Source: Mycobacteriaceae bacterium (GTDB lineage: Bacteria; Actinomycetota; Actinomycetes; Mycobacteriales; Mycobacteriaceae). Taken from it: 64,000 nucleotides of DNA. Shown here piece after piece: positions 1-64,000 of the stretch (positions are counted from its first letter, which is position 1; every line of letters starts with the position of its first letter). Where the stretch lies: contig JAPOKC010000002.1 in the NCBI GenBank assembly GCA_029977845.1, positions 996 through 64,995 on the forward strand, read 5' to 3'. Under the pieces are notes generated by a model. It saw only the letters and a program-made list of their open reading frames with translations, was not told the origin of the DNA and ran no database searches. A program made the position numbers and the translations under genes.

Positions 1-1092
1 CGATCCGATCTCGGCGTAACGACCCGACACCTGATCTCCGCGCACGAAGAGTTCACCGACCTCGTCGGGACCGAGCACAGTTCCATCCTCGGCACGGATC
101 TGAACCTCGATACCGGGGACCGGCTGGCCCACCGAGCCGAGCCGTTTGCGGGTCGTCTCATCCTCGGCCCCGTGCGCGAGCCGGTGGTCGTCGGGAGTGA
201 GAACCGCGATCGTGGAACTGGTCTCGGTCAGGCCGTAGGCGTTGACGAATCCGACGTTCGGCAACAACTCCAGGGCTTTGCGGACCAGGGGCAGCGGAAC
301 CTTCGACCCGCCGTAGGCCAGCGTGCGCAGACGCGGAAGTTCGGTGCGCTGCGCCTCCAGCACCGCGATGATACGGTCGAGCATGGTGGGAACAACCGTC
401 GCGCTGGTGACCGATTCGGCCGCGGCCAGCCGAACCCATTCGCCCGCATCGAATTTGGGCAGGTAAACCATTTTTCGTCCGGCGTACAGGTTCGACAGCG
501 CGGCGCCGACACCGGCGATGTGATACGGCGGTACGCAGATCAGAGCGGCGTCGTCCGGTTCCGCCGAGGCGAATTCGACCGTGCCGGTCACATAGCTGGT
601 GAGGTTGTTGTGGCTGAGCTCAACGGCTTTGGGCCGCGAGGTGGTGCCGGAGGTGAACAGCACCACCGCCACATCATCGGGATCCGGGAACTCCGCGACG
701 GGTTCGGCTGCCGAGGCCGCGGTGACGAATGCGTTCGATTCTATGGTCGCGGTCCCGAGGCCGGCGACGACGTCGGCGTACTCCGCGTCATGCACCACGA
801 GCGGTTCGGGCAGCCGCGCGATCAATTCGGCCAGCGCCTCGCCGGACAGGCGGTAGTTCAGCGGGGTGAAGGGTTTCGCCGCACGAGCCGAACCGAAGAT
901 CAGCAGCGGCAGCATGACGCCGCCTGCTCCGACATAGATCACACTGCCGGCACCGGACGCGGCGATCACGCCGGCGGCTCCATCGGCCAGGGCGTTCAGC
1001 TCGCCCACCGTCAGACGCTGCTCTCCGCAGACCACCCCGACGCGCTCCTCATCGGCTGACACCGCCATCTCCAGCAGCAGCGCAACACTCAT
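1..1092 (-). CDS. Acyl-CoA synthetase / AMP-binding enzyme (3' end runs off the window)
   Basis: Absent from the ORF track (no stop in window); read manually from ATG at 1092: MSVALLLEMAV...; A3 motif VLFTSGTTSRPKAV and A5 motif FVNAYGLTETSS. Confidence 0.9.
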   Translation of the reverse strand, partial: MSVALLLEMAVSADEERVGVVCGEQRLTVGELNALADGAAGVIAASGAGSVIYVGAGGVMLPLLIFGSARAAKPFTPLNYRLSGEALAELIARLPEPLVVHDAEYADVVAGLGTATIESNAFVTAASAAEPVAEFPDPDDVAVVLFTSGTTSRPKAVELSHNNLTSYVTGTVEFASAEPDDAALICVPPYHIAGVGAALSNLYAGRKMVYLPKFDAGEWVRLAAAESVTSATVVPTMLDRIIAVLEAQRTELPRLRTLAYGGSKVPLPLVRKALELLPNVGFVNAYGLTETSSTIAVLTPDDHRLAHGAEDETTRKRLGSVGQPVPGIEVQIRAEDGTVLGPDEVGELFVRGDQVSGRYAEIGS

Positions 1093-1114
1093 CGGAAGGG
1101 ACTCCTAGACCGAC

Positions 1115-1726
1115 CTAGACGGGATTGAACTCGGAGATCAGCCAGCTGTCACCGCTGCGGACCATGGTCACCATCACGCTGCTGGTCGCCAGCGCCGGCT
1201 CCGGGCGTTCCTTGCTGGTGCTGACCTGATTGACGAAGACCAGGACGGTCGCGTTGTCCGGGCGCATCTCCGCGACCGCGGAGCGAACCACCGTCGCCTC
1301 GGTCTTGACACCCTTCTGTTTGGCGGCCGGGTTGACGATCTTGTCGGTGAAGTCGCTGTAGTAAGTCAGAAACGGTCCGGTCAGATGGGACTTGGCGTTG
1401 GCCAGATCCTGATCGATGGTGTCGGGCGCATACGACAGCAGCGCCACCGTCCCCTGCTTCGCGGCTTCGGCCACCCGTGCCTGATGGTCCGCATCGGTCA
1501 ATCGGTCCGGACGGTAGAGGAACCAGAACACGCTGCCGGCCGCGATCACCGAAGCCAGCAGCAGGGCCGCCAACGTCACGGCGAGTCGGCGTTGAGCGCA
1601 CCAGGCCAGCACCCGTCCGATAGCACCGGTCCCGGCGGCGACCACGGGTGTTTCGGAGGAGAGTTCTTCCACGGCTTCGGAATCAACCGTCAATTCCGCG
1701 GGATCGATCTCGTCATTTTCGGTCAT
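1115..1726 (-). CDS. Mce-associated membrane protein (Mam family)
   Basis: Acidic N-terminus, single TM, then VALLSY...AKSHLTGPF...VLVFVNQ...WLISEFNPV typical of Mam proteins. Confidence 0.85.
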   Translation of the reverse strand: MTENDEIDPAELTVDSEAVEELSSETPVVAAGTGAIGRVLAWCAQRRLAVTLAALLLASVIAAGSVFWFLYRPDRLTDADHQARVAEAAKQGTVALLSYAPDTIDQDLANAKSHLTGPFLTYYSDFTDKIVNPAAKQKGVKTEATVVRSAVAEMRPDNATVLVFVNQVSTSKERPEPALATSSVMVTMVRSGDSWLISEFNPV

Positions 1727-2415
1727 GGTACGAACTCCACATTCGACATCTTGAGTTGCCCGCCATCCGGGCTAACCGTCACGCTCATCCGGAAGGGACG
1801 CGGATCCTGGCGCGCACCGTTGGCATTCGTCACCTGGGACACCACCGCGAGCAGGACCACCGCGGAATCGCCGTTGACCGAATCGACAGCGGCTCCGCTG
1901 ACCGAACCCTTCGTCACCGCCTTGGACTGCTCGGCGGTCTTCACGAAATCCTCGGCCCCTTTGACGAAGTCCTCCCTGAATCCTCCGGTCGAGAGGTCCA
2001 GGACATGTTGAACATCGTCCTTGGCCCGGCTGTGATCGATCGACAGCAGTGCCACCACACCGTTGCGCGCCGCGTCGATGAAGGCCTGCCGATGCGCACG
2101 CTCGGCGGCTGCCTGCCGGTGCGCGACCACCATCCAACCGGTGAGCGCAACGCTGCCCGTCGTCAGCACCGCGGCACCCACCACCCCGATTCGCTTCCAC
2201 GGCAATCTGGACGGCAATCCCGACCACCGACGTCGAGCGGGCTCGGCAACCGCGGCAGGCTCCACGGATTCGTCGTCAGCACCCGCGTCCTCACCGCGCA
2301 AACGGGCTGCTTCCGCCCTGGCCCGTGCAGCCTCGGCGAGGGCCTCGGCCTCGGCAGCCTCGGCCTCGGCCAACTCGGTCAGCACCTCGGACGTGCCGTT
2401 CACCTCTGGATCCAT
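1723..2415 (-). CDS. Mce-associated membrane protein (Mam family)
   Basis: Ala/Glu coiled coil AEAEAAEAEALAEAARARA, one TM, LDLSTGGFREDF, C-terminal LKMSNVEFVP; start re-chosen at ATG 2415. Confidence 0.85.
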   Translation of the reverse strand: MDPEVNGTSEVLTELAEAEAAEAEALAEAARARAEAARLRGEDAGADDESVEPAAVAEPARRRWSGLPSRLPWKRIGVVGAAVLTTGSVALTGWMVVAHRQAAAERAHRQAFIDAARNGVVALLSIDHSRAKDDVQHVLDLSTGGFREDFVKGAEDFVKTAEQSKAVTKGSVSGAAVDSVNGDSAVVLLAVVSQVTNANGARQDPRPFRMSVTVSPDGGQLKMSNVEFVP

Positions 2416-2434
2416 CGCCGCCAGCGTACGCACC

Positions 2435-3880
2435 TCACTGCAGCTCACCTTTCATGACCTTGCCGGTGGCGTTCAGCGGCAGTCCGTCCCTGAATTCGAC
2501 GATGCGGGGAACCTTGTAGCCGGCCATCCGGTCTCGGCTCCAGGAGATGAGGTCCTCCGCGCTGATCCGCTGACCATCGCGGCACACCACGAACGCCTTG
2601 CCGACCTGGCCCAGCCGATCGTCGGGCACGCCGATCACGGCGGCCTGGGCCACGGCCGGGTGTTCCATCAGGAAGTCCTCGATCTCGGCCGGGTACGCGT
2701 TGAAGCCGCCGACGATGAACATGTCCTTCTTGCGACCGTTGATCTTCAGCCGTCCCGACTCCGTCAGCACACCCATGTCTCCGGTGTGCAGCCAGCCGTC
2801 GGGGTCGATGGCTTCGGCGGTGGCGGCCGGGTCGTCGAAGTAGCCCTGCATCACGCTGTAACCGCGCACCAGCACCTCGCCGTCCTCAGCGATGCGCACC
2901 TCGACATCGGCCACCGGCAGTCCGGCGGTGGTGGCGATGTCCTCGAACGAGTCACCCTGACGTGACATCGTCGCCGTACCCGCCTCGGTCAACCCGTAGC
3001 CGGTCGCCAACGTTGTGAACGGGAGCTCCTCGTAGACCCGGCGGACGAGTTCGACGGGGATGTCCGCAGCGCCGGTCACACCGGCGCGCAACGTGGCCAG
3101 CTTGCTCTTGTCGGTGACCGCGAGCAGCGAGTGGTACAGCGTCGGCGGACCGGGGAGCATCGTGATCTGTTCTGCGGCAATGAGATCCACGACACGGTCG
3201 ATGTCGAATACCGCAACCGGCAGCATGGTCGCGCCGCGGATGAAGGAGGCGATACAACCCGCCTTGTAGCCGAAGGTGTGGAAGAACGGGTTGATGATCA
3301 GGTAGCGATCACGCGGACGAAGATCAGCGAGGTCGCACCACTCGGCGTACATCCGCAGATTCTGCAGATGGTTCATCATGACGCCCTTGGGACGGCCGGT
3401 CGTACCCGAGGTGTAGATGATGTCGGCGATATCGGAGCCCTCGACCTGCCGATGCAAGGGCGTCCCGGCCTCGAGAAATCCGGACTTCAGATCGATCGCC
3501 GGTACACCCGGTGGGCTCGGGTAGTCCTGACCGAGGAAACCCTTCTCGACGAGGAGGACCTTGGCGCCACTGCGGGTGATGATGTCGGCCGCCTCGCCGG
3601 CTTTGTACCGGGTGCTGACCGGGACCACGATCCCACCGGCGGTCAGCGTCCCGAACGCGGCGATCATCCACTGCGCCGAGTTCGGCGCCCAGATGGCGAC
3701 CCGGTTACCCTTCTGCACACCCAGTTCCGCCAGTGCCCCCGCGGCCCGGCGAACCCGGTCGGCGACGTCGGTGAACGTCAGGCGCAACGGACCGTCGACG
3801 ACGGCCTCCGCGTCACCGAACCGGTCCGCCGCGCTCAGGACCATCTCCGGGATGGTCTGCCAGGGAACGGCTTGGGTCAC
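2435..3880 (-). CDS. FadD3-like acyl-CoA ligase
   Basis: YTSGTTGRPKG, INPFFHTFGYKAG (FadD3-like), GYGLTEAG, WLHTGD; likely GTG start at 3880 overlapping the upstream stop. Confidence 0.85.
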   Translation of the reverse strand: MTQAVPWQTIPEMVLSAADRFGDAEAVVDGPLRLTFTDVADRVRRAAGALAELGVQKGNRVAIWAPNSAQWMIAAFGTLTAGGIVVPVSTRYKAGEAADIITRSGAKVLLVEKGFLGQDYPSPPGVPAIDLKSGFLEAGTPLHRQVEGSDIADIIYTSGTTGRPKGVMMNHLQNLRMYAEWCDLADLRPRDRYLIINPFFHTFGYKAGCIASFIRGATMLPVAVFDIDRVVDLIAAEQITMLPGPPTLYHSLLAVTDKSKLATLRAGVTGAADIPVELVRRVYEELPFTTLATGYGLTEAGTATMSRQGDSFEDIATTAGLPVADVEVRIAEDGEVLVRGYSVMQGYFDDPAATAEAIDPDGWLHTGDMGVLTESGRLKINGRKKDMFIVGGFNAYPAEIEDFLMEHPAVAQAAVIGVPDDRLGQVGKAFVVCRDGQRISAEDLISWSRDRMAGYKVPRIVEFRDGLPLNATGKVMKGELQ

Positions 3881-5067
3881 ACCCCGACGAGCCGGGCCAG
3901 GTTGCCGCCCATGATCTTGGCCTGATCCGAAACGGGCAGGTGCTCGAGAGCCTTGGCGTAGTAGGTCGGCTCGGCCAACCCCTCCGGGTGCGGCCAGTCC
4001 GAGCCGTAGAGCACGTTGTCCACGCCGATCAGATTGACCAGATCGTCGATGCCCTCCTCGTAGAACGGGCTTACGGCGATCCGGCTCCGGACCATCTCGA
4101 CAGGGTCGCTCGGGAACGCTTCGGGCGCCTTCTTGTACACCTCGGCCAGACCGTCGAGCAACGGGAACATCCACTTCGCGCCGGCCTCGACGATCGCGAT
4201 CTTGACCGTCGGGAAACGATAGAGCAGGCCGTGGATCACGCAGGACGCCACCGCATCCTGAATCGGCCGCCACTCGTTGAGGATCGACATGGCGTTGGTC
4301 TGGAACGGCAGCATCTCCTGGGCAGCGCCGTCCCACTCCGAGGTGTAGCGCGAGTAACCGCTATCGCTGGAGTGCATTCCGACCAGAAGGTCGTACTCGA
4401 CGACCTTCTGCCAGAACGGGTCGAACTCCGGCAGCGCAAACGACCTCGGGCCACGGAAACCGGGCACCGGTGCCGGGCGGATCAGGATGCAGCGGGCACC
4501 GCGCTTGACCGCCCACTCCAACTCCTCCACCGCCTTCTCGACGATCGGCAGCGTGATCACCGGGGTGGTGTAGATGCGGTTCTCGTAGTTGAAACCCCAG
4601 ACGTCGGCGAGCCACTCGTTGAGGGCGTGGATGATGACGTGGATGGCGACCGGATCGTCACGCAGACGCTCCTCGACCACGCTGGCCATCGTCGGGAACA
4701 TCAGCGTCCGGTCCAGGCCGAGTTCGTTCATCACTTCGAGGCGCGGGCCGGGCTCGAAGAACGCCGGGATGGACCGCATCGGCTCACCGAACAGTTCGCG
4801 CTTGGTCTTGCCCTCCGGGTTGCCGTACTTGAAGTACTCCTCCCAGGCGCCGGGCTTGGCCACCACCTCGAAGGTGGCGTTGGGGATGTAGTTGCTGATC
4901 TGACCCCGCAGCGCAATCTTGGTCCGGCCATTGACCTGCACGTACTGGACGAGGTCCTTGTACTCCTTGGGCAGGTACTTGGTCATCGCCTCCGGCGGCT
5001 CGTACAGGTGGTTATCGGCGTCGAAGATCGAGAACGGCAGGTCGATCCGGTGTGACAGCTGGCCCAT
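3877..5067 (-). CDS. Amidohydrolase_2-fold protein; candidate PtmU3-type dinuclear oxygenase
   Basis: DADNH, GMHS, IVEAG, GSDWPHPEG; ATG at 5067 preceded by GAGGAGGA RBS. Confidence 0.85.
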   Translation of the reverse strand: MGQLSHRIDLPFSIFDADNHLYEPPEAMTKYLPKEYKDLVQYVQVNGRTKIALRGQISNYIPNATFEVVAKPGAWEEYFKYGNPEGKTKRELFGEPMRSIPAFFEPGPRLEVMNELGLDRTLMFPTMASVVEERLRDDPVAIHVIIHALNEWLADVWGFNYENRIYTTPVITLPIVEKAVEELEWAVKRGARCILIRPAPVPGFRGPRSFALPEFDPFWQKVVEYDLLVGMHSSDSGYSRYTSEWDGAAQEMLPFQTNAMSILNEWRPIQDAVASCVIHGLLYRFPTVKIAIVEAGAKWMFPLLDGLAEVYKKAPEAFPSDPVEMVRSRIAVSPFYEEGIDDLVNLIGVDNVLYGSDWPHPEGLAEPTYYAKALEHLPVSDQAKIMGGNLARLVGV

Positions 5068-5089
5068 GAAATCCTCCTCAAAGCTACGC

Positions 5090-5104
5090 GAGAATGTTAT
5101 TCTC
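5090..5104. promoter_or_regulatory. Palindromic operator GAGAAT-N3-ATTCTC (perfect copy)
   Basis: GAGAATGTTATTCTC about 23 bp upstream of the amidohydrolase start; motif recurs at many intergenic regions. Confidence 0.75.
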
Positions 5105-5127
5105 ATTATGGACTAATCGCAATACCC

Positions 5128-7527
5128 TCAACCCGGAGCTGTGCCGATGACCCCCTCGGCGGCCAGTTCGGAGATCTCGGCCTCGCTCAGGCCCAACCCG
5201 GTGAGGACCTCGTGGTTGTGTTGCCCGAGCAGGGGGGCATGCGCGCAGTGATAGCGCGTCGGGCCGCCCGCGCACCGGAACGGCAAGGTGCTGTGCCGCA
5301 CCGGATCGTTGACCGGGTGGGCGACGATCTCGAAGAAGCCCCGCGCCGCCAACTGCTCGAGATCGGGCTGGCGGTGCGGTTGCATGACGATGCCCACCGG
5401 CACCCCGGCCGGCCACAGGGTGGACACGATCTCCTCGGCACTGCGACCCGCGCACCAGCGGGCCAGATGTTCATCGATGCGGTCCGCGTGTGCGCGCCGT
5501 CCCGAGGCGGTGGCCAGTGACGCATCGCGGCCCCAGTCCGGATCGCCGAGTGCGGCGCGCAGTGCGGACCACTGTTGGTCGGTGGCCACCGCGATGGCGA
5601 CCCAGCGGTCTTCGCGACCGAACTCGTCGATCCCCGAGCTCCGGTACAGGTTCTGCGGCGCGGACACCGGGCCGCGGTTACCCGACCGCTGCAGCAGAGC
5701 GCCGTAGGCGGAGTATTCGATGACCTGTTCGGCGGCGATGTTGATGGCGGCATCGACCATCGCCGCCTCCACAAGGGCCCCCCGGCCAGTCCGGCGCCGA
5801 TTCGCGAGTGCGATCAGCACGGCGTTGAGCGCGTGCAGTCCGGCGTTGGGATCACCGATGGTGTACGGCTCGTAGGGATTTCGGTCGGGATACCCGGTGA
5901 GCCAGCTGATTCCGGCGGAAGCCTCGATCACATAGGCGAAGGCCGGGTTGTCCCGCCACGGCCCGTCGAGACCGAATCCCGGCATCCGGAGCATGATCAC
6001 ATCGGGCCGGATCCCTTGCACCGCTGCGTAATCCAGGCCGAGTTGGTCGAGGACCCGCGGGGTGAAATTCTCGGCGACCACATCACAGGTGGCGATCAGA
6101 CGCTTGAGCAGCTCACGTCCGCGTTCGCTCTGCAGATCCAGGGTGATGTCCTTCTTGTTGGTGTTCAGCGCCGAGAAGATCGGCTGCTTCTCCCACCACT
6201 GCTCGACGGTGACGGGAACCCCGCCGATCAACCGGGTCCCGTCCGGGCGACGGGTCGACTCGACGTGGATCACCTCCGCACCCAGCAGAGCCATCGGATG
6301 TGTGCAGGACGGCCCGGCCCAGAACGTCGTCAGGTCCAGGACCCGGACACCTTCCAGCGGTAGCCGGCCGGCAGCGACGCCGGTCGGCATTCGCGGATTC
6401 GGGGTTGCCGTCCGGTACTCCCCGGTGTGCTCGCCCATCCTCGGCGCCGGACCGGCGGGACGCAGCGTCACCCCGGAGATGCGGTAGGGATGGCCCGGTT
6501 GACGGAACCCGGCCGGATTGGCGACGAAGGATCCGCGGTCACGGAAATGATCCAGCGATTCGATGGTCGCCCCGTTGGACACCGGGGCGTTGGGGATGCG
6601 GAATGCGGTCGCCAGTTCCCGGACCTCATCGGCGGGGCGTTGGGCGATCCATGCGTACAGTTCGCCGGCCTTCTCGTTGGCCTGCTGGGTGATCGACAAC
6701 GCCGAACCCTCGTCGATCCAGTCCTCGTGCCCGGTCATCGCACAGAGGTCGAACCACTGCTGGGCGGTGCCGCAACCGATGTCGACCAAGCCGTCGGCGG
6801 CCGATGCGATCCCCGGCACGGTGAGCTTGCGGGCGTCCCGCCACGGCCGGCCGAGCATTTCGAAGTACGTCACCGGGAAATAGGTGAGTCCCATGACATG
6901 GCACTCGAGCATGGAGAGGTCGATCAACTCACCTGCGCCGCAATGTGATCGGCGCATCCATGCGGCCAGCGTGGCGGCACTGGCGTAGCCACCCGACAGA
7001 TAGTCACCGACCTGACCTCCGACATACACCGGAGCGCGGTCCGGGGCGCCACGGCCCAGTCCGACGATTCCGCCGGACCACGCCTGCAGGGTGAACTCGG
7101 TGGCCGCGCGATCACTCCACGGTCCCTCGAGCCCGAACGCGGTGATCGCGGTGATCACGAGGTGGGGGTGGCGCTCGCGCATCATCGCCGGAGAGAACCG
7201 GTCCAGTGCCGCGACGGGCGAGTCCGGCGTCCAGATGACCGCATCGGCGGATCCCAACAGTCGCTCGACGAGGTCGAGATCGGCCTCGCATGCCGGGTCG
7301 GCGAGCACGCTCGCCTTGCCGCCGGCCAGAAACGTGAACAGCGCACCGTCTTCATCGGGGGGGATCACCGCCCCCGACGCAGACCATCGGCGCAGCGGAT
7401 CACCCTGGGGCGCTTCCACTTTGATGATCTCAGCGCCGGCGTCCCCCAGAAGTTTCGTGCAGTATCCACCGGGGATTCCGGTCGAGAGATCGACGACGGT
7501 GAAGTCGATCAGTGGCGGTTCGGCCAC
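5128..7527 (-). CDS. Two-domain type III (CaiB/BaiF) CoA transferase
   Basis: 799 aa with two CaiB repeats (GAEIIKVEAPQGDPLR; PLEGVRVLDLTTFWAGP...GAEVIHVE), each ending APxxGxH. Confidence 0.9.
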   Translation of the reverse strand: MAEPPLIDFTVVDLSTGIPGGYCTKLLGDAGAEIIKVEAPQGDPLRRWSASGAVIPPDEDGALFTFLAGGKASVLADPACEADLDLVERLLGSADAVIWTPDSPVAALDRFSPAMMRERHPHLVITAITAFGLEGPWSDRAATEFTLQAWSGGIVGLGRGAPDRAPVYVGGQVGDYLSGGYASAATLAAWMRRSHCGAGELIDLSMLECHVMGLTYFPVTYFEMLGRPWRDARKLTVPGIASAADGLVDIGCGTAQQWFDLCAMTGHEDWIDEGSALSITQQANEKAGELYAWIAQRPADEVRELATAFRIPNAPVSNGATIESLDHFRDRGSFVANPAGFRQPGHPYRISGVTLRPAGPAPRMGEHTGEYRTATPNPRMPTGVAAGRLPLEGVRVLDLTTFWAGPSCTHPMALLGAEVIHVESTRRPDGTRLIGGVPVTVEQWWEKQPIFSALNTNKKDITLDLQSERGRELLKRLIATCDVVAENFTPRVLDQLGLDYAAVQGIRPDVIMLRMPGFGLDGPWRDNPAFAYVIEASAGISWLTGYPDRNPYEPYTIGDPNAGLHALNAVLIALANRRRTGRGALVEAAMVDAAINIAAEQVIEYSAYGALLQRSGNRGPVSAPQNLYRSSGIDEFGREDRWVAIAVATDQQWSALRAALGDPDWGRDASLATASGRRAHADRIDEHLARWCAGRSAEEIVSTLWPAGVPVGIVMQPHRQPDLEQLAARGFFEIVAHPVNDPVRHSTLPFRCAGGPTRYHCAHAPLLGQHNHEVLTGLGLSEAEISELAAEGVIGTAPG

Positions 7528-7531
7528 CGGG

Positions 7532-8497
7532 TCACTTCTTCTTGTGCTTCTTGCGGCCAGACTTCGACAGTCGCCATTCCGGAGGGAACTTGTCGTCGTT
7601 GTCCTTCACCGCTCCGGACAGACCGGTGTCGAGAGCCTCATGCATGTCCAGGTCGTCCTCGTCGTGGGCGATGGCCGCGCCCATCGACTCGAAGTACCCG
7701 CCCAGCAGGCTGCCCATGTACTCGCCCTGGAACTGTTTCATCACCTCGAAGAAGATCTTCTGCTGAAAGACCGTGTCCGTCGGGCGGTTACGCGCGCATG
7801 CCAGCGCATACTTGGCGACCTCGTCTTCAAGCTGATCGCGGGGTACCACGCTGTTGAGGAAGTTGCACTCGGCCATCTCGGCCGCGGTGAAGGGCCGGCC
7901 GGTGTAGACCATCTCCTGGAACTTGCGGATTCCCATCATCTGGGCCCACCACCACATCCGCGGCCCCCAGCCGTAGTACCGGAACGACGGGTGGCCGAAC
8001 AGCGCGTCGTCGGAGGAGATCACCAGGTCCGCGTCGGCAGCCTGATAGAAGTGCCAGCCGTAGCAGTAGCCCTTGACCTCCAGGATGGAGATCTTCTTGA
8101 AATCCTGCAGGGTGCGGATGCCCGACTGCGGGCTGGCATACCAGGCACTGATGGTGGCGCCGCGCCGAAACGATCCCTTGGGTGGGTATTTGACCTCTCC
8201 GGGCGGAATCCTGAATTCGCCCAGCCGCGGACCTTCGTCCTCGTCGTTCTGCATCTCCATGAACTCGGGCAGATCCGCACCGCTGCCGAGATCCTCGCCC
8301 TCGCCGCGGATCACCAGAACCTTGACCTGATCGTCGACTCCGGCCTGGTACAGCAGATCCGAGTACCGCAACCGGGCCGCTGCGGTGGGCGCGTTGAGAT
8401 ACTCCGGCCGATCGAAGGTGATCGTGGCGATCTTGGTCTTCGGATCCTTCTCGTAACGGATGATCTGCTCGGCGGGGGGACGCTGGCTTTTAGCCAT
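7532..8497 (-). CDS. Crotonase / enoyl-CoA hydratase-fold protein, atypical active site
   Basis: IATITFDRPEYLNA, GSGADL, EVKGYCYGWHFYQAADADLVISSDDALFGHP. Confidence 0.85.
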   Translation of the reverse strand: MAKSQRPPAEQIIRYEKDPKTKIATITFDRPEYLNAPTAAARLRYSDLLYQAGVDDQVKVLVIRGEGEDLGSGADLPEFMEMQNDEDEGPRLGEFRIPPGEVKYPPKGSFRRGATISAWYASPQSGIRTLQDFKKISILEVKGYCYGWHFYQAADADLVISSDDALFGHPSFRYYGWGPRMWWWAQMMGIRKFQEMVYTGRPFTAAEMAECNFLNSVVPRDQLEDEVAKYALACARNRPTDTVFQQKIFFEVMKQFQGEYMGSLLGGYFESMGAAIAHDEDDLDMHEALDTGLSGAVKDNDDKFPPEWRLSKSGRKKHKKK

Positions 8498-9617
8498 GGG
8501 TGCTCCACACCGGACTCGACGTCAACACTTCGCACCCTTCCCCGGTGATCAACACCGCATCGCGCCGGAACACCGCACCCACACCGTCGGCGAACACCAG
8601 TCCGGTGACCGCCAGCACCATTCCCGGCTCCAGCACCTCGGCCTCTGCCGTCGCGGCCAGTTGCGGAGTCACCACCGGGGCGTCGAACCCGGCACCCAGT
8701 CCGTGGGCCACCGGCAGCGGAGGCAGCGGTTCGCCGGCCTTCTCATACGCGGCCAGCAGATCCGCCGCGCGCCCGCCCGGCCGGCATGCCGCGAGCAGAT
8801 GATCGTGCAGTGTCGCCGAGCGCCGGTACAACCCGTTTCCGCCGTTGCCGGTCTGCCCGACCGGACAGGTGCGCCCGACTTCACCGATATAACCGCGATC
8901 CAGCACGCCGGACGCGAAGGCCACCAGATCGCCGGTGTGCACCCGGCCGTCACCGGCGACCCTCCGCCACGGGTGGTCCTTGGCGGTCACCCACACCGCA
9001 TCCTGATTGGCCGGCGTGCTGACTCCCCCGGCCGTCATCGCCTCCAGCAGCACCGCGGTGAGGTCCTGCACCGGAGTTCCGTCGCGCAGGTGCGCGGCGG
9101 CGGCCGCCAGGCCCAATTCGGCCACTCTGATCGACTCGCGCAGTGCCACGATCTCATCCGGCGTCTTGATCCGCCGCGCCGCACGCATGGCAGGTTCCCC
9201 GTCGACGAGTTCGGCATTGGGGAATGCCATCGGCAGAAGCTGCGCGAATCCCGGGGACAGCGCGTCCGAACCCACCCTGCGCGCGGTGGAGGCACCCGGA
9301 ATCCTGGTCAGGTTCGCGATGGTGTTCATCGGATTCCAGGAGATGCCGTAGAGGTTCTCGCGAGGGATGTCATCCGGGATGCCTTCGTCCCACGTGCTCA
9401 ACAGATGCACGGCTCCGGTCTCGCGAACCACCACGCACGACGGCGCGAACGGCCGGGTTCCGGCGACCCAGAGTTGTTGTGCCCCACTAACGTAGCGGAT
9501 GTTGGACTGACGTCCCAGGATCAGCACATCGAGATCGTGGGCGGCCATCTGCTCCAGTGCGCGTTTCCGGCGCCCCAGGCGCAGTGCGCGCTCGTCGGCG
9601 AGGACTTCAGTCGCCAT
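8490..9617 (-). CDS. M24 (pita-bread) fold protein with degenerate metal site
   Basis: Creatinase-like N-domain, ARRIKTPDEI, GEVGRTC, AHGLG, LEPGMVLAVTG; several acidic metal ligands replaced. Confidence 0.8.
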   Translation of the reverse strand: MATEVLADERALRLGRRKRALEQMAAHDLDVLILGRQSNIRYVSGAQQLWVAGTRPFAPSCVVVRETGAVHLLSTWDEGIPDDIPRENLYGISWNPMNTIANLTRIPGASTARRVGSDALSPGFAQLLPMAFPNAELVDGEPAMRAARRIKTPDEIVALRESIRVAELGLAAAAAHLRDGTPVQDLTAVLLEAMTAGGVSTPANQDAVWVTAKDHPWRRVAGDGRVHTGDLVAFASGVLDRGYIGEVGRTCPVGQTGNGGNGLYRRSATLHDHLLAACRPGGRAADLLAAYEKAGEPLPPLPVAHGLGAGFDAPVVTPQLAATAEAEVLEPGMVLAVTGLVFADGVGAVFRRDAVLITGEGCEVLTSSPVWSTHG

Positions 9618-10848
9618 AGGGCGTGTAGGGGTAGTCGGTCAATTTGATCCAGCCCTCCTCGGTGATCACCACGATCTCCTCGCTGCGGTAACCACCGGTT
9701 CCGTCCTCCCACACCACCGGTTCGAGCACCAGCACCATGCCGGCCTGCAACTCGTAACCCGCGTCGAATTCCTCTCCGAGGTCGGTTCCGATCATCGGCA
9801 TCTCGGCGGCGTTCACCCCGATCCCGTGGCCAAGGTAGAAATGCGGCAACCACGGTTTGGCGCCGTCGTTGGCGTCGATCGCGGCGCGACCGAGATCGGC
9901 GGCCGTGGCGCCGGCGCGGGTGACGTCGAGGACCGCGGTCATGATGTCTTTCCACCGCCGGAACTGCACCTGCTGACGCGCGTCCGGTTCCCGGCCGACG
10001 ATCCAGGTGCGGCCGAAGTCCGAGCAGTAGCCCCCGTAGGTGATCGAGACGTCGGTCCACAGGACGTCGCCGGCGTGCAACTCCCGTTCCGTCGACAGCA
10101 AGGGCAGTGCCAGGTCTCCGTGAGTGGTCCACACACCCTCGGCCCGACTGTTCGGCATCACCTGCCAGATGGGCTCCAGCATGGAGGCGACTGCGCCGAG
10201 TTCAAATGAACGGCGCAGGAATTCGGCGGACAGATCGATCTGACGGATACCCGGGGCCAGGGCATGCTGCACGTCGATCATCGCGGTGTCGGTAATCTGT
10301 GCGGCCCGGCGGATGCAGGCGATCTCATCGGCGGTCTTGATCGACTTGGCCGCGGCGACGATCGCGGCAGCGTCGGCAGGCGGACCGTCCGGGAAGACGG
10401 CGGCCGGCGAGCGCCGCATCGCACCGGTGAGTTCGTCGACGGCCACGACCGTGCCGCGTGGGATGAGGTCGGCGGCGATCGCGGCGAACTGCGCGACGCC
10501 CTCGTCGAATTCCAGATACAGCGCGGGATGCAGGTGGTCAACCGGAAGTCCGGTCTCCTCGGCGCTGCCCTCCCGGAACGGTAGGAACAGGTGCGGTGTC
10601 GGATCGTCGGCGAGCACGAGTGCCACCGGCCGCTCCACATGGGACAGTCCGGCATCGCCGAGGGGCCAATGACATCCGGTGGCGTAGGTGACGGCGTTGT
10701 TGCCCAGCAGCACCAGCGCGCCGATTCCCTTGTCCTTCATCGCCGCACGCAACCGGGCGCCGGTCTGCGCGCGCAGCCGGCTCCTGTCCGGCTCGACCGG
10801 GATGTCGGAGGCCGAGGCGACCGGGGCCGGCGTGGTGGCGGTGGTCAT
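9607..10848 (-). CDS. M24 family metallo-enzyme (intact D,D,H,E,E ligand set)
   Basis: KSIKTADEI, WTDVSITYGGYCSDFGRTW, GHGIG, LVLEP, GYRSEEIVVI. Confidence 0.85.
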   Translation of the reverse strand: MTTATTPAPVASASDIPVEPDRSRLRAQTGARLRAAMKDKGIGALVLLGNNAVTYATGCHWPLGDAGLSHVERPVALVLADDPTPHLFLPFREGSAEETGLPVDHLHPALYLEFDEGVAQFAAIAADLIPRGTVVAVDELTGAMRRSPAAVFPDGPPADAAAIVAAAKSIKTADEIACIRRAAQITDTAMIDVQHALAPGIRQIDLSAEFLRRSFELGAVASMLEPIWQVMPNSRAEGVWTTHGDLALPLLSTERELHAGDVLWTDVSITYGGYCSDFGRTWIVGREPDARQQVQFRRWKDIMTAVLDVTRAGATAADLGRAAIDANDGAKPWLPHFYLGHGIGVNAAEMPMIGTDLGEEFDAGYELQAGMVLVLEPVVWEDGTGGYRSEEIVVITEEGWIKLTDYPYTPYGD

Positions 10849-12009
10849 CTACAGGCCCAGGAACTTCTTGGCATTCGTGCTGCAGATCTTCACCGCGTCC
10901 ACCTGGCCGACCGCGTCGACGACCGACCTCAGCGAGCGCTGCGAGTAACCGAAGGTGCTCTCGTTGTGCGGGTAGTCCGACGACCACATGACATTGTCGA
11001 CACCGATCTCGTCGAGCAGTCTCAGGCCGAGCGGATCGACCATGAACGATGCCGTCATGTGGTTGTTCCAGTAGTAGCGGATGTCGTGCTCGACTTCGCG
11101 GTTGAACATGTGCTGGTAGGAGGCGAGCAGATGTTCGGCATCCTGCAGGGCCGTGGCGACCCATGCGATACCGCCCTCGAACCAGCCGATCTTGAGCGTC
11201 GGGTGGCGATCGAGGATGCCGGTGAAGAGGTACTTCGAGAACGTCTCCCGGAATCCGTCGACATTGATCATCATGCCGACCACGACACTGTTGTTCTCGC
11301 ACGGCGTCTTCGGCGGAGTCTCACCGATGTGGTGGCTGACCGGCAGTCCGGCTTCCTCGATCTCGTCCCACACGGCGTCCATCGCTGCGCTGCCGTAGTC
11401 GATGATCGCGTCGTCGTCGCCCTTTCCGGGATTGAGCGGCATGAGGAACGTCTTGAGCCCCAATGACTTCACCTCGGCGAGCGTGCGCCGCGCTCCGGCG
11501 GGATCCCACCAGTTGATCAGACCGACACCGTAAAAATGGCCGTTGCTGCGTTCCTGGATCTCGGCGATGTATTCGTTGTAGATCCGGAACACCTGCTCGC
11601 GCAGTTGACGATCGGGGTAGTGGAACAGCGCCAGCACGGCGTTCGGGAAGGCCAGTTCCTTGTCGACGCCGTCCTGGTGAAGTTCGGCGATCCGGGCCTC
11701 GATGTTCGTGGTGGCCGCGCCGGCGAGATCGTCGTACTGCATCAGCACCCGGCTGAAGTCCAGCGGCAGGAAGGTCTGCCCCTTACCCTTCCCCACCATG
11801 TACGCCCCGTCTTCGTACCAGATCCGGGGTGCCTTCTCCTTGAACTCGGGCGGGAACTTCTCGTAGAAGATGTCCTCCGACAACGAGATGTGGTTGTCGG
11901 CCGAGAACACCTCGGTTCCCGCCGGGAGGCCGTTGGCCTCGTTGACATTGGCGTGGCGGTCCTTCGGAGCGCCGAAGCCGCCTCGGGGATAGACGATGGC
12001 CGTGGACAT
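10849..12009 (-). CDS. Amidohydrolase_2-fold protein; candidate dinuclear oxygenase or hydrolase
   Basis: SADNH, SHHIGE, WFEGG, SSDYPHNES. Confidence 0.85.
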   Translation of the reverse strand: MSTAIVYPRGGFGAPKDRHANVNEANGLPAGTEVFSADNHISLSEDIFYEKFPPEFKEKAPRIWYEDGAYMVGKGKGQTFLPLDFSRVLMQYDDLAGAATTNIEARIAELHQDGVDKELAFPNAVLALFHYPDRQLREQVFRIYNEYIAEIQERSNGHFYGVGLINWWDPAGARRTLAEVKSLGLKTFLMPLNPGKGDDDAIIDYGSAAMDAVWDEIEEAGLPVSHHIGETPPKTPCENNSVVVGMMINVDGFRETFSKYLFTGILDRHPTLKIGWFEGGIAWVATALQDAEHLLASYQHMFNREVEHDIRYYWNNHMTASFMVDPLGLRLLDEIGVDNVMWSSDYPHNESTFGYSQRSLRSVVDAVGQVDAVKICSTNAKKFLGL

Positions 12010-12045
12010 GGTGGGGACTCCAATCTGACTGCTGCTAATGGTTTT

Positions 12046-13266
12046 TCACCAGGTGACCGGCAGTTCGTAGACGCCGTATGCCAACTTGTCGTTCTTGAAC
12101 GCGATGTTGTCGATCGATGTCGCGAGTCGTAACGTGGGCACGCGGCGCAGCAGCGTGCTGAAGACGATCTGCAGTTCGGCCCGGGCGAGCTGCTGTCCGA
12201 CGCACTGATGCCGCCCGTAACCGAAGGCGAGATTGTCATCGGCCTCCGGCCGCCTCAGCTCCAGGTGATCGGGATTCAGGAACTTCTTCGGGTCCCAGTC
12301 GGCCGGAGACAGGTCGATGATCACACCATCTCCGGCTTTGATCACGGTGCCGGCAATCTCGATGTCCTCGGTCGCCACCCGGCGCTGACCGGTGTGGATG
12401 ATGGACAGGTAGCGCAGGAGTTCCTCGACGGCGTTGGCGACGACCGCCGGGTCGTCGGTGTCGCGTAGAACGGCGAGTTGTTCGGGATTCTCCAGCAGCG
12501 CCAGCACACCCAGGCCGATCATGTTGGCTGTCGTCTCGTGACCGGCGAGCAGCAGTCCGCTGGCGAGTTGCGATGCCTCCTTGATGTCGATCTCGCCCGC
12601 CTTGACCCGTTCGGCGAGATCGGAGACCGCATCCTCTGCGGGCTCCTTCATCTTCTGCTCGACCAGGTTCCCGAGGTACCTGGCCAGACTCATGACGCCC
12701 TTCATGGTGTCCTCGGACTTGGCGTACCGGGCCAGACCGACGTTGGCGTGCTCCTGGAAGAACCCGTGATCCTCGTAGGGCACGCCGAGCATCTCGCAGA
12801 TCACCAGCGACGGGACCGGCAATGCCAGGGCACCGACGAGGTCGGCCGGTTTGGGGCCGGCCAGCATCGCGTCGATGTGGTCGTCGGTGATCTTCTGAAT
12901 GGCCGGGCGCAACGCCTCGACTCTTTTGAAGGTGAAGGGCTTGGACAGCATCCGCCGGTAGAACGTGTGCTCCTCGGCGTCGGCGGTGAACACCGACCGA
13001 GGCCGCTTGTCGACGGTGGACAGCATGTGTTCGTTCCAGTGCGGGAAGCCCGGCTTGCGGTCGTCGACACTGATCCGGGAGTCGGCGAACAGTGCGCGCG
13101 CCTCCTCGTAGCCCGTGATCAGCCACGGTGTGCTGCCATCCCAGATCGTCACCCGGCTCAGTGGAGCGGCCGCGGCAAGTTCCATCACCTCCGCCGGCGG
13201 CGCGAAGGGGCAACTGGCCGAGCGCTCCATCGGGTAGGCGTGGGCGACGGTCGCGGTGTCGGTCAC
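12046..13266 (-). CDS. Cytochrome P450 (CYP105-like)
   Basis: AGHETT I-helix, EELLR, heme motif FGYGRHQCVG; N-terminal CPFAPP typical of CYP105. Confidence 0.93.
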   Translation of the reverse strand: MTDTATVAHAYPMERSASCPFAPPAEVMELAAAAPLSRVTIWDGSTPWLITGYEEARALFADSRISVDDRKPGFPHWNEHMLSTVDKRPRSVFTADAEEHTFYRRMLSKPFTFKRVEALRPAIQKITDDHIDAMLAGPKPADLVGALALPVPSLVICEMLGVPYEDHGFFQEHANVGLARYAKSEDTMKGVMSLARYLGNLVEQKMKEPAEDAVSDLAERVKAGEIDIKEASQLASGLLLAGHETTANMIGLGVLALLENPEQLAVLRDTDDPAVVANAVEELLRYLSIIHTGQRRVATEDIEIAGTVIKAGDGVIIDLSPADWDPKKFLNPDHLELRRPEADDNLAFGYGRHQCVGQQLARAELQIVFSTLLRRVPTLRLATSIDNIAFKNDKLAYGVYELPVTW

Positions 13267-13269
13267 GGT

Positions 13270-13464
13270 TCACTCCTCGATCGTGATCGCTAGTGCGGGG
13301 CACGCGGCTGCGGCGGCCCGGACCCGGGCCTCCTGATCGTCCGGTGGCTCGTCGGTCAGCAGGACGACGACGCCGTCCTCGTCGCGCTGGTCGAACACCG
13401 CCGCGGCATTGCGGACGCACTGCCCGGAGGAGACGCAGGCGGCCTGATCGACGACGACTTTCAT
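13270..13464 (-). CDS. [3Fe-4S]-type ferredoxin (CxxSxxC...CP)
   Basis: MKVVVDQAACVSSGQC...ACPALAI; ATG at 13464 overlaps the TetR stop. Confidence 0.9.
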   Translation of the reverse strand: MKVVVDQAACVSSGQCVRNAAAVFDQRDEDGVVVLLTDEPPDDQEARVRAAAAACPALAITIEE

Positions 13465-14126
13465 ATCCCGTCCACCTCCTCGGTGACCGGCGCCAACCAC
13501 AGCCCGATGATCGCGTCGATCAGACCCGACGATGCCGAACCCCAGGTCAGGTTCGGCGAGCGCGTGCGGTCGGCGATGGCACGCTCGTAATGGGCGCAGG
13601 TGTGGATCAGCAGGTTGCGGCCCATGACGTTGCGCTCGGCCCGGACGCGGGTCGGCAGATCTGGCAGACACCGGCTGATGCCCTCGAGAACCGTGACCAG
13701 GGCCGGCAGGGCCAAAGCCCCGGAAGTGATGGTCTGGTAGTAGGCCGGATCGGCCATGACCTGAGCGGCGAAACGGGCGTACCAGGTCGGATTGCCCAGC
13801 GCGGTCAGGTGATCGGTCAACGGAAGGACCAGGGCGCCGACCCAGTCCCGCAACTCCTCCGAATCCCCCATCTCGGCCAGTCGTTGTGCGCGCAGTCGCT
13901 CCACCGGGACGGCGTGCTTGTGCTCGATGGCCCGGACGAGGTCGGTCTTGGTTCCGAAGTGGTACCCGACGGCGGCGTTGTTGCCCTGCCCGGCGGCCTC
14001 GCTGACCTGACGGTTGGACACCGCGTAGACACCGTGTTCGGCGAACAGTCGCTCAGCGGCCGCGAGGATCGCCTCGCGGGTGAGACTGGCCCGGTCGGCC
14101 CGGGTGCCGGTGGTCGCAGCGGTCAT
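13461..14126 (-). CDS. TetR family transcriptional regulator
   Basis: TREAILAAAERLFAEHG...RQVSEAAGQGNNAAVGYHFGTKTDL HTH. Confidence 0.92.
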   Translation of the reverse strand: MTAATTGTRADRASLTREAILAAAERLFAEHGVYAVSNRQVSEAAGQGNNAAVGYHFGTKTDLVRAIEHKHAVPVERLRAQRLAEMGDSEELRDWVGALVLPLTDHLTALGNPTWYARFAAQVMADPAYYQTITSGALALPALVTVLEGISRCLPDLPTRVRAERNVMGRNLLIHTCAHYERAIADRTRSPNLTWGSASSGLIDAIIGLWLAPVTEEVDGI

Positions 14127-14154
14127 CAAGGCCAGTCAACCCCCGACCATTCTT

Positions 14155-14170
14155 TAAGTCAAGTGCTTTA
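14155..14170. promoter_or_regulatory. Candidate TetR operator overlapping a TTGACT -35 element of the tetR-fdx-P450 unit
   Basis: AT-rich imperfect palindrome TAAGTCAAGTGCTTTA (TAAnnCAnnTGnnTTA) about 30 bp upstream of tetR. Confidence 0.45.
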
Positions 14171-14983
14171 TTTTCCGGGGCGCGGTTTCCGGCCGACCGG
14201 CCGACCGGCGGCCGTGCCGCCGTCGACGGGCAGCACGGTTCCGGTGACGTACGGCGAGCGGTCGCCGGCGAAGTAGACCGCCACCTCGGCGACGTCCTCG
14301 ATGGTGCCCTCGCGTTCGAGTGGCCGGTCGGCCCGCATCGTCTCGCGGATGCGCGCCTCGAATTCGGCGACGGCTTCGGCGTCCTTGCCGTGCGCCGACG
14401 AGGCGACGATCGCCGTCCTGATGTGGCCGGGCGCGATGCAGTTCACCCGGACCTCGTAGGCCGCCAACTCCACGGCAGCGCATTTGGTGAAGTGGATGAC
14501 CGCTGCCTTGGATGCGCGATAGGTCATCACCCCGCCCCCGGCCTGAATCCCTCCGATGGAGGTGAGATTGATGATCGAACCGCCGCCGTGTTCGGCCATG
14601 TACCGCGCGGCATCGCGCGTGCCCGCCATCACCGCCCGCAGGTTGATCGCCATCACCCGTTCGAAGTCGGCCAGGTCGTCACTGAGAAAGCTCCGATGCA
14701 TCTTCCCTGAGACCCCGGCGTTGTTGACCATGACGTCCAGGCCGCCGTAACGATCGATCGCCGCATCGATCAACCGGCTGAGCTGAACGGTGTCGGCGAC
14801 GTCGGTCGCCAGGAACAACGCCTTCTCGCCGTGCCGATCGGCCAGCTCCGCACCTCGGTCGGAGTCCACGTCACCGAACACCACCGACGCCCCCTCGGCC
14901 AGGAATCGCTCGACGATACCCGCACCGAGACCGGCCGCACCTCCGGTGACCACGGCCACCTTGCCCGCCAGTTCAGCGCTCAT
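14168..14983 (-). CDS. SDR family oxidoreductase
   Basis: TGGAAGLG, NNAG, YRASK. Confidence 0.92.
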   Translation of the reverse strand: MSAELAGKVAVVTGGAAGLGAGIVERFLAEGASVVFGDVDSDRGAELADRHGEKALFLATDVADTVQLSRLIDAAIDRYGGLDVMVNNAGVSGKMHRSFLSDDLADFERVMAINLRAVMAGTRDAARYMAEHGGGSIINLTSIGGIQAGGGVMTYRASKAAVIHFTKCAAVELAAYEVRVNCIAPGHIRTAIVASSAHGKDAEAVAEFEARIRETMRADRPLEREGTIEDVAEVAVYFAGDRSPYVTGTVLPVDGGTAAGRPVGRKPRPGK

Positions 14984-15013
14984 GCCGCAGTTATACCCCT
15001 ACGGCACACTTCG

Positions 15014-15043
15014 TTGACACCCTTGGCGTGAAACTGCCACAGT
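15014..15043 (+). promoter_or_regulatory. SigA-like promoter; probably leaderless P450 transcript
   Basis: TTGACA-18 nt-CACAGT, then 7 nt to GTG start at 15051; no RBS visible. Confidence 0.5.
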
Positions 15044-15050
15044 CATCGGT

Positions 15051-16232
15051 GTGACGGCCCACACCGACAGCACGTTGAGTTACGACCCGTACAACGTCGA
15101 AGTCAACATCAATCCGTTCGCGGTGTTCGCGCGCATCCGCCAAGAGGCGCCGCTCTACTACAACCCTGAGTTCGATTTCTTCGCGCTCAGCCGCTACGAC
15201 GATGTCAACAAGGCACTGATCGACAACGAGACGTTCATCTCCGGCCGTGGGGCGCTGCTGGAGATCATCAAATCGGGAATGGAAATCCCCCCGGGCACAC
15301 TGATATTCGAGGATCCCCCGATCCACACCATCCACCGCAACCTGCTGTCCCGGATGTTCACGCCCCGAAAGATCGCCGCGCTGGAACCTCAGGTCCGTGA
15401 ATTCACCGCGCGTTGCCTCGACCCCCTCATCGGCACCGGCCGCTTCGATTTCGTCAACGACCTCGGCGAGCAGATGCCGATGAATGTGATCGGCATGCTG
15501 CTGGGAATCCCCGAGGAGTTGCAGCGACAGGTCGCCGACCACGGCGAGGCGAGTCTGCAACGGGAGAAGGTCGACTCCTTCTCCTCCGGCGAGGTGTTCG
15601 GCGAACTCATCGACTGGCGAACCAAGCATCCCGCCGACGACATCATGACCGACCTGCTCAACGCGGAGTTCACCGATGAGACCGGCACGGTTCGCCGGCT
15701 GAGCCGCGACGAACTGCTGATGTATCTGACGGTCGTCGCGACCGCGGGCGCGGAGACCACCACCCGATTGATCGGCTGGACGGGAAAGACACTGGCGGAG
15801 CATCCCGATCAGCGCCGCGATCTCGTCGAGAACCCGTCATTGATCCCCCAGACCATTGAGGAGATTCTTCGTTTCGAACCCCCCGCACTGCAGGTCGCCC
15901 GCTATGTCGCGCGCGACGTCGAGTACTACGGCCGGACAGTGCCGGAAGGCTCGGCCATGCTGATGCTGGTCGGTTCGGCCAACCGCGACCATCGCCGGTT
16001 CGCCCCGGACGGCGACGTGTTCGACATCCACCGGGAACAGAAGTCGCACATGACGTTCAGCGCGGGCGCGCACTTCTGTCTGGGTAACGCGCTGGCCCGA
16101 TTGGAGGGCCGGATCGCACTGGAAGAGGTTCTCAAGCGATTCCCCACCTGGGAGGTCGACTGGCCCAATGCGGTGAAGTCCCCGACCACTGCCGTCCGCG
16201 GGTGGCAAGCGATGCCCACCATCGTCTCCTAG
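15051..16232 (+). CDS. Cytochrome P450 (CYP189-like, tentative)
   Basis: AGAETT, EEILR, heme motif FSAGAHFCLG. Confidence 0.92.
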   Translation: MTAHTDSTLSYDPYNVEVNINPFAVFARIRQEAPLYYNPEFDFFALSRYDDVNKALIDNETFISGRGALLEIIKSGMEIPPGTLIFEDPPIHTIHRNLLSRMFTPRKIAALEPQVREFTARCLDPLIGTGRFDFVNDLGEQMPMNVIGMLLGIPEELQRQVADHGEASLQREKVDSFSSGEVFGELIDWRTKHPADDIMTDLLNAEFTDETGTVRRLSRDELLMYLTVVATAGAETTTRLIGWTGKTLAEHPDQRRDLVENPSLIPQTIEEILRFEPPALQVARYVARDVEYYGRTVPEGSAMLMLVGSANRDHRRFAPDGDVFDIHREQKSHMTFSAGAHFCLGNALARLEGRIALEEVLKRFPTWEVDWPNAVKSPTTAVRGWQAMPTIVS

Positions 16233-16255
16233 ACCGCGGGGCTGGGGAGGTTGAG

Positions 16256-18409
16256 GTGATCGTCCACACCTTCTGCCGGTACTGCCTGGCATCCTGCGGT
16301 GTGGAGGTCGAGGTCACCGACAACCGGGTCGTGAAGATCTCGCCGGACAGGGCGAACCCGCACAGCTGGACCGATTTCTGTGCGAAGGGGCGCACCGCGG
16401 CCGAAGTCGTCGAGCATCCGCGCCGCATTCTGCATCCGATGCGGCGGGTGGACGACGGGTACGTCGAAGCGACCTGGGACGAGGCCGTCGCCGATATCGC
16501 AAGCCGGATGACGGCGATCATCGACGCCGACGGACCTGACGCGATCGCCTCCTACGCCGGCAATCCGGCCGGTTACTCCTCGTCGAGCATCCTGTTCATG
16601 ACCGGATGGCTCGACGCCATCGGAAGCCGAAACCGCTACCACGTCGGCTCGGTGGATCAGAACGCCCTGCACGTGGTGGCCGAATCCATGTACGGCTCGC
16701 AATTGTTCGTTCCGGTATCGGATGTCGACAACTGCGACTACTTCCTGATCGTCGGCGCCAACCCCGCGGTGAGTGCCTGGAACTGGGTCGAATCGGTACC
16801 CGGTGGCTGGAAACGGACCTTGGAACGTCAGCGGTCCGGCGCCACGATTGCGGTCGTCGATCCGATCCGCAGCGAGACCGCCGAGAGGGCCGACGTGCAT
16901 CTGGCGGTCCGCCCGGGACAGGATTGGGCTCTGCTTCTGGGCATGCTGGCGGTGATCCTCAATGAGCGCCGCGAACACCCGGGGGACTGCCGCGACCTGG
17001 TGACGGGAATGTCCGATCTACGGCGCCTGGCCTCCGAGGTTGACCTGGACGACCTGTCTGCGCGGTGTGACATCCCGCGATCCGAGATCGAATCGGTGGC
17101 AAGGGATTTCGCTGCGGCGCCGCGTGCCATGGTGATCACCCGTACCGGGGTCTCATTGCATGCGGCAGGGACGATCGGTGAATGGCTCGGTCACGTTCTC
17201 AACACCATCACCGGGCGAATGGACCGGCCCGGCGGTCGGCGCTACGAGCCCGGTTACGTCGACGCGTTGCGGTTGGCGGCGCTGGCCAAGGCTCCCGACC
17301 ACCGCAGTCGCGTGCAGGGACGTGCGCTGGTCGCCGGCCATCACGGCTTGGACGAACTCCCGGATGAGATCACGACGCCCGGCCCCGGCCGCATCCGCGC
17401 GCTGGTCATCAACGCCGGCAATCCCGTGGTCTCTGGTCCGGACGGCGCGAAACTCGATCATGCTTTGCAACAACTGGACCTCCTGGTCGCTATCGATCTC
17501 GTCCAGCGCGAAAGTCACCGTCACGCGCACTGGCTGTTACCGGCCGTGCACTGGCTTGAGCGCGACGACCTGCTGGCACTGACCAGCGGCCTGCACGACG
17601 AACCGTATGTGCATTTCGGGCGCCGGGCGATCGCGCCGCCGGGGCAGGCCCGCGAGGAATGGCGGTTCTTCCTGGACCTGACCCTGGCGATGAAACGACC
17701 GTTCCTCGGTATCAGAGGGGTCAACCGATTCGTCACGGCGTCGCGGGGCATAGCTCGTGCGACTCGCAGGCCCGGCCTGGAGTTCGGGCCGCACTGGATC
17801 GACCGGCTCATCCTCGCGAGTTCCAGGGGGATCAGTTGGCGGAAGGTCGTGAGCCGCCCGCACGGATGGGTGCTGGGCCCGCGACAGTTCGGCCGCCTGC
17901 GCGGCGCCTTGCGGACACCCGACAAGAAGATTCACGTGGCTCCGCCGGAATTCGTGGCACGGACCCGGGAGTTGCTCGCCGAACCACAACCGGAGGCGCC
18001 GGCCGGTATGCCCTATCTGCTCGGAAACCGCCGGCGGCGCCATTCGATGAACTCGTGGCTCAACGATCTGCCCGGACTTCATCCGTCCGGAAAGGACAAC
18101 CTGTTGCTCATCCATCCTTCAGACGCCTCCTCGCTTGGCATCAGTGACGGTGAGCGCGTCGGGGTGTTCTCCGCTGTGAGTCGGATCGAGGTCACCGCAT
18201 GCCTCAGCGACCGGCCCCGGCCCGGCGTGCTGATCCTCGACCACGGCTGGGGGTCGCGGGTTTTCGATCCGCGCGGCGGCGGGCCGCCGGTGTCGTTCGG
18301 CGTCAACCGGAACCTGCTGGCCGGGGCGGCGCCGCTGGATCCGCTCTCCCAGACACCGGCGCTCAATTCGACGTATGTGGGTATCGAGCGCCTTGCCCGG
18401 GAATCATGA
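16256..18409 (+). CDS. Molybdopterin (bis-MGD, DMSO reductase family) oxidoreductase with N-terminal [4Fe-4S]
   Basis: CRYCLASC...FCAKG, VGANP, VVDP, GNPVVSGPD, C-terminal RRRHSMNSW...IHPSDA domain IV; GTG start 16256. Confidence 0.88.
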   Translation: MIVHTFCRYCLASCGVEVEVTDNRVVKISPDRANPHSWTDFCAKGRTAAEVVEHPRRILHPMRRVDDGYVEATWDEAVADIASRMTAIIDADGPDAIASYAGNPAGYSSSSILFMTGWLDAIGSRNRYHVGSVDQNALHVVAESMYGSQLFVPVSDVDNCDYFLIVGANPAVSAWNWVESVPGGWKRTLERQRSGATIAVVDPIRSETAERADVHLAVRPGQDWALLLGMLAVILNERREHPGDCRDLVTGMSDLRRLASEVDLDDLSARCDIPRSEIESVARDFAAAPRAMVITRTGVSLHAAGTIGEWLGHVLNTITGRMDRPGGRRYEPGYVDALRLAALAKAPDHRSRVQGRALVAGHHGLDELPDEITTPGPGRIRALVINAGNPVVSGPDGAKLDHALQQLDLLVAIDLVQRESHRHAHWLLPAVHWLERDDLLALTSGLHDEPYVHFGRRAIAPPGQAREEWRFFLDLTLAMKRPFLGIRGVNRFVTASRGIARATRRPGLEFGPHWIDRLILASSRGISWRKVVSRPHGWVLGPRQFGRLRGALRTPDKKIHVAPPEFVARTRELLAEPQPEAPAGMPYLLGNRRRRHSMNSWLNDLPGLHPSGKDNLLLIHPSDASSLGISDGERVGVFSAVSRIEVTACLSDRPRPGVLILDHGWGSRVFDPRGGGPPVSFGVNRNLLAGAAPLDPLSQTPALNSTYVGIERLARES

Positions 18410-19228
18410 GCACTCCGCCAGGAACTGCAGCAGCACCGCGTTGACCGCCTCGGGTTGCTCGATCTGCGGGCAGTGACCGGCGTCGGGGATGACGGCGGAC
18501 CGAGCGCCGGTGATACGGCCGGCGATCTGCTCCGCCCACCCGGCCGGCAGCAGTTTGTCGCCGGCCCCCTCGACCAGCAGCACCGGAACAGTGATCCGGT
18601 CGTAGTCACGCGCGCTGGAGGGTGGAGGCGGTGCATCCAGGCCCGGTCGGCGAAATCGCGCTGCCGCCAACGACTCCCACGCTCCCGGAGCGACACTGGC
18701 GTCGTAACGCCGTCGAACGTAGGCGTCGTCGGTCGGATAGGACGGGTCGAGGAACAGTGCCTCGACGATCGCGCGCATCGCCTCCAGGGATGCGTCGTAG
18801 CCGTACAGAGCCGCGGTGTGCCGGTTCTGCTGGATGTCACCACCGCCGCAGATCGCCACCGCGGTGCGCACCGGCAGCACCGGTTTGTTCGCGGTCAGAT
18901 CGGTGAGCAGATTGATCGCGCCCATCGAATTGCCGATGAAGTGAGCTGACTCGACACCCAGCGCTTCGCAGAAGCGTGCGATGTGGCGGATACGGAAACC
19001 GCGGCCGTCGGTGAAGTCCATCACCTTCGCGGAGTCACCGAACCCCAACATGTCCGGCGCCAGGACACGGTACTGCGCGGCAAGCGCCGGAATCGTCTTC
19101 TCCCAGGCGATCTCGGCACCGGCTCCGAATTCGCCGCCGTGCAACAGGACCACCGCTTCACCCTCGCCGGCATCGAGGTAGTGGGTGCTCATCCCATCGA
19201 TCGCGATCGACCGGTGCGTGAGGCTCAT
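18404..19228 (-). CDS. Alpha/beta hydrolase, meta-cleavage-product hydrolase-like
   Basis: LLHGG, FIGNSMGA nucleophile elbow, AGHCPQIE. Confidence 0.88.
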   Translation of the reverse strand: MSLTHRSIAIDGMSTHYLDAGEGEAVVLLHGGEFGAGAEIAWEKTIPALAAQYRVLAPDMLGFGDSAKVMDFTDGRGFRIRHIARFCEALGVESAHFIGNSMGAINLLTDLTANKPVLPVRTAVAICGGGDIQQNRHTAALYGYDASLEAMRAIVEALFLDPSYPTDDAYVRRRYDASVAPGAWESLAAARFRRPGLDAPPPPSSARDYDRITVPVLLVEGAGDKLLPAGWAEQIAGRITGARSAVIPDAGHCPQIEQPEAVNAVLLQFLAECS

Positions 19229-19231
19229 CCG

Positions 19232-20212
19232 CTATTTGATCGCGATCGGGTTGACCGGCGACCCCACGGCCCCGGTGACGCTCAACGGCGGCGCGACGAG
19301 TTGGAACTCGTAGACCCCGTCTGCGGCGCAATCGGCGGCCAGTGCGGTCAGATTCCAGTACTCGCCGAGCATCAACCCGATATCGCGAAGGCACAGCATG
19401 TGCATCGGCAGGATGACGCCGTCGACGCCCGATACCGGATTCTCGACCATCAGATTGTCGGCGGCGACCGCCGCGACCTCATGGTCGTGCAGCCACGACG
19501 CACAGGTCCAGTCCAGACCCGCACCCGGCTCGGATCCATCCCCGGTCTCGAGGAACCGCGCCCACCAACCGGTGTTGACCAGGACGATGTCGCCGCACTC
19601 GATGGCGACGCCCTGCCGCGCGGCGGCGGCGTCGAGTTCGGCGGGTGTGATCGGCGCTCCCAGTGGGCAATAGGTGTCGACACCGCGGAGTCCGACGATG
19701 TCGAGAAGAACCCCGCGCGAGGTGATGCCCTTGTCGATCACCTTCTCGATACCGAGGTGATAGGCGCCGAGACTGGTCACCGAATCGGCCGGAAAACCGT
19801 TGTACAGCTTGTCCTCGTAATACACGTGGGACAACGCATCCCATTGGGTGGCGGCCTGCAACGGCATGATGATCATGTCGTCGTTGAATCGCATCGGTCC
19901 GGCTTCGGAGTACCCACCCAGTTGCACCGCTGCCGGATTGCGCAGCCACGGCGGCCCGTACTTCATCAGGGTGTGGGCGTCCCCGCCGTCGATGGTCATG
20001 ACGTGCATGGGATTGCTGCGGTACTTGAACGCGCCCTGCGGACCCGAGGAACCGAAGTCCACGCCGAGCGGAAAAATCCTGCCGTGCCGGACCAGCGAGG
20101 CAGCCTGCTGCACCTTCGCTGCGGTGATGAAGTTCAGCGTGCCGAGTTCGTCGTCATCCCCCCACCGTCCCCAGTTACTGACGTCGGCGGCGACACGGCG
20201 CACATCGCTCAT
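19232..20212 (-). CDS. Cyclase / kynurenine formamidase-fold metallohydrolase
   Basis: NWGRWGDDDELGTLNF, QAATQWDALSH, SRGVLLD, GAVGSPVNPIAIK. Confidence 0.87.
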   Translation of the reverse strand: MSDVRRVAADVSNWGRWGDDDELGTLNFITAAKVQQAASLVRHGRIFPLGVDFGSSGPQGAFKYRSNPMHVMTIDGGDAHTLMKYGPPWLRNPAAVQLGGYSEAGPMRFNDDMIIMPLQAATQWDALSHVYYEDKLYNGFPADSVTSLGAYHLGIEKVIDKGITSRGVLLDIVGLRGVDTYCPLGAPITPAELDAAAARQGVAIECGDIVLVNTGWWARFLETGDGSEPGAGLDWTCASWLHDHEVAAVAADNLMVENPVSGVDGVILPMHMLCLRDIGLMLGEYWNLTALAADCAADGVYEFQLVAPPLSVTGAVGSPVNPIAIK

Positions 20213-21039
20213 ATCTGCCACAGGTCGGCTCCTTTCGTGAATTCCGCCGACTGGCGGGCGGCCAGGGCTCCGCCGTCGACCCAGATGACCTGTCCGGTGA
20301 TGTAACCGGCAGCGGGACTGGCGAGGAAGGCCAGCACCGCCGCCTGTTCATCGGGATCGGACACCCGCCCCAACGGTTTGTCGATGGTGTCGAGGAAACC
20401 CTGCCCGTAGGCCGATCGCAGCTGCTCGAGGATCGGGGTCTCGGTGACTCCCGGTCCGGTGCAGTTGATGCGGATACCGCGGGCGGCCAGGTGCTCGGCG
20501 TGGCAGACGGTGTAGGCGATGAGCGCTTCCTTCGACAGCCGGTATCCGCCGTCGGCGAGGGCGTCGGGATGTCGTTCGCACCAGCGGATGCCGTCGGCCA
20601 TCGAGGTGGTCGCCAGGAGCCCGGCGACCTCGTCCCGGTGCTCGCGGTAGGCCGAACCGGCCAGTGAGGCCACGCTGACGATGGACGACCCGGTCGTCAT
20701 CAGTGGCAAAACCGACTCGGTGAGATGGCGCGTGCCGAGGAAGTTGATCCGGACCACCAGCATCGGATTCCCGATACCCGAGGACACCCCGGCGACGTTG
20801 AACAACGCGTCGACGCGCGGGCCGAGTGAACCCGCCGCCCGGTCGATCGAATCCGGATCGGCGAGATCGACCGCGATGAATTCACCGATGGGTTGGTTCG
20901 GCGTGATCCGGTCGAGCCCGACGACGTCGGCCCCCAAGTCGGCGAGTTGCGCGCACAGCTGCGCACCGATGCCCGAGGCACAGCCGGTGACCACGACACG
21001 TTTGTCGTCATACCGCAGGAGATCACCGACGCGGCGCAT
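20209..21039 (-). CDS. SDR (coniferyl-alcohol / 3-alpha-hydroxysteroid dehydrogenase-like)
   Basis: VTGCASGIG, FNVAGVS, YRLSK, PGVTETPIL. Confidence 0.87.
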   Translation of the reverse strand: MRRVGDLLRYDDKRVVVTGCASGIGAQLCAQLADLGADVVGLDRITPNQPIGEFIAVDLADPDSIDRAAGSLGPRVDALFNVAGVSSGIGNPMLVVRINFLGTRHLTESVLPLMTTGSSIVSVASLAGSAYREHRDEVAGLLATTSMADGIRWCERHPDALADGGYRLSKEALIAYTVCHAEHLAARGIRINCTGPGVTETPILEQLRSAYGQGFLDTIDKPLGRVSDPDEQAAVLAFLASPAAGYITGQVIWVDGGALAARQSAEFTKGADLWQI

Positions 21040-22347
21040 TCAGACGGCTTCCCGCTCCTCCTTGAGGCGCTGCGCGGCCTGGACCCGGCCCTCGTTGATC
21101 TCGGCCATCGCCTCCGGAATCTCGCCGGCGGTGAAGCTTCCGCCGCGCCCGGTCGGCAGGCCGCCGAAGTTGTAGTTCTCGTCGAAGTCGGGCGCAGTGC
21201 TCTCGACACGGCGGCCCTCGACCTTCTCGATCACCGGTGCCAGGCGCTTGGCCTTCGCGGCGACGGCTTTGGCATCCCGTTCGATGAACTCGGGCAGAAT
21301 CTCTTTGCCCATGATCTCGATGGACTCCATGGTGCCCTCGTGGCTGCGCGGGTTGATCAGCAGGATGATCTCGTCAACACCGCTCTCCTCGTAGCCCCGC
21401 AGGAATTCCCGCACGGTCTCCGGTGACCCGATCGCACCGCGGCCGGGACCGTAGGCGAGCGTCGGATCCTCCTTGACCGCCTCCTCGTAGCGCTCCCACA
21501 CCTTGGTGCGGCCCGGGGTGTGCATACCGGTCAGGTAGTAGTGCATGATCCCGAACGAGAAGAATCCGCCGCCGATGCCGAGTCGCTTCAGCGCTTCGTC
21601 GTCGGTCTTGGCGACCATCATGGAAAGGTCCCCGCCGATGGCCAGAATGTTCGGGTTGATCGCCGGCGTCACCGGGGCACCGGCGGCCTCGAACTCGTCG
21701 TAGTAGCCCTTGACCCGCTCCGCCAGCGGACCCGGACCGGTGTAGGCGAAACTCAGTGCGCCGATCGCCTTCTGGGCAGCCATCTGAACCGATGACGGAC
21801 GTGTGCACGCGACCCACACCGGCGGATGCGGCTTCTGCAACGGCTTGGGGATCACGTTGCGGGCCGGCATCTCGATGTGCTCACCCTTGAATCCGGTGAA
21901 AGGCGTCTCGACCATCGCGCGGATCGACACCTCCAGCGCCTCTTCCCACTGTGAGCGCTTGTCGGCCGGATCGATGTTGAACCCGCCGAGTTCGGCCACC
22001 GAGGATCCCTCACCGGTGCCGAATTCCACCCTGCCGTTGGAGAGGTGATCCAGTGTCGCGACGCGCTCGGCGATCCGTGCCGGATGGTTGATCGACGGCG
22101 GCAGGTGCATCACGCCGAAGCCCAGGCGGATGTCCTTGGTGCGCTGACTCGCCGCGGCGAGGAACATCTCGGGAGCGGTCGAGTGGCAGTACTCCTCCAG
22201 GAAGTGGTGTTCGGTGAGCCAGACCGTGGAGAAGCCCGCCTTGTCGGCGGCCTCGACCTCGTCGAGCCCGTCCTGGAACAGCCTGTGTTCGTCATCGTCG
22301 CTCCACGGCCGCGGCAGCGGGAACTCGTAGAACAGTGAGATTTTCAC
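21040..22347 (-). CDS. Luciferase-like (LLM) flavin-dependent oxidoreductase/monooxygenase
   Basis: WLTEHHF, AERVATLDHLSNGRVEFGTG, PKPLQKPHPPVW. Confidence 0.9.
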   Translation of the reverse strand: MKISLFYEFPLPRPWSDDDEHRLFQDGLDEVEAADKAGFSTVWLTEHHFLEEYCHSTAPEMFLAAASQRTKDIRLGFGVMHLPPSINHPARIAERVATLDHLSNGRVEFGTGEGSSVAELGGFNIDPADKRSQWEEALEVSIRAMVETPFTGFKGEHIEMPARNVIPKPLQKPHPPVWVACTRPSSVQMAAQKAIGALSFAYTGPGPLAERVKGYYDEFEAAGAPVTPAINPNILAIGGDLSMMVAKTDDEALKRLGIGGGFFSFGIMHYYLTGMHTPGRTKVWERYEEAVKEDPTLAYGPGRGAIGSPETVREFLRGYEESGVDEIILLINPRSHEGTMESIEIMGKEILPEFIERDAKAVAAKAKRLAPVIEKVEGRRVESTAPDFDENYNFGGLPTGRGGSFTAGEIPEAMAEINEGRVQAAQRLKEEREAV

Positions 22348-24113
22348 GTGGTACCTCCAGTGCGATACGTGGAATTGTCGCCGACTTCACTTGTCATGTC
22401 ACGCGTTTGCCGCTGAGCGATGTGCTTAGCCGCGATGTAGCCGAACGTCATGGCCGGCCCGATGGTCGCGCCTGCGCCGGCGTAGCTGCGCCCCATGACT
22501 GCCGCCGAGGTGTTGCCCACCGCGTAGAGGCCCTCGATCACGGTGTCGTCGCCGCGCAGCACCCGCGCGTGTTCATCGGTGCGCAGGCCGCCCGAGGTGC
22601 CCAGATCGCCGAGGATGATCTGGAATGCCAGATACGGAGGCGTCGTCAGTGGGTGCAGATTGGGATTGGGCAGGGTGGGGTCGCCGTAGTAGTTGTCATA
22701 GACGCTGTCGCCGCGATTGAAGTCGTCGTCGTGCCCGTTGCGCGCCAACTCGTTGAACCGCTCGGCCGTCGCCCGCAGGTTCGCCGGGGGCACCCCGATC
22801 TCGCCGGCCAACTCCTCCAGTGTCGCTGCTCGTTTGACGACACCGGAGTCCAGCCAGGCCTGCGGTACGGCGCGCCCGGTGGGCACCGGCGCACCCGGAA
22901 TCCGCGGCAACGGGAGGTGCCCGGCGACGACGTAGCGGTGGAATGATCCGGTGTCGGTGATGAGCCAGCACGGAATGTGGCTGATGCCGCTGCGTTGACC
23001 GGCGATCATCGCGTGCGCGAAATCCATGTAGGGGGCGGCCTCGTTGATGAAGCGGCGGCCCTCGCCGTTGACGACGAACTGCGACGGCATCATCCGTTCG
23101 TTGAGCATGAACTGCAACCTGCCGTCCGGCCAGCAGATCGCCGGAAACCACCACGCCTCGTCGAGCAGATCGGTCGACGCCCCGATCTTCTCGCCGGCCC
23201 GGATGCCGTCACCGGTGGCCACCGGGTTGCCGAAACTCCAGTCGTGGTTCAACTCGGGCAGATACTCGCGGCGCCAGGTCATATCGTGATCGAAACCGCC
23301 GGAGGCGAGGATCACACCGTGGCGCGCACCGATGCGGTGCTGTCGCCCGGATCGCTCGACCACCGCCCCGACCACGGCTCCGTCGATATCGGTGATCAAC
23401 TCGGTCATTGGTGCGTCGAGCCACAGTGGGATGTTCTGCTCCTTCATCGCCAGCCGAAGCCGGGCGGCCAGTGACTGGCCGATCGCCGCGATCCGTTCGC
23501 CGAAAACGTGCGCACGGAACTTGCGCCACAGCAGTTTGACCAGAACGGCCTTACCGCGCCAGTTCTGCCGGACCTGATAGAAGAACCGAAGATCCTTGGG
23601 GCCCAACCAGATTCCCTTCGGCGCGAGGGCCAGCGGCGTCAGAAGGTTCTTCTCCTCGGCACCGAGGACACGCAGGTCGATCGGCGGGACGTTGATGGTG
23701 CTGCCCTGCTCGGATCCACCCGGAAGCTCCGGGTAGTAGTCGGCATAGCCGGGCTTCCAGACGAACTCCAGCCAATCGCTGAGCTGCTCCAGAAAGACCA
23801 TCATCGCCGGCGCGTTGTCCACGTAGGCGCTGATCCGCTCGTCGCTCACCAGACCGGCCGTGATCTGTTTCAGATAACGCTTGACCCCCTCGGGGTCCGG
23901 GACATAACCGTCGCGCTTCTGCGCCGGGGCACCCGGTACCCAGATGCCGCCGCCGGACAGAGCGGTGGATCCGCCGAACTGAGCGGCCTTCTCGACCACC
24001 AGGGTGTCCAGGCCGGACGCGTGGGCGGTCAGCGCGGCGGTCATCCCCCCGCCACCGGATCCGATCACCAACACATCGACACACGTGTCGAACGTCTCCG
24101 CGCCAGTGCCCAT
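22344..24113 (-). CDS. 3-ketosteroid-delta1-dehydrogenase-like FAD oxidoreductase
   Basis: IGSGGGG, GGSTALSGGGIW, YADYYPE, EAAPYMDF, GLYAVGN, RSYAGAGATIGP. Confidence 0.85.
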   Translation of the reverse strand: MGTGAETFDTCVDVLVIGSGGGGMTAALTAHASGLDTLVVEKAAQFGGSTALSGGGIWVPGAPAQKRDGYVPDPEGVKRYLKQITAGLVSDERISAYVDNAPAMMVFLEQLSDWLEFVWKPGYADYYPELPGGSEQGSTINVPPIDLRVLGAEEKNLLTPLALAPKGIWLGPKDLRFFYQVRQNWRGKAVLVKLLWRKFRAHVFGERIAAIGQSLAARLRLAMKEQNIPLWLDAPMTELITDIDGAVVGAVVERSGRQHRIGARHGVILASGGFDHDMTWRREYLPELNHDWSFGNPVATGDGIRAGEKIGASTDLLDEAWWFPAICWPDGRLQFMLNERMMPSQFVVNGEGRRFINEAAPYMDFAHAMIAGQRSGISHIPCWLITDTGSFHRYVVAGHLPLPRIPGAPVPTGRAVPQAWLDSGVVKRAATLEELAGEIGVPPANLRATAERFNELARNGHDDDFNRGDSVYDNYYGDPTLPNPNLHPLTTPPYLAFQIILGDLGTSGGLRTDEHARVLRGDDTVIEGLYAVGNTSAAVMGRSYAGAGATIGPAMTFGYIAAKHIAQRQTRDMTSEVGDNSTYRTGGTT

Positions 24114-24126
24114 CACGCGGCCCCCA

Positions 24127-25065
24127 TCACGCGGCCACCGCGGTACGCACCGCGAAACCGGCGAGCAGTTCCGGCGCGGCGCGGTAGTAGCGGTCGACTG
24201 TTCGGTAGGGTCCCTGTGCGGCGAGTGCGGCGAAGGCCGCCACCCAGGTGCGCACCTCGTGTGCCGAATTGCCGGCCTGGTCGGCGATCCAGGAGTTGGT
24301 CCAGCCGTTCAACTCGTCTAAGTGGCCGCCGTCCACCAGGTCGAGGAACGAGCGATCCCAGTCCGGGTTGAGCGGCCGGCAGTCTCCGCGCCCGGCGGCG
24401 AACTCCTCGGCCGCGGCCACCACCGTGGCCTGCCGAGCCTGTCGTTGTTCGGCTGTCATGGGCGTGCCGGCGATGATGCGGTCCAGGGCCGCGGGAGGTG
24501 CGCTGGCCAGTGTGGGCACCGGCGGATCGTGCGACAGTCCTCCTGACCCGATCACCAGAACGCGCCGGTCCAATGCGTCCAGGAACGTCCCGACGGCGTC
24601 TCCCAGCGCCCGGGAACGGTTCACCGGACCCAGTGGCGTCGCGACGGAGTTGATGAAGATCGGGATCACCGGCACCGACTGTGCGTCGCCGAACAATCGC
24701 TGCAGTGGTTGCACGGTCCCGTGGTCGACGTCGAACCCGGCGGAGACGGACACGTCGACGCCCGCGTCGAGCACATGTGCGGCCAACTCGGTGGCCAGTG
24801 CGGCCGGCACCTGCAGGGGACCCGATTGGGTGCCGTAGTCGCCGACCCCGGTCGCGGCGGTGCCGACGCAGAACGGGGGCATCAACTTGTAGAAGAACCC
24901 GTTGTAGTGATCCGGGGAGAAGATGACCACCAGGTCGGGATCGAAGTCGGCGACGAATGCTCTCGCGGTGTTCAGCGCCCCTTCCACATCGTCAAGCAAC
25001 TCCGCCGACGGACCCGGGAGGGTCAGCAGCGGACTGTGCGACATGCAGCACAGGGCCAGTGTCAT
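24127..25065 (-). CDS. mhpB: LigB/MhpB-type extradiol (meta-cleavage) dioxygenase
   Basis: [40 protein letters not shown] - MhpB signatures. Confidence 0.87.
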
Positions 25066-26662
25066 CGTTGCCTCCTGGAATGAGGTTCAGTGTGCGGATC
25101 AGGGCGGCGCTCAACTCCGGTGTGCGCTGGGCGACGCAGGCACCGGCGATGCAGCGGTCAGGTCGCAGGAACAACACGGACTGCTCGCGCGCATCGAAGA
25201 ACGCCTTGAGCGCTCCGGTGCGGTCGCCCACCACGACGACCTCGGGGTCGTCGTCTCCCGGCCAGTTCAACTGTGTCAGCGGACGCAGGGCGATGAACGT
25301 CGCGCCGAGGGCCTTCCACGCTCTGAAGGCGTTGTCTCCCAGGAGTTTGCGCGGATTGTTGTTCCAGCAAAGCACAGCGAAACCGGGTCCGATCACATCG
25401 TCGAGGAGGACGTTCTGCCGATCGCGGACGTCGACCCGGGGCTGGATGAACAGCGTCCCGACTCCGGGCGCCGGTAGATCGCTATGTACGACGGCCCCCT
25501 GTTCGTAGAACGGCATCGGTTTGAATCGCATCTCCAGCACATAGCGCTTCAATGTCGGCACCAGGGATGCGGCACGGATGAGCGCGTCGCGGCCGCGGGC
25601 GATCTGCCGGTTGGTCGGGGAGATGACCTTGCCGACCGTGGTGGACAGGTCGATCATCGCGCGGGCGTGCTTGCGGCGCTCGACGTCATAGGTGTCGAGC
25701 AGTTGCTCCCCTGCCCGCCCGGTCACGACCGCGGCGAGTTTCCAGCCGAGGTTGGCCGCGTCCCGGATACCGCTGTTGTACCCCTGCCCCTGCCACACCG
25801 GCATCAGATGGGCGGCGTCGCCGGCGATCAGTAACCGGCCGCGACGGAATGAACCCGCGATACGGGAGTGGTGGGTGTAGAGCCGCTGCCGGATGATCTC
25901 CACCTTGTCCGGATACGGCACCAGTCGGGACAGCATCTGCGCGACGAACGCCGGGTCCTGCGCCTGTTCGTCCGTCTCGTCGGCGTGGATCATGAACTCG
26001 AATCGGCGGATGCCGTGCGCGATCGAGATCGAGACGTACGGTCGGCGAGGGTCGGCGCCCACCTCACTGTTGGGGTGGCCCAGGGGATCATTGGCCACGT
26101 CGACCACGAGCCACCGGGTCGAGGAGGTGGTGCCGTCGAACGACACCCCCATGAGATGCCTTGTGGCGCTTCGGCCGCCATCGCAGCCCACCACGTAGCG
26201 TGCGCGCACGTTTCGGCGGCCGGATTCGGGGGCCAGTTCGACGCTCACGCCGTCGGCGGTCTCGGCGATGGTCGTCATCGGATGGGCCCATGCGACCTCG
26301 ACGTGACCGAATCTGTCCAGACCCCGGAGGAGTTCGGCATCGACCAGCGGCTGAACGAACCCGTTCCGCTTCGGCCAGCCGAAACGGGCATCGGGCGGAG
26401 CCATCTCCGCCAGCAGGCGGCGCTTGGCGTCGAAGAAACGGAGTATCTGGTTCGGGACGGTGTGCGGCAGAACGGCATCGACCACACCGATCGACTGGAA
26501 GGTGCGCAACGCCTCATCGTCGAGACCCACTCCCCGCGGATAGTCGATCAGGCAGGCGCGCTCCTCGGCCACCAGCGCGCGCACACCGTGCAGACCGAGG
26601 ATGTTCGCCAGCGTCAGGCCGACCGGTCCCGCGCCGACCACCACCACATCGACGTCTGACAT
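24992..26662 (-). CDS. mhpA: MhpA-like FAD-dependent aromatic hydroxylase
   Basis: [57 protein letters not shown]. Confidence 0.87.
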
Positions 26663-27525
26663 CAGCGGCCCAGCAGGAAGTCAATGTGCAACCGGTTGAA
26701 CGCCTCGGCGTCCTCATACTGCGGCCAGTGGCCGCAACCCTGCATCACCTCGAACCGTGCGCCGGGGATCATCTCCGAAATCCGTCTGCCCTCACTGACA
26801 TCGGCGGTCGGATCGTGACTGGTCCACAGCACGAGGGTGGGCGCCACGATCGCACCGTAGTCGGCAGCCGTCATCAGATTGCGCTGCCGTATCCGGGGAT
26901 CCTGCAGGGCCATGATGTCGCGCATGGCGGCGACGAAACCGGGTTGACGGTAGATGCGCTGACGGCTGGCCACGATATCGTCGTAGTCCTTGGACTTGTC
27001 CGCCATCAGCCATTTGATCCGTGCCTGCACGGTCTCCCAACTCGGGTCTTCGGCTGCGGCCATCGACAGGGTGATGATCCGGGCCATCACCTCAGGATCG
27101 GCCTGCGAACCGCCCGCGGTGTTGAGCACCAGACGGTCAACCCGGTCGGGATTGTCGGCGGCGAGCCGGGACACCACCCAGCCCCCCAGCGACTCACCGG
27201 ACAGGTGCGCCCGGGTGGCGCCGATCGCGTCCATGACGGCCAGCAGGTGATCGGTGTAGTGGACGATCTCCAACGGGTGGCCGGGCTTGTCGGTGTATCC
27301 GTGGCCGAGCATGTCGATCGCCCAGGTGGAGAAGTGCGGCGCGTGGGCGGCGATATTGCGCACGTACGCCTCGGCGTGCCCGCCCGATCCGTGCAACAGG
27401 AACAGGACGGGTGACGAGTCGTCACCGGCATGCAGATAGCGCGTCCGCACGCCGCCGGCCGTCAGATAACCCTGCGAGAAGGGGACACCCTGAAGATCAC
27501 TCCAGACGCTTTCGAACGCAGGCAC
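26662..27525 (-). CDS. Alpha/beta hydrolase, MhpC/HsaD-like C-C hydrolase
   Basis: [21 protein letters not shown]; first gene of the mhpA-mhpB operon. Confidence 0.87.
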
Positions 27526-27604
27526 CTGGTGACCTTCCTATGGATTGGCGGACCTATTTTCCTAAGCGGTCTGTGTAATTCCGCCCGGAATATGACCCGT
27601 TTCG

Positions 27605-27633
27605 AGCATCACGGTCACACGGGCGTCTGTCAA
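27605..27633 (-). promoter_or_regulatory. Candidate SigA promoter for the ring-cleavage operon
   Basis: Minus strand TTGACA-17 nt-GATGCT (weak -10). Confidence 0.4.
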
Positions 27634-27699
27634 GGAATCCGGAGCCGTCACGGAGAGTTAAGCACCCCGCTGAACTGCGGAAATGCCTCAGTCAACTGC

Positions 27700-27729
27700 T
27701 TGACACCCGCTGATCGCCGTCGTTAGCGT
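27700..27729 (+). promoter_or_regulatory. SigA-like promoter for the FAD oxidoreductase
   Basis: TTGACA-18 nt-TAGCGT. Confidence 0.6.
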
Positions 27730-27750
27730 GTACACGTAATTCGACGTCAC

Positions 27751-27785
27751 CGCACTGCTTGTCGCCGAGTGACGACAAGAGTGCG
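27751..27785 (+). other. 5' UTR stem-loop immediately upstream of the RBS
   Basis: CGCACT-g-CTTGTCG...CGACAAG-AGTGCG inverted repeat, followed by AAGGAG and ATG 27800. Confidence 0.5.
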
Positions 27786-27799
27786 CAAAGGAGCCGACG

Positions 27800-29428
27800 A
27801 TGCCCGGCGCGAATCCACCGAGTTGGGATATCGAGGTCGACGTCGTCGTGCTCGGCACCGGCGGGGCCGGACTGACCGCGGCATTGTCGGCGGCGGCGCA
27901 CGGGGCCTCGGTGGCGGTGTTCGAGAAGTCGGCGACCGTCGGCGGCACGACCGCCGTGTCCGGCGGCATCCTCTGGATCCCGTCCCATCACCGCTCGGCC
28001 GATGTCGACCTGCCCGTCGAGGACGCGATGGCCTATCTGCGGGCCCAGTCCCTCGGCGCGATGGCCGAGGATCTGGTGGAGACCTTCGTTCGCACCGGTG
28101 AGCCGATGATCGACTTCGTCGAACGCAACAGCGAGGTGCGGTTCGAGATCGCCCCCGGCTACATGGACTACAAGCCCGAACTCCCCGGCGGCCGGACCGT
28201 CGGCGGACGGTCACTGAGCGCGGTGCCCTACGAGGTGACCCGACTCGGCGACTGGGCGGCGAGGATCACCACGTTCCCCGCCGACTGGAGCAACGTCGGC
28301 TTCGATGCCGAGACCCGCGCCCGGCTCAACGCCGACGTCGACGACCGGGGCGGTCAGATCGTGGTGGCCGGAGCCGCCCTGATCGCCGGGCTGCTCAAAG
28401 CTTTGCTCGACCTCGGCATCGAACCCGTCCTGGGCGCACGCGCGCTGGAGCTGGTCTGCGACGGCGACGCGGTGACCGGGGTGCGCATCGAGGCGGGAGG
28501 TAAGCCGGTCGCGGTACGCGCCCGCCGTGGTGTCATCCTGGGCACCGGCGGGTTCGAATGGGACGAGTCGCTCGTCGGAGCGTTCCTGCGCGGACCGATG
28601 CACGGCGCGGTCTCCCCGCCGAACAACACCGGCGACGGTCTGCGGATGGCGATGGCGGTGGGCGCCGATCTGGCCAACATGGGTGAGGCCTGGTGGGTGC
28701 CGATCGTCCGGATCCCCGGCGACACCATCGAGGGGCATCCGCGCAGCCGCAGCGTCCGCCTCGAACGCACCCGCCCGCGCAGCATCATCGTCAACCGGGC
28801 CGGCAAGCGGTTCGTCAACGAAGCGTGCGACTACAACTCGATGGCCGGCGCCTTCCACTACCTGGATCCCCGCTGCGGATACGTCAACGATCCGGCCTGG
28901 ATGGTGTTCGACTCGCTGCACCTCAAGCACTACGGGTTCCTCGGCGTCGAACCGGACGCTCCGGTGCCGGACTGGTTCTGCGAGTCCGCCGACGTCGACG
29001 AACTGAGCGAGAAGACCGGGATCGACGCGGCCGGTCTGGCCGAAACGCTGCACCGGTGGAACGCGAACGTCGCCCAAGAGGTCGATCCCGACTTCGGTCG
29101 CGGATCGAGCGCCTATGACGGGTATTGGGGTGACGAGAATGCGGCGACGACCGCCGGGAAGACACTCGGCCCGGTCGACACCGCACCGTTCTACGCGGTT
29201 CCCATCTCGGTCGGGTCGATGGGCACCAAAGGCGGACCACGCACCGACCGGGACGGCCGGGTTCTGCACGTCAGCGGACGGCATGTTCAAGGTCTGTACG
29301 CCGCGGGCAACGCGATGGCGGGCGTGACGGGTCGCGCCTACGGCGGCGCCGGCGGAACCATCGGGCCGGCAATGGTGTTCGGTTTCCGTTCAGGCCGCCA
29401 CGCGGCCGGCGGAGACACCGACGACTAG
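27800..29428 (+). CDS. Second KstD-like FAD-dependent oxidoreductase
   Basis: LGTGGAG, GGTTAVSGGILW, YMDYKPE, EACDYNSM, GLYAAGN, RAYGGAGGTIGP. Confidence 0.85.
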   Translation: MPGANPPSWDIEVDVVVLGTGGAGLTAALSAAAHGASVAVFEKSATVGGTTAVSGGILWIPSHHRSADVDLPVEDAMAYLRAQSLGAMAEDLVETFVRTGEPMIDFVERNSEVRFEIAPGYMDYKPELPGGRTVGGRSLSAVPYEVTRLGDWAARITTFPADWSNVGFDAETRARLNADVDDRGGQIVVAGAALIAGLLKALLDLGIEPVLGARALELVCDGDAVTGVRIEAGGKPVAVRARRGVILGTGGFEWDESLVGAFLRGPMHGAVSPPNNTGDGLRMAMAVGADLANMGEAWWVPIVRIPGDTIEGHPRSRSVRLERTRPRSIIVNRAGKRFVNEACDYNSMAGAFHYLDPRCGYVNDPAWMVFDSLHLKHYGFLGVEPDAPVPDWFCESADVDELSEKTGIDAAGLAETLHRWNANVAQEVDPDFGRGSSAYDGYWGDENAATTAGKTLGPVDTAPFYAVPISVGSMGTKGGPRTDRDGRVLHVSGRHVQGLYAAGNAMAGVTGRAYGGAGGTIGPAMVFGFRSGRHAAGGDTDD

Positions 29429-30396
29429 ACGTCGATGACGACCTTGCCGATCGCCTTGCGGTCGGCGACATAGCGGATCGCCGCAGCCGCCTCGGTCAAC
29501 GGGAATCGCGCACCGATATAGGGCCGCAGCTTCCCTTCGGAGAGAAGACTCCGCAATTCGGCGTCATCGCGCGCCATCTCCTCGGGGTGGTCGATCATGA
29601 ACGTCCGGATCTCCATGCCCTGCACGGTGATTCCCTTGAGTAGCACCAGATTAAGCGGGATCGCCGGGATCGTTCCCGACGCGTAGCCGAGGGTGACAAA
29701 CCTTCCCCCACGGCCGAGTCCGCGCAATGCCTGCTCCGAATACGGTCCGCCGACCGGGTCGACGACGACCTGGGCCCCGGTCTCCCCGGTGATCTCCTTG
29801 AGCCGGGTGCGCAGATCCTCGCGGTCGTAGTCGATGCATTCGGTCGCTCCGCGCTGTCGGCACACCTGAAGCTTGTCCGCGCCGGAGGCCGCCGCGATAA
29901 CCCGGGCGCCGAAGAGCACGCCGATGTCCACCGCGGCCAGACCCACCCCACCCGCGGCGCCGAGCACCACCACCCAGTCACCGGCTTTCACCGGCGCCAC
30001 GGTGCGCAGTGTGTAGTAGGCGGTGCGGTTGGTGACGCCGAAGGCCGCAGCATCGGCATAGTCGACACCGTCGGGGATCCTGGTGACGGCGCGGGCATCG
30101 ATGGCCACCTGTTCGGCGAAGGCGCCGACGAAACTCGTTGCCGAAACACGTTCGCCGGCAACGAAATCGACGCCCTCACCGACGGCGAGCACATCCCCGG
30201 CGAGTTCACTGCCCGGGCTGAACGGGGGTGGCAGCTTGATCTGGTACTTGCCGGCGATCATCAGGAAGTCGGGATAGTTCACCGCGGCGGCACGTACCTT
30301 GATCACCACCTGTCCTGGGCCCGGTGTCGGATCAGGCAACTCCTCAAGAACGAGATCCTCGGGAAGGCCGTATTCACGGCAGACGATCGCGCGCAT
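29425..30396 (-). CDS. NADPH:quinone oxidoreductase family (Zn-free MDR; possible enone reductase)
   Basis: MRAIVCREYG, AAVNYPD, GAAGGVG, GKVVI; start 30396 overlaps the TetR stop. Confidence 0.9.
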   Translation of the reverse strand: MRAIVCREYGLPEDLVLEELPDPTPGPGQVVIKVRAAAVNYPDFLMIAGKYQIKLPPPFSPGSELAGDVLAVGEGVDFVAGERVSATSFVGAFAEQVAIDARAVTRIPDGVDYADAAAFGVTNRTAYYTLRTVAPVKAGDWVVVLGAAGGVGLAAVDIGVLFGARVIAAASGADKLQVCRQRGATECIDYDREDLRTRLKEITGETGAQVVVDPVGGPYSEQALRGLGRGGRFVTLGYASGTIPAIPLNLVLLKGITVQGMEIRTFMIDHPEEMARDDAELRSLLSEGKLRPYIGARFPLTEAAAAIRYVADRKAIGKVVIDV

Positions 30397-31031
30397 CAGT
30401 CGTTCCTCACGTCGGGGCTCACAGACACTCCCAGACCACCCAGGCAGAACCGAACCAGATGATCGATATCCCTGCGACCCGGCTGATCGCCGGACCCGAC
30501 ATATCGTCGCATCGCGCCGACCGTGCACCCGAAGACCGCCTCGGCATCGCGGGCGGGATCGGGACGGCCCAGTGCCTGCAACGGTTGCACGAGCAGATCA
30601 CGCATGGTGGCCATGATCTCCTCCTCGGCGAGCCGGCCCCTGTCGGATTCCGACATCTGGCCGACCAGGGTGCGGCTGGTCCCGACCAGTTTCGGATCGG
30701 CCACCTGAGCGAGCGCTCCCCTGATCCACCGGGCGACCTTGTCCTCGGGGGTCTTCTCCTTGGCCATCTGGTGCTCGAGATACGAGACAACCAATGCGAC
30801 ACCGCGTTCCATCACCGCCAGCATCAGATCGTCCTTGCCGGCGAAGTAGCGGTAGAAGGCCTTATTGGAGACCTTGGCCTCGGCGATGATGTCGCTGACT
30901 CTCGGCGCCTCCGGCGCCACCCGCTGCATCTCCCGGACCGCTGCGGCCAGAATCCGCTCGACGTCATCGGCGGCGTCGCGCCGGCGCTCGTCGAGGGCAC
31001 GGACGACCGCGGCGGCGGCGCGACTGGTCAC
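30396..31031 (-). CDS. TetR family transcriptional regulator
   Basis: RILAAA...RVSDIIAEAKVSNKAFYRYFAGKDDL HTH. Confidence 0.9.
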   Translation of the reverse strand: MTSRAAAAVVRALDERRRDAADDVERILAAAVREMQRVAPEAPRVSDIIAEAKVSNKAFYRYFAGKDDLMLAVMERGVALVVSYLEHQMAKEKTPEDKVARWIRGALAQVADPKLVGTSRTLVGQMSESDRGRLAEEEIMATMRDLLVQPLQALGRPDPARDAEAVFGCTVGAMRRYVGSGDQPGRRDIDHLVRFCLGGLGVSVSPDVRND

Positions 31032-32335
31032 GGCGTGACGGGAAGCGCCGGGATCCGGTCCACCAGATGCCCGTACTTCTCCCGCACCCGTTCGATCCGG
31101 CTCTCCATGAACTCACTGGGCCACATCGGGTCCTCGGGTTCGTAATTCTTGAGCACCATGCGGGCCAGATTGACCTTGTGCGCCTCGGTGGGTCCGTCGG
31201 CCAGTCCGAGTGCGATCCCGCCGAACAGCACGTTGACCAACGGCATCTGATCGGTCAATCCGAGTCCGCCGTGGGTCTGGATGGCCCGAAGTCCGATCGC
31301 CTTGAGCAGATTGGCCGTCGCGATCTTGCAGGCCGCGATCTCCTCCCGCGCGGCATGCTCACCCTGGGTGTCGCACAGCCAGGCCGCGTGCAGGACCATC
31401 AGCCGGAACTGGGTCAGTTCGACGTAGGAGTCGGCGACGAATTCCTGGATGAGCTGTTTGTCGGCCAGCACACTGCCCTGGGTGAAACGGCTCTTCGCCC
31501 GTCGCGCCATCATGTCGATGGCGCGCTGGGCGACTCCGATGGAGCGCATCGCGTGATGCAGCCGGCCGCCGGAGAGCCGGGTCTGCGCAACACCGAACCC
31601 GCCGCCCTCCGGTCCGAGGATCGCCGATCCCGGCACCCGGACGTTGTCGTAGCGGACCAGCGAATGGCCGGGCTCGTGCGGTCGGGAACCGACCAGATGG
31701 TGGGTGGCCTCGACGATCACCCCCGGGGTGTTCTTCGGAACAAGGAAGGTCGATGCACCCTTGTGCACCGCGACGTCGGGGTTGGTGATCGCCACGACGA
31801 TGAAGAACGATGCGACCGCGGCATTCGACGACCAGTACTTGCGGCCGTTGATGATCCAGTCGTCACCATCGCGGGTGGCGCGGGTGGTGAACACCTTGGG
31901 ATCCGATCCGCCCTGCGGTTCGGTCATCGAGAAGGTGGAGAAGATCTCCCCCGACAGCAGCCCGGCGAGATAGGTGTCCTTCTGCTCCTGGGTGCCGTAC
32001 TTGGCGATGATCTCCGCGTTGCCGGTGTCGGGGGCCTGGGTGCCGAAGATGATCGAGGACCAGGTGGCCCGGCCGAGGATCTCGTTGATCAGGGTCAGCT
32101 TGACCGCGCCGAATCCCTGCCCGCCGAGTTCCGGTCCGAGGTGCGGCGCCCACAGGCCCTGGTCGCGCACCCGCTGCTTGAGCGGGTCGACGATCCTGCG
32201 CCGCTGCGCGTCGAGTGGCAGGAATTCGCACCCGGGGAAGAGCACCTCGAGCGGTTCGACCTCTTCGCGGACGAACTCTCGGATCCACTCCAGCTTCTTC
32301 TCGAACTCCGGCTCGGTGGAGAAGTCCCATGCCAT
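31028..32335 (-). CDS. Acyl-CoA dehydrogenase (ACAD10/11, LvaC-like)
   Basis: QAPDTGNAE, FSMTEPQGGSDP, AQTRLSGGRLHHAMR, LADGPTEAHK. Confidence 0.9.
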   Translation of the reverse strand: MAWDFSTEPEFEKKLEWIREFVREEVEPLEVLFPGCEFLPLDAQRRRIVDPLKQRVRDQGLWAPHLGPELGGQGFGAVKLTLINEILGRATWSSIIFGTQAPDTGNAEIIAKYGTQEQKDTYLAGLLSGEIFSTFSMTEPQGGSDPKVFTTRATRDGDDWIINGRKYWSSNAAVASFFIVVAITNPDVAVHKGASTFLVPKNTPGVIVEATHHLVGSRPHEPGHSLVRYDNVRVPGSAILGPEGGGFGVAQTRLSGGRLHHAMRSIGVAQRAIDMMARRAKSRFTQGSVLADKQLIQEFVADSYVELTQFRLMVLHAAWLCDTQGEHAAREEIAACKIATANLLKAIGLRAIQTHGGLGLTDQMPLVNVLFGGIALGLADGPTEAHKVNLARMVLKNYEPEDPMWPSEFMESRIERVREKYGHLVDRIPALPVTP

Positions 32336-32351
32336 GTCGTGCTCCTGCCTG

Positions 32352-33110
32352 TCAGGGAATGCCGCCGTCGGCCCGAAGGATCGAGCCGGTGGTGAAACTG
32401 GACGCGTCGGACATCAAGAACAAGGCGGCGCCGATGATCTCGGCAGGCTCGCCGGCCCGCTTGAGCGCGTGGCGGCCGAAAGGGTTCTCGACGCTGAAGT
32501 CCCACGCCTTGCTGATATCGGTGAGGAAGGGTCCGGGCATCAGCGTGTTGACGCGAACACTCGGACCGAATGCCAGTGCCAGACCTTCGGTCATCGCGTT
32601 GAGCCCGGCCTTGGACGCCGCATAGGGGATGAAGGACGGATGCGGCCGCAGCGATCCGTGCGTGCTGACGTTGATGATCGCCCCGCCGCCGTCGGTAACC
32701 ATCCGTTCCCCGACGAGGGCCGAGAGCCGGAATGGCCCCTTGAGATTGAGGTTGATCACCGCGTCGAACAACTTCTCGTTGACGTTCGTCAGCTTGTCGT
32801 AGGTCGGCGACATTCCGGCGTTGTTGACCAGGACGTCGAGCTTTCCGAACCGTTCGTACACGGCGTCGACAAGTCCGTCGAGTTCATCCCAGCGTCCGAC
32901 ATGGACTCCGTACGGCATTGCGGTGCGGCCGGTTTCGGCCTCGATCTCCGCTGCGGTCACCACACAGGTGTCGTACTTCCGGCTGGCGATGATCACATCC
33001 GCGCCGCAGCGCGCTGCTCCGAATGCCATCTCGCGGCCGAGCCCGCGACTGCCCCCGGTGATCAGCACGACCTTGCCGGTCAGATCGAAAAGATCGTCGG
33101 CGTAACCCAT
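32352..33110 (-). CDS. SDR family oxidoreductase
   Basis: TGGSRGLG, NNAG, YAASK. Confidence 0.92.
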   Translation of the reverse strand: MGYADDLFDLTGKVVLITGGSRGLGREMAFGAARCGADVIIASRKYDTCVVTAAEIEAETGRTAMPYGVHVGRWDELDGLVDAVYERFGKLDVLVNNAGMSPTYDKLTNVNEKLFDAVINLNLKGPFRLSALVGERMVTDGGGAIINVSTHGSLRPHPSFIPYAASKAGLNAMTEGLALAFGPSVRVNTLMPGPFLTDISKAWDFSVENPFGRHALKRAGEPAEIIGAALFLMSDASSFTTGSILRADGGIP

Positions 33111-33111
33111 C

Positions 33112-34155
33112 TCAGGCCTCCGGTCCGGATTGGGCCAACCGGGCGGCGGTGCTGATCAGATCCGGCGCCATGTTGCCGAATGCCTCTTTGATCCTCGGGT
33201 CGGCCTTGGGGTTGTTGACCGCGCCGGCGTAGGTCTTCTCCAACACGATGCCGAGTTTCCAGTTCGCCAGCACCAGGTAGTAGTGGATGTTCTCGGTCGA
33301 GATTCCGGTCAGCTTCTCGTAGTGAGCGAGCAACTCGCTGCGGGTGGGCATCCCCTCCATCGGAAGGTAGAAGCCCTGGGTCTTGGGTTCCTCGCCCTCA
33401 TAGCCCAGCAGCGCCCACGCGACGTCGAGCAACGGGTCGCCGATCGTGGTCATCTCCCAGTCGACGATGGCGGCAAGTCGGGCCGGCGCCCCGTGCGCGT
33501 ACATGACGTTGGCGAACTGATAGTCGCCGTGCATGATCCCCGGCGTGAAGTGTGCCGGCCGGTTGGCGCGCAGCCAGTCCGAGGCCACGTCGAGACCGTC
33601 CAACTCCCGGACCTTGAAGGTCGCCAGGAATGACAGCCAGCGATCCACCTGGCGGTCGTGAAAGCCGTCCGGCTTGCCGAACCCCTCGAGTCCCTGGGCC
33701 TTCCAGTCCAAGCGGCCGAGTTTGGCGGCACCCTCGATGAGCTGGAAGGCCAGACCGCGGCGTGCTTCCAGATCCGTGTCGAACGGTGCAGCCCAGCCAC
33801 CGTCCATAGGACTCCAGCCGTCGATCTCCTTCATCAGGTAGAACGGCTTACCCAGGACGGCGCCGCTCTCATCGGCGGCGACCAGTTCGGCGTGCGGCAC
33901 GTCGGTGCCCCGCAGCGCCCGCTCCAGACGGATCTCCCGGAGCAGTTCGCTCAGGCGTTTCTCGTCGGCGCGCGGCCCGGGCATCCGCAGCACCATCTTC
34001 TGACCGCCCCGCTCGACGCGGTACAGCATGTTCTGCGATCCGCCCTTGAGCACCTCGGCGACCGGTTCCTCACCGTGGCCGGGGGCCTCCTGGGTGTCGA
34101 GCCAGCGGCCCAGCGCCGCGGTGTCCAGGCCTGCGGGTTCTTCTGTTCTCGCCAT
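33112..34155 (-). CDS. APH-like phosphotransferase (ACAD10/11 kinase domain, LvaA-like)
   Basis: GGSQN, VLRMP, HGDYQFANV, IVDWEMTTIGDPLLD. Confidence 0.88.
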   Translation of the reverse strand: MARTEEPAGLDTAALGRWLDTQEAPGHGEEPVAEVLKGGSQNMLYRVERGGQKMVLRMPGPRADEKRLSELLREIRLERALRGTDVPHAELVAADESGAVLGKPFYLMKEIDGWSPMDGGWAAPFDTDLEARRGLAFQLIEGAAKLGRLDWKAQGLEGFGKPDGFHDRQVDRWLSFLATFKVRELDGLDVASDWLRANRPAHFTPGIMHGDYQFANVMYAHGAPARLAAIVDWEMTTIGDPLLDVAWALLGYEGEEPKTQGFYLPMEGMPTRSELLAHYEKLTGISTENIHYYLVLANWKLGIVLEKTYAGAVNNPKADPRIKEAFGNMAPDLISTAARLAQSGPEA

Positions 34156-34178
34156 GGGAACTCCTTAGTCTCCACCGG

Positions 34179-34193
34179 GAGAATAGCATTCTC
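34179..34193. promoter_or_regulatory. Palindromic operator GAGAAT-N3-ATTCTC (perfect copy)
   Basis: GAGAATAGCATTCTC about 24 bp upstream of the phosphotransferase start. Confidence 0.75.
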
Positions 34194-34203
34194 CGCAGCT
34201 CGG

Positions 34204-35742
34204 CTAAAGGGTTCCTTCCGCAACGCCCATCCGGACCAGATACTTCTGCACCTTGCCGCTCGGGGTGCGCGGATAGTCCTCCACCTGATGCAGTTCCTCG
34301 GGCCACTTCTGCCGCGCCGCCCCGGCCGCCTCGAAGTGTGCGCGCACCTGATCCAGGTTCGGCATCTGCTGCCCCTCGCGCATCCGCAACACCGCGGCCA
34401 CGCGTTCACCGAGCCGGGCGTCCGGAGCAGCGACCACGACTGCTTCGGCGACCCCCGGCACGGCGAGCAGAAGTTCCTCGACTTCGAGTGCGCTGACGTT
34501 CTCACCGCCGCGGATGATGACGTCGGCTTTACGGTCGGTGATGGTCAGATAGCCCTCGGAGTCGATCACACCGATATCGCCGGTGTGGTACCAGCCGTCG
34601 GCGTCGAAGGCCCGTTCGGTGAGTGCGTCATCGGTGTACCCGAGACACAGATCCGGTCCGCGGGAAAGGATTTCGCCATCCTCGGTCAGCCGGATCTCCA
34701 CACCCGGACGGGGATTCCCATCGGTGAACAGTCGCTTGTCCTCCGGCGCAGACAGCTGGGAACCGGTGACGGACGGATGCTCGGTGCTGCCGTAGGACCG
34801 GAAGACGACGATGCCGAGATCCGCCAGCCGGCGGGTCACTGCGGCCGGCACCGCCGACCCGCCGAGGCCGACGGTGGTGATCCGGCTCAGGTGCGACTCG
34901 GAGAAGTTCGGATGGTCGAGCAGACTGGTCACGAAGTAGGGCGGCCCACCCCCGATCGACATCCCCTCGCGATCCATGAGGTCAAGGACCAGGCCGGGAT
35001 CCCAGACATCGCAGAGGTCGATCGGTGATCCCTCCAGCACCGGGATCAGGAAGGCGCTGAGCATGCCGATGAAGTGCCCCACCGGGGTGGCGGTGATCTG
35101 ATGGCCGCGATCCGGTGCATAGTTCGCCAGCAGCTGGTGGGTTTCGAACCCGAGCGTCTGATGGCTGTGCACGACTCCCTTGGGGTCGCGAGTGGTTCCG
35201 GAGGTGAAGGCGATGACCGCCGGACCGGCCGGGTCGGTCCGCACCAGGCCCGGCATCGGCTCATCGGCGAGGAGGTCGTCGAAATCGCTTCCCACCAGTC
35301 CGACGACGGGGATGTCCTCGCACAGGTCCGGGTGATGGTCCATATGCCGGAACTGCTTGGTGGTGATGAGGACGGCGGGCTTGCAGGTGCCCAGAATGTG
35401 GCCCAGCTCCTTGCGGCCGTAGAAATGCACGACCGGCACCACCACCGCTCCGAGTAAGGCCGCGGCCCAGAAGGTCGCCGCCGCCTCGGCCCAGTTGGGC
35501 AGTTGCATGACCACGACGTCGCCCGGGCCGACACCCCGTTCGCACAGACCCGCGGCCAGCCGGCGTGCCAGGTGCTCGACATCGGCGAAGGTGCCGTCGA
35601 ACGGCCGGACATCGGAGAAGACCCGGAACCCGGTGTCCGGGTTGGCGGCCAGACCACGGGCGACGAGGTCACCGAGGGTGTCCTCGGTCCACCAGCCCTC
35701 GCTCTCGTAGCGGCGGCTCAGTTCTGCGGGGATCGGGCGCAT
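34204..35742 (-). CDS. Acyl-CoA ligase (cyclohexanecarboxylate-CoA ligase-like)
   Basis: FTSGTTRDPKG, SYGSTEHP, WYHTGD, QKWPE, RTPSGKVQK; start re-chosen at ATG 35742. Confidence 0.88.
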   Translation of the reverse strand: MRPIPAELSRRYESEGWWTEDTLGDLVARGLAANPDTGFRVFSDVRPFDGTFADVEHLARRLAAGLCERGVGPGDVVVMQLPNWAEAAATFWAAALLGAVVVPVVHFYGRKELGHILGTCKPAVLITTKQFRHMDHHPDLCEDIPVVGLVGSDFDDLLADEPMPGLVRTDPAGPAVIAFTSGTTRDPKGVVHSHQTLGFETHQLLANYAPDRGHQITATPVGHFIGMLSAFLIPVLEGSPIDLCDVWDPGLVLDLMDREGMSIGGGPPYFVTSLLDHPNFSESHLSRITTVGLGGSAVPAAVTRRLADLGIVVFRSYGSTEHPSVTGSQLSAPEDKRLFTDGNPRPGVEIRLTEDGEILSRGPDLCLGYTDDALTERAFDADGWYHTGDIGVIDSEGYLTITDRKADVIIRGGENVSALEVEELLLAVPGVAEAVVVAAPDARLGERVAAVLRMREGQQMPNLDQVRAHFEAAGAARQKWPEELHQVEDYPRTPSGKVQKYLVRMGVAEGTL

Positions 35743-35745
35743 CGT

Positions 35746-35795
35746 GGCGATGCTATTCTCCATCAGCGAGAATGCCAATATCGGAAATGGAGAAC
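35746..35795. promoter_or_regulatory. Array of three operator copies at 22 bp pitch in a divergent promoter
   Basis: GGCGATGCTATTCTC (35746), GAGAATGCCAATATC (35768), half-site GAGAAC (35790). Confidence 0.65.
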
Positions 35796-35801
35796 GGCCT
35801 C

Positions 35802-36518
35802 ATGGTGGACCTGGAGCGCAGTGGCGGCCTGGCCGTCATCACCATCGACCGGCCCCACGCCCGCAACGCCATCGCGATGTCGACGATGGGCGAACTCGAG
35901 GAGGCCCTCGACGCCGCGGCGGGCGCTCAGGCACTGGTCATCCGTGGCGGCGGCGATCGCGCCTTCGTCTCCGGCGGAGATCTCAAGGAGTTGGCCGCAC
36001 TGCGCACCATCGAGGAGGCCTCGGGGATGGCCCGGCGGATGAGGACCGTCTGCGACAGGATCGCGGACTTTCCGGCGCCGGTGGTGGCCGCGCTCAACGG
36101 TCACGCCCTGGGCGGAGGTGCCGAAGTCGCGGTGGCCGCCGATATCCGGATCGCCGCCGACGACATCAAGATCGGGTTCAATCAGGTCTCACTGGAGATC
36201 ATGCCGGCCTGGGGCGGGGCCGAACGGCTCGGCGCGCTGGTCGGCCGGGGCCGGGCACTGATGCTCGCCGGTTCCGGTACCATCCTCGGGGCCGCCGACG
36301 CGCAACGACTGGGGCTGATCGACCGGGTGGTCCCCCGCGCCGCGTTCGACGAGGAGTGGCGAGCGCTGGCGGAGGCCTTGGCGAACCGCCCGGCAGGGCG
36401 AATCAAGCAGGTGCTCGCCGGCGCGACCCCCGACCAGGCGGTGGCAGCCTTCGCCGATCTCTGGGTCTCCGATGAGCACTGGCAGGCCGCCGACCGGGTG
36501 ATGAACAAAGGTAAGTAG
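35802..36518 (+). CDS. Enoyl-CoA hydratase/isomerase family protein
   Basis: ITIDRPHARNA, AFVSGGDLK, LNGHALGGGAEVA, MPAWGG. Confidence 0.9.
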   Translation: MVDLERSGGLAVITIDRPHARNAIAMSTMGELEEALDAAAGAQALVIRGGGDRAFVSGGDLKELAALRTIEEASGMARRMRTVCDRIADFPAPVVAALNGHALGGGAEVAVAADIRIAADDIKIGFNQVSLEIMPAWGGAERLGALVGRGRALMLAGSGTILGAADAQRLGLIDRVVPRAAFDEEWRALAEALANRPAGRIKQVLAGATPDQAVAAFADLWVSDEHWQAADRVMNKGK

Positions 36519-36579
36519 AACCGTGGCGAACATCCCCCAAACCGTGGTTTCGACAGCAGGCGGCGTGCAAAACTGGCTC

Positions 36580-37005
36580 ATGGACTTCGTCCGGATGACA
36601 TCTGCGTTCGCCCTGGCTGTGAGCGCGACGACCCTCGCCACGGCAGTCGGCGCGGTGCCCGCTCATGCCGAAGGCCCGGTGATGCATCAGGTCACCTACA
36701 GCGTGTTCACCGAACGTCCGTTCAAGGCCGACATCTACTACCGGGACGCCGAACCCGCCATCTGGTCGGACTACAGCCACAACCCGTATCAGTTCAGTCC
36801 CAAGATCGAGGTTCAGGTCGGCCCCGACAACCCGTGGGTGCTCAATGTGCAACTCGCCAATCCCAACGAATGGGCGATGGTGATCGGCACCAGCGGACTG
36901 TCCCCCAATCCGCCGTACTTTCATTGCGTGCTGGCCATCGACGGGGTCGTGGTCAAGACGAACGGCGGCACCAAAGGCGCACTGTGCTCCGTGCGCATGT
37001 GGTGA
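36580..37005 (+). CDS. Secreted hypothetical protein with MmpS-like C-terminal Cys pair
   Basis: Signal peptide ending PAHA-EG; HCVLAIDGVVV...ALC resembles the MmpS Ig-like domain; start uncertain (36523-36595). Confidence 0.65.
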   Translation: MDFVRMTSAFALAVSATTLATAVGAVPAHAEGPVMHQVTYSVFTERPFKADIYYRDAEPAIWSDYSHNPYQFSPKIEVQVGPDNPWVLNVQLANPNEWAMVIGTSGLSPNPPYFHCVLAIDGVVVKTNGGTKGALCSVRMW

Positions 37006-37018
37006 CGCCTGAAGACTC

Positions 37019-38296
37019 ATGACCGATTTTGCAACCGTCGACTTCCTCACCGACCAGTCACTGGTTCCCGACCCGTATCCGTACTACGACTATCTGCGCG
37101 CGCGAAACCCCGTAGTGCTGGTCCCGCCGCACAACTTCGTCGCGGTCACCGGTTACGACGAGGCGATGGCGGTCTACAAGAACATCGACGACTTCTCCTC
37201 CTGCGTGGCGTTGGGCGGACCGTTCCCCCCACTGCCGTTCACGCCGGAGGGTGACGATCTCAATGCCGCGATCGATGCGCACCGCGAACAGTTCCCGATG
37301 TTCGAGCACATGGTCACCATGGATCCGCCCGAACACACCAAGGCCCGTTCACTGCTGAGCCGGCTGCTGACGCCGAAGCGGCTCAAGGAGAACGAGGACT
37401 TCATGTGGCGGCTCGCCGACCGCCAGCTCGACGAGTTCATCCATCAGGGCAGGTGCGAGTTCCTCGCCGAATACGCGAAACCCTTCTCGCTGTTGGTGAT
37501 CGCCGATCTTCTCGGGGTTCCCGAGGAGGACCATCAGGAGTTCCGCGTCGTCCTGGGCGCCGAACGTCCCGGCGCCCGGGTCGGTGCACTCGACCACGAG
37601 TCGGTCGGCAGGAATCCGCTGGAGTTCCTCGACGAGAAGTTCAGCGGTTACCTCAAGGACCGGCGCAGCAATCCGCGTGATGACGTGCTGACCGACCTGG
37701 CGACGGCGAAGTACCCCGACGGCTCCACACCGGAGATCATCGAGGTGGTGCGCACCGCGACCTTCCTGTTCGCCGCCGGGCAGGAGACCACGGCCAAACT
37801 GCTGTCCGGAGCGATCAAGGTTCTCGGTGAGCGGCAGGATGTGCAACAGGCGTTGCGCACCGACCGCAGTCTGATTCCGACCTTCGTCGAGGAGTCGCTG
37901 CGGCTGGAGAGTCCGGTGAAGAGTGACTCCCGCCTGGTCCGCAGATCTACCCGGATCGGTGATGTGGATCTGCCGGCCGGAACCATCGTGATGGTGCTGC
38001 CGGGCGCGGTGAACCGTGATCCGCGCCGTTTCACCGATCCGAATGAATTCGACTTGCACAGAGGCAATGTGCGCGAGCACATCGCGTTCGGCCGCGGCGC
38101 CCACTCATGCCCCGGCGCGCCGCTGGCAAGGGTGGAGGGCCGGGTGTCTCTGGAGCGCATCCTCGATCGGATGGGCGATATCCGCATCGACGAGGAATTC
38201 CACGGACCGGCCGCACAGCGTCGCTACAACTGGGAGCCGACCTACATCCTGCGCGGGCTCGCCGACGTGCACATCACGTTCACCCCGAAGGACTGA
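37019..38296 (+). CDS. Cytochrome P450 (CYP150-like)
   Basis: FLFAAGQETT, EESLR, heme motif FGRGAHSCPG, PTYILRGL. Confidence 0.93.
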   Translation: MTDFATVDFLTDQSLVPDPYPYYDYLRARNPVVLVPPHNFVAVTGYDEAMAVYKNIDDFSSCVALGGPFPPLPFTPEGDDLNAAIDAHREQFPMFEHMVTMDPPEHTKARSLLSRLLTPKRLKENEDFMWRLADRQLDEFIHQGRCEFLAEYAKPFSLLVIADLLGVPEEDHQEFRVVLGAERPGARVGALDHESVGRNPLEFLDEKFSGYLKDRRSNPRDDVLTDLATAKYPDGSTPEIIEVVRTATFLFAAGQETTAKLLSGAIKVLGERQDVQQALRTDRSLIPTFVEESLRLESPVKSDSRLVRRSTRIGDVDLPAGTIVMVLPGAVNRDPRRFTDPNEFDLHRGNVREHIAFGRGAHSCPGAPLARVEGRVSLERILDRMGDIRIDEEFHGPAAQRRYNWEPTYILRGLADVHITFTPKD

Positions 38297-38299
38297 GGC

Positions 38300-38680
38300 T
38301 TAAGCGTCGCCCTGCACCCAGATCGACTGGGCGTTCTGGGTCGCACACGTCAGGAACATACCGTCAGGTGCCTGCGCCACGTAATTCTCGTAGCCCTCGC
38401 AGGTGCTGTTGAAGATCTTGACGCCGGCCATCGGCGGTGAACGGAAGTACCGGGGCGCGAAGCGCCGCGGCGAACCGCAGAAGATCAACCGGCCCCAATT
38501 GTTTCGGGTGTCGACACCGAACACGTAATAGGTGGTGTTGTCGCACGGGGCGCCCAGCTCGACTCCGGCGGTGATGCCGGGGGTGCAGAACGCGTCGTTG
38601 CATTCATCGGCCGTTGCCGACGCGGGCATGAACAAGCCTGCGGTCAGCAGCGCCACCAGCCCGGGCACGGTCCATCGCAC
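38300..38680 (-). CDS. Small secreted Cys-rich hypothetical protein
   Basis: GTG start 38680 with AGAGAG RBS, signal peptide ending ATA-DE, 6 Cys in the mature part. Confidence 0.7.
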   Translation of the reverse strand: MRWTVPGLVALLTAGLFMPASATADECNDAFCTPGITAGVELGAPCDNTTYYVFGVDTRNNWGRLIFCGSPRRFAPRYFRSPPMAGVKIFNSTCEGYENYVAQAPDGMFLTCATQNAQSIWVQGDA

Positions 38681-38700
38681 CTCTCTACTTTCCCACAATC

Positions 38701-38715
38701 GGTAACCGAATTCTC
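38701..38715. promoter_or_regulatory. Degenerate operator copy in a divergent promoter
   Basis: GGTAACCGAATTCTC. Confidence 0.45.
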
Positions 38716-38769
38716 CGGCTCGGGCAAGAAAATTCGTGTGGCCTTCAAGCACTGTGGGAAACTGGCACG

Positions 38770-39438
38770 GTGACCGAAACAGGTGATTCCCCGAGTCACG
38801 GCTCCGACGAGATCGCGGCCGCCGACGCCGCCGCAGAAGCCGCCGAGGCCCGCGCCGAGGCGGCCCGCGCCAAGGCTGACGAGCTGCGTCGCCGGCTGGC
38901 TTCAGACGAAGCCGAAACGGTTCCCGCCGAATCACCCGGGAAACCGGCCGGCCGGACCTTTCGGCGGCTGGCCGTGGCGGGGGCCGTCGCGGCGATCCTG
39001 GCCCTGCTGTCCGGCACCGGGTACATGCTGCTGCTGCACCGCAAGGCCGAAGCCGAACGTCACCGCACGGCGGAGTTCGCCGCCGCGGGTCGCCAGGCCG
39101 CGGTGAACCTCATGTCGATGGACTTCAACTCCGCCAATGACATCGTGCAGCGCCTGGTCGACGACTCCACGGGCAAGTTCAAGGTCAACCTTCAGGACAC
39201 CTCCAAGGATCTGATAAAGGCGATGCAGGACTCGAAGGCCATCACCAAGGTGACCGTCAACGATGTGGCGGTGGAGTCACACACCGACGATTCCGGCGTG
39301 GTCCTGGTGGCCGCCTCCTCTAACCGGGAGGGGCCCAATGCGACAAAGGCGGATCAGCAGCCCCGGGTGTGGCGGGTGGTGCTCACCCTGGATCGCGATG
39401 ACGGGCGACTGAAGCTTTCCGACGTCGAATTCCAGTGA
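38770..39438 (+). CDS. Mce-associated membrane protein (Mam family)
   Basis: Ala-rich coiled coil, one TM, AVNLMSMDF...DDSTGKF, LKLSDVEF. Confidence 0.85.
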   Translation: MTETGDSPSHGSDEIAAADAAAEAAEARAEAARAKADELRRRLASDEAETVPAESPGKPAGRTFRRLAVAGAVAAILALLSGTGYMLLLHRKAEAERHRTAEFAAAGRQAAVNLMSMDFNSANDIVQRLVDDSTGKFKVNLQDTSKDLIKAMQDSKAITKVTVNDVAVESHTDDSGVVLVAASSNREGPNATKADQQPRVWRVVLTLDRDDGRLKLSDVEFQ

Positions 39439-39450
39439 TCCCGCGTGGCC

Positions 39451-39498
39451 CGGAATGTTATTCTCGGCAGAGAGAACGGTCCGCCGGCAGGGGAGAAA
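39451..39498. promoter_or_regulatory. Operator copy plus two half-sites at 21 bp pitch
   Basis: CGGAATGTTATTCTC (39451), GAGAAC (39472), GAGAAA (39493). Confidence 0.65.
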
Positions 39499-39502
39499 AC
39501 TG

Positions 39503-40018
39503 ATGCGACTGATCAGTGTGCTCGTCTGCGCAGGCGCCTCCGTGCTCGTCGCGAGCACCGGAATGGCCTCCCCCGCAACGGCTACCGCATGGGGTATCGA
39601 ACTCAACGGTCGCTACCTGTTCACCTCGAACGGTGAGTGGGCGAAGACCAACGATTACTTCCATGACGAGAAGGTGGTCCGCGCGGTCTGGACCGTCACC
39701 TCGGTGTGCCCGAGCCCGACGAAATGCACCGGGCACGTCGTCAGCAGCGAGGGCTGGGAGGCCGACGGCTTCTACTCCGAGGACCGGTGGGTGGTCCGCC
39801 GCACCGTCCCCAACTGGATGCCGTGCTTCGACGGCACCGTCGCCGACGGGCACCAGGAGTACCGGTTCTGGCCGGTGGACGCCAACGGTCAGCGCTACAC
39901 CACCGACGCCTCGACGTTCGGCGGCATCGACGAGACCAAGGGCACCAGCGGTTCGTGCGGACGTAACCTTCCGCTGACCATCACCATCCCGATGCGGTTG
40001 CAACGGATCATCGAATAA
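39503..40018 (+). CDS. Secreted protein, Rv2253-like
   Basis: Signal peptide ending ATA-WG; LNGRYLFTSNGEWAKTND...WTVTSVC..C pattern with 4 Cys; family call from memory. Confidence 0.65.
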   Translation: MRLISVLVCAGASVLVASTGMASPATATAWGIELNGRYLFTSNGEWAKTNDYFHDEKVVRAVWTVTSVCPSPTKCTGHVVSSEGWEADGFYSEDRWVVRRTVPNWMPCFDGTVADGHQEYRFWPVDANGQRYTTDASTFGGIDETKGTSGSCGRNLPLTITIPMRLQRIIE

Positions 40019-40043
40019 TCCGCATTCGCCACCGCTTGATCGT

Positions 40044-41642
40044 TCAGGCCGGCAGTAGGTCCTTCCACGACTTCGGAACGCCACCGGAGATCACGCTGGT
40101 CTGCTGCTGCAGCTGTCCGTCCGGAGTGAGGTAGCGCCCGTTCTTCGGGTCGTAGTAGGCGAATCCCACCGGCGGAGAAGAGGACTGGGTACCGCCGAAC
40201 GAACTCGGCGCCACCGACAGCAGTGGACTCTCGGGCGGCGCCGCAGGCGGCCCGGTGACCGGAGCAGGTGCGGGCACAGACGCCGCAGCCGGCGCGGGTG
40301 CGGCAGGCGCTGCCGGTGCGGGTGCCGGACCGGGCGGCATCGGCGTACCTTCCAACGGACCGTAGATGTGGTCGTTGAAGGTCGTCCGGTCGTCAGGCGG
40401 AATACCCTGCGAGATGATGTTGGGGTCGAACGGGTACGGACCGGTGGCGTGCGGGCGCATGGCCAGGGGCTCGTACGGCAGGTCGCTCTGGCAGATCTCG
40501 ACCGTCGGAGCGCGCTTGCCCGGCTTGTCCATGCAGGGGAAGTTGCGCGCGCCGCGCACGTTGAGCGCCGAGTCCTGCGGCAGCTTGCAGTACAACCCGT
40601 CCGGGGTGTCGATGTCGGTGGTGTCGCTCGGACTGCGCCAAGAGGACGGCGGGAGGAATCCGACCGTGCACGGCGGCGGGTCGCCCATCATCGCCGCGAA
40701 CTCACCGAGCGGAAGCCCGGTCGGATTGTTCTTCGGCAGGCCGAAGGACTGCTGAGCGGCGATGTAGGCGGGCAGGATCACCAGCAGCTGTTCGACGCTC
40801 GGGTTGTAGGTGACCAGGATCTGTCCCACCGTGGTCATGTTGGCCAGCAGCACCGGCAACGTGGGCTTGACCTGATTGAGCAGATTCGAGACCTCGTCGA
40901 TCGCACCGGGTGCGGTCTGCAGGACAGTGCGGAGCTGCGGGTCGCGGCGGTCCAGCGTCCCGGTGATGCCGGCCAGGCTGCGCGCCCAGGTCCGGACCGA
41001 GTCGGCCGTCTGCGCCTGACCTTCCAGCAGTGGGCCGGCGTCGTCGATGAGCGCCCGGGTCTGCTCGGAGACCCCGTTGACATCGGTGGCCAGTTTCGAC
41101 GACGAATCCAGGAACGACTGCAGGTCGAACCCGGCGCCGTTGAAGGCCTTGAACGACTCGTCGAGCAACTTGCTCAGCCTGTCGCCGGGAATGCTGTTGA
41201 CCAGCTTGCTGGCCTGGTCGAGCATCGGCCCGACCTCCTGGGGCATCGAGGCATCCTTGATCGGGATGACCGAACCGTTGCGCAGATACGGCTCGGAGTT
41301 CGTCCGCGGCACCAGGTCGACGTACTGCTCACCCACCGCGGAGATGCTGCGAACATTGGCCTGCAGGTCCGCCGGGATCTTCGGTGAGGTGTTCAACGCC
41401 ATGGTCGCCACCGCCCCGTCATCGGTCAGATCGACCGAAGTGACCTTGCCGATCTCGACACCGCGATAGGTGACGTTGGCGAACCGGTACAGCCCGCCAC
41501 TGGCCGGCAGTTCCAGCTTGACGTTGTACTTGCCGATACCCAGCAGTGTCGGCACCTGCATGTAGGTGAAGAGCATCACCGCGACACCGACGATCGAGGC
41601 GATGGTGAAGATGATCAGCTGATTGCGGACGAATCGCGTCAT
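40044..41642 (-). CDS. mceF: Mce family protein MceF
   Basis: SGGLYRFANVTYRGV, SAVGEQYVDL, YCKLPQD, RGARNFPC, Pro/Ala-rich tail; sixth mce gene. Confidence 0.92.
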   Translation of the reverse strand: MTRFVRNQLIIFTIASIVGVAVMLFTYMQVPTLLGIGKYNVKLELPASGGLYRFANVTYRGVEIGKVTSVDLTDDGAVATMALNTSPKIPADLQANVRSISAVGEQYVDLVPRTNSEPYLRNGSVIPIKDASMPQEVGPMLDQASKLVNSIPGDRLSKLLDESFKAFNGAGFDLQSFLDSSSKLATDVNGVSEQTRALIDDAGPLLEGQAQTADSVRTWARSLAGITGTLDRRDPQLRTVLQTAPGAIDEVSNLLNQVKPTLPVLLANMTTVGQILVTYNPSVEQLLVILPAYIAAQQSFGLPKNNPTGLPLGEFAAMMGDPPPCTVGFLPPSSWRSPSDTTDIDTPDGLYCKLPQDSALNVRGARNFPCMDKPGKRAPTVEICQSDLPYEPLAMRPHATGPYPFDPNIISQGIPPDDRTTFNDHIYGPLEGTPMPPGPAPAPAAPAAPAPAAASVPAPAPVTGPPAAPPESPLLSVAPSSFGGTQSSSPPVGFAYYDPKNGRYLTPDGQLQQQTSVISGGVPKSWKDLLPA

Positions 41643-41645
41643 GAC

Positions 41646-42863
41646 CTAGCGCCCTCCGGTCGGGGCCGGAGGCGCCGCTACTGCGGGCCCGGAATCTGGT
41701 CCAGGAACTAGGGGGCCGGGGACCACGGGTGCGTCGGGCAACGGTCCGGGTGCCGGCGTCACCGGAGCGCTCAGCGGATCGTAGGTGTAGCCCAGGTACC
41801 ACGGATCACCCGGTGCCGGAACGAGTTTCGCGTGCTCCTCACCCCAACTGGTGCCGAGGAACAAGGTCCGCTTGAGGCGCGGGATCGTGAAGTCCAGCAC
41901 GGCGTAGAGGTTGATGTAGTCACCCCGAACGGCCCGGTCGATCAGACCCTGGCTGTAGGGGAACGTCGTCGCGTAGGACAGGGCCTTACCGATATCGGGT
42001 CCGATGTCGGCGAGCGCTTTCAACGGCTGCTCCAGGTTTCGCAGGTTCGCGACCAGGTCCGCGTGGGTGTCGGTGAGCAGTCCGGTTGCGGTGTCGCTGA
42101 AACTGCCGAGCCGCTGCAGTGCTGTCGTCAGCGTGGGCCGCTCCTTGATCAGGACATCCATGGCCGGCGGGAGTTCGGTGAGTACGCGGTCGATGGCCTT
42201 GGTCTGACCGGCGAAGGTTCCGGACAGCCGGTTCAGCGCCTTGATCGAGGTGACGATGTTCTCCCGTTGGGCATCGAGAACGCCGACGAACTTGTCAAGC
42301 CTGATGAGCAGGTCGCGGACATCGCTCTCGCGTCCGGCCAGTGCCGCGCTGAAATTGTGAATGATGTCGCCGACCTGACCCAGCCCACCGCCGTTGACCA
42401 CCGCGGCGAGTGCCGACAACGTCTGCTCGGTGGACGGGTACTTGGAGGCGCGGCTCAGTGGAATCGTGGCACCGGGTTGCATTGTGCCACTGGGGTTTTC
42501 ACCCAGCGGCGGATCCAACGCGATGTGCATCGACCCCAGCAGGCTGGTCTGACCGACCGTCACCACGGCGTTGGCCGGAACGACCACATCGGGCTTCACC
42601 GAGATCTCGACGTCGGCATGCCAGCCCCGTACCCTCATCTTCCCGACGCTGCCGACGACGACATCGTCCATCAGCACCGGTGAATTGGGCTCCAGCGTTC
42701 CGATGTTCTCAACTTCGACGTGGTAGATCTTGGCGTCCGGTCCGCGACCCGACGCGCCGGGCAGCGGCAATGAGTTGAGGCCCTGGAACGCGCAGCCTGT
42801 GGCGCTCAGCATGACGCCCAAACCCAGGGCGCCCAGTCGGTTGATCACAGTTCTACCGATCAT
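41646..42863 (-). CDS. mceE: Mce family lipoprotein MceE
   Basis: Lipobox LSATGC, GLNSLPLPG, QTSLLGS, RGDYINL. Confidence 0.92.
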   Translation of the reverse strand: MIGRTVINRLGALGLGVMLSATGCAFQGLNSLPLPGASGRGPDAKIYHVEVENIGTLEPNSPVLMDDVVVGSVGKMRVRGWHADVEISVKPDVVVPANAVVTVGQTSLLGSMHIALDPPLGENPSGTMQPGATIPLSRASKYPSTEQTLSALAAVVNGGGLGQVGDIIHNFSAALAGRESDVRDLLIRLDKFVGVLDAQRENIVTSIKALNRLSGTFAGQTKAIDRVLTELPPAMDVLIKERPTLTTALQRLGSFSDTATGLLTDTHADLVANLRNLEQPLKALADIGPDIGKALSYATTFPYSQGLIDRAVRGDYINLYAVLDFTIPRLKRTLFLGTSWGEEHAKLVPAPGDPWYLGYTYDPLSAPVTPAPGPLPDAPVVPGPLVPGPDSGPAVAAPPAPTGGR

Positions 42864-44323
42864 GGCGTTCCCTCCGCGGGCAGGGGCGCCGGACCGGGGG
42901 CCGGCACCGCGGTCGGACCGTCACCCGGCATCAGCATGCCCGGCAGGTTTGACACGTTAGGCGGTATCGGCGGTGCCCCGATATGCCAGGCCGGCAGCGG
43001 TTGGACCGCACCGTGCGGCGTATCCGGCGCACTGGGCCCGGGCGCGATCGCGGGCGGCTGGCCGTAGTTCTCCGGCGCACCGGCGTCGTTGCCCAGTCCG
43101 GTCCAGGCCGAGACCGCCGGCGAATCCTCGGGGCCACGGATCGGCCCGGTCCCACCCGGCGCCAGCGACGGATCGGCGTACACGATATTGCTCGGGTTGG
43201 CGCCCTTCATGAGATACGGATTCACCGGCAGCGGAATGAGGTTGAAGTTGATCAGCCGCATCGCCGGACCCAGATACTGCGCGCACAGTTTGGCCGACTC
43301 GTTGGAGGTGACGTTCTCCAACGCGGCGATCGAACCGCAGATGAACTGGACCGGGCTGGACATGTTCGGCAAGGTGAAGCCGCCGCCGAAGTCTCCGGTG
43401 TCGGGGTTGTAGATGTTGTAGCCGTTGGCGAAGGCATTGGCGGAGATGTGCAGGAAGTTCTGGAACGCCATCTTCTCGTCGACGATCACCTGGGTGACCG
43501 AGGCGAGTTTCTGAATCTGATCCGAGGTCGGGTTGCGGGTCTGCGCGATGAACCGCTGCACGTCCCCGATCGCCACCGACAGATTGGCGACCGCGCCGTC
43601 GAGATCGGAGTTGCTGTCGTTGACGACGCTGGTGAGGGTGGCCAGCCTGTCCTGGAACTGCACGATCTGGGTGTTGCTGCTCTTGAGTACCGTCACCACC
43701 GTCTGCAGGTTCTTGATGATGTCGGTGATGTTGCCGCTGCCCTCGCCCAGGACTCGGGTGACACCGGACAGTTCGGCCAGCGTCCGGCGAAGTTTTTCAC
43801 CGTTGCCGTCCATCGCACTGGCCGCGCTGTCGATGAACCGCCCCAGCGAGGTGGTCGAGAGCTTGCCGTTGGGGCCCAGATCAGTGGACAGGCGCATGAT
43901 CTGGTTCTTGACCTCGTCCCATTCCACCGGAACCGCGGTCCGCTCCTCCGGGATGACCGCACCGCTGGCCATCCTCGGACCACCGGTGGCCTTCCGGTAG
44001 GCAGGGGTGAGTTGCACATATCGCGCGGCAATGAGGTTCTGCGCCACGATCACGGCTTTGGCGTCCGCCGGGACCGGCACACCGCGGTCCACCCGCATGC
44101 TGATCTTCGTCCGGGTGCCCTGTGGCTGGATCGAGTCGATGGTGCCCACCTTGATACCCGATACCCGTACCTCGTCACCGGGGTAGATGGCGGTGGCACT
44201 GCTGAAGTACGCGGTGATCTTGGTCGGTCCGAAGAACACCTGCCGGACCACCAGGACCGCGCCGCTGAGCGCGAGCACCGCGAACAGTGCGATGGCGGCC
44301 TTCATAAGGCGATGACGTGTCAC
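42860..44323 (-). CDS. mceD: Mce family protein MceD
   Basis: IYPGDEVRVSGIKVG, ARYVQLTPAY, RTAVPVEWD. Confidence 0.92.
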   Translation of the reverse strand: MTRHRLMKAAIALFAVLALSGAVLVVRQVFFGPTKITAYFSSATAIYPGDEVRVSGIKVGTIDSIQPQGTRTKISMRVDRGVPVPADAKAVIVAQNLIAARYVQLTPAYRKATGGPRMASGAVIPEERTAVPVEWDEVKNQIMRLSTDLGPNGKLSTTSLGRFIDSAASAMDGNGEKLRRTLAELSGVTRVLGEGSGNITDIIKNLQTVVTVLKSSNTQIVQFQDRLATLTSVVNDSNSDLDGAVANLSVAIGDVQRFIAQTRNPTSDQIQKLASVTQVIVDEKMAFQNFLHISANAFANGYNIYNPDTGDFGGGFTLPNMSSPVQFICGSIAALENVTSNESAKLCAQYLGPAMRLINFNLIPLPVNPYLMKGANPSNIVYADPSLAPGGTGPIRGPEDSPAVSAWTGLGNDAGAPENYGQPPAIAPGPSAPDTPHGAVQPLPAWHIGAPPIPPNVSNLPGMLMPGDGPTAVPAPGPAPLPAEGTP

Positions 44324-45420
44324 GGCGGGTACCCCCAACGCTGGTTGGGCTGGGGAATCCCGTTGTACGGGAACGGGAATTCAGCGCGCGGCCCGGCATT
44401 GTCCGGCGGTGCGCCGGCGTCGACCCCGCGGCGGAATCCGAATGCGTAATCGAAGAACGGCTGCAGCAGCATGCCCTGCTGGAGGTCGGGGACATAGGCG
44501 TTGTAGTAGAAGCCCGACGACACCGTCTCGCCCTGGGTGAGCTGGAACTTCACGAACCCGGGCAGGGCCTTGCCGAGGTTCTCCTTCTGCCGTTCCAGCA
44601 TCGTCAGAACGTTGTTCACCCGCTCCAGGGTCGGCGCCAGCACCGCTTCGTTCTCGTGCACCAGCCCGCTCAACTGCTGGGCCAGTGACGAGGTGCTGGA
44701 CAGCAGCGTCGCGATGGCCAGCCGGCGGTCGTTGAGCACGCCGAGCAGATCGTTGCCGTTGAGGATCAGTGAGTTGAGCTTGTCGCTGCGCTTACCCAGG
44801 ACTGCGCTGACCTCAGCCGCGTTCTTGAGCAGCGAGCCCAGCGATTCGTTACGGGAGTTCAGCGACTTCGACAGCCTCGCGACTCCGTCGAAGGTCGGAC
44901 CGAGTTGCGGCGCGATCTGATCCAGCGTGGTCGACAGGGTGTCCAGCGACTGGTTCAGCGCTGCGGTGTCGGTGCCGGCGGTGTTCGCGGTCAGTTCGCT
45001 GACGGCATCGGTCAGCGAGTACGGCGAGGAGGTGCGCGACGTCGGGATGACCGACAGCGGTCGCAAGGTGCCGCTACCGGAGGACTCGAGGGTGAGCACC
45101 CGTTCGCCCAGCAGGGTTCCGGTGCGGATGTGTGCGGTGGTCGTGCTGCCCAGCGGCACCGCACCCTTGACGGTGAAGGTGACCAGTGCATCGCCGTCCT
45201 GCAGCGCGACACCGCTGACCGTTCCCACCTTCGTGCCCGACACGGTCACGTCGTTGCCCAGCGTCACGCCGCCGCCCTCGGAGAACAGCGCCTGGTACTT
45301 CACAGTGGTGACCCAGTTGACCAGTCTCTCGGGCTGCAACCCGATCAGGATCACCAAAATGATCAGAGTGGCTCCGATGAAGCCGGCTCTGATGAGATTG
45401 GAACCGCGGTATTTCAGCAT
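44320..45420 (-). CDS. mceC: Mce family protein MceC
   Basis: GNDVTVSGTKVG, IRTGTLLGERVL, RTSSPYSL. Confidence 0.92.
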   Translation of the reverse strand: MLKYRGSNLIRAGFIGATLIILVILIGLQPERLVNWVTTVKYQALFSEGGGVTLGNDVTVSGTKVGTVSGVALQDGDALVTFTVKGAVPLGSTTTAHIRTGTLLGERVLTLESSGSGTLRPLSVIPTSRTSSPYSLTDAVSELTANTAGTDTAALNQSLDTLSTTLDQIAPQLGPTFDGVARLSKSLNSRNESLGSLLKNAAEVSAVLGKRSDKLNSLILNGNDLLGVLNDRRLAIATLLSSTSSLAQQLSGLVHENEAVLAPTLERVNNVLTMLERQKENLGKALPGFVKFQLTQGETVSSGFYYNAYVPDLQQGMLLQPFFDYAFGFRRGVDAGAPPDNAGPRAEFPFPYNGIPQPNQRWGYPP

Positions 45421-46451
45421 CAGGGCTCAGCGCACCTTCCGGTGTCCTGCTTGATCCACGGGAAGACCGCGGTGCGGCCCTGCAGGTCGGTCACCCGAAG
45501 CGACAGACCGCAGATGTAGTACTGGATGAAGCTGCCGTAAGCACCCAGACGCACGAGCTTGCGGTAGTTACCCGGCATCCGCTCGATACCGGCCTCAAGA
45601 CCCGGCGCGCTGGATTCGAGCAGGGGCGCAAGCTTGTTGAGCTGGGCCACCGCGGCGGTCAGTGGCGGCCGGGCGTCGACGAGCAGACTGCTCAGTTCGC
45701 CGGCGCCATTGCCCAGCGAGGTGACTGCATTGCCGATCGGATCACGGTCCCCGGACAGTCCTGTGACGAGCTTCTCCAAGCCGTCGATCGACGAGGAGAA
45801 CTTGTCGCCGTCCTTGGCGAGCACATCCACCACGGTGTTGAGATTGTCGATCAGCTCCTGCACGACCTGGTTGTTGTCGGCCAGGTTGTTGGAGAACGAT
45901 GTCGCCTTGGAGAACAGCGACTGCAACGTGGCGCCCTGGCCCTGAAAGGCCTGGACGAGCGCGCCGGTCAGGGCGTTGACGTCCTGCGGATTAAGGCCGT
46001 GCAGAACGGGTTTCAGCCCGCCCAGCAGCAGATCGAGATCCAGCGCCGGTGCCGTGCGATCCGCAGGGATCTGCGATCCGGCAGGCACGGTCTTGGTGGA
46101 ACCCGGGCCGTCTACGAGTTCGAGATAGCGATCACCGACGAGGTTGAGGTAACGCACGGCGGCCTTGGTGCCACTCGTCAGCACGATGTCGCGGTCCGCG
46201 TCGAATTTGACGAGGACCTTCTTGTCCGGCTGCAGCAGCACGTCGTTGACCGAACCGACCCGGATCCCGGCCACCCGCACGGTGTCCCCGGCCTTCAGTC
46301 TCGACGCATCGGTGAAAACCGCCGAGTACCCGTTGGTGGAACCGGTCCGGTACTCGCCGAAGATGTAGAACAACGACACGGTCAGGATCGCCATGATCGT
46401 CGTGAAGACGCCGAACTTGATCAGCGTCTGGTTCTGCTTTCTGCGGATCAT
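45420..46451 (-). CDS. mceB: Mce family protein MceB
   Basis: GDTVRVAGIRVG, RYLNLVGDRYLEL, PALDLDLLLGG; start re-chosen at ATG 46451. Confidence 0.92.
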   Translation of the reverse strand: MIRRKQNQTLIKFGVFTTIMAILTVSLFYIFGEYRTGSTNGYSAVFTDASRLKAGDTVRVAGIRVGSVNDVLLQPDKKVLVKFDADRDIVLTSGTKAAVRYLNLVGDRYLELVDGPGSTKTVPAGSQIPADRTAPALDLDLLLGGLKPVLHGLNPQDVNALTGALVQAFQGQGATLQSLFSKATSFSNNLADNNQVVQELIDNLNTVVDVLAKDGDKFSSSIDGLEKLVTGLSGDRDPIGNAVTSLGNGAGELSSLLVDARPPLTAAVAQLNKLAPLLESSAPGLEAGIERMPGNYRKLVRLGAYGSFIQYYICGLSLRVTDLQGRTAVFPWIKQDTGRCAEP

Positions 46452-47734
46452 CCGGGCATTCCCGACTGTGCGGTGTTGCGCGGCGGACCGTCGATGGGTC
46501 CGAACAGGAACTGCTTGAGCCCGTCGGAGTTCAGCAGCAGACCCTGGTTGCCGTACCTCCACGGATTGGCACCCACGTCGGCGACCAGCATCGGCGGCAC
46601 ATACTCGTAGGGCACGTTGGGCAGACCCATCTCCTTGCAGATCGGGCGGTCAAGTTTCGCGTTCACCCGGGGAAGATCCTGCGGGAACCGGTAGCGCTCG
46701 ATACCGAGCAGGAACGAGACCGACACCAGCACGCCCGGCACCGGCAGCGGCGGCGAGGTCGCGAACGGGATGATGCCGGCGATACCGCAGCCGAGATTCT
46801 CGTGGTACTTGTTCAGCACGTTGGTGGTCGGCAGGAGCAGATGGATGGTGTCGGACAAACCCTTGCGGTTGTCGCCGATCACCTCATTACCCAGATCGGA
46901 CAATCCGATCGCACTCATCAGCACGGTGTCGAGATCGTTCCGGTTGTCGACGATGGACGCGCTGACCCGGCTGCCGCTGTCAGCGGTGGTGACCAGATCG
47001 GGGGCCGCATCGCCGTACGCGCCGAACACCGGCGCCGAGAGTTCGATGTCGCGGGTGAGGTTCGGCAGGCCCGGGTCGAGCTTGGCGAGCAACCGGTCGA
47101 GATCGGTGATCGACTGACCGATCTTGTCCCCGCGCCCGGCAACGGCGGTGGAGATCGCGCCGAGCGTCTGGTTCAGCTTGGCGGGATCGATCTTGTTGAG
47201 CACTGTGACCAGTTGCTGAAAGACGGTGTTGGCTTCGACGGTGACATGCCCGACGTTGAGCACCTGCCCGGCCTGCATGGTCTTGCCGGAGGGTTGCGGC
47301 GGTGGCATGAACTGCACGAACTTGGCCCCGAACACCGTGGAGTTGGCGATGTCGACGGTGACGTTCGCCGGAATGTGGGACAGCTGTTTGGGATCGATCG
47401 CCAGATGCAGCGCAGCCGTTCCGTCGGCCCGGTCCTCGATCGAGTCGACCTTGCCGACCTGCACGCCGCGCATCTTGACCTTGGCGTTGGGATTCATCAC
47501 CAGGCCGGCACGGTCGGAGATGACCGTCACCGGCACGGTCTTGGTGAAGCTGCCACGGAAGAGCCCGACAGCAAGTGCGACGACGGCGAGGATCACCGCG
47601 ACGGTCAGCAAGCCGGCCAGCGGTCGGGCGAAGCTGCGCGACCCGAAACTCTGACCCGGCCGGGCGTCGACCGGCGCGGCCGAGCTCTCCGTCTCAGAGT
47701 GGTCCGCGGGCCCCGGGCCCCATTGCTGTGTCAC
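46448..47734 (-). CDS. mceA: Mce family protein MceA
   Basis: RAGLVMNPNAKVKMRGVQVG, TVFGAKFV, IDPAKLN. Confidence 0.92.
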   Translation of the reverse strand: MTQQWGPGPADHSETESSAAPVDARPGQSFGSRSFARPLAGLLTVAVILAVVALAVGLFRGSFTKTVPVTVISDRAGLVMNPNAKVKMRGVQVGKVDSIEDRADGTAALHLAIDPKQLSHIPANVTVDIANSTVFGAKFVQFMPPPQPSGKTMQAGQVLNVGHVTVEANTVFQQLVTVLNKIDPAKLNQTLGAISTAVAGRGDKIGQSITDLDRLLAKLDPGLPNLTRDIELSAPVFGAYGDAAPDLVTTADSGSRVSASIVDNRNDLDTVLMSAIGLSDLGNEVIGDNRKGLSDTIHLLLPTTNVLNKYHENLGCGIAGIIPFATSPPLPVPGVLVSVSFLLGIERYRFPQDLPRVNAKLDRPICKEMGLPNVPYEYVPPMLVADVGANPWRYGNQGLLLNSDGLKQFLFGPIDGPPRNTAQSGMPG

Positions 47735-47743
47735 CCGGTGGCC

Positions 47744-48601
47744 CTATCCCGACAGGTTGAAGTTGCCGTTGGAGCCGTAGATGGCCAGGGACACCAGCAG
47801 TGTCACCGAGACCACCACGATCAGGGACGTGCGGACCGCGTTGCCCACCGCGACGCCGACGCCGGCCGGTCCACCGGTGGCGAAGTAACCGAAGTAGGTG
47901 TGGATCAGCAGGATCGTGATCGCCATCAAGACCGCCTGCAGGAATGACCACAGCAGGTCGATCGGATTGAGGAAGGTGTTGAAGTAGTGGTTGTACAGGC
48001 CACCGGACTGACCGAAGAGCACCACCGTGGTGAACTGGGATGCCAGGAAGCTCAGGATCACCGCGATGGAGTAGAGCGGGGTGATGGCGATCATTCCGGC
48101 CAGGATGCGGGTGGAGACCAGGTACTCCACCGGTCGGATACCCATCGACTCCAGTGCGTCGATCTCCTCGTTGATGCGCATCGCGCCCAACTGCGCGGTG
48201 ACACCGGCGCCGAAGGTGGCGGCCAGTCCGATGCCGGCGACCACCGGCGCACTGATGCGCACGTTGATGAATGCGGCCAGGAACCCGGTCAGGGCTTCGA
48301 TGCCGATGTTGCCGAGGCTCGAGTAGCCCTGCACCGCCAGTGTCCCACCTGCGGCCAGGGTCAGGAATCCGACGATGACGACGGTGCCACCGATCATCGC
48401 CAATGTGCCTGCGCCCATGGAGATCTCGGCGATGAGCCGGACGATCTCCTTGCGATAACGCTTCGCGGCGAAAGGTATTCCGGCCAGGGCGCGACCGTAG
48501 AACAGCGTGTGATCGCCGATCCGGGCGAAGAACCCGGCGGGACGGCGCAACTCACGGAAGAGGCGCGGGTAGTTGCTGCGGAGCAGTGTCATTGTGCTCA
48601 T
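47744..48601 (-). CDS. yrbEB: Mce ABC permease YrbEB (MlaE family)
   Basis: AQLGAMRINEEIDALESMG, GGPAGVGVAVG. Confidence 0.93.
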   Translation of the reverse strand: MSTMTLLRSNYPRLFRELRRPAGFFARIGDHTLFYGRALAGIPFAAKRYRKEIVRLIAEISMGAGTLAMIGGTVVIVGFLTLAAGGTLAVQGYSSLGNIGIEALTGFLAAFINVRISAPVVAGIGLAATFGAGVTAQLGAMRINEEIDALESMGIRPVEYLVSTRILAGMIAITPLYSIAVILSFLASQFTTVVLFGQSGGLYNHYFNTFLNPIDLLWSFLQAVLMAITILLIHTYFGYFATGGPAGVGVAVGNAVRTSLIVVVSVTLLVSLAIYGSNGNFNLSG

Positions 48602-49413
48602 CAGCGCACCGTCATCCGGATGCCGATGGCGGTGACGACGACGTTGACCACGAACAGTGCCATGAACGCGTACACGACGGTCTCGTTGACGGCGTTACCG
48701 ACGGCTTTGGCACCGCCACCCTGGATCATCAGTCCGCGATAGCAGGCGACCAGGCCGGCGATGAGGCCGAACAGGGCGGCCTTGACGCAGGAGATGATGA
48801 CCTCGGGCACCCCGGTCAGAAGCGTGATGCCGGCGGCGAAGGCTCCGGGGTTGACGTCCTGGACGAAGACCGAGAACACGTAACCGCCCAGGATGCCGAT
48901 GATGACCACCAGCGAGTTGAGCAGCAGTGCCACCAGACCGGAGGCCAGCATCCGGGGAGTCACCAGACGTTGCACCGGATTGATTCCGAGTACCTCCAGT
49001 GCGGCGATCTCGTCCCGGATCGTCCGCGATCCGAGGTCGGCGCACATCGCCGTCGCACCCGCCCCGGCCACGATGAGCACGGTGACCAACGGGCCGACCT
49101 GAGTCACCGCACCGAACGCCGCGCCGGCGCCGGAGAGATCCGCCGCGCCGAGTTCACGCAGAAGGATGTTCAGGGTGAACGACACCAGCACGGTGAACGG
49201 GATCGCGACCAGCAGTGTCGGGGCCAGCGACACCCGCGCGACGAACCAGGCCTGATCCAGGAATTCCCGCCAGTAGAACGGGCGCTTGAACAGGAATCGG
49301 ACCGCGTCGGCCGACATCGAGAACAGCCCGCCGACTGCCTCCATCGGACCGGTCCCGCCGGAGGACAGGGCGATACCCGGCGACCAGCGATCGGCCCCCT
49401 TGCTAAATGCCAC
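48601..49413 (-). CDS. yrbEA: Mce ABC permease YrbEA (MlaE family)
   Basis: CADLGSRTIRDEIAALEVLG, GGAKAVGNAVNETVV; start uncertain. Confidence 0.92.
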   Translation of the reverse strand: MAFSKGADRWSPGIALSSGGTGPMEAVGGLFSMSADAVRFLFKRPFYWREFLDQAWFVARVSLAPTLLVAIPFTVLVSFTLNILLRELGAADLSGAGAAFGAVTQVGPLVTVLIVAGAGATAMCADLGSRTIRDEIAALEVLGINPVQRLVTPRMLASGLVALLLNSLVVIIGILGGYVFSVFVQDVNPGAFAAGITLLTGVPEVIISCVKAALFGLIAGLVACYRGLMIQGGGAKAVGNAVNETVVYAFMALFVVNVVVTAIGIRMTVR

Positions 49414-49515
49414 GATTCACCGGTCCTCTCCTGTGCGCGCAGACCTGCTCTTCATAGCCGATCGCGCGGCCTCGGTAGGCCCGAATGAAGACTTCTGTCA
49501 CATCGATCCCGCGGC

Positions 49516-50721
49516 TCATGTCACCGCGCCGGCGGTCTTGAACTCGATGATCCGGTCCCAGTCGAAGCCGAGTTCGGTGAGGATCTCGTCGGTCTGTTCG
49601 GCGAACCCGGGTGCCGGTCCGGTCGCCGGTGCGGCCACGTCGAACTGCACCGGGTTGGCGACCAGTTCCAGTTCCCCGGCCTGCACCAGGTATTCGTTTG
49701 CCCGCACCTGGGCATCCGCGGCGGCCTGCAGGGTGTCCTGTACCGGCGCCCAGGGGCCGGCCAGGGTGGCGAACCGTTGGCTCCACTCCGGCAGGGTCTT
49801 GGTGGCCATCACCCGGGAGAGGATCTCGACCGCCTCGGCGGTGTTCGCCGCGATCTGCTCGGCGGTGGCGAAACGCGGGTCCTCGGCCAGTTCCGGGATG
49901 TCCATGTGGCGGCAGACGTCGGCCCAGAACTTGGTGGGCTGCATCATCACGAATGAGATGTAGCGCTGATCGGCGGTCGCGTAGACGCCGACGAGTGGGT
50001 TGATCGGGGAACCGTGCACACCCGGCGGCGGGGCCACCAGACGCTCGCCGAGCCGCTGGGTCAGCGCGATGGTGTGACCCATCGCCCACAGACCGCTGCC
50101 CAGCAGTGACACGTCGACCACCGACGGCTCTCCGGTCCGTTCCCTCTTGAACAGCGCCGCCGCGATACCGCCGGCCAGGTTGGTGCCGGAGATGGTGTCG
50201 CCGTAGGCGGGTCCGGGCGGACCGATCATGCCCTCGATGCCGGGCGGGGTGATGGTGGCCGCGGTGCCGGCCCGGCACCAGAAGGCGGTCATGTCGTAAC
50301 CGCCCTTCTCCGATTCCTCGCCGCGCGGACCGAAGGCGCTGCCGCGCGCGTAGATGATCTTCGGGTTGATACCGCGGATGTCCTCGACGTCGATACCGAA
50401 CTTCCGGCGGTGTCCCGGCAGGAAGCTGGTGAGGAACACATCGGCTCGCTTGACGAGTTCGTGCAGAACTTCCCTGCCCTCGGGTACCGACATGTCCAGG
50501 CCGATACTGCGCTTGCCGCGGTTGGCGTGTTCGATGTTCGGATTGGGATCGCCCTCGACCCGCAGCGAACCGGTCTGCCGCAGGCCGCGCTGCGGGTCAC
50601 CGGTCACCGCATGCTCGACCTTGATGACCTCGGCTCCCCACTCGCCGAGCACCGCGCCGCAGGACGGGACGAACCCGTACATCGCGACCTCCAGGACACG
50701 AACGCCCGCAAGTGGTTTCAT
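49516..50721 (-). CDS. Type III (CaiB/BaiF) CoA transferase, single domain
   Basis: PLAGVRVLE, GAEVIKVE, NRGKRSI, catalytic-position Asp in AYGDTISG. Confidence 0.92.
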   Translation of the reverse strand: MKPLAGVRVLEVAMYGFVPSCGAVLGEWGAEVIKVEHAVTGDPQRGLRQTGSLRVEGDPNPNIEHANRGKRSIGLDMSVPEGREVLHELVKRADVFLTSFLPGHRRKFGIDVEDIRGINPKIIYARGSAFGPRGEESEKGGYDMTAFWCRAGTAATITPPGIEGMIGPPGPAYGDTISGTNLAGGIAAALFKRERTGEPSVVDVSLLGSGLWAMGHTIALTQRLGERLVAPPPGVHGSPINPLVGVYATADQRYISFVMMQPTKFWADVCRHMDIPELAEDPRFATAEQIAANTAEAVEILSRVMATKTLPEWSQRFATLAGPWAPVQDTLQAAADAQVRANEYLVQAGELELVANPVQFDVAAPATGPAPGFAEQTDEILTELGFDWDRIIEFKTAGAVT

Positions 50722-52169
50722 CCGACCACCGCCGCGAGCGTCTTGCGCTCCATGAACTCCTCGAGGCCGGCCACGCCCATCTCCCGCCCCACGCCCGATT
50801 GCTTGTATCCGCCGAACGGGCTGTCCGGTGCGAAGTAGTTGCCGCCGTTGATGCTCAGCGTGCCGGTGCGGATCCGGCGGGCGATCGCCAGAGCACGGTC
50901 CTGGCTGCCGAACACCCCGCCCGACAACCCGTAGACGGAATTGTTGGCGATCCGAACCGCGTCGTCGTCGTCGGAATAGGAGATGACCGCCAGCACCGGA
51001 CCGAAGATCTCCTCCTGGGCGATCTCACTGTCCGGGTCGACGTCGGTCACCAGCGTCGGCAAGTAGAAGAAACCCGGCCCGTCGACCTTCTTACCGCCGG
51101 CGACGACCTTCGCGCCGGCGGCGACGGCGCGCTTGACCATCCCGTCGACCTTGTCGCGCTGGGTCTCGCTGATCAACGGGCCCATGTACGTCGCCGGATC
51201 GGCCGGATCGCCGTACTTGATCATGCCCAGGTAGTTCTTGACCATCTCGACGATCTCGTCGTGGTGCTCGCGCGGCACCAGAAGTCGCGTGGTGATCGCA
51301 CATCCCTGCCCGGCGTGCGAGCAGATCATGAAGGCCGCCATCATCGCGCAGGTGTTGAAATCGGCATCATCGAGGACCACCATGGCCGACTTTCCGCCGA
51401 GTTCCAGGAACACCTTCTTGATCGTCTCGCTGGCCGCGGCCATGATCTTGCGGCCGGTGGCCGTCGATCCGGTGAACGTCACGACGTCGACATCGGGGCT
51501 GGTGGTCAGCGCCGCTCCCACCGCGGGATCGGTCGAACTGATCACGTTGACCACCCCGGCCGGGATATCGGTGTACTTGCTGATGACCTCGCCGAGCGCC
51601 AGCGTCGTCAGGGGTGTGTCCGGCGAGGCCTTGAGCACCACTGTGCAGCCGGCCGCCAGTGCCGGTCCGAGCTTGGCCAGGGCCAGCTGGTTGGGGTAGT
51701 TGTAGGCGGTGATCGCCGCGACCACGCCGGCGGCTTCCTTCTCCACCCACCGGTGGTGACGCTGACCGCGGGTCTCGATCTCGCCGAGATCCTCGGTCAG
51801 CGGATATGTCTTGAGCAGATCCGCGTAGTAACCGACGATCTTGATCGGCTCGTCCAATTGCGGGCCTTCGGTCAGTGCCCGGGTCGCCCCCACCTCGGCG
51901 ATGGTCAGTGCGCGCAGTTCATCACTGTGTTCGACCAGGGCGCGATGCAACTGCTCCATGCACTGGATGCGCTTGTCGACGTTGGTCGGCCAATCCGTGT
52001 CGTCGAATGCCCGGCGGGCGGCGGCGATCGCCTGCTCGGCGTCGGCTACCCCCGCGTCGGGCGCGTAGCCCACCACCTCGCCGTTCGCCGGATTCACCGA
52101 GGGGTACGTCTTGTCGGCACCGACCAGACGACCGTCGATCAGCATCTGCCGGTCAGCAGGGTGGCCCAT
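50718..52169 (-). CDS. Aldehyde dehydrogenase
   Basis: FTGSTATG, LELGGKS, AGQGC, EEIFGPV, PFGGYKQSG. Confidence 0.95.
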   Translation of the reverse strand: MGHPADRQMLIDGRLVGADKTYPSVNPANGEVVGYAPDAGVADAEQAIAAARRAFDDTDWPTNVDKRIQCMEQLHRALVEHSDELRALTIAEVGATRALTEGPQLDEPIKIVGYYADLLKTYPLTEDLGEIETRGQRHHRWVEKEAAGVVAAITAYNYPNQLALAKLGPALAAGCTVVLKASPDTPLTTLALGEVISKYTDIPAGVVNVISSTDPAVGAALTTSPDVDVVTFTGSTATGRKIMAAASETIKKVFLELGGKSAMVVLDDADFNTCAMMAAFMICSHAGQGCAITTRLLVPREHHDEIVEMVKNYLGMIKYGDPADPATYMGPLISETQRDKVDGMVKRAVAAGAKVVAGGKKVDGPGFFYLPTLVTDVDPDSEIAQEEIFGPVLAVISYSDDDDAVRIANNSVYGLSGGVFGSQDRALAIARRIRTGTLSINGGNYFAPDSPFGGYKQSGVGREMGVAGLEEFMERKTLAAVVG

Positions 52170-52183
52170 CGGGTGTCTCCTCG

Positions 52184-52242
52184 GATAATCACGTTCTCTT
52201 CTGCAGCGAATCTTACGATCGCCACCGGAGAATACAGGTTCG
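52184..52242. promoter_or_regulatory. Three operator copies at 22 bp pitch upstream of the aldh-CoA transferase-mce operon
   Basis: GATAATCACGTTCTC (52184), GCGAATCTTACGATC (52206), GAGAATACAGGTTCG (52228). Confidence 0.6.
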
Positions 52243-52350
52243 CTAAAAGGTACCCCGCGTGCCGGGCGCGAACACAGGGTTTCGAGCTAAAAACCTGCTT
52301 TCCGCAGTTAGAGAGTCCGAGTCTGCGGGTATTGCGGAATGCATTCAGGC

Positions 52351-52386
52351 GAGAGTAGCGTTCTCACATCGGAAAGGGAGATTCTT
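52351..52386. promoter_or_regulatory. Two operator copies at 21 bp pitch upstream of the SDR-SDR-fdx-P450 operon
   Basis: GAGAGTAGCGTTCTC (52351), GAAAGGGAGATTCTT (52372). Confidence 0.6.
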
Positions 52387-52419
52387 GCAAACTGGGATCG
52401 ACAGCAGCGGGTGCTGCCA

Positions 52420-53121
52420 ATGAGGACCGCTGTGGTCACCGGTGGAGGTTCGGGTATCGGAGCCGCCGTGGTCACCAGACTCCGCCAGGACGGTCACCGG
52501 GTGGCCATTCTCGACCTGAACCCCGTCGAGGACGAGATGTCCTACGTCGCCGATGTGACCGACCGCTCCCAGATCGACGCGGCCCTGGACGAGATCCGGG
52601 CCGCCCACGGCCCGGTGACGATCCTGGTCAATGCCGCCGGCCGTGACCACTTCAAGCGGTTCACAGATATCTCCTTCGCCGATTGGCAGAAGATCATCGA
52701 CATCAACCTGCACGGGGTCTTCCACACCATTCAGGCGGCGCTGCCCGACATGATCGAGGCCGGGTGGGGCCGTATCGTCAACATCTCGTCCTCGAGCACC
52801 CACTCCGGTGTGCCGTACATGTCGGCCTATGTCGCGGCCAAGTCCGGAGTCAACGGACTGACCAAATGTCTTGCGCTGGAATACGGTCGGGCAGGCATCA
52901 CGGTCAACGCAGTGCCGCCCGGTTTCATCGACACACCGATGCTGCGCAAGGCAGAATCGCGTGGCAACCTCGGTTCCATCGACGATTCGATCAAACAGAC
53001 GCCGGTCGGCCGGATGGGTAAACCCGAGGACATCGCCGCCGCCGTCGCGTTCTTCGCCTCCGAGGAAGCCGGCTACATCACCGGCCAGATACTCGGTGTC
53101 AACGGCGGACGGAACACCTGA
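52420..53121 (+). CDS. SDR family oxidoreductase (2-hydroxycyclohexanecarboxyl-CoA dehydrogenase/FabG-like)
   Basis: TGGGSGIG, NAAG, YVAAK; start re-chosen at ATG 52420. Confidence 0.9.
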   Translation: MRTAVVTGGGSGIGAAVVTRLRQDGHRVAILDLNPVEDEMSYVADVTDRSQIDAALDEIRAAHGPVTILVNAAGRDHFKRFTDISFADWQKIIDINLHGVFHTIQAALPDMIEAGWGRIVNISSSSTHSGVPYMSAYVAAKSGVNGLTKCLALEYGRAGITVNAVPPGFIDTPMLRKAESRGNLGSIDDSIKQTPVGRMGKPEDIAAAVAFFASEEAGYITGQILGVNGGRNT

Positions 53122-53147
53122 GCGCAACACCGACAGAAGGGACGATC

Positions 53148-54008
53148 GTGGGACGGGTTCAAGGCAAGGTCGCGTTTGTCACCGGTGCCGCGCGCGGTCA
53201 GGGCCGCAGTCACGCACTGCGCCTCGCCGAAGAGGGCGCCGACATCATCGCGGTCGACATCTGCAAGGACTTCCCGACCATCGGCTATCCGATGGCCACT
53301 CCCGAGGATCTCGAGGAGACGGCTGATCTGGTCAAGAAGACCGGGCGCGGCATCGTCACCGAGATCGCCGATGTCCGCGACGCCGCTCAGATGAAGGCGG
53401 CCGTCGCCGGCGGAATCGCCGAGTTCGGAAAGCTCGACATCGTGGTCGCACAGGCCGGCATCGCCGGTATGAAGGGCCAGCCGCCACTGCAGGCGTGGTG
53501 CGATGTGATCGACACCAACCTGATCGGCACGATCAACGCCATCCAGGCCGCGCTGCCGCACCTGACCGAGGGCGCCTCCATCATCGCCACCGGATCCACC
53601 GCTGCGCTGATGGACGCGCATCAGAAGGACAACCCGGGCGCCGACTCCGGCGGGATGTCCTACATGGTTGCCAAGCGCCTGCTGTCCCAGTACGTCCACG
53701 ATCTGGCCACCGAGTTGGCGGTCCGCGGGATCAGGGCCAATGTCGTGCATCCGACCAACTGCAACACCGACATGTTGCAGAGCGAGCCGATGTACCGCTC
53801 GTTCCGTCCGGATCTCGAGCACCCCACCCGCGCGGACGCCGAACCGGTTTTCGGCATTCAGCAGGCGATGAGGATCAACTACATCGAACCGATCGACATC
53901 AGCAACGCCGTGCTATGGCTCGCCTCCGAAGAGGCCCGCTACGTCACCGGCATGCAACTGCGCGTCGACGGCGGCGGCTATCTCAAGTGGTACGACTATC
54001 ACGTCTGA
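53148..54008 (+). CDS. Mycofactocin-coupled-type SDR oxidoreductase
   Basis: TGAARGQGRSHA and AVDIC insertion characteristic of MFT-linked SDRs; YMVAK; HPTNCNTDM. Confidence 0.87.
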   Translation: MGRVQGKVAFVTGAARGQGRSHALRLAEEGADIIAVDICKDFPTIGYPMATPEDLEETADLVKKTGRGIVTEIADVRDAAQMKAAVAGGIAEFGKLDIVVAQAGIAGMKGQPPLQAWCDVIDTNLIGTINAIQAALPHLTEGASIIATGSTAALMDAHQKDNPGADSGGMSYMVAKRLLSQYVHDLATELAVRGIRANVVHPTNCNTDMLQSEPMYRSFRPDLEHPTRADAEPVFGIQQAMRINYIEPIDISNAVLWLASEEARYVTGMQLRVDGGGYLKWYDYHV

Positions 54009-54044
54009 GTGTGACCAGACGATCGATGATCTGAAAGGAATACC

Positions 54045-54242
54045 GTGAAGGTTCGCGTCGACTCCGACCGCTGCCAGGGTCATACCCTGTGCGCGATGAT
54101 CGCGCCGGACATGTTCCAGCTCAGCGAGATTGACGGAAGTTCCTCGGCAGTGACAGAGGTGGTCCCGGCGGATCAGGAGAACCTGGTTCGTGAGGCCGCT
54201 CAGTCCTGTCCGGAGCAGGCGATCATCATCGAAGAGGACTGA
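54045..54242 (+). CDS. [3Fe-4S]-type ferredoxin (CxxHxxC...CP)
   Basis: CQGHTLC...SCPEQAI, directly upstream of a P450. Confidence 0.92.
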   Translation: MKVRVDSDRCQGHTLCAMIAPDMFQLSEIDGSSSAVTEVVPADQENLVREAAQSCPEQAIIIEED

Positions 54243-54250
54243 GGGCAACC

Positions 54251-55609
54251 ATGACCACAGAGGCCGCCACCGACGACGCCCGTCATCAGCCCCGGTTCCA
54301 GTTCGACCGGCACACAGCGGAATACCGCGAGCAGTTCGCCGATATCACCGCCGAGATGCAATCGAAGTGTCCGATCGCATGGTCGGACACCTACGGTGGG
54401 CACTGGGTCGCGGCCAGCAGCAGTGCGGTGTTCGAACTCGCGCGCTGCCCGGCGATCTCCAATGATCACGACATCAACGGCGAGCGGCGCGGGTACAAAG
54501 GTATTTCGATTCCCACGGCCCGCCGGGTCGTCACCCGCGGCGGCATGCTGGAGATGGACGATCCGGAGCATCGTCTCTACCGAAACGTGTTCAACCCCTA
54601 CTTGTCCCCGGCCGCGGTCGATCGCTGGATTCCGTTCGTCAACGAGATCGTGCGCGGCTGCCTCGACGAGAAGATCGCCGGCGGCAAGATCGACTTCGTC
54701 GACGACCTCGCCAATGTGGTGCCGGCCGTGCTCACCATGGCCCTTCTGGGCCTGCCGCTGAAGAACTGGTCGATGTACAGCGAGCCGACGCATGCCGCGA
54801 TCTACACCCCGGAGCACTCCCCGGACGCTGAGCGGGTAGCGCAGCAGCACCGCGAGATGGGTCTCGACCTCGTCAAGCAGCTCCATGAGATTCGTGCGAA
54901 TCCGAGGCCCGGCCTCATCAACGCCTTGATCAACATGCGGATCGAGGGCGAGCCGCCGCCCGATATGGAGATCCTGGGCATGCTGGGCCTGGTGATCGGT
55001 GGTGGTTTCGACACCACCACCGCGCTCACCGCCCACGCCCTGGAGTGGCTGTCCCAGCATCCGGAGGAGCGCGCGCGGCTCAGCCGGGAACGTGAGACGC
55101 TGCTCGATCCGGCGACCGAGGAGTTCCTGCGCTTCTACACCCCCGCCCCCGGCGATGGCAGGACGTTCTCCGAGGACGTCGAACTCGAGGGTCACGAGTT
55201 CAAAGAGGGCGAGCGGGTGTGGATCTCATGGGCGATGGCTAATCGCGATCCGTCGGTGTTCCACGACCCCAATGAGGTGATCCTGGACCGTAAGGGCAAC
55301 CGGCACTTCAGTTTCGGTATCGGTGTGCACCGCTGCATCGGCTCCAACGTGGCCCGTACGGTCTTCAAGGCCATGCTCACCGCGGTGCTCGACCGGATGC
55401 CGGACTACAAGTGCGATCCCGAGGGCACCGTGCACTACGACTCGATCGGCGTCATCCAGGGGATGCGCAACCTTCCGGCCACTTTCACTCCCGGTAAGCC
55501 GCTGGGCCCGGGTCTGGACGCGACGCTGGACAAGCTTCAGCGCATCTGCGACGAGCAGGAGCTCGCCAGGCCGATCACCGAGCGCAAGGACGCCGCGGTC
55601 ATCGACTGA
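54251..55609 (+). CDS. Cytochrome P450 (CYP188-like, tentative)
   Basis: GGFDTTT, EEFLR, heme motif FGIGVHRCIG. Confidence 0.92.
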   Translation: MTTEAATDDARHQPRFQFDRHTAEYREQFADITAEMQSKCPIAWSDTYGGHWVAASSSAVFELARCPAISNDHDINGERRGYKGISIPTARRVVTRGGMLEMDDPEHRLYRNVFNPYLSPAAVDRWIPFVNEIVRGCLDEKIAGGKIDFVDDLANVVPAVLTMALLGLPLKNWSMYSEPTHAAIYTPEHSPDAERVAQQHREMGLDLVKQLHEIRANPRPGLINALINMRIEGEPPPDMEILGMLGLVIGGGFDTTTALTAHALEWLSQHPEERARLSRERETLLDPATEEFLRFYTPAPGDGRTFSEDVELEGHEFKEGERVWISWAMANRDPSVFHDPNEVILDRKGNRHFSFGIGVHRCIGSNVARTVFKAMLTAVLDRMPDYKCDPEGTVHYDSIGVIQGMRNLPATFTPGKPLGPGLDATLDKLQRICDEQELARPITERKDAAVID

Positions 55610-55644
55610 AGCACCCCGCTTCCGCCCGGCCCTCCCTTCGGCAG

Positions 55645-55705
55645 CCGCCCGTGAAGCCATTTTCACTCTCGACGCCCAGCGTGAAGATAGCTTCACGTGG
55701 GGCGG
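55645..55705. terminator. Long hairpin / REP-like repeat between convergent genes; probable bidirectional terminator
   Basis: CCGCCCGTGAAGCCATTTTCAC...GTGAAGATAGCTTCACGTGGGGCGG; each arm is itself a near-palindrome. Confidence 0.6.
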
Positions 55706-55721
55706 TAAAGGCCGGTGGAGA

Positions 55722-56900
55722 TTACTTCCCGCGCGGCAGTCCCAGCACCTGCTGGGCGATGATGTTGCGCTGGATCTCCGAGGTGCCGCCGGCGATGGTG
55801 CCGCCGAAGCTGCGGGCGTAACGCTCGAACCAGCTCGCGAAGTAGTGGTCGAGGTTCATGTGCTCGTAGGGTCCGCTGTTGGCCGGATGAGCCAAACCGT
55901 CGGGACCTGATGCGGCCAGTGCGTATTCCAGGCCCCGCTGCTCGGCCTCGGCGCCGAAGAGCTTGACCACGGACACCCCCGCGACGTCGGTCTCCCCGCG
56001 GGCGGCCTTGGCCAGGCCGGAGGAGCCCATCAGCCGCAGCGCTTGATAGTCCATGATCATCGACGCGTACTGATCGCGCTGGAGTGCGGTCCTGGGTTTG
56101 AAATCGCCGATCGTGTTCGCGATCCGGTCGGCGAACCCCAGCCACATCATGGTGCGCTCATGACCCAGCGCTCCGTTGGCGACGCCCCATCCGCCGTTGA
56201 GCGGTCCGACGAGGTTCTCAGCCGGAACCCGAACATCGGTGAAGAAGACCTCGTTGAAATCCAGATCGTCCATCCCGCAGATCGACGGGAACGGCCGGCG
56301 CACAACCCCTGGAAGATCGGCCGGGATCACCAGCACGCTGATGCCCTTGTGTTTGGGGGCATCCGGGTCGGTGCGCACGAACGTCAGCAGGAAATCGGCG
56401 TCATGCGCTCCGGACGTCCACACCTTCTGGCCGTTGACCACGAAGTGCTCCCCGTCCAGGACGGCCCGGGTGCGCAGGGACGCCAGGTCCGAACCCGCGC
56501 TGGGCTCACTCATGCCCAGCGACGCGGTCTTCTCCCCCTTGAGCACCGGCACCGCCCAGCGATGCTTCTGCTCATCGGATCCGAACGAGATCAGCGATGC
56601 GGCAATGATGTTCACGCCCTGCGGATTGAAGCTGTGATAGATCCGGCGGTTGCACAGTTCCTCGAGATGGACGAACTGCTGGAGGATCGTGGCGTTGCGC
56701 CCGCCGAACTCCGGCGGCTGGCCCGGCAGCAGCCAGCCGTTGTCGAACAGCAGACGCTGCCAGCGCCTCGCCCAGGCCGGCATATGCGAAACCGACCGCG
56801 GCCGCTCCAGGGTCTCGGCCTCGCTGGGCAGGTTCGCCTCGAGGAACGCGATGAACTCCGCGCGGAACTCCTCGACCTCGGGATCGAATGTCAGCTGCAT
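55722..56900 (-). CDS. Acyl-CoA dehydrogenase, catalytic-type subunit of a heteromeric pair
   Basis: GMSEPSAGSDLASL, NGQKVWTS, FNEVFF, LGHER, TIAGGTSEIQRNIIA. Confidence 0.92.
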   Translation of the reverse strand: MQLTFDPEVEEFRAEFIAFLEANLPSEAETLERPRSVSHMPAWARRWQRLLFDNGWLLPGQPPEFGGRNATILQQFVHLEELCNRRIYHSFNPQGVNIIAASLISFGSDEQKHRWAVPVLKGEKTASLGMSEPSAGSDLASLRTRAVLDGEHFVVNGQKVWTSGAHDADFLLTFVRTDPDAPKHKGISVLVIPADLPGVVRRPFPSICGMDDLDFNEVFFTDVRVPAENLVGPLNGGWGVANGALGHERTMMWLGFADRIANTIGDFKPRTALQRDQYASMIMDYQALRLMGSSGLAKAARGETDVAGVSVVKLFGAEAEQRGLEYALAASGPDGLAHPANSGPYEHMNLDHYFASWFERYARSFGGTIAGGTSEIQRNIIAQQVLGLPRGK

Positions 56901-56901
56901 C

Positions 56902-57894
56902 TCACAGTCCCCTGTATTCCCCGGCGATCAGTTCACGGTGCTCGGCAGCACCGCCGAGCATCAACTCGCCGGCCTTGGCCCGCTTGAGGGCGAACTGCAC
57001 ATCGTTCTCCCAGGTGAATCCCATACCCCCAAACAATTGCAGGCCGTGCCGGAACACCACGGACTGGCAATCACCGGCCGCTGCTTTGGCCATCGCCGCG
57101 GCCAGCCGACGTCGTGGATCATCGACGCTGATCGTCAGCGCCGCGAAATAGGCCAGGGCTCTTGCCCTTTCGATCGCAACGTGCATATCGACGGCCTTGT
57201 GCTGGACCGCCTGGAACGACCCGATCGGCACGCCGAACTGCTCGCGTTCGCGCACATGGGTCAATACAAGATCCAGTGCGCGCTGGCAGGCGCCGACCAT
57301 CGTGACGGCCAGACCCACAAGTGCGACGTGCCTGGCTCGTTCAGGGTCGGTCCCGACTCTGTCGGCGTCGGTGGCGCGCACACCGGGTAGCGACACATCG
57401 GCGACGTGAAGCAGCGGATCGAATACCGCAACGCGGCTGACCGTCGCCTCTGAGGCCGGGACGAGGAACACCCCGCCGTCGGTCACCACCGCCAGGATCT
57501 GTGCCCGGTCCCCGTCTAGGACATACCGTGCAGTACCCGCCAGCACCCAGCCGTCGCCGTCGCGGTGCGAGGTGATCCCCCCGTAGAGTGCCGCGCCGGA
57601 AGCCCCCGGGGTGTAGCGCTCACCGGCCAGCGGGGCGTACTGGGTGACGGTGGCCAGATACGGCGTGGGATCGGTGGCGCGGCCCATCTCCTCGAGCAGG
57701 ATGGCGAGTTCCACCGCGTTCTCCGGGTCGGCGAGTTCGGTCCAGCCCTGCTCGACATGGGAGTCCCACAGCGGGCCCGGATCAGTCCCCTTCTCGGCGA
57801 TCTCGCGGATCAGGGACACCGGGCATTGCTTGCTTAACGCGTCCCTCGCGGTCTGTTGCCAGAACCGCTGCTCGTCGTCGAACTCCAGTAGCAC
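56902..57894 (-). CDS. Short acyl-CoA dehydrogenase, partner subunit
   Basis: 330 aa, lacks the EPxxGSD motif, retains REQFGVPIGSFQAVQHK and GGMGFTWE. Confidence 0.88.
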   Translation of the reverse strand: MLLEFDDEQRFWQQTARDALSKQCPVSLIREIAEKGTDPGPLWDSHVEQGWTELADPENAVELAILLEEMGRATDPTPYLATVTQYAPLAGERYTPGASGAALYGGITSHRDGDGWVLAGTARYVLDGDRAQILAVVTDGGVFLVPASEATVSRVAVFDPLLHVADVSLPGVRATDADRVGTDPERARHVALVGLAVTMVGACQRALDLVLTHVREREQFGVPIGSFQAVQHKAVDMHVAIERARALAYFAALTISVDDPRRRLAAAMAKAAAGDCQSVVFRHGLQLFGGMGFTWENDVQFALKRAKAGELMLGGAAEHRELIAGEYRGL

Positions 57895-57929
57895 TTACGC
57901 CCCTTCTCATCCGGGTCCGCCACCAGCTG

Positions 57930-57965
57930 GGAAATGCCATTCTCAAAAGCGGTGTTCAGGTTCTC
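57930..57965. promoter_or_regulatory. Two operator copies at 21 bp pitch upstream of the ACAD pair
   Basis: GGAAATGCCATTCTC (57930), GGTGTTCAGGTTCTC (57951). Confidence 0.6.
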
Positions 57966-58028
57966 CGCTGCTAGTAGCGCACTCTACCGGCCTTTTCGGC
58001 CGCGGGACAGAGCGGGTTGCGGCAACGT

Positions 58029-58068
58029 GGTAACCACGTTCTACTATGACGAGGAGAACGTAATTCTT
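58029..58068. promoter_or_regulatory. Two operator copies upstream of the amidohydrolase-Rieske operon
   Basis: GGTAACCACGTTCTA (58029), GAGAACGTAATTCTT (58054). Confidence 0.6.
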
Positions 58069-58087
58069 GCTGCTGAAGGCGGGTGCG

Positions 58088-59179
58088 GTGATCGAACACC
58101 GGGACGGAACGACGACTCCGCTGATTGACGCCAGCGTGCATATTTTCTTCGGCTCGACTCCGGAGTTGCGCGCCGTGATGCGGGAGCCGTTCAAGAGCCG
58201 CGGATTCCCGGACTACGAGATGGACTGGTACGGCGCCCCGGGCGGCGAGTACGCCAAGGGCACCCGTGGCCCCGACGGCCAGTACCCGGGATCCGATCCG
58301 GATCTGGTGGCACGCCACCTGTTCACCGACCGCGGAGTCGATGTCGCAGTGCTGCACCCGATGGGCCGCGGCATCATGCCCGACCGGCATCTGGGCACCG
58401 CGATCCTGTCCGCGCACAACGAGATGATGGTGTCGCGGTGGCTGGAGCATCCCGAATTCGGTGACAGATTCCGGGGCACCATCCGGGTCAACCCCGATGA
58501 CATCAGCGGCGCGCTGCGCGAGATCGAGAAGTACAAGAACCATCCGCGCGTCGTTCAGATCGGGATACCGCTGCAGTCGCGCGAACTGTATGGCAAGCCC
58601 CAGTTCTGGGACCTCTGGGAGGCGGCGGCCGCGGCCGGACTACCGGTGGCCACCCACATCGAACCCGGGGAGGGCATCGGGTTCAGTCCGACCCCAAGCG
58701 GTAACACCCGGACCTACGAGCAATACCTTGGTTTCATGTCGCTGAACTACGTCTACCACCTGCTGAACATGATCGCCGAGGGTGTGTTCGAGCGGTTCTC
58801 CGACCTCAGGGTCGTCTGGGCGGACGGTGCCGCTGACATGGTGACCCCGTTCATCTGGCGGATGGACTGCTTCGGCCGGCCGCATCTGGAGCAGACACCG
58901 TGGGCGCCGCGAATGCCCAGTGACTATCTTCCCGGTCACGTGTACTTCATCCACAACAGCCTGGACGGACCCGGCGACGCCGACTACGCCGACCAGTGGC
59001 TGTCGTTCACCGGCAAGGACGACATGCTGATGTTCGGTTCGAGTTATCCGTACTGGCATCTCTACGACGCACACGATCTGCCACCGGCGTGGACGGCCGA
59101 GCAGCGCGACAAAGTCTGCTGGCGTAACGCCGCCGGGCTTTATGGCATAGACATACCGGCCGGCGTGACCGCACAGTAG
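58088..59179 (+). CDS. Amidohydrolase_2-fold protein with degenerate metal site (putative structural subunit)
   Basis: DASVH, ATHIE, WADGAAD, GSSYPYW in place of DxDxH / E / SDYPH; start 58067 (TTG) or 58088 (GTG). Confidence 0.82.
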   Translation: MIEHRDGTTTPLIDASVHIFFGSTPELRAVMREPFKSRGFPDYEMDWYGAPGGEYAKGTRGPDGQYPGSDPDLVARHLFTDRGVDVAVLHPMGRGIMPDRHLGTAILSAHNEMMVSRWLEHPEFGDRFRGTIRVNPDDISGALREIEKYKNHPRVVQIGIPLQSRELYGKPQFWDLWEAAAAAGLPVATHIEPGEGIGFSPTPSGNTRTYEQYLGFMSLNYVYHLLNMIAEGVFERFSDLRVVWADGAADMVTPFIWRMDCFGRPHLEQTPWAPRMPSDYLPGHVYFIHNSLDGPGDADYADQWLSFTGKDDMLMFGSSYPYWHLYDAHDLPPAWTAEQRDKVCWRNAAGLYGIDIPAGVTAQ

Positions 59180-59199
59180 GAACGAACGAGGAGACCACC

Positions 59200-60354
59200 A
59201 TGACGCTGAGCCATATTCAGGAACGCGTTACTCCTGCCGAGCGTGTTCCGGTGCGCTGCGTCGATTCCGATGTCCACCCGGTGCCCCGGCGTGGAGTGAT
59301 GCAGCAGTACATCCCGGAGCCGATTCGCAGCAAGTACTTCACTAACCACTCAGTCGGCGAGACCATCTACTACGACGCTCCGGATTACGCGCACGCCTAT
59401 GCGATGCGGGTGGACACCTTCCCGCCCGACGGGGAGTTCGCCTGCACCGATCCGGACATGGCGTTTCGCCAAGCGATCATGGAGGCCGGCGCCGATATCG
59501 CGATACTCGAGCCCGTGTTCGCGACCTGCCGGTTGCCGGAGGCCACCGTGGCGCTGGCCGCCGCGCACAACAGCTGGCAGGACGAGCACTGGCTGGACAG
59601 CAAGAACAACTGGCACGGCCGCTGGCGCGGATCGATCTGCGTGGCCATCGAAGACCCTGCGGCAGCGGTCCTCGAGATCGAGAAGTGGGCCGGCCACCCC
59701 AGCATGTCGCAGATCCTGATCAGGGCGGAGCCCAGACCCTCCTGGGGGGACCCCGTCTACGACCCGGTCTGGGCGGCGGCCACCAAACACGACATCACAG
59801 TCAGCTGCCACCTCGGGCGAGGGCACAGCGAACTGCTGCCCCTACCGCCGGTGGGCTTTCCCAGCTACAACCACGACATGATGGTCAGCTACTCGCTTCT
59901 GGCCAACAACCAGGTGATGAGCCTGATCTTCGACGGCGTCTTCGATCGATTCCCCACCCTGCGTGTGGTTTTCGTCGAACACGCATTCAACTGGATCCTG
60001 CCGCTGATGTGGCGGATGGATGCGATCTACGAAGCGCGCAAGTCGTGGATGGACATCAAGCGCAAGCCCAGCGAGTACGTCAAGGAACACATCAAGTTCA
60101 CCACGCAGCCACTGGACTACCCCGAGGACAAGACCGAGTTGCTGCGCGCCTTCGAGTGGATGGAGTGCGAGAAGATCCTGCTGTTCTCCTCGGACTATCC
60201 GCACTGGACCTACGACGATCCCCGCTGGCTGGTCAAGCACCTACCCGAGCATGCACGGGAAGCGGTGATGTTCCGCAACGGCATCGAGACCTACAAACTG
60301 CCCGACACCGTTCCGGCTCTCGAGGGCCAGACCCGGGTGTTCGACGTTCGATGA
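59200..60354 (+). CDS. Amidohydrolase_2-fold protein (putative catalytic subunit of a dinuclear monooxygenase)
   Basis: DSDVH, SCHLG, VFVEH, FTTQP, SSDYPHWTYDDP. Confidence 0.85.
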   Translation: MTLSHIQERVTPAERVPVRCVDSDVHPVPRRGVMQQYIPEPIRSKYFTNHSVGETIYYDAPDYAHAYAMRVDTFPPDGEFACTDPDMAFRQAIMEAGADIAILEPVFATCRLPEATVALAAAHNSWQDEHWLDSKNNWHGRWRGSICVAIEDPAAAVLEIEKWAGHPSMSQILIRAEPRPSWGDPVYDPVWAAATKHDITVSCHLGRGHSELLPLPPVGFPSYNHDMMVSYSLLANNQVMSLIFDGVFDRFPTLRVVFVEHAFNWILPLMWRMDAIYEARKSWMDIKRKPSEYVKEHIKFTTQPLDYPEDKTELLRAFEWMECEKILLFSSDYPHWTYDDPRWLVKHLPEHAREAVMFRNGIETYKLPDTVPALEGQTRVFDVR

Positions 60355-60746
60355 CCGAGGCGCAGAAGAAGGAACCCCGTCTGGCCCAGGGCCGCGAGCA
60401 CATCGTGGCGACGATCGACGAGATCCCGCCGGGCACCCACAAACTGGTTCCGATTGGCCGACACGGTGTCGGCGTCTACAACGTCAACGGCACCTTCTAC
60501 GCGATCGCCAACTTCTGCCCCCATGAAGGTGGCCCGCTGTGCTCCGGGCGACCGCGCGGCCGCAACATCGTCGATGAGAGCGTCCCCGGCGATGCCGTGA
60601 TGGTTCGCGACCTCGAGTACATCTACTGTCCCTGGCATCAGTGGGGTTTCGAACTGGCGACCGGCACCACCGCGGTGAAGCCCGAGTGGAGCATTCGCAC
60701 CTATCCGGTGCGGGTTGTGGGGACCGACATCCTCGTGCAGGCATGA
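60351..60746 (+). CDS. Rieske [2Fe-2S] ferredoxin
   Basis: CPHEGGPL...CPWHQWGF; ATG 60351 overlaps the upstream stop (ATGA). Confidence 0.93.
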   Translation: MTEAQKKEPRLAQGREHIVATIDEIPPGTHKLVPIGRHGVGVYNVNGTFYAIANFCPHEGGPLCSGRPRGRNIVDESVPGDAVMVRDLEYIYCPWHQWGFELATGTTAVKPEWSIRTYPVRVVGTDILVQA

Positions 60747-61648
60747 GCGCCGCAGCCAACGGCCCGCAGTTGCGGGGCGGCGAACAGGTCATGGAGATCA
60801 ACGGCGGCAACGTCGTCTACGAGATCCTCGGCGAATCCGGGGATTTCATCGCCCTGACTCCGGGCGGCCGGTACAGCAAGGACATCGAGGGCCTGCGCCC
60901 ACTGGCCGAGGAACTGGTCAAGGGCGGCTTTCGGGTACTGCTGTGGGACCGGCCCAACTGCGGAAAATCCGACCTGCAGTTCTACGGGCAGAGCGAGTCA
61001 CATATGCGCGCCGACACCCTGGCCGCACTGATTCGCGGCCTGGGAATCGGGCCCTGCGTCATCGCCGGTGGATCAGGTGGGGCACGGGACTCGATCCTCA
61101 CCACGATCCTGCATCCCGACCTGGTCACCAAACTCGTCACGTGGAACATCGTCGGCGGGGTGTACGGAAGTTTCGTGCTGGGTTCCTACTACCTGGTGCC
61201 GAGCATCCTCGCGGTGCGCGGATTGGGCATCAAGGGTCTGCTGCACGTTGACGAGTGGAAGGAGCGGATCGCCGAGAACCCGGCCAACAAGGACCGGATA
61301 CTGGCCATGGACGGTGATGAATTCCTCACGGTGATGCTGCGCTGGCTCAATGCGTTCGTTCCCAAGGCAGGTCAGGCCATCCCGGGCGTCGACGACGAAC
61401 TGTTCGGTCAGATCAAGGTTCCGACGCTGATCATCCGGGGCGGGGAGAACGACTGGGACCACCCCAAACGGACCTCCCTGGAGGTGAACTGTCTCATCCG
61501 CGGATCGAAACTGATCGACCCGCCCTGGCCGGAGGACGCCTGGGAGCGCGCCGGCGAGGACCGTGCATCCGGAAAAGTCAAGCGGTTCAACATGTTCGAC
61601 ACCTGGGTACAGGCCGCACCAGCCATTCTGGAATTCCTCGGCCGATGA
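60743..61648 (+). CDS. Alpha/beta hydrolase, atypical
   Basis: TPGGR, WDRPNCGKSD, GGSGG elbow, PTLIIRGGENDWDHP; ATG 60743 overlaps the Rieske stop. Confidence 0.82.
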   Translation: MSAAANGPQLRGGEQVMEINGGNVVYEILGESGDFIALTPGGRYSKDIEGLRPLAEELVKGGFRVLLWDRPNCGKSDLQFYGQSESHMRADTLAALIRGLGIGPCVIAGGSGGARDSILTTILHPDLVTKLVTWNIVGGVYGSFVLGSYYLVPSILAVRGLGIKGLLHVDEWKERIAENPANKDRILAMDGDEFLTVMLRWLNAFVPKAGQAIPGVDDELFGQIKVPTLIIRGGENDWDHPKRTSLEVNCLIRGSKLIDPPWPEDAWERAGEDRASGKVKRFNMFDTWVQAAPAILEFLGR

Positions 61649-61659
61649 CACCCCGGAGT

Positions 61660-62133
61660 TCACAGGATCCGAATTCGGACCTCACAGTTGGTCGCCGCTT
61701 CCAGCGCGGTGTAGACCCGGCTCTCCGGGATCCGGGCAAGGTCGTCCTTGCGCAAGGTCACGTCGAGGATGTCGTAGCCGTCCTCGCCACTGCTCCGGCT
61801 GACGTCACCGGCGAGTCCGAACCCGGCCAGCACTCCGTGAGCATCCTCGTCGGTGCCGCGGCTCACATAGGTCAGCGTCCCGGCGGCCGGGACCGTGCCG
61901 AAGGCCTCGGAGCAGATCGTCGTCGCGGTGCGTTTGAGTTCCTGCTCGTCGGCTCCGGCGATCAGGAACTCCGCCTCGCGGCGCCCGCGCGGCATCGCGG
62001 CCAGATTGTTGTCGACGACCTCGATTCCGGCCTGGTCGGCCAGAGCGCGCAGAGCCGCCACACCAGAACTCATCTCTTCCGGGGAGAGCCCACCCGACGG
62101 GTCGACATCGATCCGAACCACCGCCGTCCTCAT
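61660..62133 (-). CDS. Hypothetical protein
   Basis: 157 aa ORF MRTAVVRIDVDP...ALEAATNCEVRI fills the gap between two + strand genes. Confidence 0.65.
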   Translation of the reverse strand: MRTAVVRIDVDPSGGLSPEEMSSGVAALRALADQAGIEVVDNNLAAMPRGRREAEFLIAGADEQELKRTATTICSEAFGTVPAAGTLTYVSRGTDEDAHGVLAGFGLAGDVSRSSGEDGYDILDVTLRKDDLARIPESRVYTALEAATNCEVRIRIL

Positions 62134-62171
62134 GGTCATCAGCCTAATGAGGAGATCGACGGGAGAGCACA

Positions 62172-63452
62172 GTGCTGAAGGTTGCCGCGGCGCCCGGATG
62201 CGAACCTCGATTACTACGGTCGACGTCCGGGCTGGAAACCCACAGTGCCTACACCGCACCCGGCGGATACCGACTGCTGGACAGTGTGGAGGCGCTGCTC
62301 GCCGAAGTCGAGGAATCCGGGCTGCTCGGCCGCGGCGGCGCCGCGTTCCCGCTCGGTGTCAAACTCCGCACGGTGCGGGGGGCGCATCTCAAGGGCCACG
62401 AGACGGTCGTCGTCGCCAACGGTGAGGAGGGCGAGCCGGCCTCGGTCAAGGACCGGTGGCTGATGCGGCACCGGCCACATCTGGTGATCGACGGACTACG
62501 GCTCGCGGCCCGGATGGTCGGTGCCGAACGGGCATTCCTCTACGTCGCCGACCCGCAGTCGGCGGTCACCCTGGACGCCGCTCTGAACGAGGTGGGTTTC
62601 GACACTCTGGGCGGCTTGAACATCGGCATCGTGATCGTTGCGCCGGGTTATGTGGCCGGTGAGGAGACCGCCGCGGTACGCGCCATCAACGGCGGGCCGG
62701 CGAAACCGACCGACAAACCACCCAGGCCCTTCCAGCATGGCGTGCTCGGCCATCCGACGCTGGTGAGCAATGTCGAAACGCTGGCGAATCTGCCCTTTCT
62801 ACAACGCCGCGGCGCTGCGGTGTTCCGGTCGGCGGGCACCGCCGCATCTCCCGGAACCTTCCTGATGACAGTGACCGGCGGAGCCGGAAGTCCCGCGCTG
62901 TATGAAATTCCACATGGCATGCCGGTGATGGATCTTCTTGCCATGCACGGTGTTTCGCCCAATGACGTTCGCGGTGCGATGGTCGGCGGTTACTTCGCAG
63001 GCCTGATGAACCGCCGGGTGCTGGACGCCTCACTGGATCATGAGACCTTCCGGCAACTGGGCTGCGGTCTGGGGTGCGGTGCGATCGCCCTCCTGACCGA
63101 TGACTGTCCCGTGGCGGTCGCCGCCGCTGTCCTGGACTATTTCGACCGCGAGAACGCCGGCCAGTGCGGGTCGTGTTTCAACGGCACCGCGGCGATGGCA
63201 GCCGCCGCAGGCGCACTGCGGGACGGATCAGCAGGCGCCGAGGACGTCGCCCGCCTGCAACGGTGGTCGGTGGTGCTGCGCGGCCGCGGCGCCTGCGCGA
63301 CACTGGACGGCGCCACCAACATCGCCGCCAGCCTGCTGGCGGATTTTCCCGGCGAGGTGCAACAACACCTTTCCGGTGATTGCCAGACCTGCCGACCGGG
63401 TGCGTTCGCAGCCCTGCGGCCCTATGAGGTGGAGGCGGTGAGCCCGGTATGA
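62172..63452 (+). CDS. Stand-alone NuoF-like (FMN, NADH-binding, Fe-S) flavoprotein
   Basis: SGLLGRGGAAFP, NGEEGEPAS, YVAGEETA, NVETLA, ENAGQCGSC...GAC; no other nuo genes nearby. Confidence 0.88.
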   Translation: MLKVAAAPGCEPRLLRSTSGLETHSAYTAPGGYRLLDSVEALLAEVEESGLLGRGGAAFPLGVKLRTVRGAHLKGHETVVVANGEEGEPASVKDRWLMRHRPHLVIDGLRLAARMVGAERAFLYVADPQSAVTLDAALNEVGFDTLGGLNIGIVIVAPGYVAGEETAAVRAINGGPAKPTDKPPRPFQHGVLGHPTLVSNVETLANLPFLQRRGAAVFRSAGTAASPGTFLMTVTGGAGSPALYEIPHGMPVMDLLAMHGVSPNDVRGAMVGGYFAGLMNRRVLDASLDHETFRQLGCGLGCGAIALLTDDCPVAVAAAVLDYFDRENAGQCGSCFNGTAAMAAAAGALRDGSAGAEDVARLQRWSVVLRGRGACATLDGATNIAASLLADFPGEVQQHLSGDCQTCRPGAFAALRPYEVEAVSPV

Positions 63453-63748
63453 GCGAGGGTCTGAGAATTCGTCTGGACCGCACGATCTGTGACGGCTTCG
63501 GCGCCTGCGCCAAACACGCGCCGGACTACTTCTCGCTCGACGACTGGGGGTACGCGACCCTGATCGGCGATGGCGTGATTCCGGAGGCTGACCGCGCCGA
63601 CGTATTGCGGGCGGTGTTCGACTGTCCGGCCAACGCGATCATCGAGATGAGCGGTGACGAGTTCGCCGGGGAAGTGCATCCCGATCCACGCCGGCAGTCC
63701 GAGGACGAGACGCCGGCCTTCGAAGCCCATTGGGGATTCGCCCAGTGA
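63449..63748 (+). CDS. Ferredoxin (CxxFxxC...CP) with acidic C-terminal extension
   Basis: CDGFGAC...DCPANAI; coupled to the NuoF-like gene by ATGA overlap. Confidence 0.88.
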   Translation: MSEGLRIRLDRTICDGFGACAKHAPDYFSLDDWGYATLIGDGVIPEADRADVLRAVFDCPANAIIEMSGDEFAGEVHPDPRRQSEDETPAFEAHWGFAQ

Positions 63749-63758
63749 AGGACCGCCG

Positions 63759-64000
63759 ATGAGTCGACTCCCGCTGCCGCAACTAACCGCCGAGAACGAG
63801 TTCTTCTGGACTGCGGGCGCTGACGGCGTCCTACGGATCCAGAAGTGCCGCAGTTGCGAGGCGCTCATCCACCCGCCGCAACCGGTGTGCCGGTACTGCC
63901 GCAGCCATGACATGGGCGTGCGGGAGGTGAGCGGCCGCGCAGTGCTGTCGGCGTTCACCGTCAATCACCGGTTCAGCATTCCCGGGCTCACCGCTCCGTA
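63759..64000 (+). CDS. Zn-ribbon/OB-fold (DUF35) protein, possibly N-terminus of a thiolase fusion (truncated by window)
   Basis: Read manually: MSRLPLPQLTAENEFFW...IQKCRSC...HPPQPVCRYC...VSGRAVLSAFTVNH. Confidence 0.8.
   Translation, partial: MSRLPLPQLTAENEFFWTAGADGVLRIQKCRSCEALIHPPQPVCRYCRSHDMGVREVSGRAVLSAFTVNHRFSIPGLTAP

Follow-up and report, generated by a model that had tools for sequence, protein, structure and literature searches.

Organization of the locus

The window analysed here is a 64,000-nucleotide stretch of one contig from a Mycobacteriaceae metagenome-assembled genome (MAG; 73% complete, 152 contigs). Four co-oriented minus-strand open reading frames (ORFs) encode an acyl-CoA ligase, an APH-like kinase, an SDR and an ACAD-fold enzyme (Table 1). 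An initial annotation had drawn these four genes, with a set of quoted motifs and operator copies, as one lva/ACAD10-like module (31028-35742), and we recovered all four genes and every motif. From the ligase onward the junctions measure 48 nt (ligase-kinase), 1 nt (the SDR begins 1 nt past the kinase stop) and 16 nt, followed by a GTGA and a TGATG overlap, and the tightly coupled unit runs on downstream of the ACAD into genes for a TetR-family regulator and an MDR/QOR reductase. Because of these gaps and the two overlaps there is no space for a small LvaB-like ORF, and none was found beside the kinase, in agreement with the annotation.

Table 1. Features of the locus and related sites elsewhere in the window (window coordinates)
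Feature	Position	Strand	Description
Cassette block	29428..34195	-	Operator, kinase, SDR, ACAD, TetR, QOR; inserted into island
MDR, quinone-oxidoreductase (QOR)/PIG3 type, 323 aa	29425..30396	-	Pfam ADH_zinc_N + ADH_N; predicted NADPH ene-reductase; length counted from the ATG within the TGATG overlap
TetR-family regulator, 211 aa	30396..31031	-	Pfam TetR_N; GTGA overlap with ACAD
ACAD-fold enzyme, LvaC/ACAD11-type, 435 aa	31028..32335	-	Predicted 4-phosphoacyl-CoA phosphate-eliminating enzyme
Classical SDR, NADP(H) type, 252 aa	32352..33110	-	Pfam adh_short 9e-48; predicted 4-oxoacyl-CoA reductase, LvaD-like step
Kinase, LvaA/ACAD10-11-type, 347 aa	33112..34155	-	Pfam APH 1e-31; predicted 4-hydroxyacyl-CoA 4-kinase
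Perfect 7-3-7 palindrome GGAGAATGCTATTCTCC	34178..34194	.	Between ligase and kinase, 22 nt upstream of kinase ATG; probable operator
Acyl-CoA ligase, 524 aa from TTG	34204..35778	-	Pfam AMP-binding + AMP-binding_C; resident island gene; true start may instead be ATG 35763 or 35742
Operator-like site GATATTGGCATTCTC, 2 mismatches	35768..35782	.	Ligase 5' end; a second partial copy, GGAGAATAGCAT, comes next
Perfect operator copy GAGAATGTTATTCTC	5090..5104	.	Start of oxygenase-ligase unit
Operator copies with 2 mismatches	39451, 52184, 52351, 57930, 58054	.	Sequence scan of window
Island's own TetR, 222 aa	13461..14129	-	Pfam TetR_N; best candidate binder of shared operator

The conserved unit is a cassette without the ligase

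We found that conservation extends over a 4.77-kb cassette consisting of a 17-bp palindrome and the kinase, SDR, ACAD, TetR and QOR-type ene-reductase genes, so the boundaries of the module as drawn did not hold: the unit gains the TetR and QOR genes and loses the ligase. At least 69 of the 80 mycobacterial kinase loci show all five genes in identical order, most of the others being cut by contig ends, and the cassette usually sits in a proX/FadE36-like neighbourhood. The kinase is linked to an LvaC-type ACAD, two genes apart in one operon, in 73 of these loci, the exceptions being three loci without an ACAD and a few that end at contig edges; the SDR is kept in 77 and the QOR comes after the TetR in 70. 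The three loci without an ACAD (L016, L020 and L075) carry a 76%-identical kinase with WS/DGAT and acyltransferase genes alongside. Kinase, ACAD and QOR recur together in a paralogous module of the same genome and at a Rhodococcus plasmid locus, with the SDR inside the module or encoded nearby. The cassette is self-contained and widespread in Mycobacterium.

The ligase belongs among the resident genes of a large Mce/P450 catabolic island and lies outside the conserved cassette. Its orthologues (59–78% identity) have island genes on their flanks, and its nearest NCBIfam models, those for medium-chain and cyclohexanecarboxylate ligases, all score under cut-off. No kinase lay beside a ligase orthologue in 88 loci (8 genome and 80 metagenome), and no ligase lay beside the kinase in the 80 kinase loci; a dedicated LvaE-type synthetase was likewise not a conserved operon member in either set. 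The lva/ACAD10-like assignment is supported for the unit of kinase, SDR and ACAD, in which the nearest solved structures are ACAD11 and related bacterial proteins and the residues typical of the family are kept; it is not supported for the ligase.

The ligase and kinase are adjacent because of the 4.77-kb insertion, which is found in this MAG alone among all loci examined. By blastn, the flanks 27815-29388 and 34232-37005 are only 130 bp apart in a relative (locus L095), which places the breakpoints at 29389-29427 and 34196-34231, between the stop codons of the island CoA ligase and a convergent KstD-like gene. Compared with that of locus L001, the cassette itself is 82.4% identical over 4772 nt. 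In the M. komossense isolate genome, the cassette was independently inserted elsewhere in the island, separating two genes that are direct neighbours in this window. Among 24 same-genus genomes, ligase and cassette occur together in 6, the ligase alone in 7 and the cassette alone in 6. Cassette and island are thus not co-inherited, which makes the cassette an accessory to the island pathway at most.

Cassette and island share an operator sequence

The cassette palindrome overlaps a TATTCT -10-like hexamer, and a promoter probably lies at this position. The core GAGAATGCTATTCTC, or a near-identical form, precedes the kinase in most of about 77 cassette loci, regardless of the DNA further upstream, and is absent upstream of the kinase in the three loci without an ACAD. 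The annotated operator copies stood up to a scan of the window: the perfect palindrome between ligase and kinase and the two-mismatch copy at the ligase 5' end belong to eight sites with at most two mismatches (0.7 expected), all intergenic or at gene starts and each at the 5' end of a transcription unit. In the source genome (G000) all five perfect sites fall on the island contig, which makes up 4.7% of the assembly. Of two complete relatives, one (G011) has 13 sites, of which one is the cassette operator, 10 fall within the island and 2 fall elsewhere, and the other (G024) has 10 of its 12 sites within the island; a control pattern gave no matches in these three genomes.

The operator borne by the cassette is identical in sequence to that repeated at Mce/P450 island promoters, and since the two have this operator in common, we infer that the cassette is switched together with the island. 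The best candidate binder is the island's own TetR, orthologues of which sit inside the site-rich region of island genomes without the cassette TetR (G018, G024 and G009). The shared operator and the two independent insertions into one island lend support to a possible functional link between cassette and island. The cassette TetR is single copy, with no paralogues at E ≤ 1e-8 in G000, G011 and G002, and over its full length is weakly similar to gamma-butyrolactone receptors (AvaR1, 1.7e-6; ScbR model, 1.2e-8, far below cut-off).

The kinase and ACAD resemble the two catalytic halves of ACAD11

The kinase carries the motifs HGDYQFAN (residues 209–216), DWE (232–234), VLRMP and LLREIR, and its best PDB sequence matches are 9o56 (7e-34), 3dxp (3.5e-33) and the ACAD11 kinase domain (1.8e-24). 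Its AF2 model (pLDDT 94.6) has 3dxp as its top fold match (TM 0.81), followed by the 25-hydroxy steroid kinase (9ft5, 9fsg; TM 0.70, E 3e-15; sequence 1.6e-12). A beta-3 Arg paired with an alpha-C Glu, the catalytic HxD...N and the DWE metal site are all present. In the alignment the equivalents of ACAD11 D220/N225, DWE, R86 and R176 are kept, with R73 and R168 aligning with the CoA-contacting arginines R86 and R176 of the mouse enzyme. D211/N216, DWE, R73 and R168 are invariant in 80 orthologues and 49 diverse family representatives, and H209, D211, N216, D232, E234, R57 and E74 are invariant in the 49. The residue two positions after the catalytic Asp is a Gln (HGDYQ), invariant in the 80 orthologues and variable across the wider family. 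On these grounds the kinase is of the LvaA/ACAD10-11 type and is predicted to phosphorylate 4-hydroxyacyl-CoAs. A true aminoglycoside, macrolide or choline kinase was rejected (sequence E about 1e-3, fold TM 0.5–0.65 versus 0.81 for 3dxp), so that the grouping which the initial annotation had named as its counter-case was not seen; the kinase scored 30 bits against the NCBIfam APH(3') model (cut-off 205) and 9e-4 against capreomycin phosphotransferase.

The ACAD carries all three Pfam ACAD domains (N, M and C) and the motifs APDTGN (101–106), GGRLHH within TRLSGGRLHHAMR (252–264) and DGPTEAH within LADGPTEAH (378–386). Its best PDB matches are 4hr3 (4e-74) and ACAD11 (2wbi, 1.4e-64; 8v3u, 6.5e-64), whereas the highest-ranking canonical ACAD scores 1.7e-45. 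In the phosphate-binding helix, TRLSGGRLHHAMR aligns with GRLGPGRIHHCMR of ACAD11 with the R, H and R kept; HCMR of ACAD11 reads HAMR here, a Cys to Ala change also found in M. abscessus 4hr3. LADGPTEAH aligns with ACAD11 LADGPDEVH, in which the Asp of DGPxExH replaces the usual catalytic Glu. The equivalents of mouse ACAD11 R626, H634, R637 and D753 (TRL...HHAMR, LADGPTEAH) are kept and are invariant in 70 ACAD orthologues, and mutagenesis has shown these ACAD11 residues to be needed for 4-phosphoacyl-CoA turnover (PMC12440821). The enzyme is thus of the LvaC/ACAD11 type, and we predict that it eliminates phosphate from 4-phosphoacyl-CoA.

The SDR has the motifs TGGSRGLG, ASRK, NNAG and YAASK. 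The QOR scored 231 bits against TIGR02824, below the cut-off of 296.8. In the PDB it matches 4eye best (5.7e-59), and quinone oxidoreductases, 2-haloacrylate reductase and ER domains rank next. Because neither the lva operon nor ACAD10/11 includes a QOR, the role given to it below is purely inferred.

Comparison with known 4-hydroxyacyl-CoA systems

In actinobacteria, the cassette corresponds to LvaA/LvaD/LvaC of Pseudomonas and to the kinase and ACAD domains found in eukaryotic ACAD10/11. [quoted passage not shown] 2017, summarised in PMC12440821 and PMC11342911). The common logic is a 4-oxo acid CoA thioester that is reduced by an SDR to the 4-hydroxy form, and phosphorylated with ATP, after which an ACAD-fold enzyme that has an Asp base and an HxMR pocket eliminates the phosphate; the likeness to the Lva proteins is drawn from this described enzyme logic and from the ACAD11 alignments. 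Unlike the lva operon, the cassette has no LvaB and no ligase as a conserved member, adds a QOR-type ene-reductase and an in-operon TetR, differs in gene order, resides in an actinobacterium and has an operator in common with a large catabolic island.

The kinase and the ACAD each have a homologous domain in ACAD10/ACAD11 (8v3u, 8v3v, 2wbi; PMC12440821, PMC11342911), and the catalytic, CoA-contacting, phosphate-pocket and Asp-base residues are all kept. Here, however, they are two polypeptides with an SDR gene between them and no fusion, HAMR stands for HCMR, the HAD domain is missing and regulation is bacterial. A stand-alone bacterial kinase and ACAD have been described: the split B. pseudomallei pair Q63VL0/Q63VL1 replaces the ACAD10 domains in vitro on 4-hydroxyhexanoyl-CoA (PMC11342911). 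That pair is not known to belong to an SDR-TetR-QOR cassette or to be tied to an island.

Proposed route and alternative readings

We consider it probable (about 0.68) that this is a cassette for bringing 4-oxo- and 4-hydroxyacyl-CoAs to beta-oxidation, captured by the Mce/P450 island and sharing its operator. In the proposed route, an acid with a 4-oxo or 4-hydroxy group would be converted to its CoA thioester, in this MAG by the neighbouring island ligase and in fast-growing relatives by a divergently transcribed family III CoA-transferase. Should the chain hold a 2,3 double bond, the QOR-type reductase may saturate it with NADPH, and the NADPH-type SDR would reduce the 4-oxo to the 4-hydroxy group. 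The kinase would then phosphorylate the 4-hydroxyl with ATP, recognizing the CoA moiety through its two invariant arginines, and the ACAD-fold enzyme, using FAD and its Asp base and holding the phosphate in the Arg/His/Arg pocket, would eliminate phosphate to give a 2-enoyl-CoA for beta-oxidation. Switched with the island, the cassette may handle acyl intermediates or by-products that bear gamma-oxo or gamma-hydroxy groups and derive from the island's lipid substrate. The proposal of the initial annotation that ring-opened terpenoid fragments are the substrates stands as a hypothesis. If this route is true, a kinase, a reductase and an unusual ACAD turn 4-oxo/4-hydroxy fatty acyl-CoAs into ordinary beta-oxidation fuel.

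The main rival, which we regard as unlikely, makes the kinase a lipid-alcohol kinase that CoA thioesters activate and that takes 1-O-alkyl- or acyl-glycerol as substrate, an activity recently reported for ACAD10 and homologues from prokaryotes; the cassette would then be one for glycerolipid/ether-lipid salvage. The kinase's best PDB match, 9o56, has a numbering (D214, K216, N219) that fits the C. thermarum homologue reported to phosphorylate 1-O-alkylglycerol, several prokaryotic homologues are reported to phosphorylate chimyl alcohol (bioRxiv 10.1101/2025.09.10.675409), and the ACAD-less loci place a close kinase near WS/DGAT and acyltransferase genes. With such an enzyme as the closest solved relative, the family may be promiscuous. 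The two kinases share the beta-3 Arg, alpha-C Glu, DWE and catalytic Asp/Asn, but the Lys of HYDxK, reported to be essential, is the invariant Gln of HGDYQ in this clade, where the HYDxK motif was not found, and no fewer than 69 of the 80 loci couple the kinase to an SDR and to an ACAD that has the phosphate pocket and Asp base; how the two activities relate is left open by the preprint (bioRxiv 10.1101/2025.09.10.675409). Least probable of all is a kinase that acts on the hydroxyl of a non-CoA steroid or isoprenoid for elimination, with the ACAD and SDR working elsewhere in the pathway. The island setting is steroid/terpenoid-like, the 25-hydroxysteroid kinase ranks second in fold, and in Sterolibacterium denitrificans an APH-fold kinase likewise activates an unreactive alcohol in lipid catabolism, a phosphosteroid lyase then completing the elimination, so that kinase-then-dehydration logic has precedent (PMC8449060). 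That match is nevertheless far weaker than those to ACAD11, 3dxp and 9o56 (1e-24 to 1e-34), the substrate there is a free steroid rather than a CoA ester and the lyase is unrelated to ACADs, whereas here the CoA-contacting arginines are invariant and the partner ACAD's phosphate pocket favours a phospho-acyl-CoA.

Two further readings concern the junction with the ligase, and we give both little credence. The ligase, kinase, SDR and ACAD could be one ancestral lva-like operon (LvaE/A/D/C) for the island's terpenoid fragments, as the shared orientation, a 48-nt ligase-kinase gap without a terminator-like hairpin and operator-like sites at both ligase and cassette would suggest; yet the pairing is absent from all 80 kinase, 8 ligase genome and 80 ligase metagenome loci, the blastn breakpoints delimit a discrete 4.77-kb insertion, and the cassette's own promoter-proximal operator separates ligase from kinase. 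Equally improbable is a chimeric assembly that would rob the adjacency of biological meaning, a reading that draws on the uniqueness of the arrangement and on the incomplete, fragmented MAG. Such a chimera would require two precise junctions within one island contig, but ORFs and stop codons are intact at both, the sole shared repeat is 15–17 bp, and the isolate genome of M. komossense has an equivalent insertion at another island site.

A fixed five-gene cassette is widespread in mycobacteria

The window belongs to contig C76 of a Mycobacterium MAG (73% complete, 2.79 Mb, 152 contigs) and has a G+C content of ~66%. The initial annotation had joined an acyl-CoA ligase, a kinase, an SDR and an ACAD into one lva/ACAD10-like module, and we found all four on one strand, together with every motif that it had quoted. 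The kinase-SDR-ACAD unit is real but runs two genes further, through a TetR regulator (hereafter cassette TetR) and a quinone oxidoreductase (QOR)-type MDR reductase. These five genes are densely packed, with junctions of 1 nt, 16 nt, a GTGA overlap and a TGATG overlap.

Features of the cassette, the adjoining ligase and the surrounding island (window coordinates unless a contig is named)
Feature	Position	Strand	Remark
Acyl-CoA ligase	34204-35778	-	first of six genes in transcription order
Palindrome	34178-34194		within the 48-nt ligase-kinase gap
APH-fold kinase	33112-34155	-	second in transcription order
Classical SDR	32352-33110	-	third in transcription order
Acyl-CoA dehydrogenase-fold protein (ACAD)	31028-32335	-	fourth in transcription order
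Cassette TetR regulator	30396-31031	-	fifth in transcription order
MDR reductase (QOR type)	29425-30396	-	sixth and last in transcription order
Island TetR	13461-14129	-	candidate operator binder
GAGAAT-N3-ATTCTC sites in the window	5090, 34179, 35768, 39451, 52184, 52351, 57930, 58054		
Further GAGAAT-N3-ATTCTC sites	78185, 86737, 92282 (contig C76 of the MAG)		

With one genome per species scanned, the kinase had at least 560 relatives; we examined the best 80, which were 72-91% identical to it and nearly all from Mycobacterium. Among these best 80 of at least 560 relatives, the order kinase-SDR-ACAD-TetR-QOR was complete at no fewer than 69 loci (SDR present at 77, ACAD at 73), and loci short of five genes were mostly broken by a contig end. 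On one side, the cassette usually has genes of a proXVWZ-type transporter, another APH (FadE36-like) and a histidine phosphatase, and on the other an alkyl sulfatase and a sensor kinase; we take this neighborhood to resemble the Rv3756c-Rv3764c region of M. tuberculosis. Fast-growing relatives show a family III CoA-transferase divergent from the kinase. Many mycobacteria, including slow-growing clinical species, are thereby indicated to carry the five-gene version with its own regulator. The FadE36-like APH and histidine phosphatase form a divergent kinase/phosphatase pair beside the cassette (L036:5261-7099 and most slow-grower loci).

Two related arrangements were also observed. A paralogous module in the window's own genome (contig C65:160000-169726, locus L182) comprises a kinase, ACAD, SDR, aminotransferase, enoyl-CoA hydratase and QOR-like MDR; its kinase is ~40% and its ACAD 31% identical to those of the cassette, and the ACAD retains R...THAMR and YDGPTEVH. 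Modules of this type occur in 8/24 same-genus genomes and lie ~17 kb from the cassette in three of them (G011, G022 and G002). On the megaplasmid pDK3 of Rhodococcus sp. DK180 (L193; 535596-537986), a kinase (56% identity) and an ACAD form a two-gene unit divergent from an NADPH:quinone oxidoreductase and a LysR regulator, with an SDR, an aldehyde dehydrogenase and an AMP-binding ligase a few kb away.

The ACAD and kinase retain residues for phosphorylation and elimination

In a PDB sequence comparison, the closest solved relatives of the ACAD were M. abscessus 4hr3 (4e-74) and human and mouse ACAD11 (1.4e-64 and 6.5e-64), with canonical ACADs matching from 1.7e-45 at best. ACAD10/11 and LvaC differ from other ACADs in having a catalytic Asp (D753) and a helix with R626, H634 and R637 (the 'HCMR' motif) that grips the 4-phosphate, and substitution of these residues abolishes turnover (Rashan et al., PMC12440821). 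In the HMMER alignment to ACAD11, TRLSGGRLHHAMR of the window ACAD faces GRLGPGRIHHCMR and LADGPTEAH faces LADGPDEVH, so that equivalents of D753, R626, H634 and R637 are all kept; the Cys of HCMR is replaced by Ala, as in 4hr3. All four key residues were invariant in mycobacterial orthologues (n = 70).

The kinase matched 9o56 (7e-34), 3dxp (3.5e-33) and the ACAD11 kinase domain (1.8e-24) best, a true antibiotic kinase appeared only at 9e-4, and the NCBIfam APH(3') model gave 30 bits (cut-off, 205). Its AlphaFold model (pLDDT 94.6) gave 3dxp as the top fold match (TM 0.81), followed by 25-hydroxysteroid kinase and Rv3168 (TM 0.70), with aminoglycoside, macrolide and choline kinases lower (TM 0.5-0.65). 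Because of this ranking in both sequence and fold, the kinase does not group with true aminoglycoside or choline kinases, which leaves the ACAD10-like reading of the initial annotation standing on this point. The catalytic Asp/Asn (HGDYQFAN), the DWE metal site and equivalents of R86 and R176, the CoA-contacting arginines of the ACAD11 model, are kept and are invariant in 80 orthologues and 49 diverse family representatives.

A different substrate has to be weighed for this kinase. ACAD10 and several prokaryotic homologues reportedly have 1-O-alkylglycerol kinase activity that is stimulated by CoA thioesters (2026 preprint, bioRxiv 10.1101/2025.09.10.675409), and residue numbering identifies 9o56, the best solved relative of the cassette kinase, as the C. 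thermarum 'ACAD10 kinase' of that set. Three loci without an ACAD that adjoin WS/DGAT genes would also suit an alkylglycerol kinase. However, the cassette kinase shares an operon with an ACAD that has a phosphate pocket, its arginines that contact CoA never vary, and the Lys of HYDxK, reported to be essential, is an invariant Gln in its orthologues; we therefore regard an alkylglycerol kinase as improbable here and favor a 4-hydroxyacyl-CoA kinase. The cassette offers a natural test case for whether ACAD10-type kinases serve 4-hydroxyacyl-CoA, alkylglycerol or both. At the three ACAD-less loci (L016:6944-8020, L020 and L075), the kinase is 76% identical to that of the cassette with the same active-site motifs, lacks a neighboring TetR or operator, and is flanked by SDR genes, a WS/DGAT wax-ester/triacylglycerol synthase and an acyltransferase, close to homologues of window genes 59200 and 5128. 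The same protein may be used there as a lipid-alcohol kinase.

The SDR carries TGGSRGLG, a basic ASRK after strand 2, NNAG and YAASK; basic residues after strand 2 are typical of NADPH-preferring SDRs. The MDR is of the zinc-free quinone-oxidoreductase/PIG3 type, and its relatives act on C=C bonds (quinone oxidoreductases, 2-haloacrylate reductase, FAS/PKS ER domains). In the proposed route, an acid substrate would be activated to its CoA thioester, the QOR would optionally saturate a 2,3 double bond, the SDR would reduce a 4-oxo group with NADPH, the kinase would phosphorylate the 4-OH with ATP, and the ACAD would eliminate phosphate (FAD, Asp) to yield a 2-enoyl-CoA. We infer the QOR step because a QOR recurs with kinase-ACAD pairs in three settings (cassette, C65 module and pDK3); by analogy, it would match the double-bond reduction required for 4-hydroxy-2-alkenoates. 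To our knowledge, phosphorylation followed by elimination is established for 4-hydroxy acids only in Pseudomonas levulinate catabolism, one Burkholderia pair and mammalian ACAD10/11. The last three proposed steps follow the same logic as LvaD/A/C and ACAD10/11, and a split pair from B. pseudomallei can stand in for the ACAD10 domains (PMC11342911). The ring-opened terpenoid fragments that the initial annotation named as substrate are a guess. More broadly, the cassette is a testable handle on possible mycobacterial disposal of gamma-oxo and gamma-hydroxy acids (lactones, levulinate, lipid-peroxidation products).

The cassette was captured by a catabolic island

The ligase, which the initial annotation had counted as part of the module, is a resident gene of the surrounding Mce/P450 island. 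No ligase was present at any of the best 80 of at least 560 kinase loci, no kinase followed the ligase orthologue at 8 extended genome loci or 80 metagenome loci, and blastn breakpoints also ruled out its membership. Ligase orthologues (59-78% identity; 13/24 same-genus genomes) have island genes as neighbors, namely a divergent P450 and an amidohydrolase-type oxygenase with a second ligase, and in the closest relatives the orthologue stands with a convergent KstD-like gene. A PDB search with the ligase returned no match at E<=1e-50.

By blastn, window segments 27815-29388 and 34232-37005 lie only 130 bp apart in a relative (L095), and 29428-34195 aligns end-to-end with the cassette of locus L001 (82.4% over 4772 nt). 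These alignments place the cassette as an insertion beside the island ligase, with junctions known from a single MAG assembly. The insertion begins at the outer operator edge and ends with the stop codon of the QOR; this codon and the KstD-like stop (gene at 27800-29428) overlap in a common CTAG. At its C-terminus the KstD-like protein differs from its relatives over the last ~13 residues (tail ...GDTDD vs ...GKPVDIPG in orthologues), the insertion having altered the 3' end of its gene (29389-29428). We found no convincing IS elements, direct repeats or target duplication, or terminators at the junctions. To distinguish translocation from duplication, we searched the window's 73%-complete genome for the standard-site flanks (alkyl sulfatase, family III CoA-transferase), which were not found.

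Three genomes (G002, G011 and G022) hold both island and cassette yet apart, by 1.2 Mb in G011. The isolate M. komossense carries its sole cassette copy inside the same island at a different place, between two genes adjacent in the window (12004 and 12046), with an extra DUF3298 gene. This counts as a second, independent capture of the cassette by the island. Across 24 same-genus genomes, with the ligase as island marker, there was no association (both, 6; ligase only, 7; cassette only, 6; neither, 5). The cassette and the island are inherited separately, and the cassette can therefore be no more than an accessory branch of the pathway encoded by the island.

A common palindrome defines the island regulon

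At the best 80 kinase loci, the palindrome GGAGAATGCTATTCTCC, exact or nearly so, lies upstream of the kinase regardless of what lies beyond, and is absent only at the three ACAD-less loci. Operator copies, as the initial annotation had noticed, are also frequent in the window: GAGAAT-N3-ATTCTC (<=2 mismatches) occurs at 8 sites vs 0.7 expected, all at transcription-unit 5' ends, ligase included. The whole MAG holds 7 sites with <=1 mismatch, and 5/5 perfect ones are on the window's 130.6-kb contig (control pattern, 0). The complete genome G011 has 13 sites (control, 0): one is the cassette operator, 10 fall in a 115-kb stretch around the island ligase and 2 lie elsewhere. G024 has 12, with 10 inside its 146-kb island and 7 perfect. 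Nearly all genome copies thus fall in the island in these three genomes, and because G024 keeps its sites without the cassette, the motif is the island's operator. The 15-bp palindrome marks promoters of the ~115-146 kb island and defines its regulon, and the cassette carries this control sequence wherever it is placed in the genome. With the common operator, a large orphan catabolic island linked to Mce genes could be defined and induced. No such site was found at the C65-type module ~17 kb from the cassette in G011. Downstream of the palindrome (34156-34177, and the same region in L001-L080), a third half-site-like GGAGA(G/C/T) doubles as ribosome-binding site, and ATTCTCC-N4/5-GGAGAG forms a second inverted repeat overlapping it.

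A more speculative reading, to which we give a probability of roughly 35%, is that the cassette is a normally distant regulon member of this island of Mce, P450 and oxygenase genes under one palindrome. Cyclic or isoprenoid lipid breakdown by the island would pass via gamma-oxo/gamma-hydroxy acyl-CoAs, rescued by phosphorylation and elimination, and the captures in this MAG and M. komossense would represent the regulon compacting into one cluster. A literature search found no account of the five-gene mycobacterial cassette. Its enzymology is of a known kind; what is new is a fixed five-gene mycobacterial version that has gained an ene-reductase and encodes a TetR within the operon, its broad distribution across the genus, its sharing of an operator with a large orphan Mce-linked island, and repeated physical capture by this island.

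Two TetR regulators, unrelated beyond family level, were considered as binders. The cassette TetR is single-copy behind a perfect operator, with no paralogue in G000 (the window's genome), G011 or G002, but it was rejected as sole master regulator of the island, as G018, G024 and G009 hold the island and its sites and lack the cassette kinase and any cassette-TetR homologue. The island TetR is present in every island genome tested (these three included), in 11/12 cassette genomes sampled and in 5/5 slow growers, and we infer that it is the best candidate binder of the palindrome; the cassette TetR may bind the same palindrome or something else. Neither protein reaches the KstR model. The cassette TetR aligns nearly full length, beyond the HTH, with the gamma-butenolide/butyrolactone receptor AvaR1 (1.7e-6) and scores 1.2e-8 against the ScbR-family model, far below cut-off, a faint hint that its ligand could be lactone-like.

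Follow-up and report, generated by a model that had tools for sequence, protein, structure and literature searches.

Two tandem genes labeled as amidohydrolases lie beside genes for a Rieske ferredoxin and a NuoF-like flavoprotein in a mycobacterial genome, which raises the question of whether they encode hydrolases or an oxygenase supplied with electrons by its neighbors. We addressed this question by computational analysis of the locus at positions 58067-63748 of the window (the whole analyzed stretch of 64,000 nucleotides), for which an earlier note had proposed an AibH-type enzyme.

Gene organization of the locus

All six genes named in the earlier note were found by ORF and Pfam analysis on the plus strand, where it had placed them. 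The first of the two Amidohydro_2 genes, ARO1 (58067-59179, PF04909 at 7e-16), starts with TTG at 58067 or alternatively GTG at 58088, and encodes a degenerate partner subunit (alpha-prime). The second, ARO2 (59200-60354, Pfam 8e-23), has a GGAG ribosome-binding site ahead of its ATG and encodes the ligand-bearing, presumed catalytic subunit (alpha). They are followed by genes for a small Rieske [2Fe-2S] ferredoxin of 131 aa (60351-60746, Pfam Rieske / Rieske_2, 2e-12), an alpha/beta-fold hydrolase (60743-61648, alternative start ATG at 60791; weak Pfam match, 2e-5), a stand-alone NuoF-like flavoprotein (62172-63452, Pfam Complex1_51K, SLBB and NADH_4Fe-4S), and a single-cluster Fer4_15 ferredoxin (63449-63748, Pfam). 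The translational couplings proposed earlier, including that of the Rieske ferredoxin to ARO2, correspond to three ATGA start/stop overlaps: ARO2/Rieske (60351), Rieske/hydrolase (60743), and NuoF-like/ferredoxin (63449). The same note omitted orfX (61660-62133, minus strand), which encodes a conserved 157-aa protein, as seen from its ORF, an alignment of orthologues and an AlphaFold2 model. Because orfX lies between the hydrolase and NuoF-like genes, the stretch consists of two divergent units and not of one operon. A plus-strand ORF at 61645-62178 was rejected as a gene, being the shadow of orfX.

A perfect 17-bp palindrome, AACGTGGT-A-ACCACGTT (58024-58040), precedes the TTG start of ARO1 by 27 bp. 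It occurs once in the window when no mismatch is allowed (expectation with up to 3 mismatches, 0.18 matches) and is a candidate operator. Only the closest Mycobacterium loci have a related, less symmetric motif (AAAGTGGTAAYGAGGTT), which lies 80-130 bp ahead of ARO1.

Family assignment and ligand pattern of ARO2

The strong matches of ARO2 among solved structures are exclusively amidohydrolase-related dinuclear oxygenases (AROs): 8SM7 (3.5e-55), SfbO 8SM6 (1.2e-51), and AibH2 6M1W_B (2e-45). The matches to PtmU3 (9e-14) and DitZ (8.5e-9) are more distant, and ARO1 matches 8SM7 at 7e-44, AibH1 at about 1e-30, and AibH2 at 5e-27. Sequence comparison thus supports placement of the ARO1/ARO2 pair in this family. 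The motifs of ARO2 (DSDVH, a mid His, VEH, SDYPHWT) agree with the earlier reading and retain all six metal ligands; D24, H26, H204, E260, D332, H335, and T337 are invariant in 16/16 aligned orthologues. The second sphere shows an L-type pattern, with Val at gamma1 (D-V-H), Trp at gamma4, and Tyr/Phe at gamma5. Val at gamma1 and Trp/aromatic residues after P-H have been tied by the Rittle laboratory to low-potential, Rieske-coupled AROs (PMC13154177).

ARO2 fails the published motif D-x-P-H-x-[D/E], because the invariant Thr337 replaces its final Asp/Glu. All characterized AROs have Asp at this position, except for Glu in PtmU3. The Thr had been mentioned before as a caveat; its presence was borne out, but it deserves more weight than it was given, since the motif requires an acid there and AibH1, which has the same six residues without the closing acid, is mononuclear (PMC7782822). 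Hibi et al. argued that a binuclear centre needs this acid (PMC7782822). These observations, together with the mostly non-redox activities of characterized PF04909 enzymes (PMC10811679), would fit an ARO2 that is mononuclear like AibH1, or a hydrolase, decarboxylase or hydratase, with the Fe-S genes serving something else. We consider this quite unlikely. The Thr and Ser clades nest within the Asp-type, Rieske-linked AROs on the tree, the Rieske gene is translationally coupled to ARO2, and linkage of the electron-transfer genes with ARO2 extends over five lineages. The gamma4/gamma5 aromatics, the proposed Rieske docking site, are retained, whereas AibH1 has Lys/His. The AibH2 D342A variant, in turn, still binds both metals despite losing activity (PMC10401708), and a Rieske-fed mononuclear Fe site could itself be an oxygenase.

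The same substitution bears on the type of reaction. In AibH2, the equivalent Asp342 is hydrogen-bonded to the aquo ligand at metal site 2, the site of substrate binding (PMC10401708), and is needed for activity. Several reaction types are known among AROs (PMC13154177), including N- or O-dealkylation by SfbO and oxidative decarboxylation by BarH/DolJ. Hence Thr or Ser might retune the site of the same machine toward dealkylation, oxidative decarboxylation or desaturation, with the hydrolase, which is conserved in 4/5 lineages, processing a labile product. On the other hand, Thr and Ser are able to donate or accept a hydrogen bond, and therefore the change may be functionally mild. We regard such altered chemistry as unlikely; it overlaps with our preferred explanation, a heteromeric oxygenase with its own electron supply, and does not exclude it.

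ARO1 as a proposed degenerate partner subunit

The motifs of ARO1 (IDASVH, WADG, SSYPYW) are likewise as read earlier, and the alignments bear out one ligand-keeping and one ligand-losing subunit. In an alignment of 11 ARO1 orthologues from five lineages, S-V-H replaces D-x-H, His190 is kept, Asp246 replaces Glu, and S-Y-P-[H/Y/D]-W replaces D-x-P-H. Both Asp ligands are thus lost, and both Asp-to-Ser changes are invariant. The orthologues are 72-89% identical, indicating that ARO1 is under selection.

The heterodimer suggested by the earlier note was also predicted by complex modeling of ARO2 with ARO1, with an ipSAE of 0.88 (runs 0.87-0.89) versus 0.00 for the best of three controls, although such prediction does not separate hetero- from homo-oligomers of the two proteins. 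At least 91% of contacts agreed between runs, and the partner pLDDT was at least 86. The ipSAE mark reached is attained by 58/80 solved complexes and 2/110 mismatched pairs, counts that are valid only roughly because custom alignments served as input. The predicted interface may derive from the solved AibH1H2 structure as learned by the model, or from a dimer interface common to the family. A solitary ARO2 paralogue with 81% identity exists without an adjoining ARO1 or Rieske gene.

The AibH-type assignment made earlier holds at the level of the ARO family but not of orthology. On the tree, ARO1 is not sister to an AibH1-like protein, and the split between the ARO1 plus ARO2-type clade and the AibH1-like plus AibH2-like proxies has 100% SH-aLRT support. 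As ARO1 and the AibH1-like proxy arose from different duplications, the system is not an AibH1H2 orthologue. A closer AibH1H2-like pair (DYPHFDF and DYPHRHH), accompanied by Rieske and ALDH genes, occurs elsewhere in the genus (locus L104).

Conservation of the gene set

The order ARO1-ARO2-Rieske-hydrolase-orfX-NuoF-like-ferredoxin is kept in 60/80 Mycobacterium loci (type A); within these 60, the Rieske, hydrolase, orfX, and ferredoxin genes are each present in 60/60 and the NuoF-like gene in 58/60. The module recurs with unrelated flanks in Cryptosporangium, Rhodococcus, and Nocardia. In genome G323, which belongs to one further family, the order is hydrolase-ARO1-ARO2-Rieske-NuoF-ferredoxin, with orfX upstream. 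The linkage between the amidohydrolase pair and the Rieske and NuoF-like genes therefore extends over five lineages.

The Rieske ferredoxin (C-P-H ... C-P-W-H) shows 81-93% identity across all orthologous loci. The hydrolase, with a GGSGG nucleophile elbow, scores 25.9 bits for Abhydrolase_6, just below the Pfam cut-off of 26.3, and its nearest solved structure is an MhpC-type C-C hydrolase (8e-7). In addition to Mycobacterium, its gene is present in the Rhodococcus, Cryptosporangium, and G323 modules; it was not found adjoining the module in Nocardia (locus L098). The orfX gene was found in all five lineages and in every orthologous locus examined (54-74% identity). Its product is modeled as two tandem ferredoxin-like (beta-alpha-beta-beta-alpha-beta) domains (pLDDT 88). 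Pfam and NCBIfam searches gave no match to it, nor did Foldseek at E<=1e-3, and the best VIA-align Z of 7.5 is within the stated noise range of that tool.

The NuoF-like flavoprotein and the proposed electron supply

The NuoF-like protein matches HydB/NuoF structures at about 1e-54 to 1e-50 and retains the GRGGAAFP, GEEGEP, and GEETA motifs. It is not an equivalog, since it scores 222 bits against the cut-off of 559 for NCBIfam nuoF_fam; an ordinary NuoF (ESCGKCTPCREGT) is encoded elsewhere in the genome (contig C98). With NuoF/HydB/HoxF of complex I, NAD-linked hydrogenases, and formate dehydrogenases, it shares the Complex1_51K FMN/NADH fold, SLBB, and a C-terminal Fe-S domain. It differs from them in the N3 cluster motif, where every orthologue has Ala instead of the first Cys (ENAGQCGSCFNGT, invariant); C332, C335, and C375 are kept, and four other Cys (C302, C312, C404, C407) are invariant. 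It is also a stand-alone protein, as the module encodes no NuoE-like partner. In aerobic actinomycetes, its gene is linked to oxygenase genes and is either linked to or fused with that of a Fer4_15 ferredoxin. The ferredoxin has the C-x2-F-x2-C ... C-P pattern of 3Fe-4S types, and in Nocardia sp. the two are fused into one 500-aa protein. A non-exhaustive literature search found no paper on a stand-alone NuoF-like protein used with a Fer4_15 ferredoxin and oxygenase genes.

We presume that the NuoF-like protein is the NAD(P)H:ferredoxin reductase of the ARO system. An alternative is that the NuoF-like/ferredoxin pair mainly serves the neighboring P450s (or Rieske oxygenases), and that another cellular reductase reduces the ARO Rieske protein. 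Actinobacterial P450s usually have ferredoxins of the Fer4_15 class as their partners. In Mycobacterium, three P450 genes lie on the flanks of the module at distances of up to 10 kb and could also use the ferredoxin; no other reductase was seen in this stretch. Moreover, the NuoF-like unit is transcribed apart from ARO1-ARO2-Rieske-hydrolase, no dedicated reductase is encoded within 10 kb of paralogous Rieske-ARO1'-ARO2' triads in this genus, and a more distant NuoF-like protein, which has 49% identity and shares the Cys-to-non-Cys change, adjoins a Rieske oxygenase alpha subunit in a genome without an ARO. Against this, the NuoF-like/ferredoxin pair accompanies ARO1/ARO2/Rieske also where no P450 adjoins, namely in Cryptosporangium, Nocardia, and G323; in G323 the Rieske, NuoF, and ferredoxin genes follow ARO2 immediately as an uninterrupted run on a single strand. 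A survey of 301 genomes of the class yielded 11 NuoF-like orthologues (at least 57% identity), and each of the seven that were checked, the window's own included, has an ARO2 orthologue no more than about 4 kb away. This alternative thus appears improbable, and the conserved linkage agrees with the earlier inclusion of the pair in the ARO system. A D-type relative (locus L109) has a Fer4_15 ferredoxin and an ordinary Pyr_redox_2 ferredoxin reductase beside ARO-Rieske-ARO, so the two-ferredoxin chain recurs, and the NuoF-like protein takes the place of the reductase.

Comparison with known systems

The 2-aminoisobutyrate hydroxylase AibH1H2/AibG/AibF of Rhodococcus wratislaviensis (PDB 6M1W, 8FUL-8FUO; PMC7782822, PMC10401708) similarly has a pair of neighboring PF04909 paralogues that share about 30% identity, the gene order partner-catalytic-Rieske, one six-ligand and one non-catalytic subunit, an NADH-linked flavoprotein containing FMN, and the alpha/alpha-prime interface predicted here. 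However, the mononuclear AibH1 site (D,H,H,E,D) is less degraded than that of ARO1 (S,H,H,D,S), AibH2 carries an essential acid, Asp342, where ARO2 has Thr, and its reductase is the FMN/[2Fe-2S] AibF instead of a NuoF-like protein with an extra Fer4_15 ferredoxin. The hydrolase and orfX are extra conserved genes here, and amino-acid permease and Aib pathway genes are absent.

The best sequence matches of ARO2 are L-type AROs (SfbO/SfbR and the orphan AROs PDB 8SM7-8SM9; PMC10811679, PMC13154177), with which it shares D-V-H, a small gamma3, Trp gamma4, an aromatic gamma5, and an adjoining small Rieske ferredoxin. In contrast, published descriptions of L-type AROs give a single subunit, the motif D-Y-P-H-W-D, and gene sets that do not include the reductase, whereas here the motif ends in Thr and a degenerate partner is always encoded upstream. 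The H-type AROs PtmU3 (6OMP) and DitZ (8UYR), diiron terpenoid hydroxylases, have the fold and ligand set of ARO2 and act in terpenoid pathways, a context similar to that around the module, but they are distant in sequence, with a hydrophilic gamma1 and no Rieske partner as described. A separate gene of the window (10849-12009, minus strand; D-Y-P-H-N-E) is PtmU3/DitZ-like (1e-23 and 7e-23). Bacterial multicomponent monooxygenases with a Rieske ferredoxin, such as toluene-4-monooxygenase (PMC7782822), also pass electrons from an NADH reductase via that ferredoxin to a carboxylate-bridged dimetal hydroxylase and have small accessory proteins, but their hydroxylase is a four-helix bundle, compared with a TIM barrel, another reductase type and an additional ferredoxin here.

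Proposed function and implications

We find it fairly likely that ARO1/ARO2 is a heteromeric ARO-family oxygenase fed by NAD(P)H via the NuoF-like protein, the ferredoxin, and the Rieske protein. The computational results behind this proposal are the family membership, the ligand pattern, the linkage of seven genes, the NuoF-ferredoxin fusion, and the predicted alpha/alpha-prime interface; from them we infer the number and identity of the metals, the O2 chemistry, the substrate, and the path of electrons through the carriers. ARO2 would hold the metal site, probably with two metals (Fe2 or Mn/Fe), and ARO1 would form a heteromer with it as a pseudo-enzyme partner. Electrons would probably pass from NAD(P)H to the FMN and Fe-S clusters of the NuoF-like protein, then to the Fer4_15 ferredoxin, the Rieske ferredoxin, and ARO2, which would activate O2 and oxidize a C-H bond of a putative, probably hydrophobic or CoA-linked, catabolite. 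The hydroxylation of a lipid or terpenoid, possibly at a ring methyl group, that the earlier note put forward is a candidate reaction suggested by gene context. Candidate roles for the other members of the conserved set are hydrolysis of a product or precursor (hydrolase) and binding of a ligand or metal (orfX).

The ARO family and its discovery via Rieske neighbors have already been published (2021-2026), and that AROs are hidden under amidohydrolase labels is by now a published point as well (PMC10811679, PMC13154177). What sets this branch apart is the broken family motif and the unusual presumed electron supply, which combines a NuoF-like flavoprotein of the complex-I type with two ferredoxins. 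Most likely, these adjacent "amidohydrolase" genes of a water-borne Mycobacterium encode a two-subunit, O2-activating enzyme of the AibH/ARO type.

Gene content and layout of the module

The module opens with two neighbouring paralogues of the TIM-barrel family PF04909 (Amidohydro_2) on the plus strand, both above the Pfam gathering score. ARO1, which starts at window position 58067 (TTG) or 58088 (GTG) and ends at 59179, scores at 7e-16, and ARO2, at 59200-60354, at 8e-23. We name them after the amidohydrolase-related dinuclear oxygenases (AROs), ARO2 denoting the ligand-bearing subunit and ARO1 its degenerate partner. Downstream on the same strand, Pfam identifies a Rieske ferredoxin of 131 aa (60351-60746), an alpha/beta-fold hydrolase (60743 or 60791 to 61648), a NuoF-like protein with Complex1_51K, SLBB and NADH_4Fe-4S domains (62172-63452), and a Fer4_15 ferredoxin (63449-63748). 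A GGAG site precedes ARO2, and ATGA start/stop overlaps couple ARO2 to the Rieske gene, the Rieske gene to the hydrolase gene, and the NuoF-like gene to its ferredoxin. The six genes named in an earlier note, made from the sequence alone, are real genes lying between 58067 and 63748, and the residue strings quoted there are all correct. That inventory overlooked, however, a minus-strand gene, orfX (157 aa, 61660-62133), between the hydrolase and NuoF-like genes. Since orthologues with 54-74% identity occur in every related locus, we regard orfX as a real gene. It divides the stretch into two divergent units.

The gap between the divergent orfX and NuoF-like starts (62134-62171) measures just 38 bp in the window and approximately 47-116 bp elsewhere among the genera, the value varying with the choice of start. 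This spacing suggests overlapping promoters or leaderless transcripts. A perfect 17-bp palindrome, a candidate operator found once in the window, lies 27 bp upstream of ARO1. Only the closest Mycobacterium loci share it, in a more relaxed form, and it was not found at the Rhodococcus, Nocardia or Cryptosporangium loci or at that of G323, a genome from another family. The genome carrying the window (G000; the window is C76:996-64995) comprises 2.79 Mb in 152 contigs, is 73% complete with approximately 65% G+C, and has Mycobacterium and Mycolicibacterium species as its closest relatives.

ARO2 keeps all six ligands yet departs from the published motif

The kind of enzyme encoded here is already known. 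The 2-aminoisobutyrate hydroxylase of Rhodococcus (AibH1H2/AibG/AibF, with AibH2 as the catalytic subunit) was described by Hibi 2021 (PMC7782822). Its Mn/Fe cofactor was reported, together with 555 AibH2-like proteins of which 90% have a Rieske neighbour, by Powell 2023 (PMC10401708). The ARO name, and discovery of these enzymes via Rieske neighbourhoods, are due to Liu 2024 (PMC10811679), and Liu 2026 (PMC13154177) delimited about 17,000 AROs by an N-terminal D-x-H and a C-terminal D-x-P-H-x-[D/E], and divided them into high- and low-potential classes.

Among solved structures, ARO2 best matches the AROs 8SM7 (3.5e-55), SfbO (8SM6, 1.2e-51) and AibH2 (6M1W_B, 2e-45), followed by 8SM8 (1.7e-41), 8SM9 (2.5e-39), AibH1 (about 1e-34), PtmU3 (9e-14) and DitZ (8.5e-9). 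The non-redox decarboxylases of PF04909 match at 1e-10 or worse. In an alignment of 16 ARO2 orthologues from Mycolicibacterium, Rhodococcus, Nocardia and Cryptosporangium (72-88% identical), residues D24, H26, H204, E260, D332 and H335 are invariant. In the alignment they occupy the positions of the six SfbO and AibH2 ligands; D24-V-H26, the pair expected on the first beta strand as ligands of metal site 1, also aligns with the D-x-H of 8SM7, and the mid-barrel His (H204) and bridging Glu (E260) with the corresponding His and Glu of SfbO, 8SM7 and AibH2. At the second-sphere positions gamma1, gamma3, gamma4 and gamma5, ARO2 has Val, Ser, Trp and Tyr/Phe, respectively, which by sequence is the low-potential, Rieske-docking pattern.

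The presence of all six coordinating residues is the criterion used for AibH2 by Powell et al. 2023 (PMC10401708). It is not sufficient for a dinuclear site: AibH1 carries the six residues as well, yet it is mononuclear. ARO2 further departs from the published C-terminal motif D-x-P-H-x-[D/E], expected after at least about 200 residues, in that its own motif, D332-Y-P-H335-W-T337, ends in a Thr that is invariant in the 16 orthologues. In L-type AROs the Asp at this place is a second-sphere residue that hydrogen-bonds the aquo ligand of site 2 (PMC13154177), and only in PtmU3 is the residue at the last position of the motif a direct ligand. The AibH2 variant D342A binds its metals and is nearly inactive (PMC10401708). 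Hibi et al. considered the acid necessary for the binuclear centre, AibH1 with the six residues and without the acid being mononuclear (PMC7782822). Because AibH1 is mononuclear with the same six residues and AibH2 D342A keeps its metals, the sequence alone cannot tell one metal from two in ARO2; on balance we lean towards a predicted two-metal site.

Substitution of the acid is rare in the surroundings of ARO2. Among the 113 full-length nearest representatives of 50%-identity clusters, the last motif residue is Asp in 94, Asn in three, Ser in two and Thr in one; Ser belongs to the two nearest representatives (46-48% identity), and Thr to one distant sequence. In a maximum-likelihood tree of 126 sequences (quick IQ-TREE search, midpoint root), the Thr clade (support 100%) and the Ser clade are sisters (joint support 100%) nested among Asp-type sequences. 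This Thr/Ser clade, which fails the published motif, is new here. It is conceivable that the motif undercounts the family and that the Thr/Ser site has a metal preference or chemistry of its own, although this reading as a whole, which includes a new class of NuoF-like reductase, appears to us somewhat less probable than its opposite.

A predicted partner subunit of probably separate origin

The structure matches of ARO1 are the same set as those of ARO2 and weaker, AibH1 (about 1e-30) scoring marginally better than AibH2 (5e-27). In an alignment of 11 orthologues (72-89% identical), ARO1 invariably has Ser at both Asp ligands (S-V-H; S-Y-P-[H/Y/D]-W-x) and Asp in place of Glu, so that both the N-terminal D-x-H and the D-x-P-H-x-[D/E] motif are absent from all 11; the window copy additionally has Tyr for the site-2 His. 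At the positions of the partner's mononuclear site, ARO1 presents Ser, His, His, Asp and Ser, in contrast to D-V-H...H...E...D-Y-P-H-K-H in AibH1. ARO1 thus reads as a conserved pseudo-enzyme, more degraded than AibH1.

The module shares with AibH1H2 the arrangement of two neighbouring PF04909 paralogues and a small Rieske ferredoxin in one unit. The earlier note had read 58088-63748 as an AibH-type C-H hydroxylase with a NuoF-like reductase, and this reading is partly supported: the relation of ARO2 to the AROs holds, whereas the tree does not place ARO1 and ARO2 as orthologues of AibH1 and AibH2, for which proxies from the Mycobacterium locus L104 stood in. ARO1 falls with its paralogues into one clade (99%), itself part of a broader assemblage of partner-like proteins without the motif, and a split with 100% SH-aLRT support separates the partner-like and ARO2-containing groups from the part of the tree that holds the AibH1-like and AibH2-like proxies. 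Given this split, which comes from a rapid, midpoint-rooted search using proxies for the Rhodococcus proteins, ARO1 would have arisen separately from AibH1, and the tree rules it out as an AibH1 orthologue. Two other partner-type proteins, P0170 and P0201, likewise stand within Rieske-ARO-ARO triads. The independently evolved, more degraded partner subunit is new here.

Locus L104 (G001:C3:10000-29999), from another species of the genus, holds a closer AibH1H2-like pair with the motifs D-Y-P-H-F-D-F and D-Y-P-H-R-H-H, accompanied by genes for a Rieske ferredoxin, an aldehyde dehydrogenase and 3-hydroxyisobutyrate-dehydrogenase-like proteins.

AibH1H2 is an alpha2 alpha-prime2 heteromer, whereas the pairing of ARO1 with ARO2 is a prediction. 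A complex prediction from the 16-sequence ARO2 and 11-sequence ARO1 alignments gave an ipSAE of 0.88 (0.87-0.89 across runs), against 0.00 for the best of three controls; 58 of 80 solved complexes and two of 110 mismatched pairs attained the mark for this score, and these counts are only a rough guide here, where our own alignments were used. At least 91% of contacts agreed between runs, and the partner pLDDT was at least 86. The pass may reflect memory of the solved AibH1H2, and would speak for likeness to that complex rather than for binding; homo-oligomers are compatible with it.

In 20 of 80 Mycobacterium loci, including L028-L032, L035, L038, L039 and L044, an ARO2 paralogue stands alone; it is about 81% identical and retains D-Y-P-H-W-T. 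It adjoins hemA/hemC/hemD-cysG/hemB and genes for a P-type ATPase and an MpaB/Lcp-like oxygenase (context from L032:4000-17800), and no ARO1, small Rieske ferredoxin or NuoF-like gene was found beside it. The genomes that have it also carry the full module. According to the tree it is a recent duplicate, and it may perhaps borrow its partners in trans.

A conserved, probable electron supply with a NuoF-like flavoprotein

The gene set ARO1-ARO2-Rieske-hydrolase-orfX-NuoF-like-ferredoxin is kept in 60 ('type A') of the best 80 Mycobacterium loci; the Rieske, hydrolase, orfX and ferredoxin genes are present in all 60 and the NuoF-like gene in 58. Within one genus, such linkage could be explained by plain synteny. 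The same set is found in Cryptosporangium, Rhodococcus and Nocardia with unrelated flanks, and G323 carries hydrolase-ARO1-ARO2-Rieske-NuoF-ferredoxin on one strand with orfX 1.5 kb upstream. In Nocardia, the NuoF-like protein and the ferredoxin are fused into a protein of 500 aa. Across 301 genomes of the class we identified eleven NuoF-like orthologues with at least 57% identity, of which seven were checked, the window's own among them, and each has an ARO2 orthologue no more than about 4 kb away.

The FMN and NADH motifs of the NuoF-like protein are retained, and its matches to HydB/NuoF structures reach about 1e-54 to 1e-50. A role as a complex I subunit is ruled out by its score of 222 bits versus the 559-bit cut-off of the NCBIfam NuoF equivalog and by the ordinary NuoF of the same genome (ESCGKCTPCREGT), which is encoded on contig C98. 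NuoF of complex I has a four-Cys N3 motif and works with NuoE; in all orthologues of the NuoF-like protein, by contrast, the first Cys of the N3 [4Fe-4S] motif is Ala (ENAGQCGSCFNGT). The remaining C332, C335 and C375 are kept, C302, C312, C404 and C407 are also invariant, and the module contains no NuoE-like gene. Nor does it contain a reductase of the AibF type (FMN plus plant-type [2Fe-2S]), the NuoF-like protein and the Fer4_15 ferredoxin being present instead.

A D-type relative has a Fer4_15 ferredoxin, an ordinary Pyr_redox_2 reductase, an ARO, a Rieske ferredoxin and an ARO side by side. The reductase, Fer4_15, Rieske arrangement thus recurs, with the NuoF-like protein here at the reductase's place. 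The NuoF-like protein would then feed the Rieske ferredoxin via the 3Fe-4S-type ferredoxin. Three P450 genes flank the module in Mycobacterium, and the NuoF-like/ferredoxin pair might instead serve only these; this explanation is weakened by Cryptosporangium, Nocardia and G323, where no P450 gene is adjacent. Exclusive service to the AROs is in turn disfavoured by Rieske-ARO1'-ARO2' triads of the same genus that have no reductase and by a NuoF-like relative in a genome without an ARO2 match (G234, below). We retain the NuoF-like protein and two ferredoxins as a conserved, probable electron supply, in fused form as well, and this is new here.

The triads are located at L100-L103 and L105 (genomes G016, G024, G010, G003 and G015). 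Their ARO1' and ARO2' are 49% and 44% identical to ARO1 and ARO2 and carry S-Y-P-H-W-S-T and D-Y-P-H-W-S-Y, respectively; they adjoin P450, SDR and acyl-CoA dehydrogenase genes, and are without a NuoF-like gene, ferredoxin, orfX or hydrolase.

Another relative, at L110 (G234:C19:170500-187500), is a stand-alone, more distant NuoF-like gene of 49% identity that is divergent from the gene for a Rieske non-heme oxygenase alpha subunit and adjoins genes for an ADP-forming acyl-CoA synthetase and an acyl-CoA dehydrogenase. It shows the same loss of the first N3 Cys, and the G234 genome gave no ARO2 match. A 135-aa ORF beside it proved not to be an orfX homologue. The NuoF-like subfamily may be a more general oxygenase reductase.

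In the literature searched, which did not extend to most subscription papers, we found nothing relevant on a NuoF-like oxygenase reductase or on these mycobacterial genes, and a reductase type made of a complex-I flavoprotein module and two ferredoxins is not described there for oxygenases. We tentatively propose, short of favouring the idea, that stand-alone, NuoE-less NuoF-like flavoproteins with a rebuilt Fe-S site form an undescribed oxygenase-reductase class in aerobic actinomycetes, serving a Thr/Ser clade of heteromeric TIM-barrel oxygenases whose partner is independent of AibH1.

Accessory genes and regulators

The two conserved accessory genes are also new here. The hydrolase carries GGSGG at its elbow, and its similarity to MhpC-type C-C hydrolases is only remote (8e-7). 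No Pfam or NCBIfam family covers orfX; the Atlas returned only unnamed actinobacterial clusters, and Foldseek found nothing in the PDB at E of 1e-3 or below. Its AlphaFold2 model (pLDDT 88) consists of two ferredoxin-like domains. The best VIA-align Z of 7.5, a value that the tool still classes as a common arrangement, was to HMA-type metallochaperone domains, C-terminal domains of cation-diffusion-facilitator (CDF) transporters, ACT-like domains and many unrelated ferredoxin-like folds. That orfX is a metallochaperone or ligand sensor, i.e. a dedicated metal- or ligand-binding accessory, is only an idea.

A large two-domain TetR regulator of 435-456 aa adjoins the module in six Mycobacterium loci (L048, L054, L056, L067, L081, L082) and in Nocardia, Cryptosporangium and G323 (L098:7413-8723, L094:15633-16940, L106:6055-7425); two TetR_N stretches scored in the copy of G323. 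The window's genome, at 73% completeness, yielded no orthologue.

In Cryptosporangium aurantiacum, a gene for an Nramp (Mn/Fe) transporter (L094:14342-15577) directly follows the ferredoxin of the module and precedes the two-domain TetR gene. This neighbour, seen in one genus only, is suggestive of a Mn/Fe enzyme.

Genomic surroundings and candidate substrates

The window represents a large catabolic island with genes for an aldehyde dehydrogenase, SDRs, P450s, an acyl-CoA dehydrogenase pair, a CoA transferase, a ChsH2-like zinc-ribbon/OB domain fused to a thiolase-like protein, and 3-hydroxyisobutyrate-dehydrogenase-like proteins. Flanks vary by genus among SDR, acyl-CoA dehydrogenase (ACAD), CoA ligase or transferase, 3-hydroxyisobutyrate-dehydrogenase-like and P450 genes, and other genera also have KstD-like, KshA-like, BVMO, CoA ligase and B12 mutase genes. 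Across genera, no specific substrate can be derived from the flanks; a hydrophobic or CoA-linked catabolite, possibly terpenoid- or steroid-derived, would fit the gene context.

Downstream of the module, a ChsH2-type fusion of zinc ribbon, OB and thiolase-like (lipid-transfer protein) domains runs from 63654 or 63759 past the window end (L001:6650-8401), followed by genes for a second alpha/beta hydrolase, two 3-hydroxyisobutyrate-dehydrogenase-like proteins and two P450s. The synteny of this block with the module is confined to Mycobacterium. A third amidohydrolase-fold gene, at 10849-12009 on the minus strand, has D-Y-P-H-N-E, which fits the published ARO motif. PtmU3 (1.3e-23) and DitZ (7e-23) match it best, and the gene probably encodes a single-subunit ARO of the H type in the same island.

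Of the sampled words of 58088-63748, 98-100% were recovered in metagenomes from ten studies, some possibly the source of the DNA, covering freshwater, drinking water, groundwater, seawater, estuary and wastewater; no RNA run turned up among the matching datasets.

Significance

The ARO superfamily is young (2019-2026); its members carry out difficult C-H oxidations at Fe2, Mn/Fe or Mn2 sites, and a sequence motif has served to estimate its extent. ARO2 belongs to a well-conserved actinobacterial clade that falls outside this motif, although none of the direct ligands is lost and a presumably dedicated electron chain comes with it. With AibH2 D342A being inactive, the Thr/Ser clade offers a natural test of the role of the second-sphere Asp, and ARO1 adds a second, independently evolved pseudo-enzyme as a predicted partner subunit. 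Native ARO reductases are mostly unknown, which limits in vitro work, and a complete conserved chain is practically useful. Given the near-unchanged DNA in water metagenomes, the pathway served by the module may matter for carbon turnover by environmental mycobacteria.
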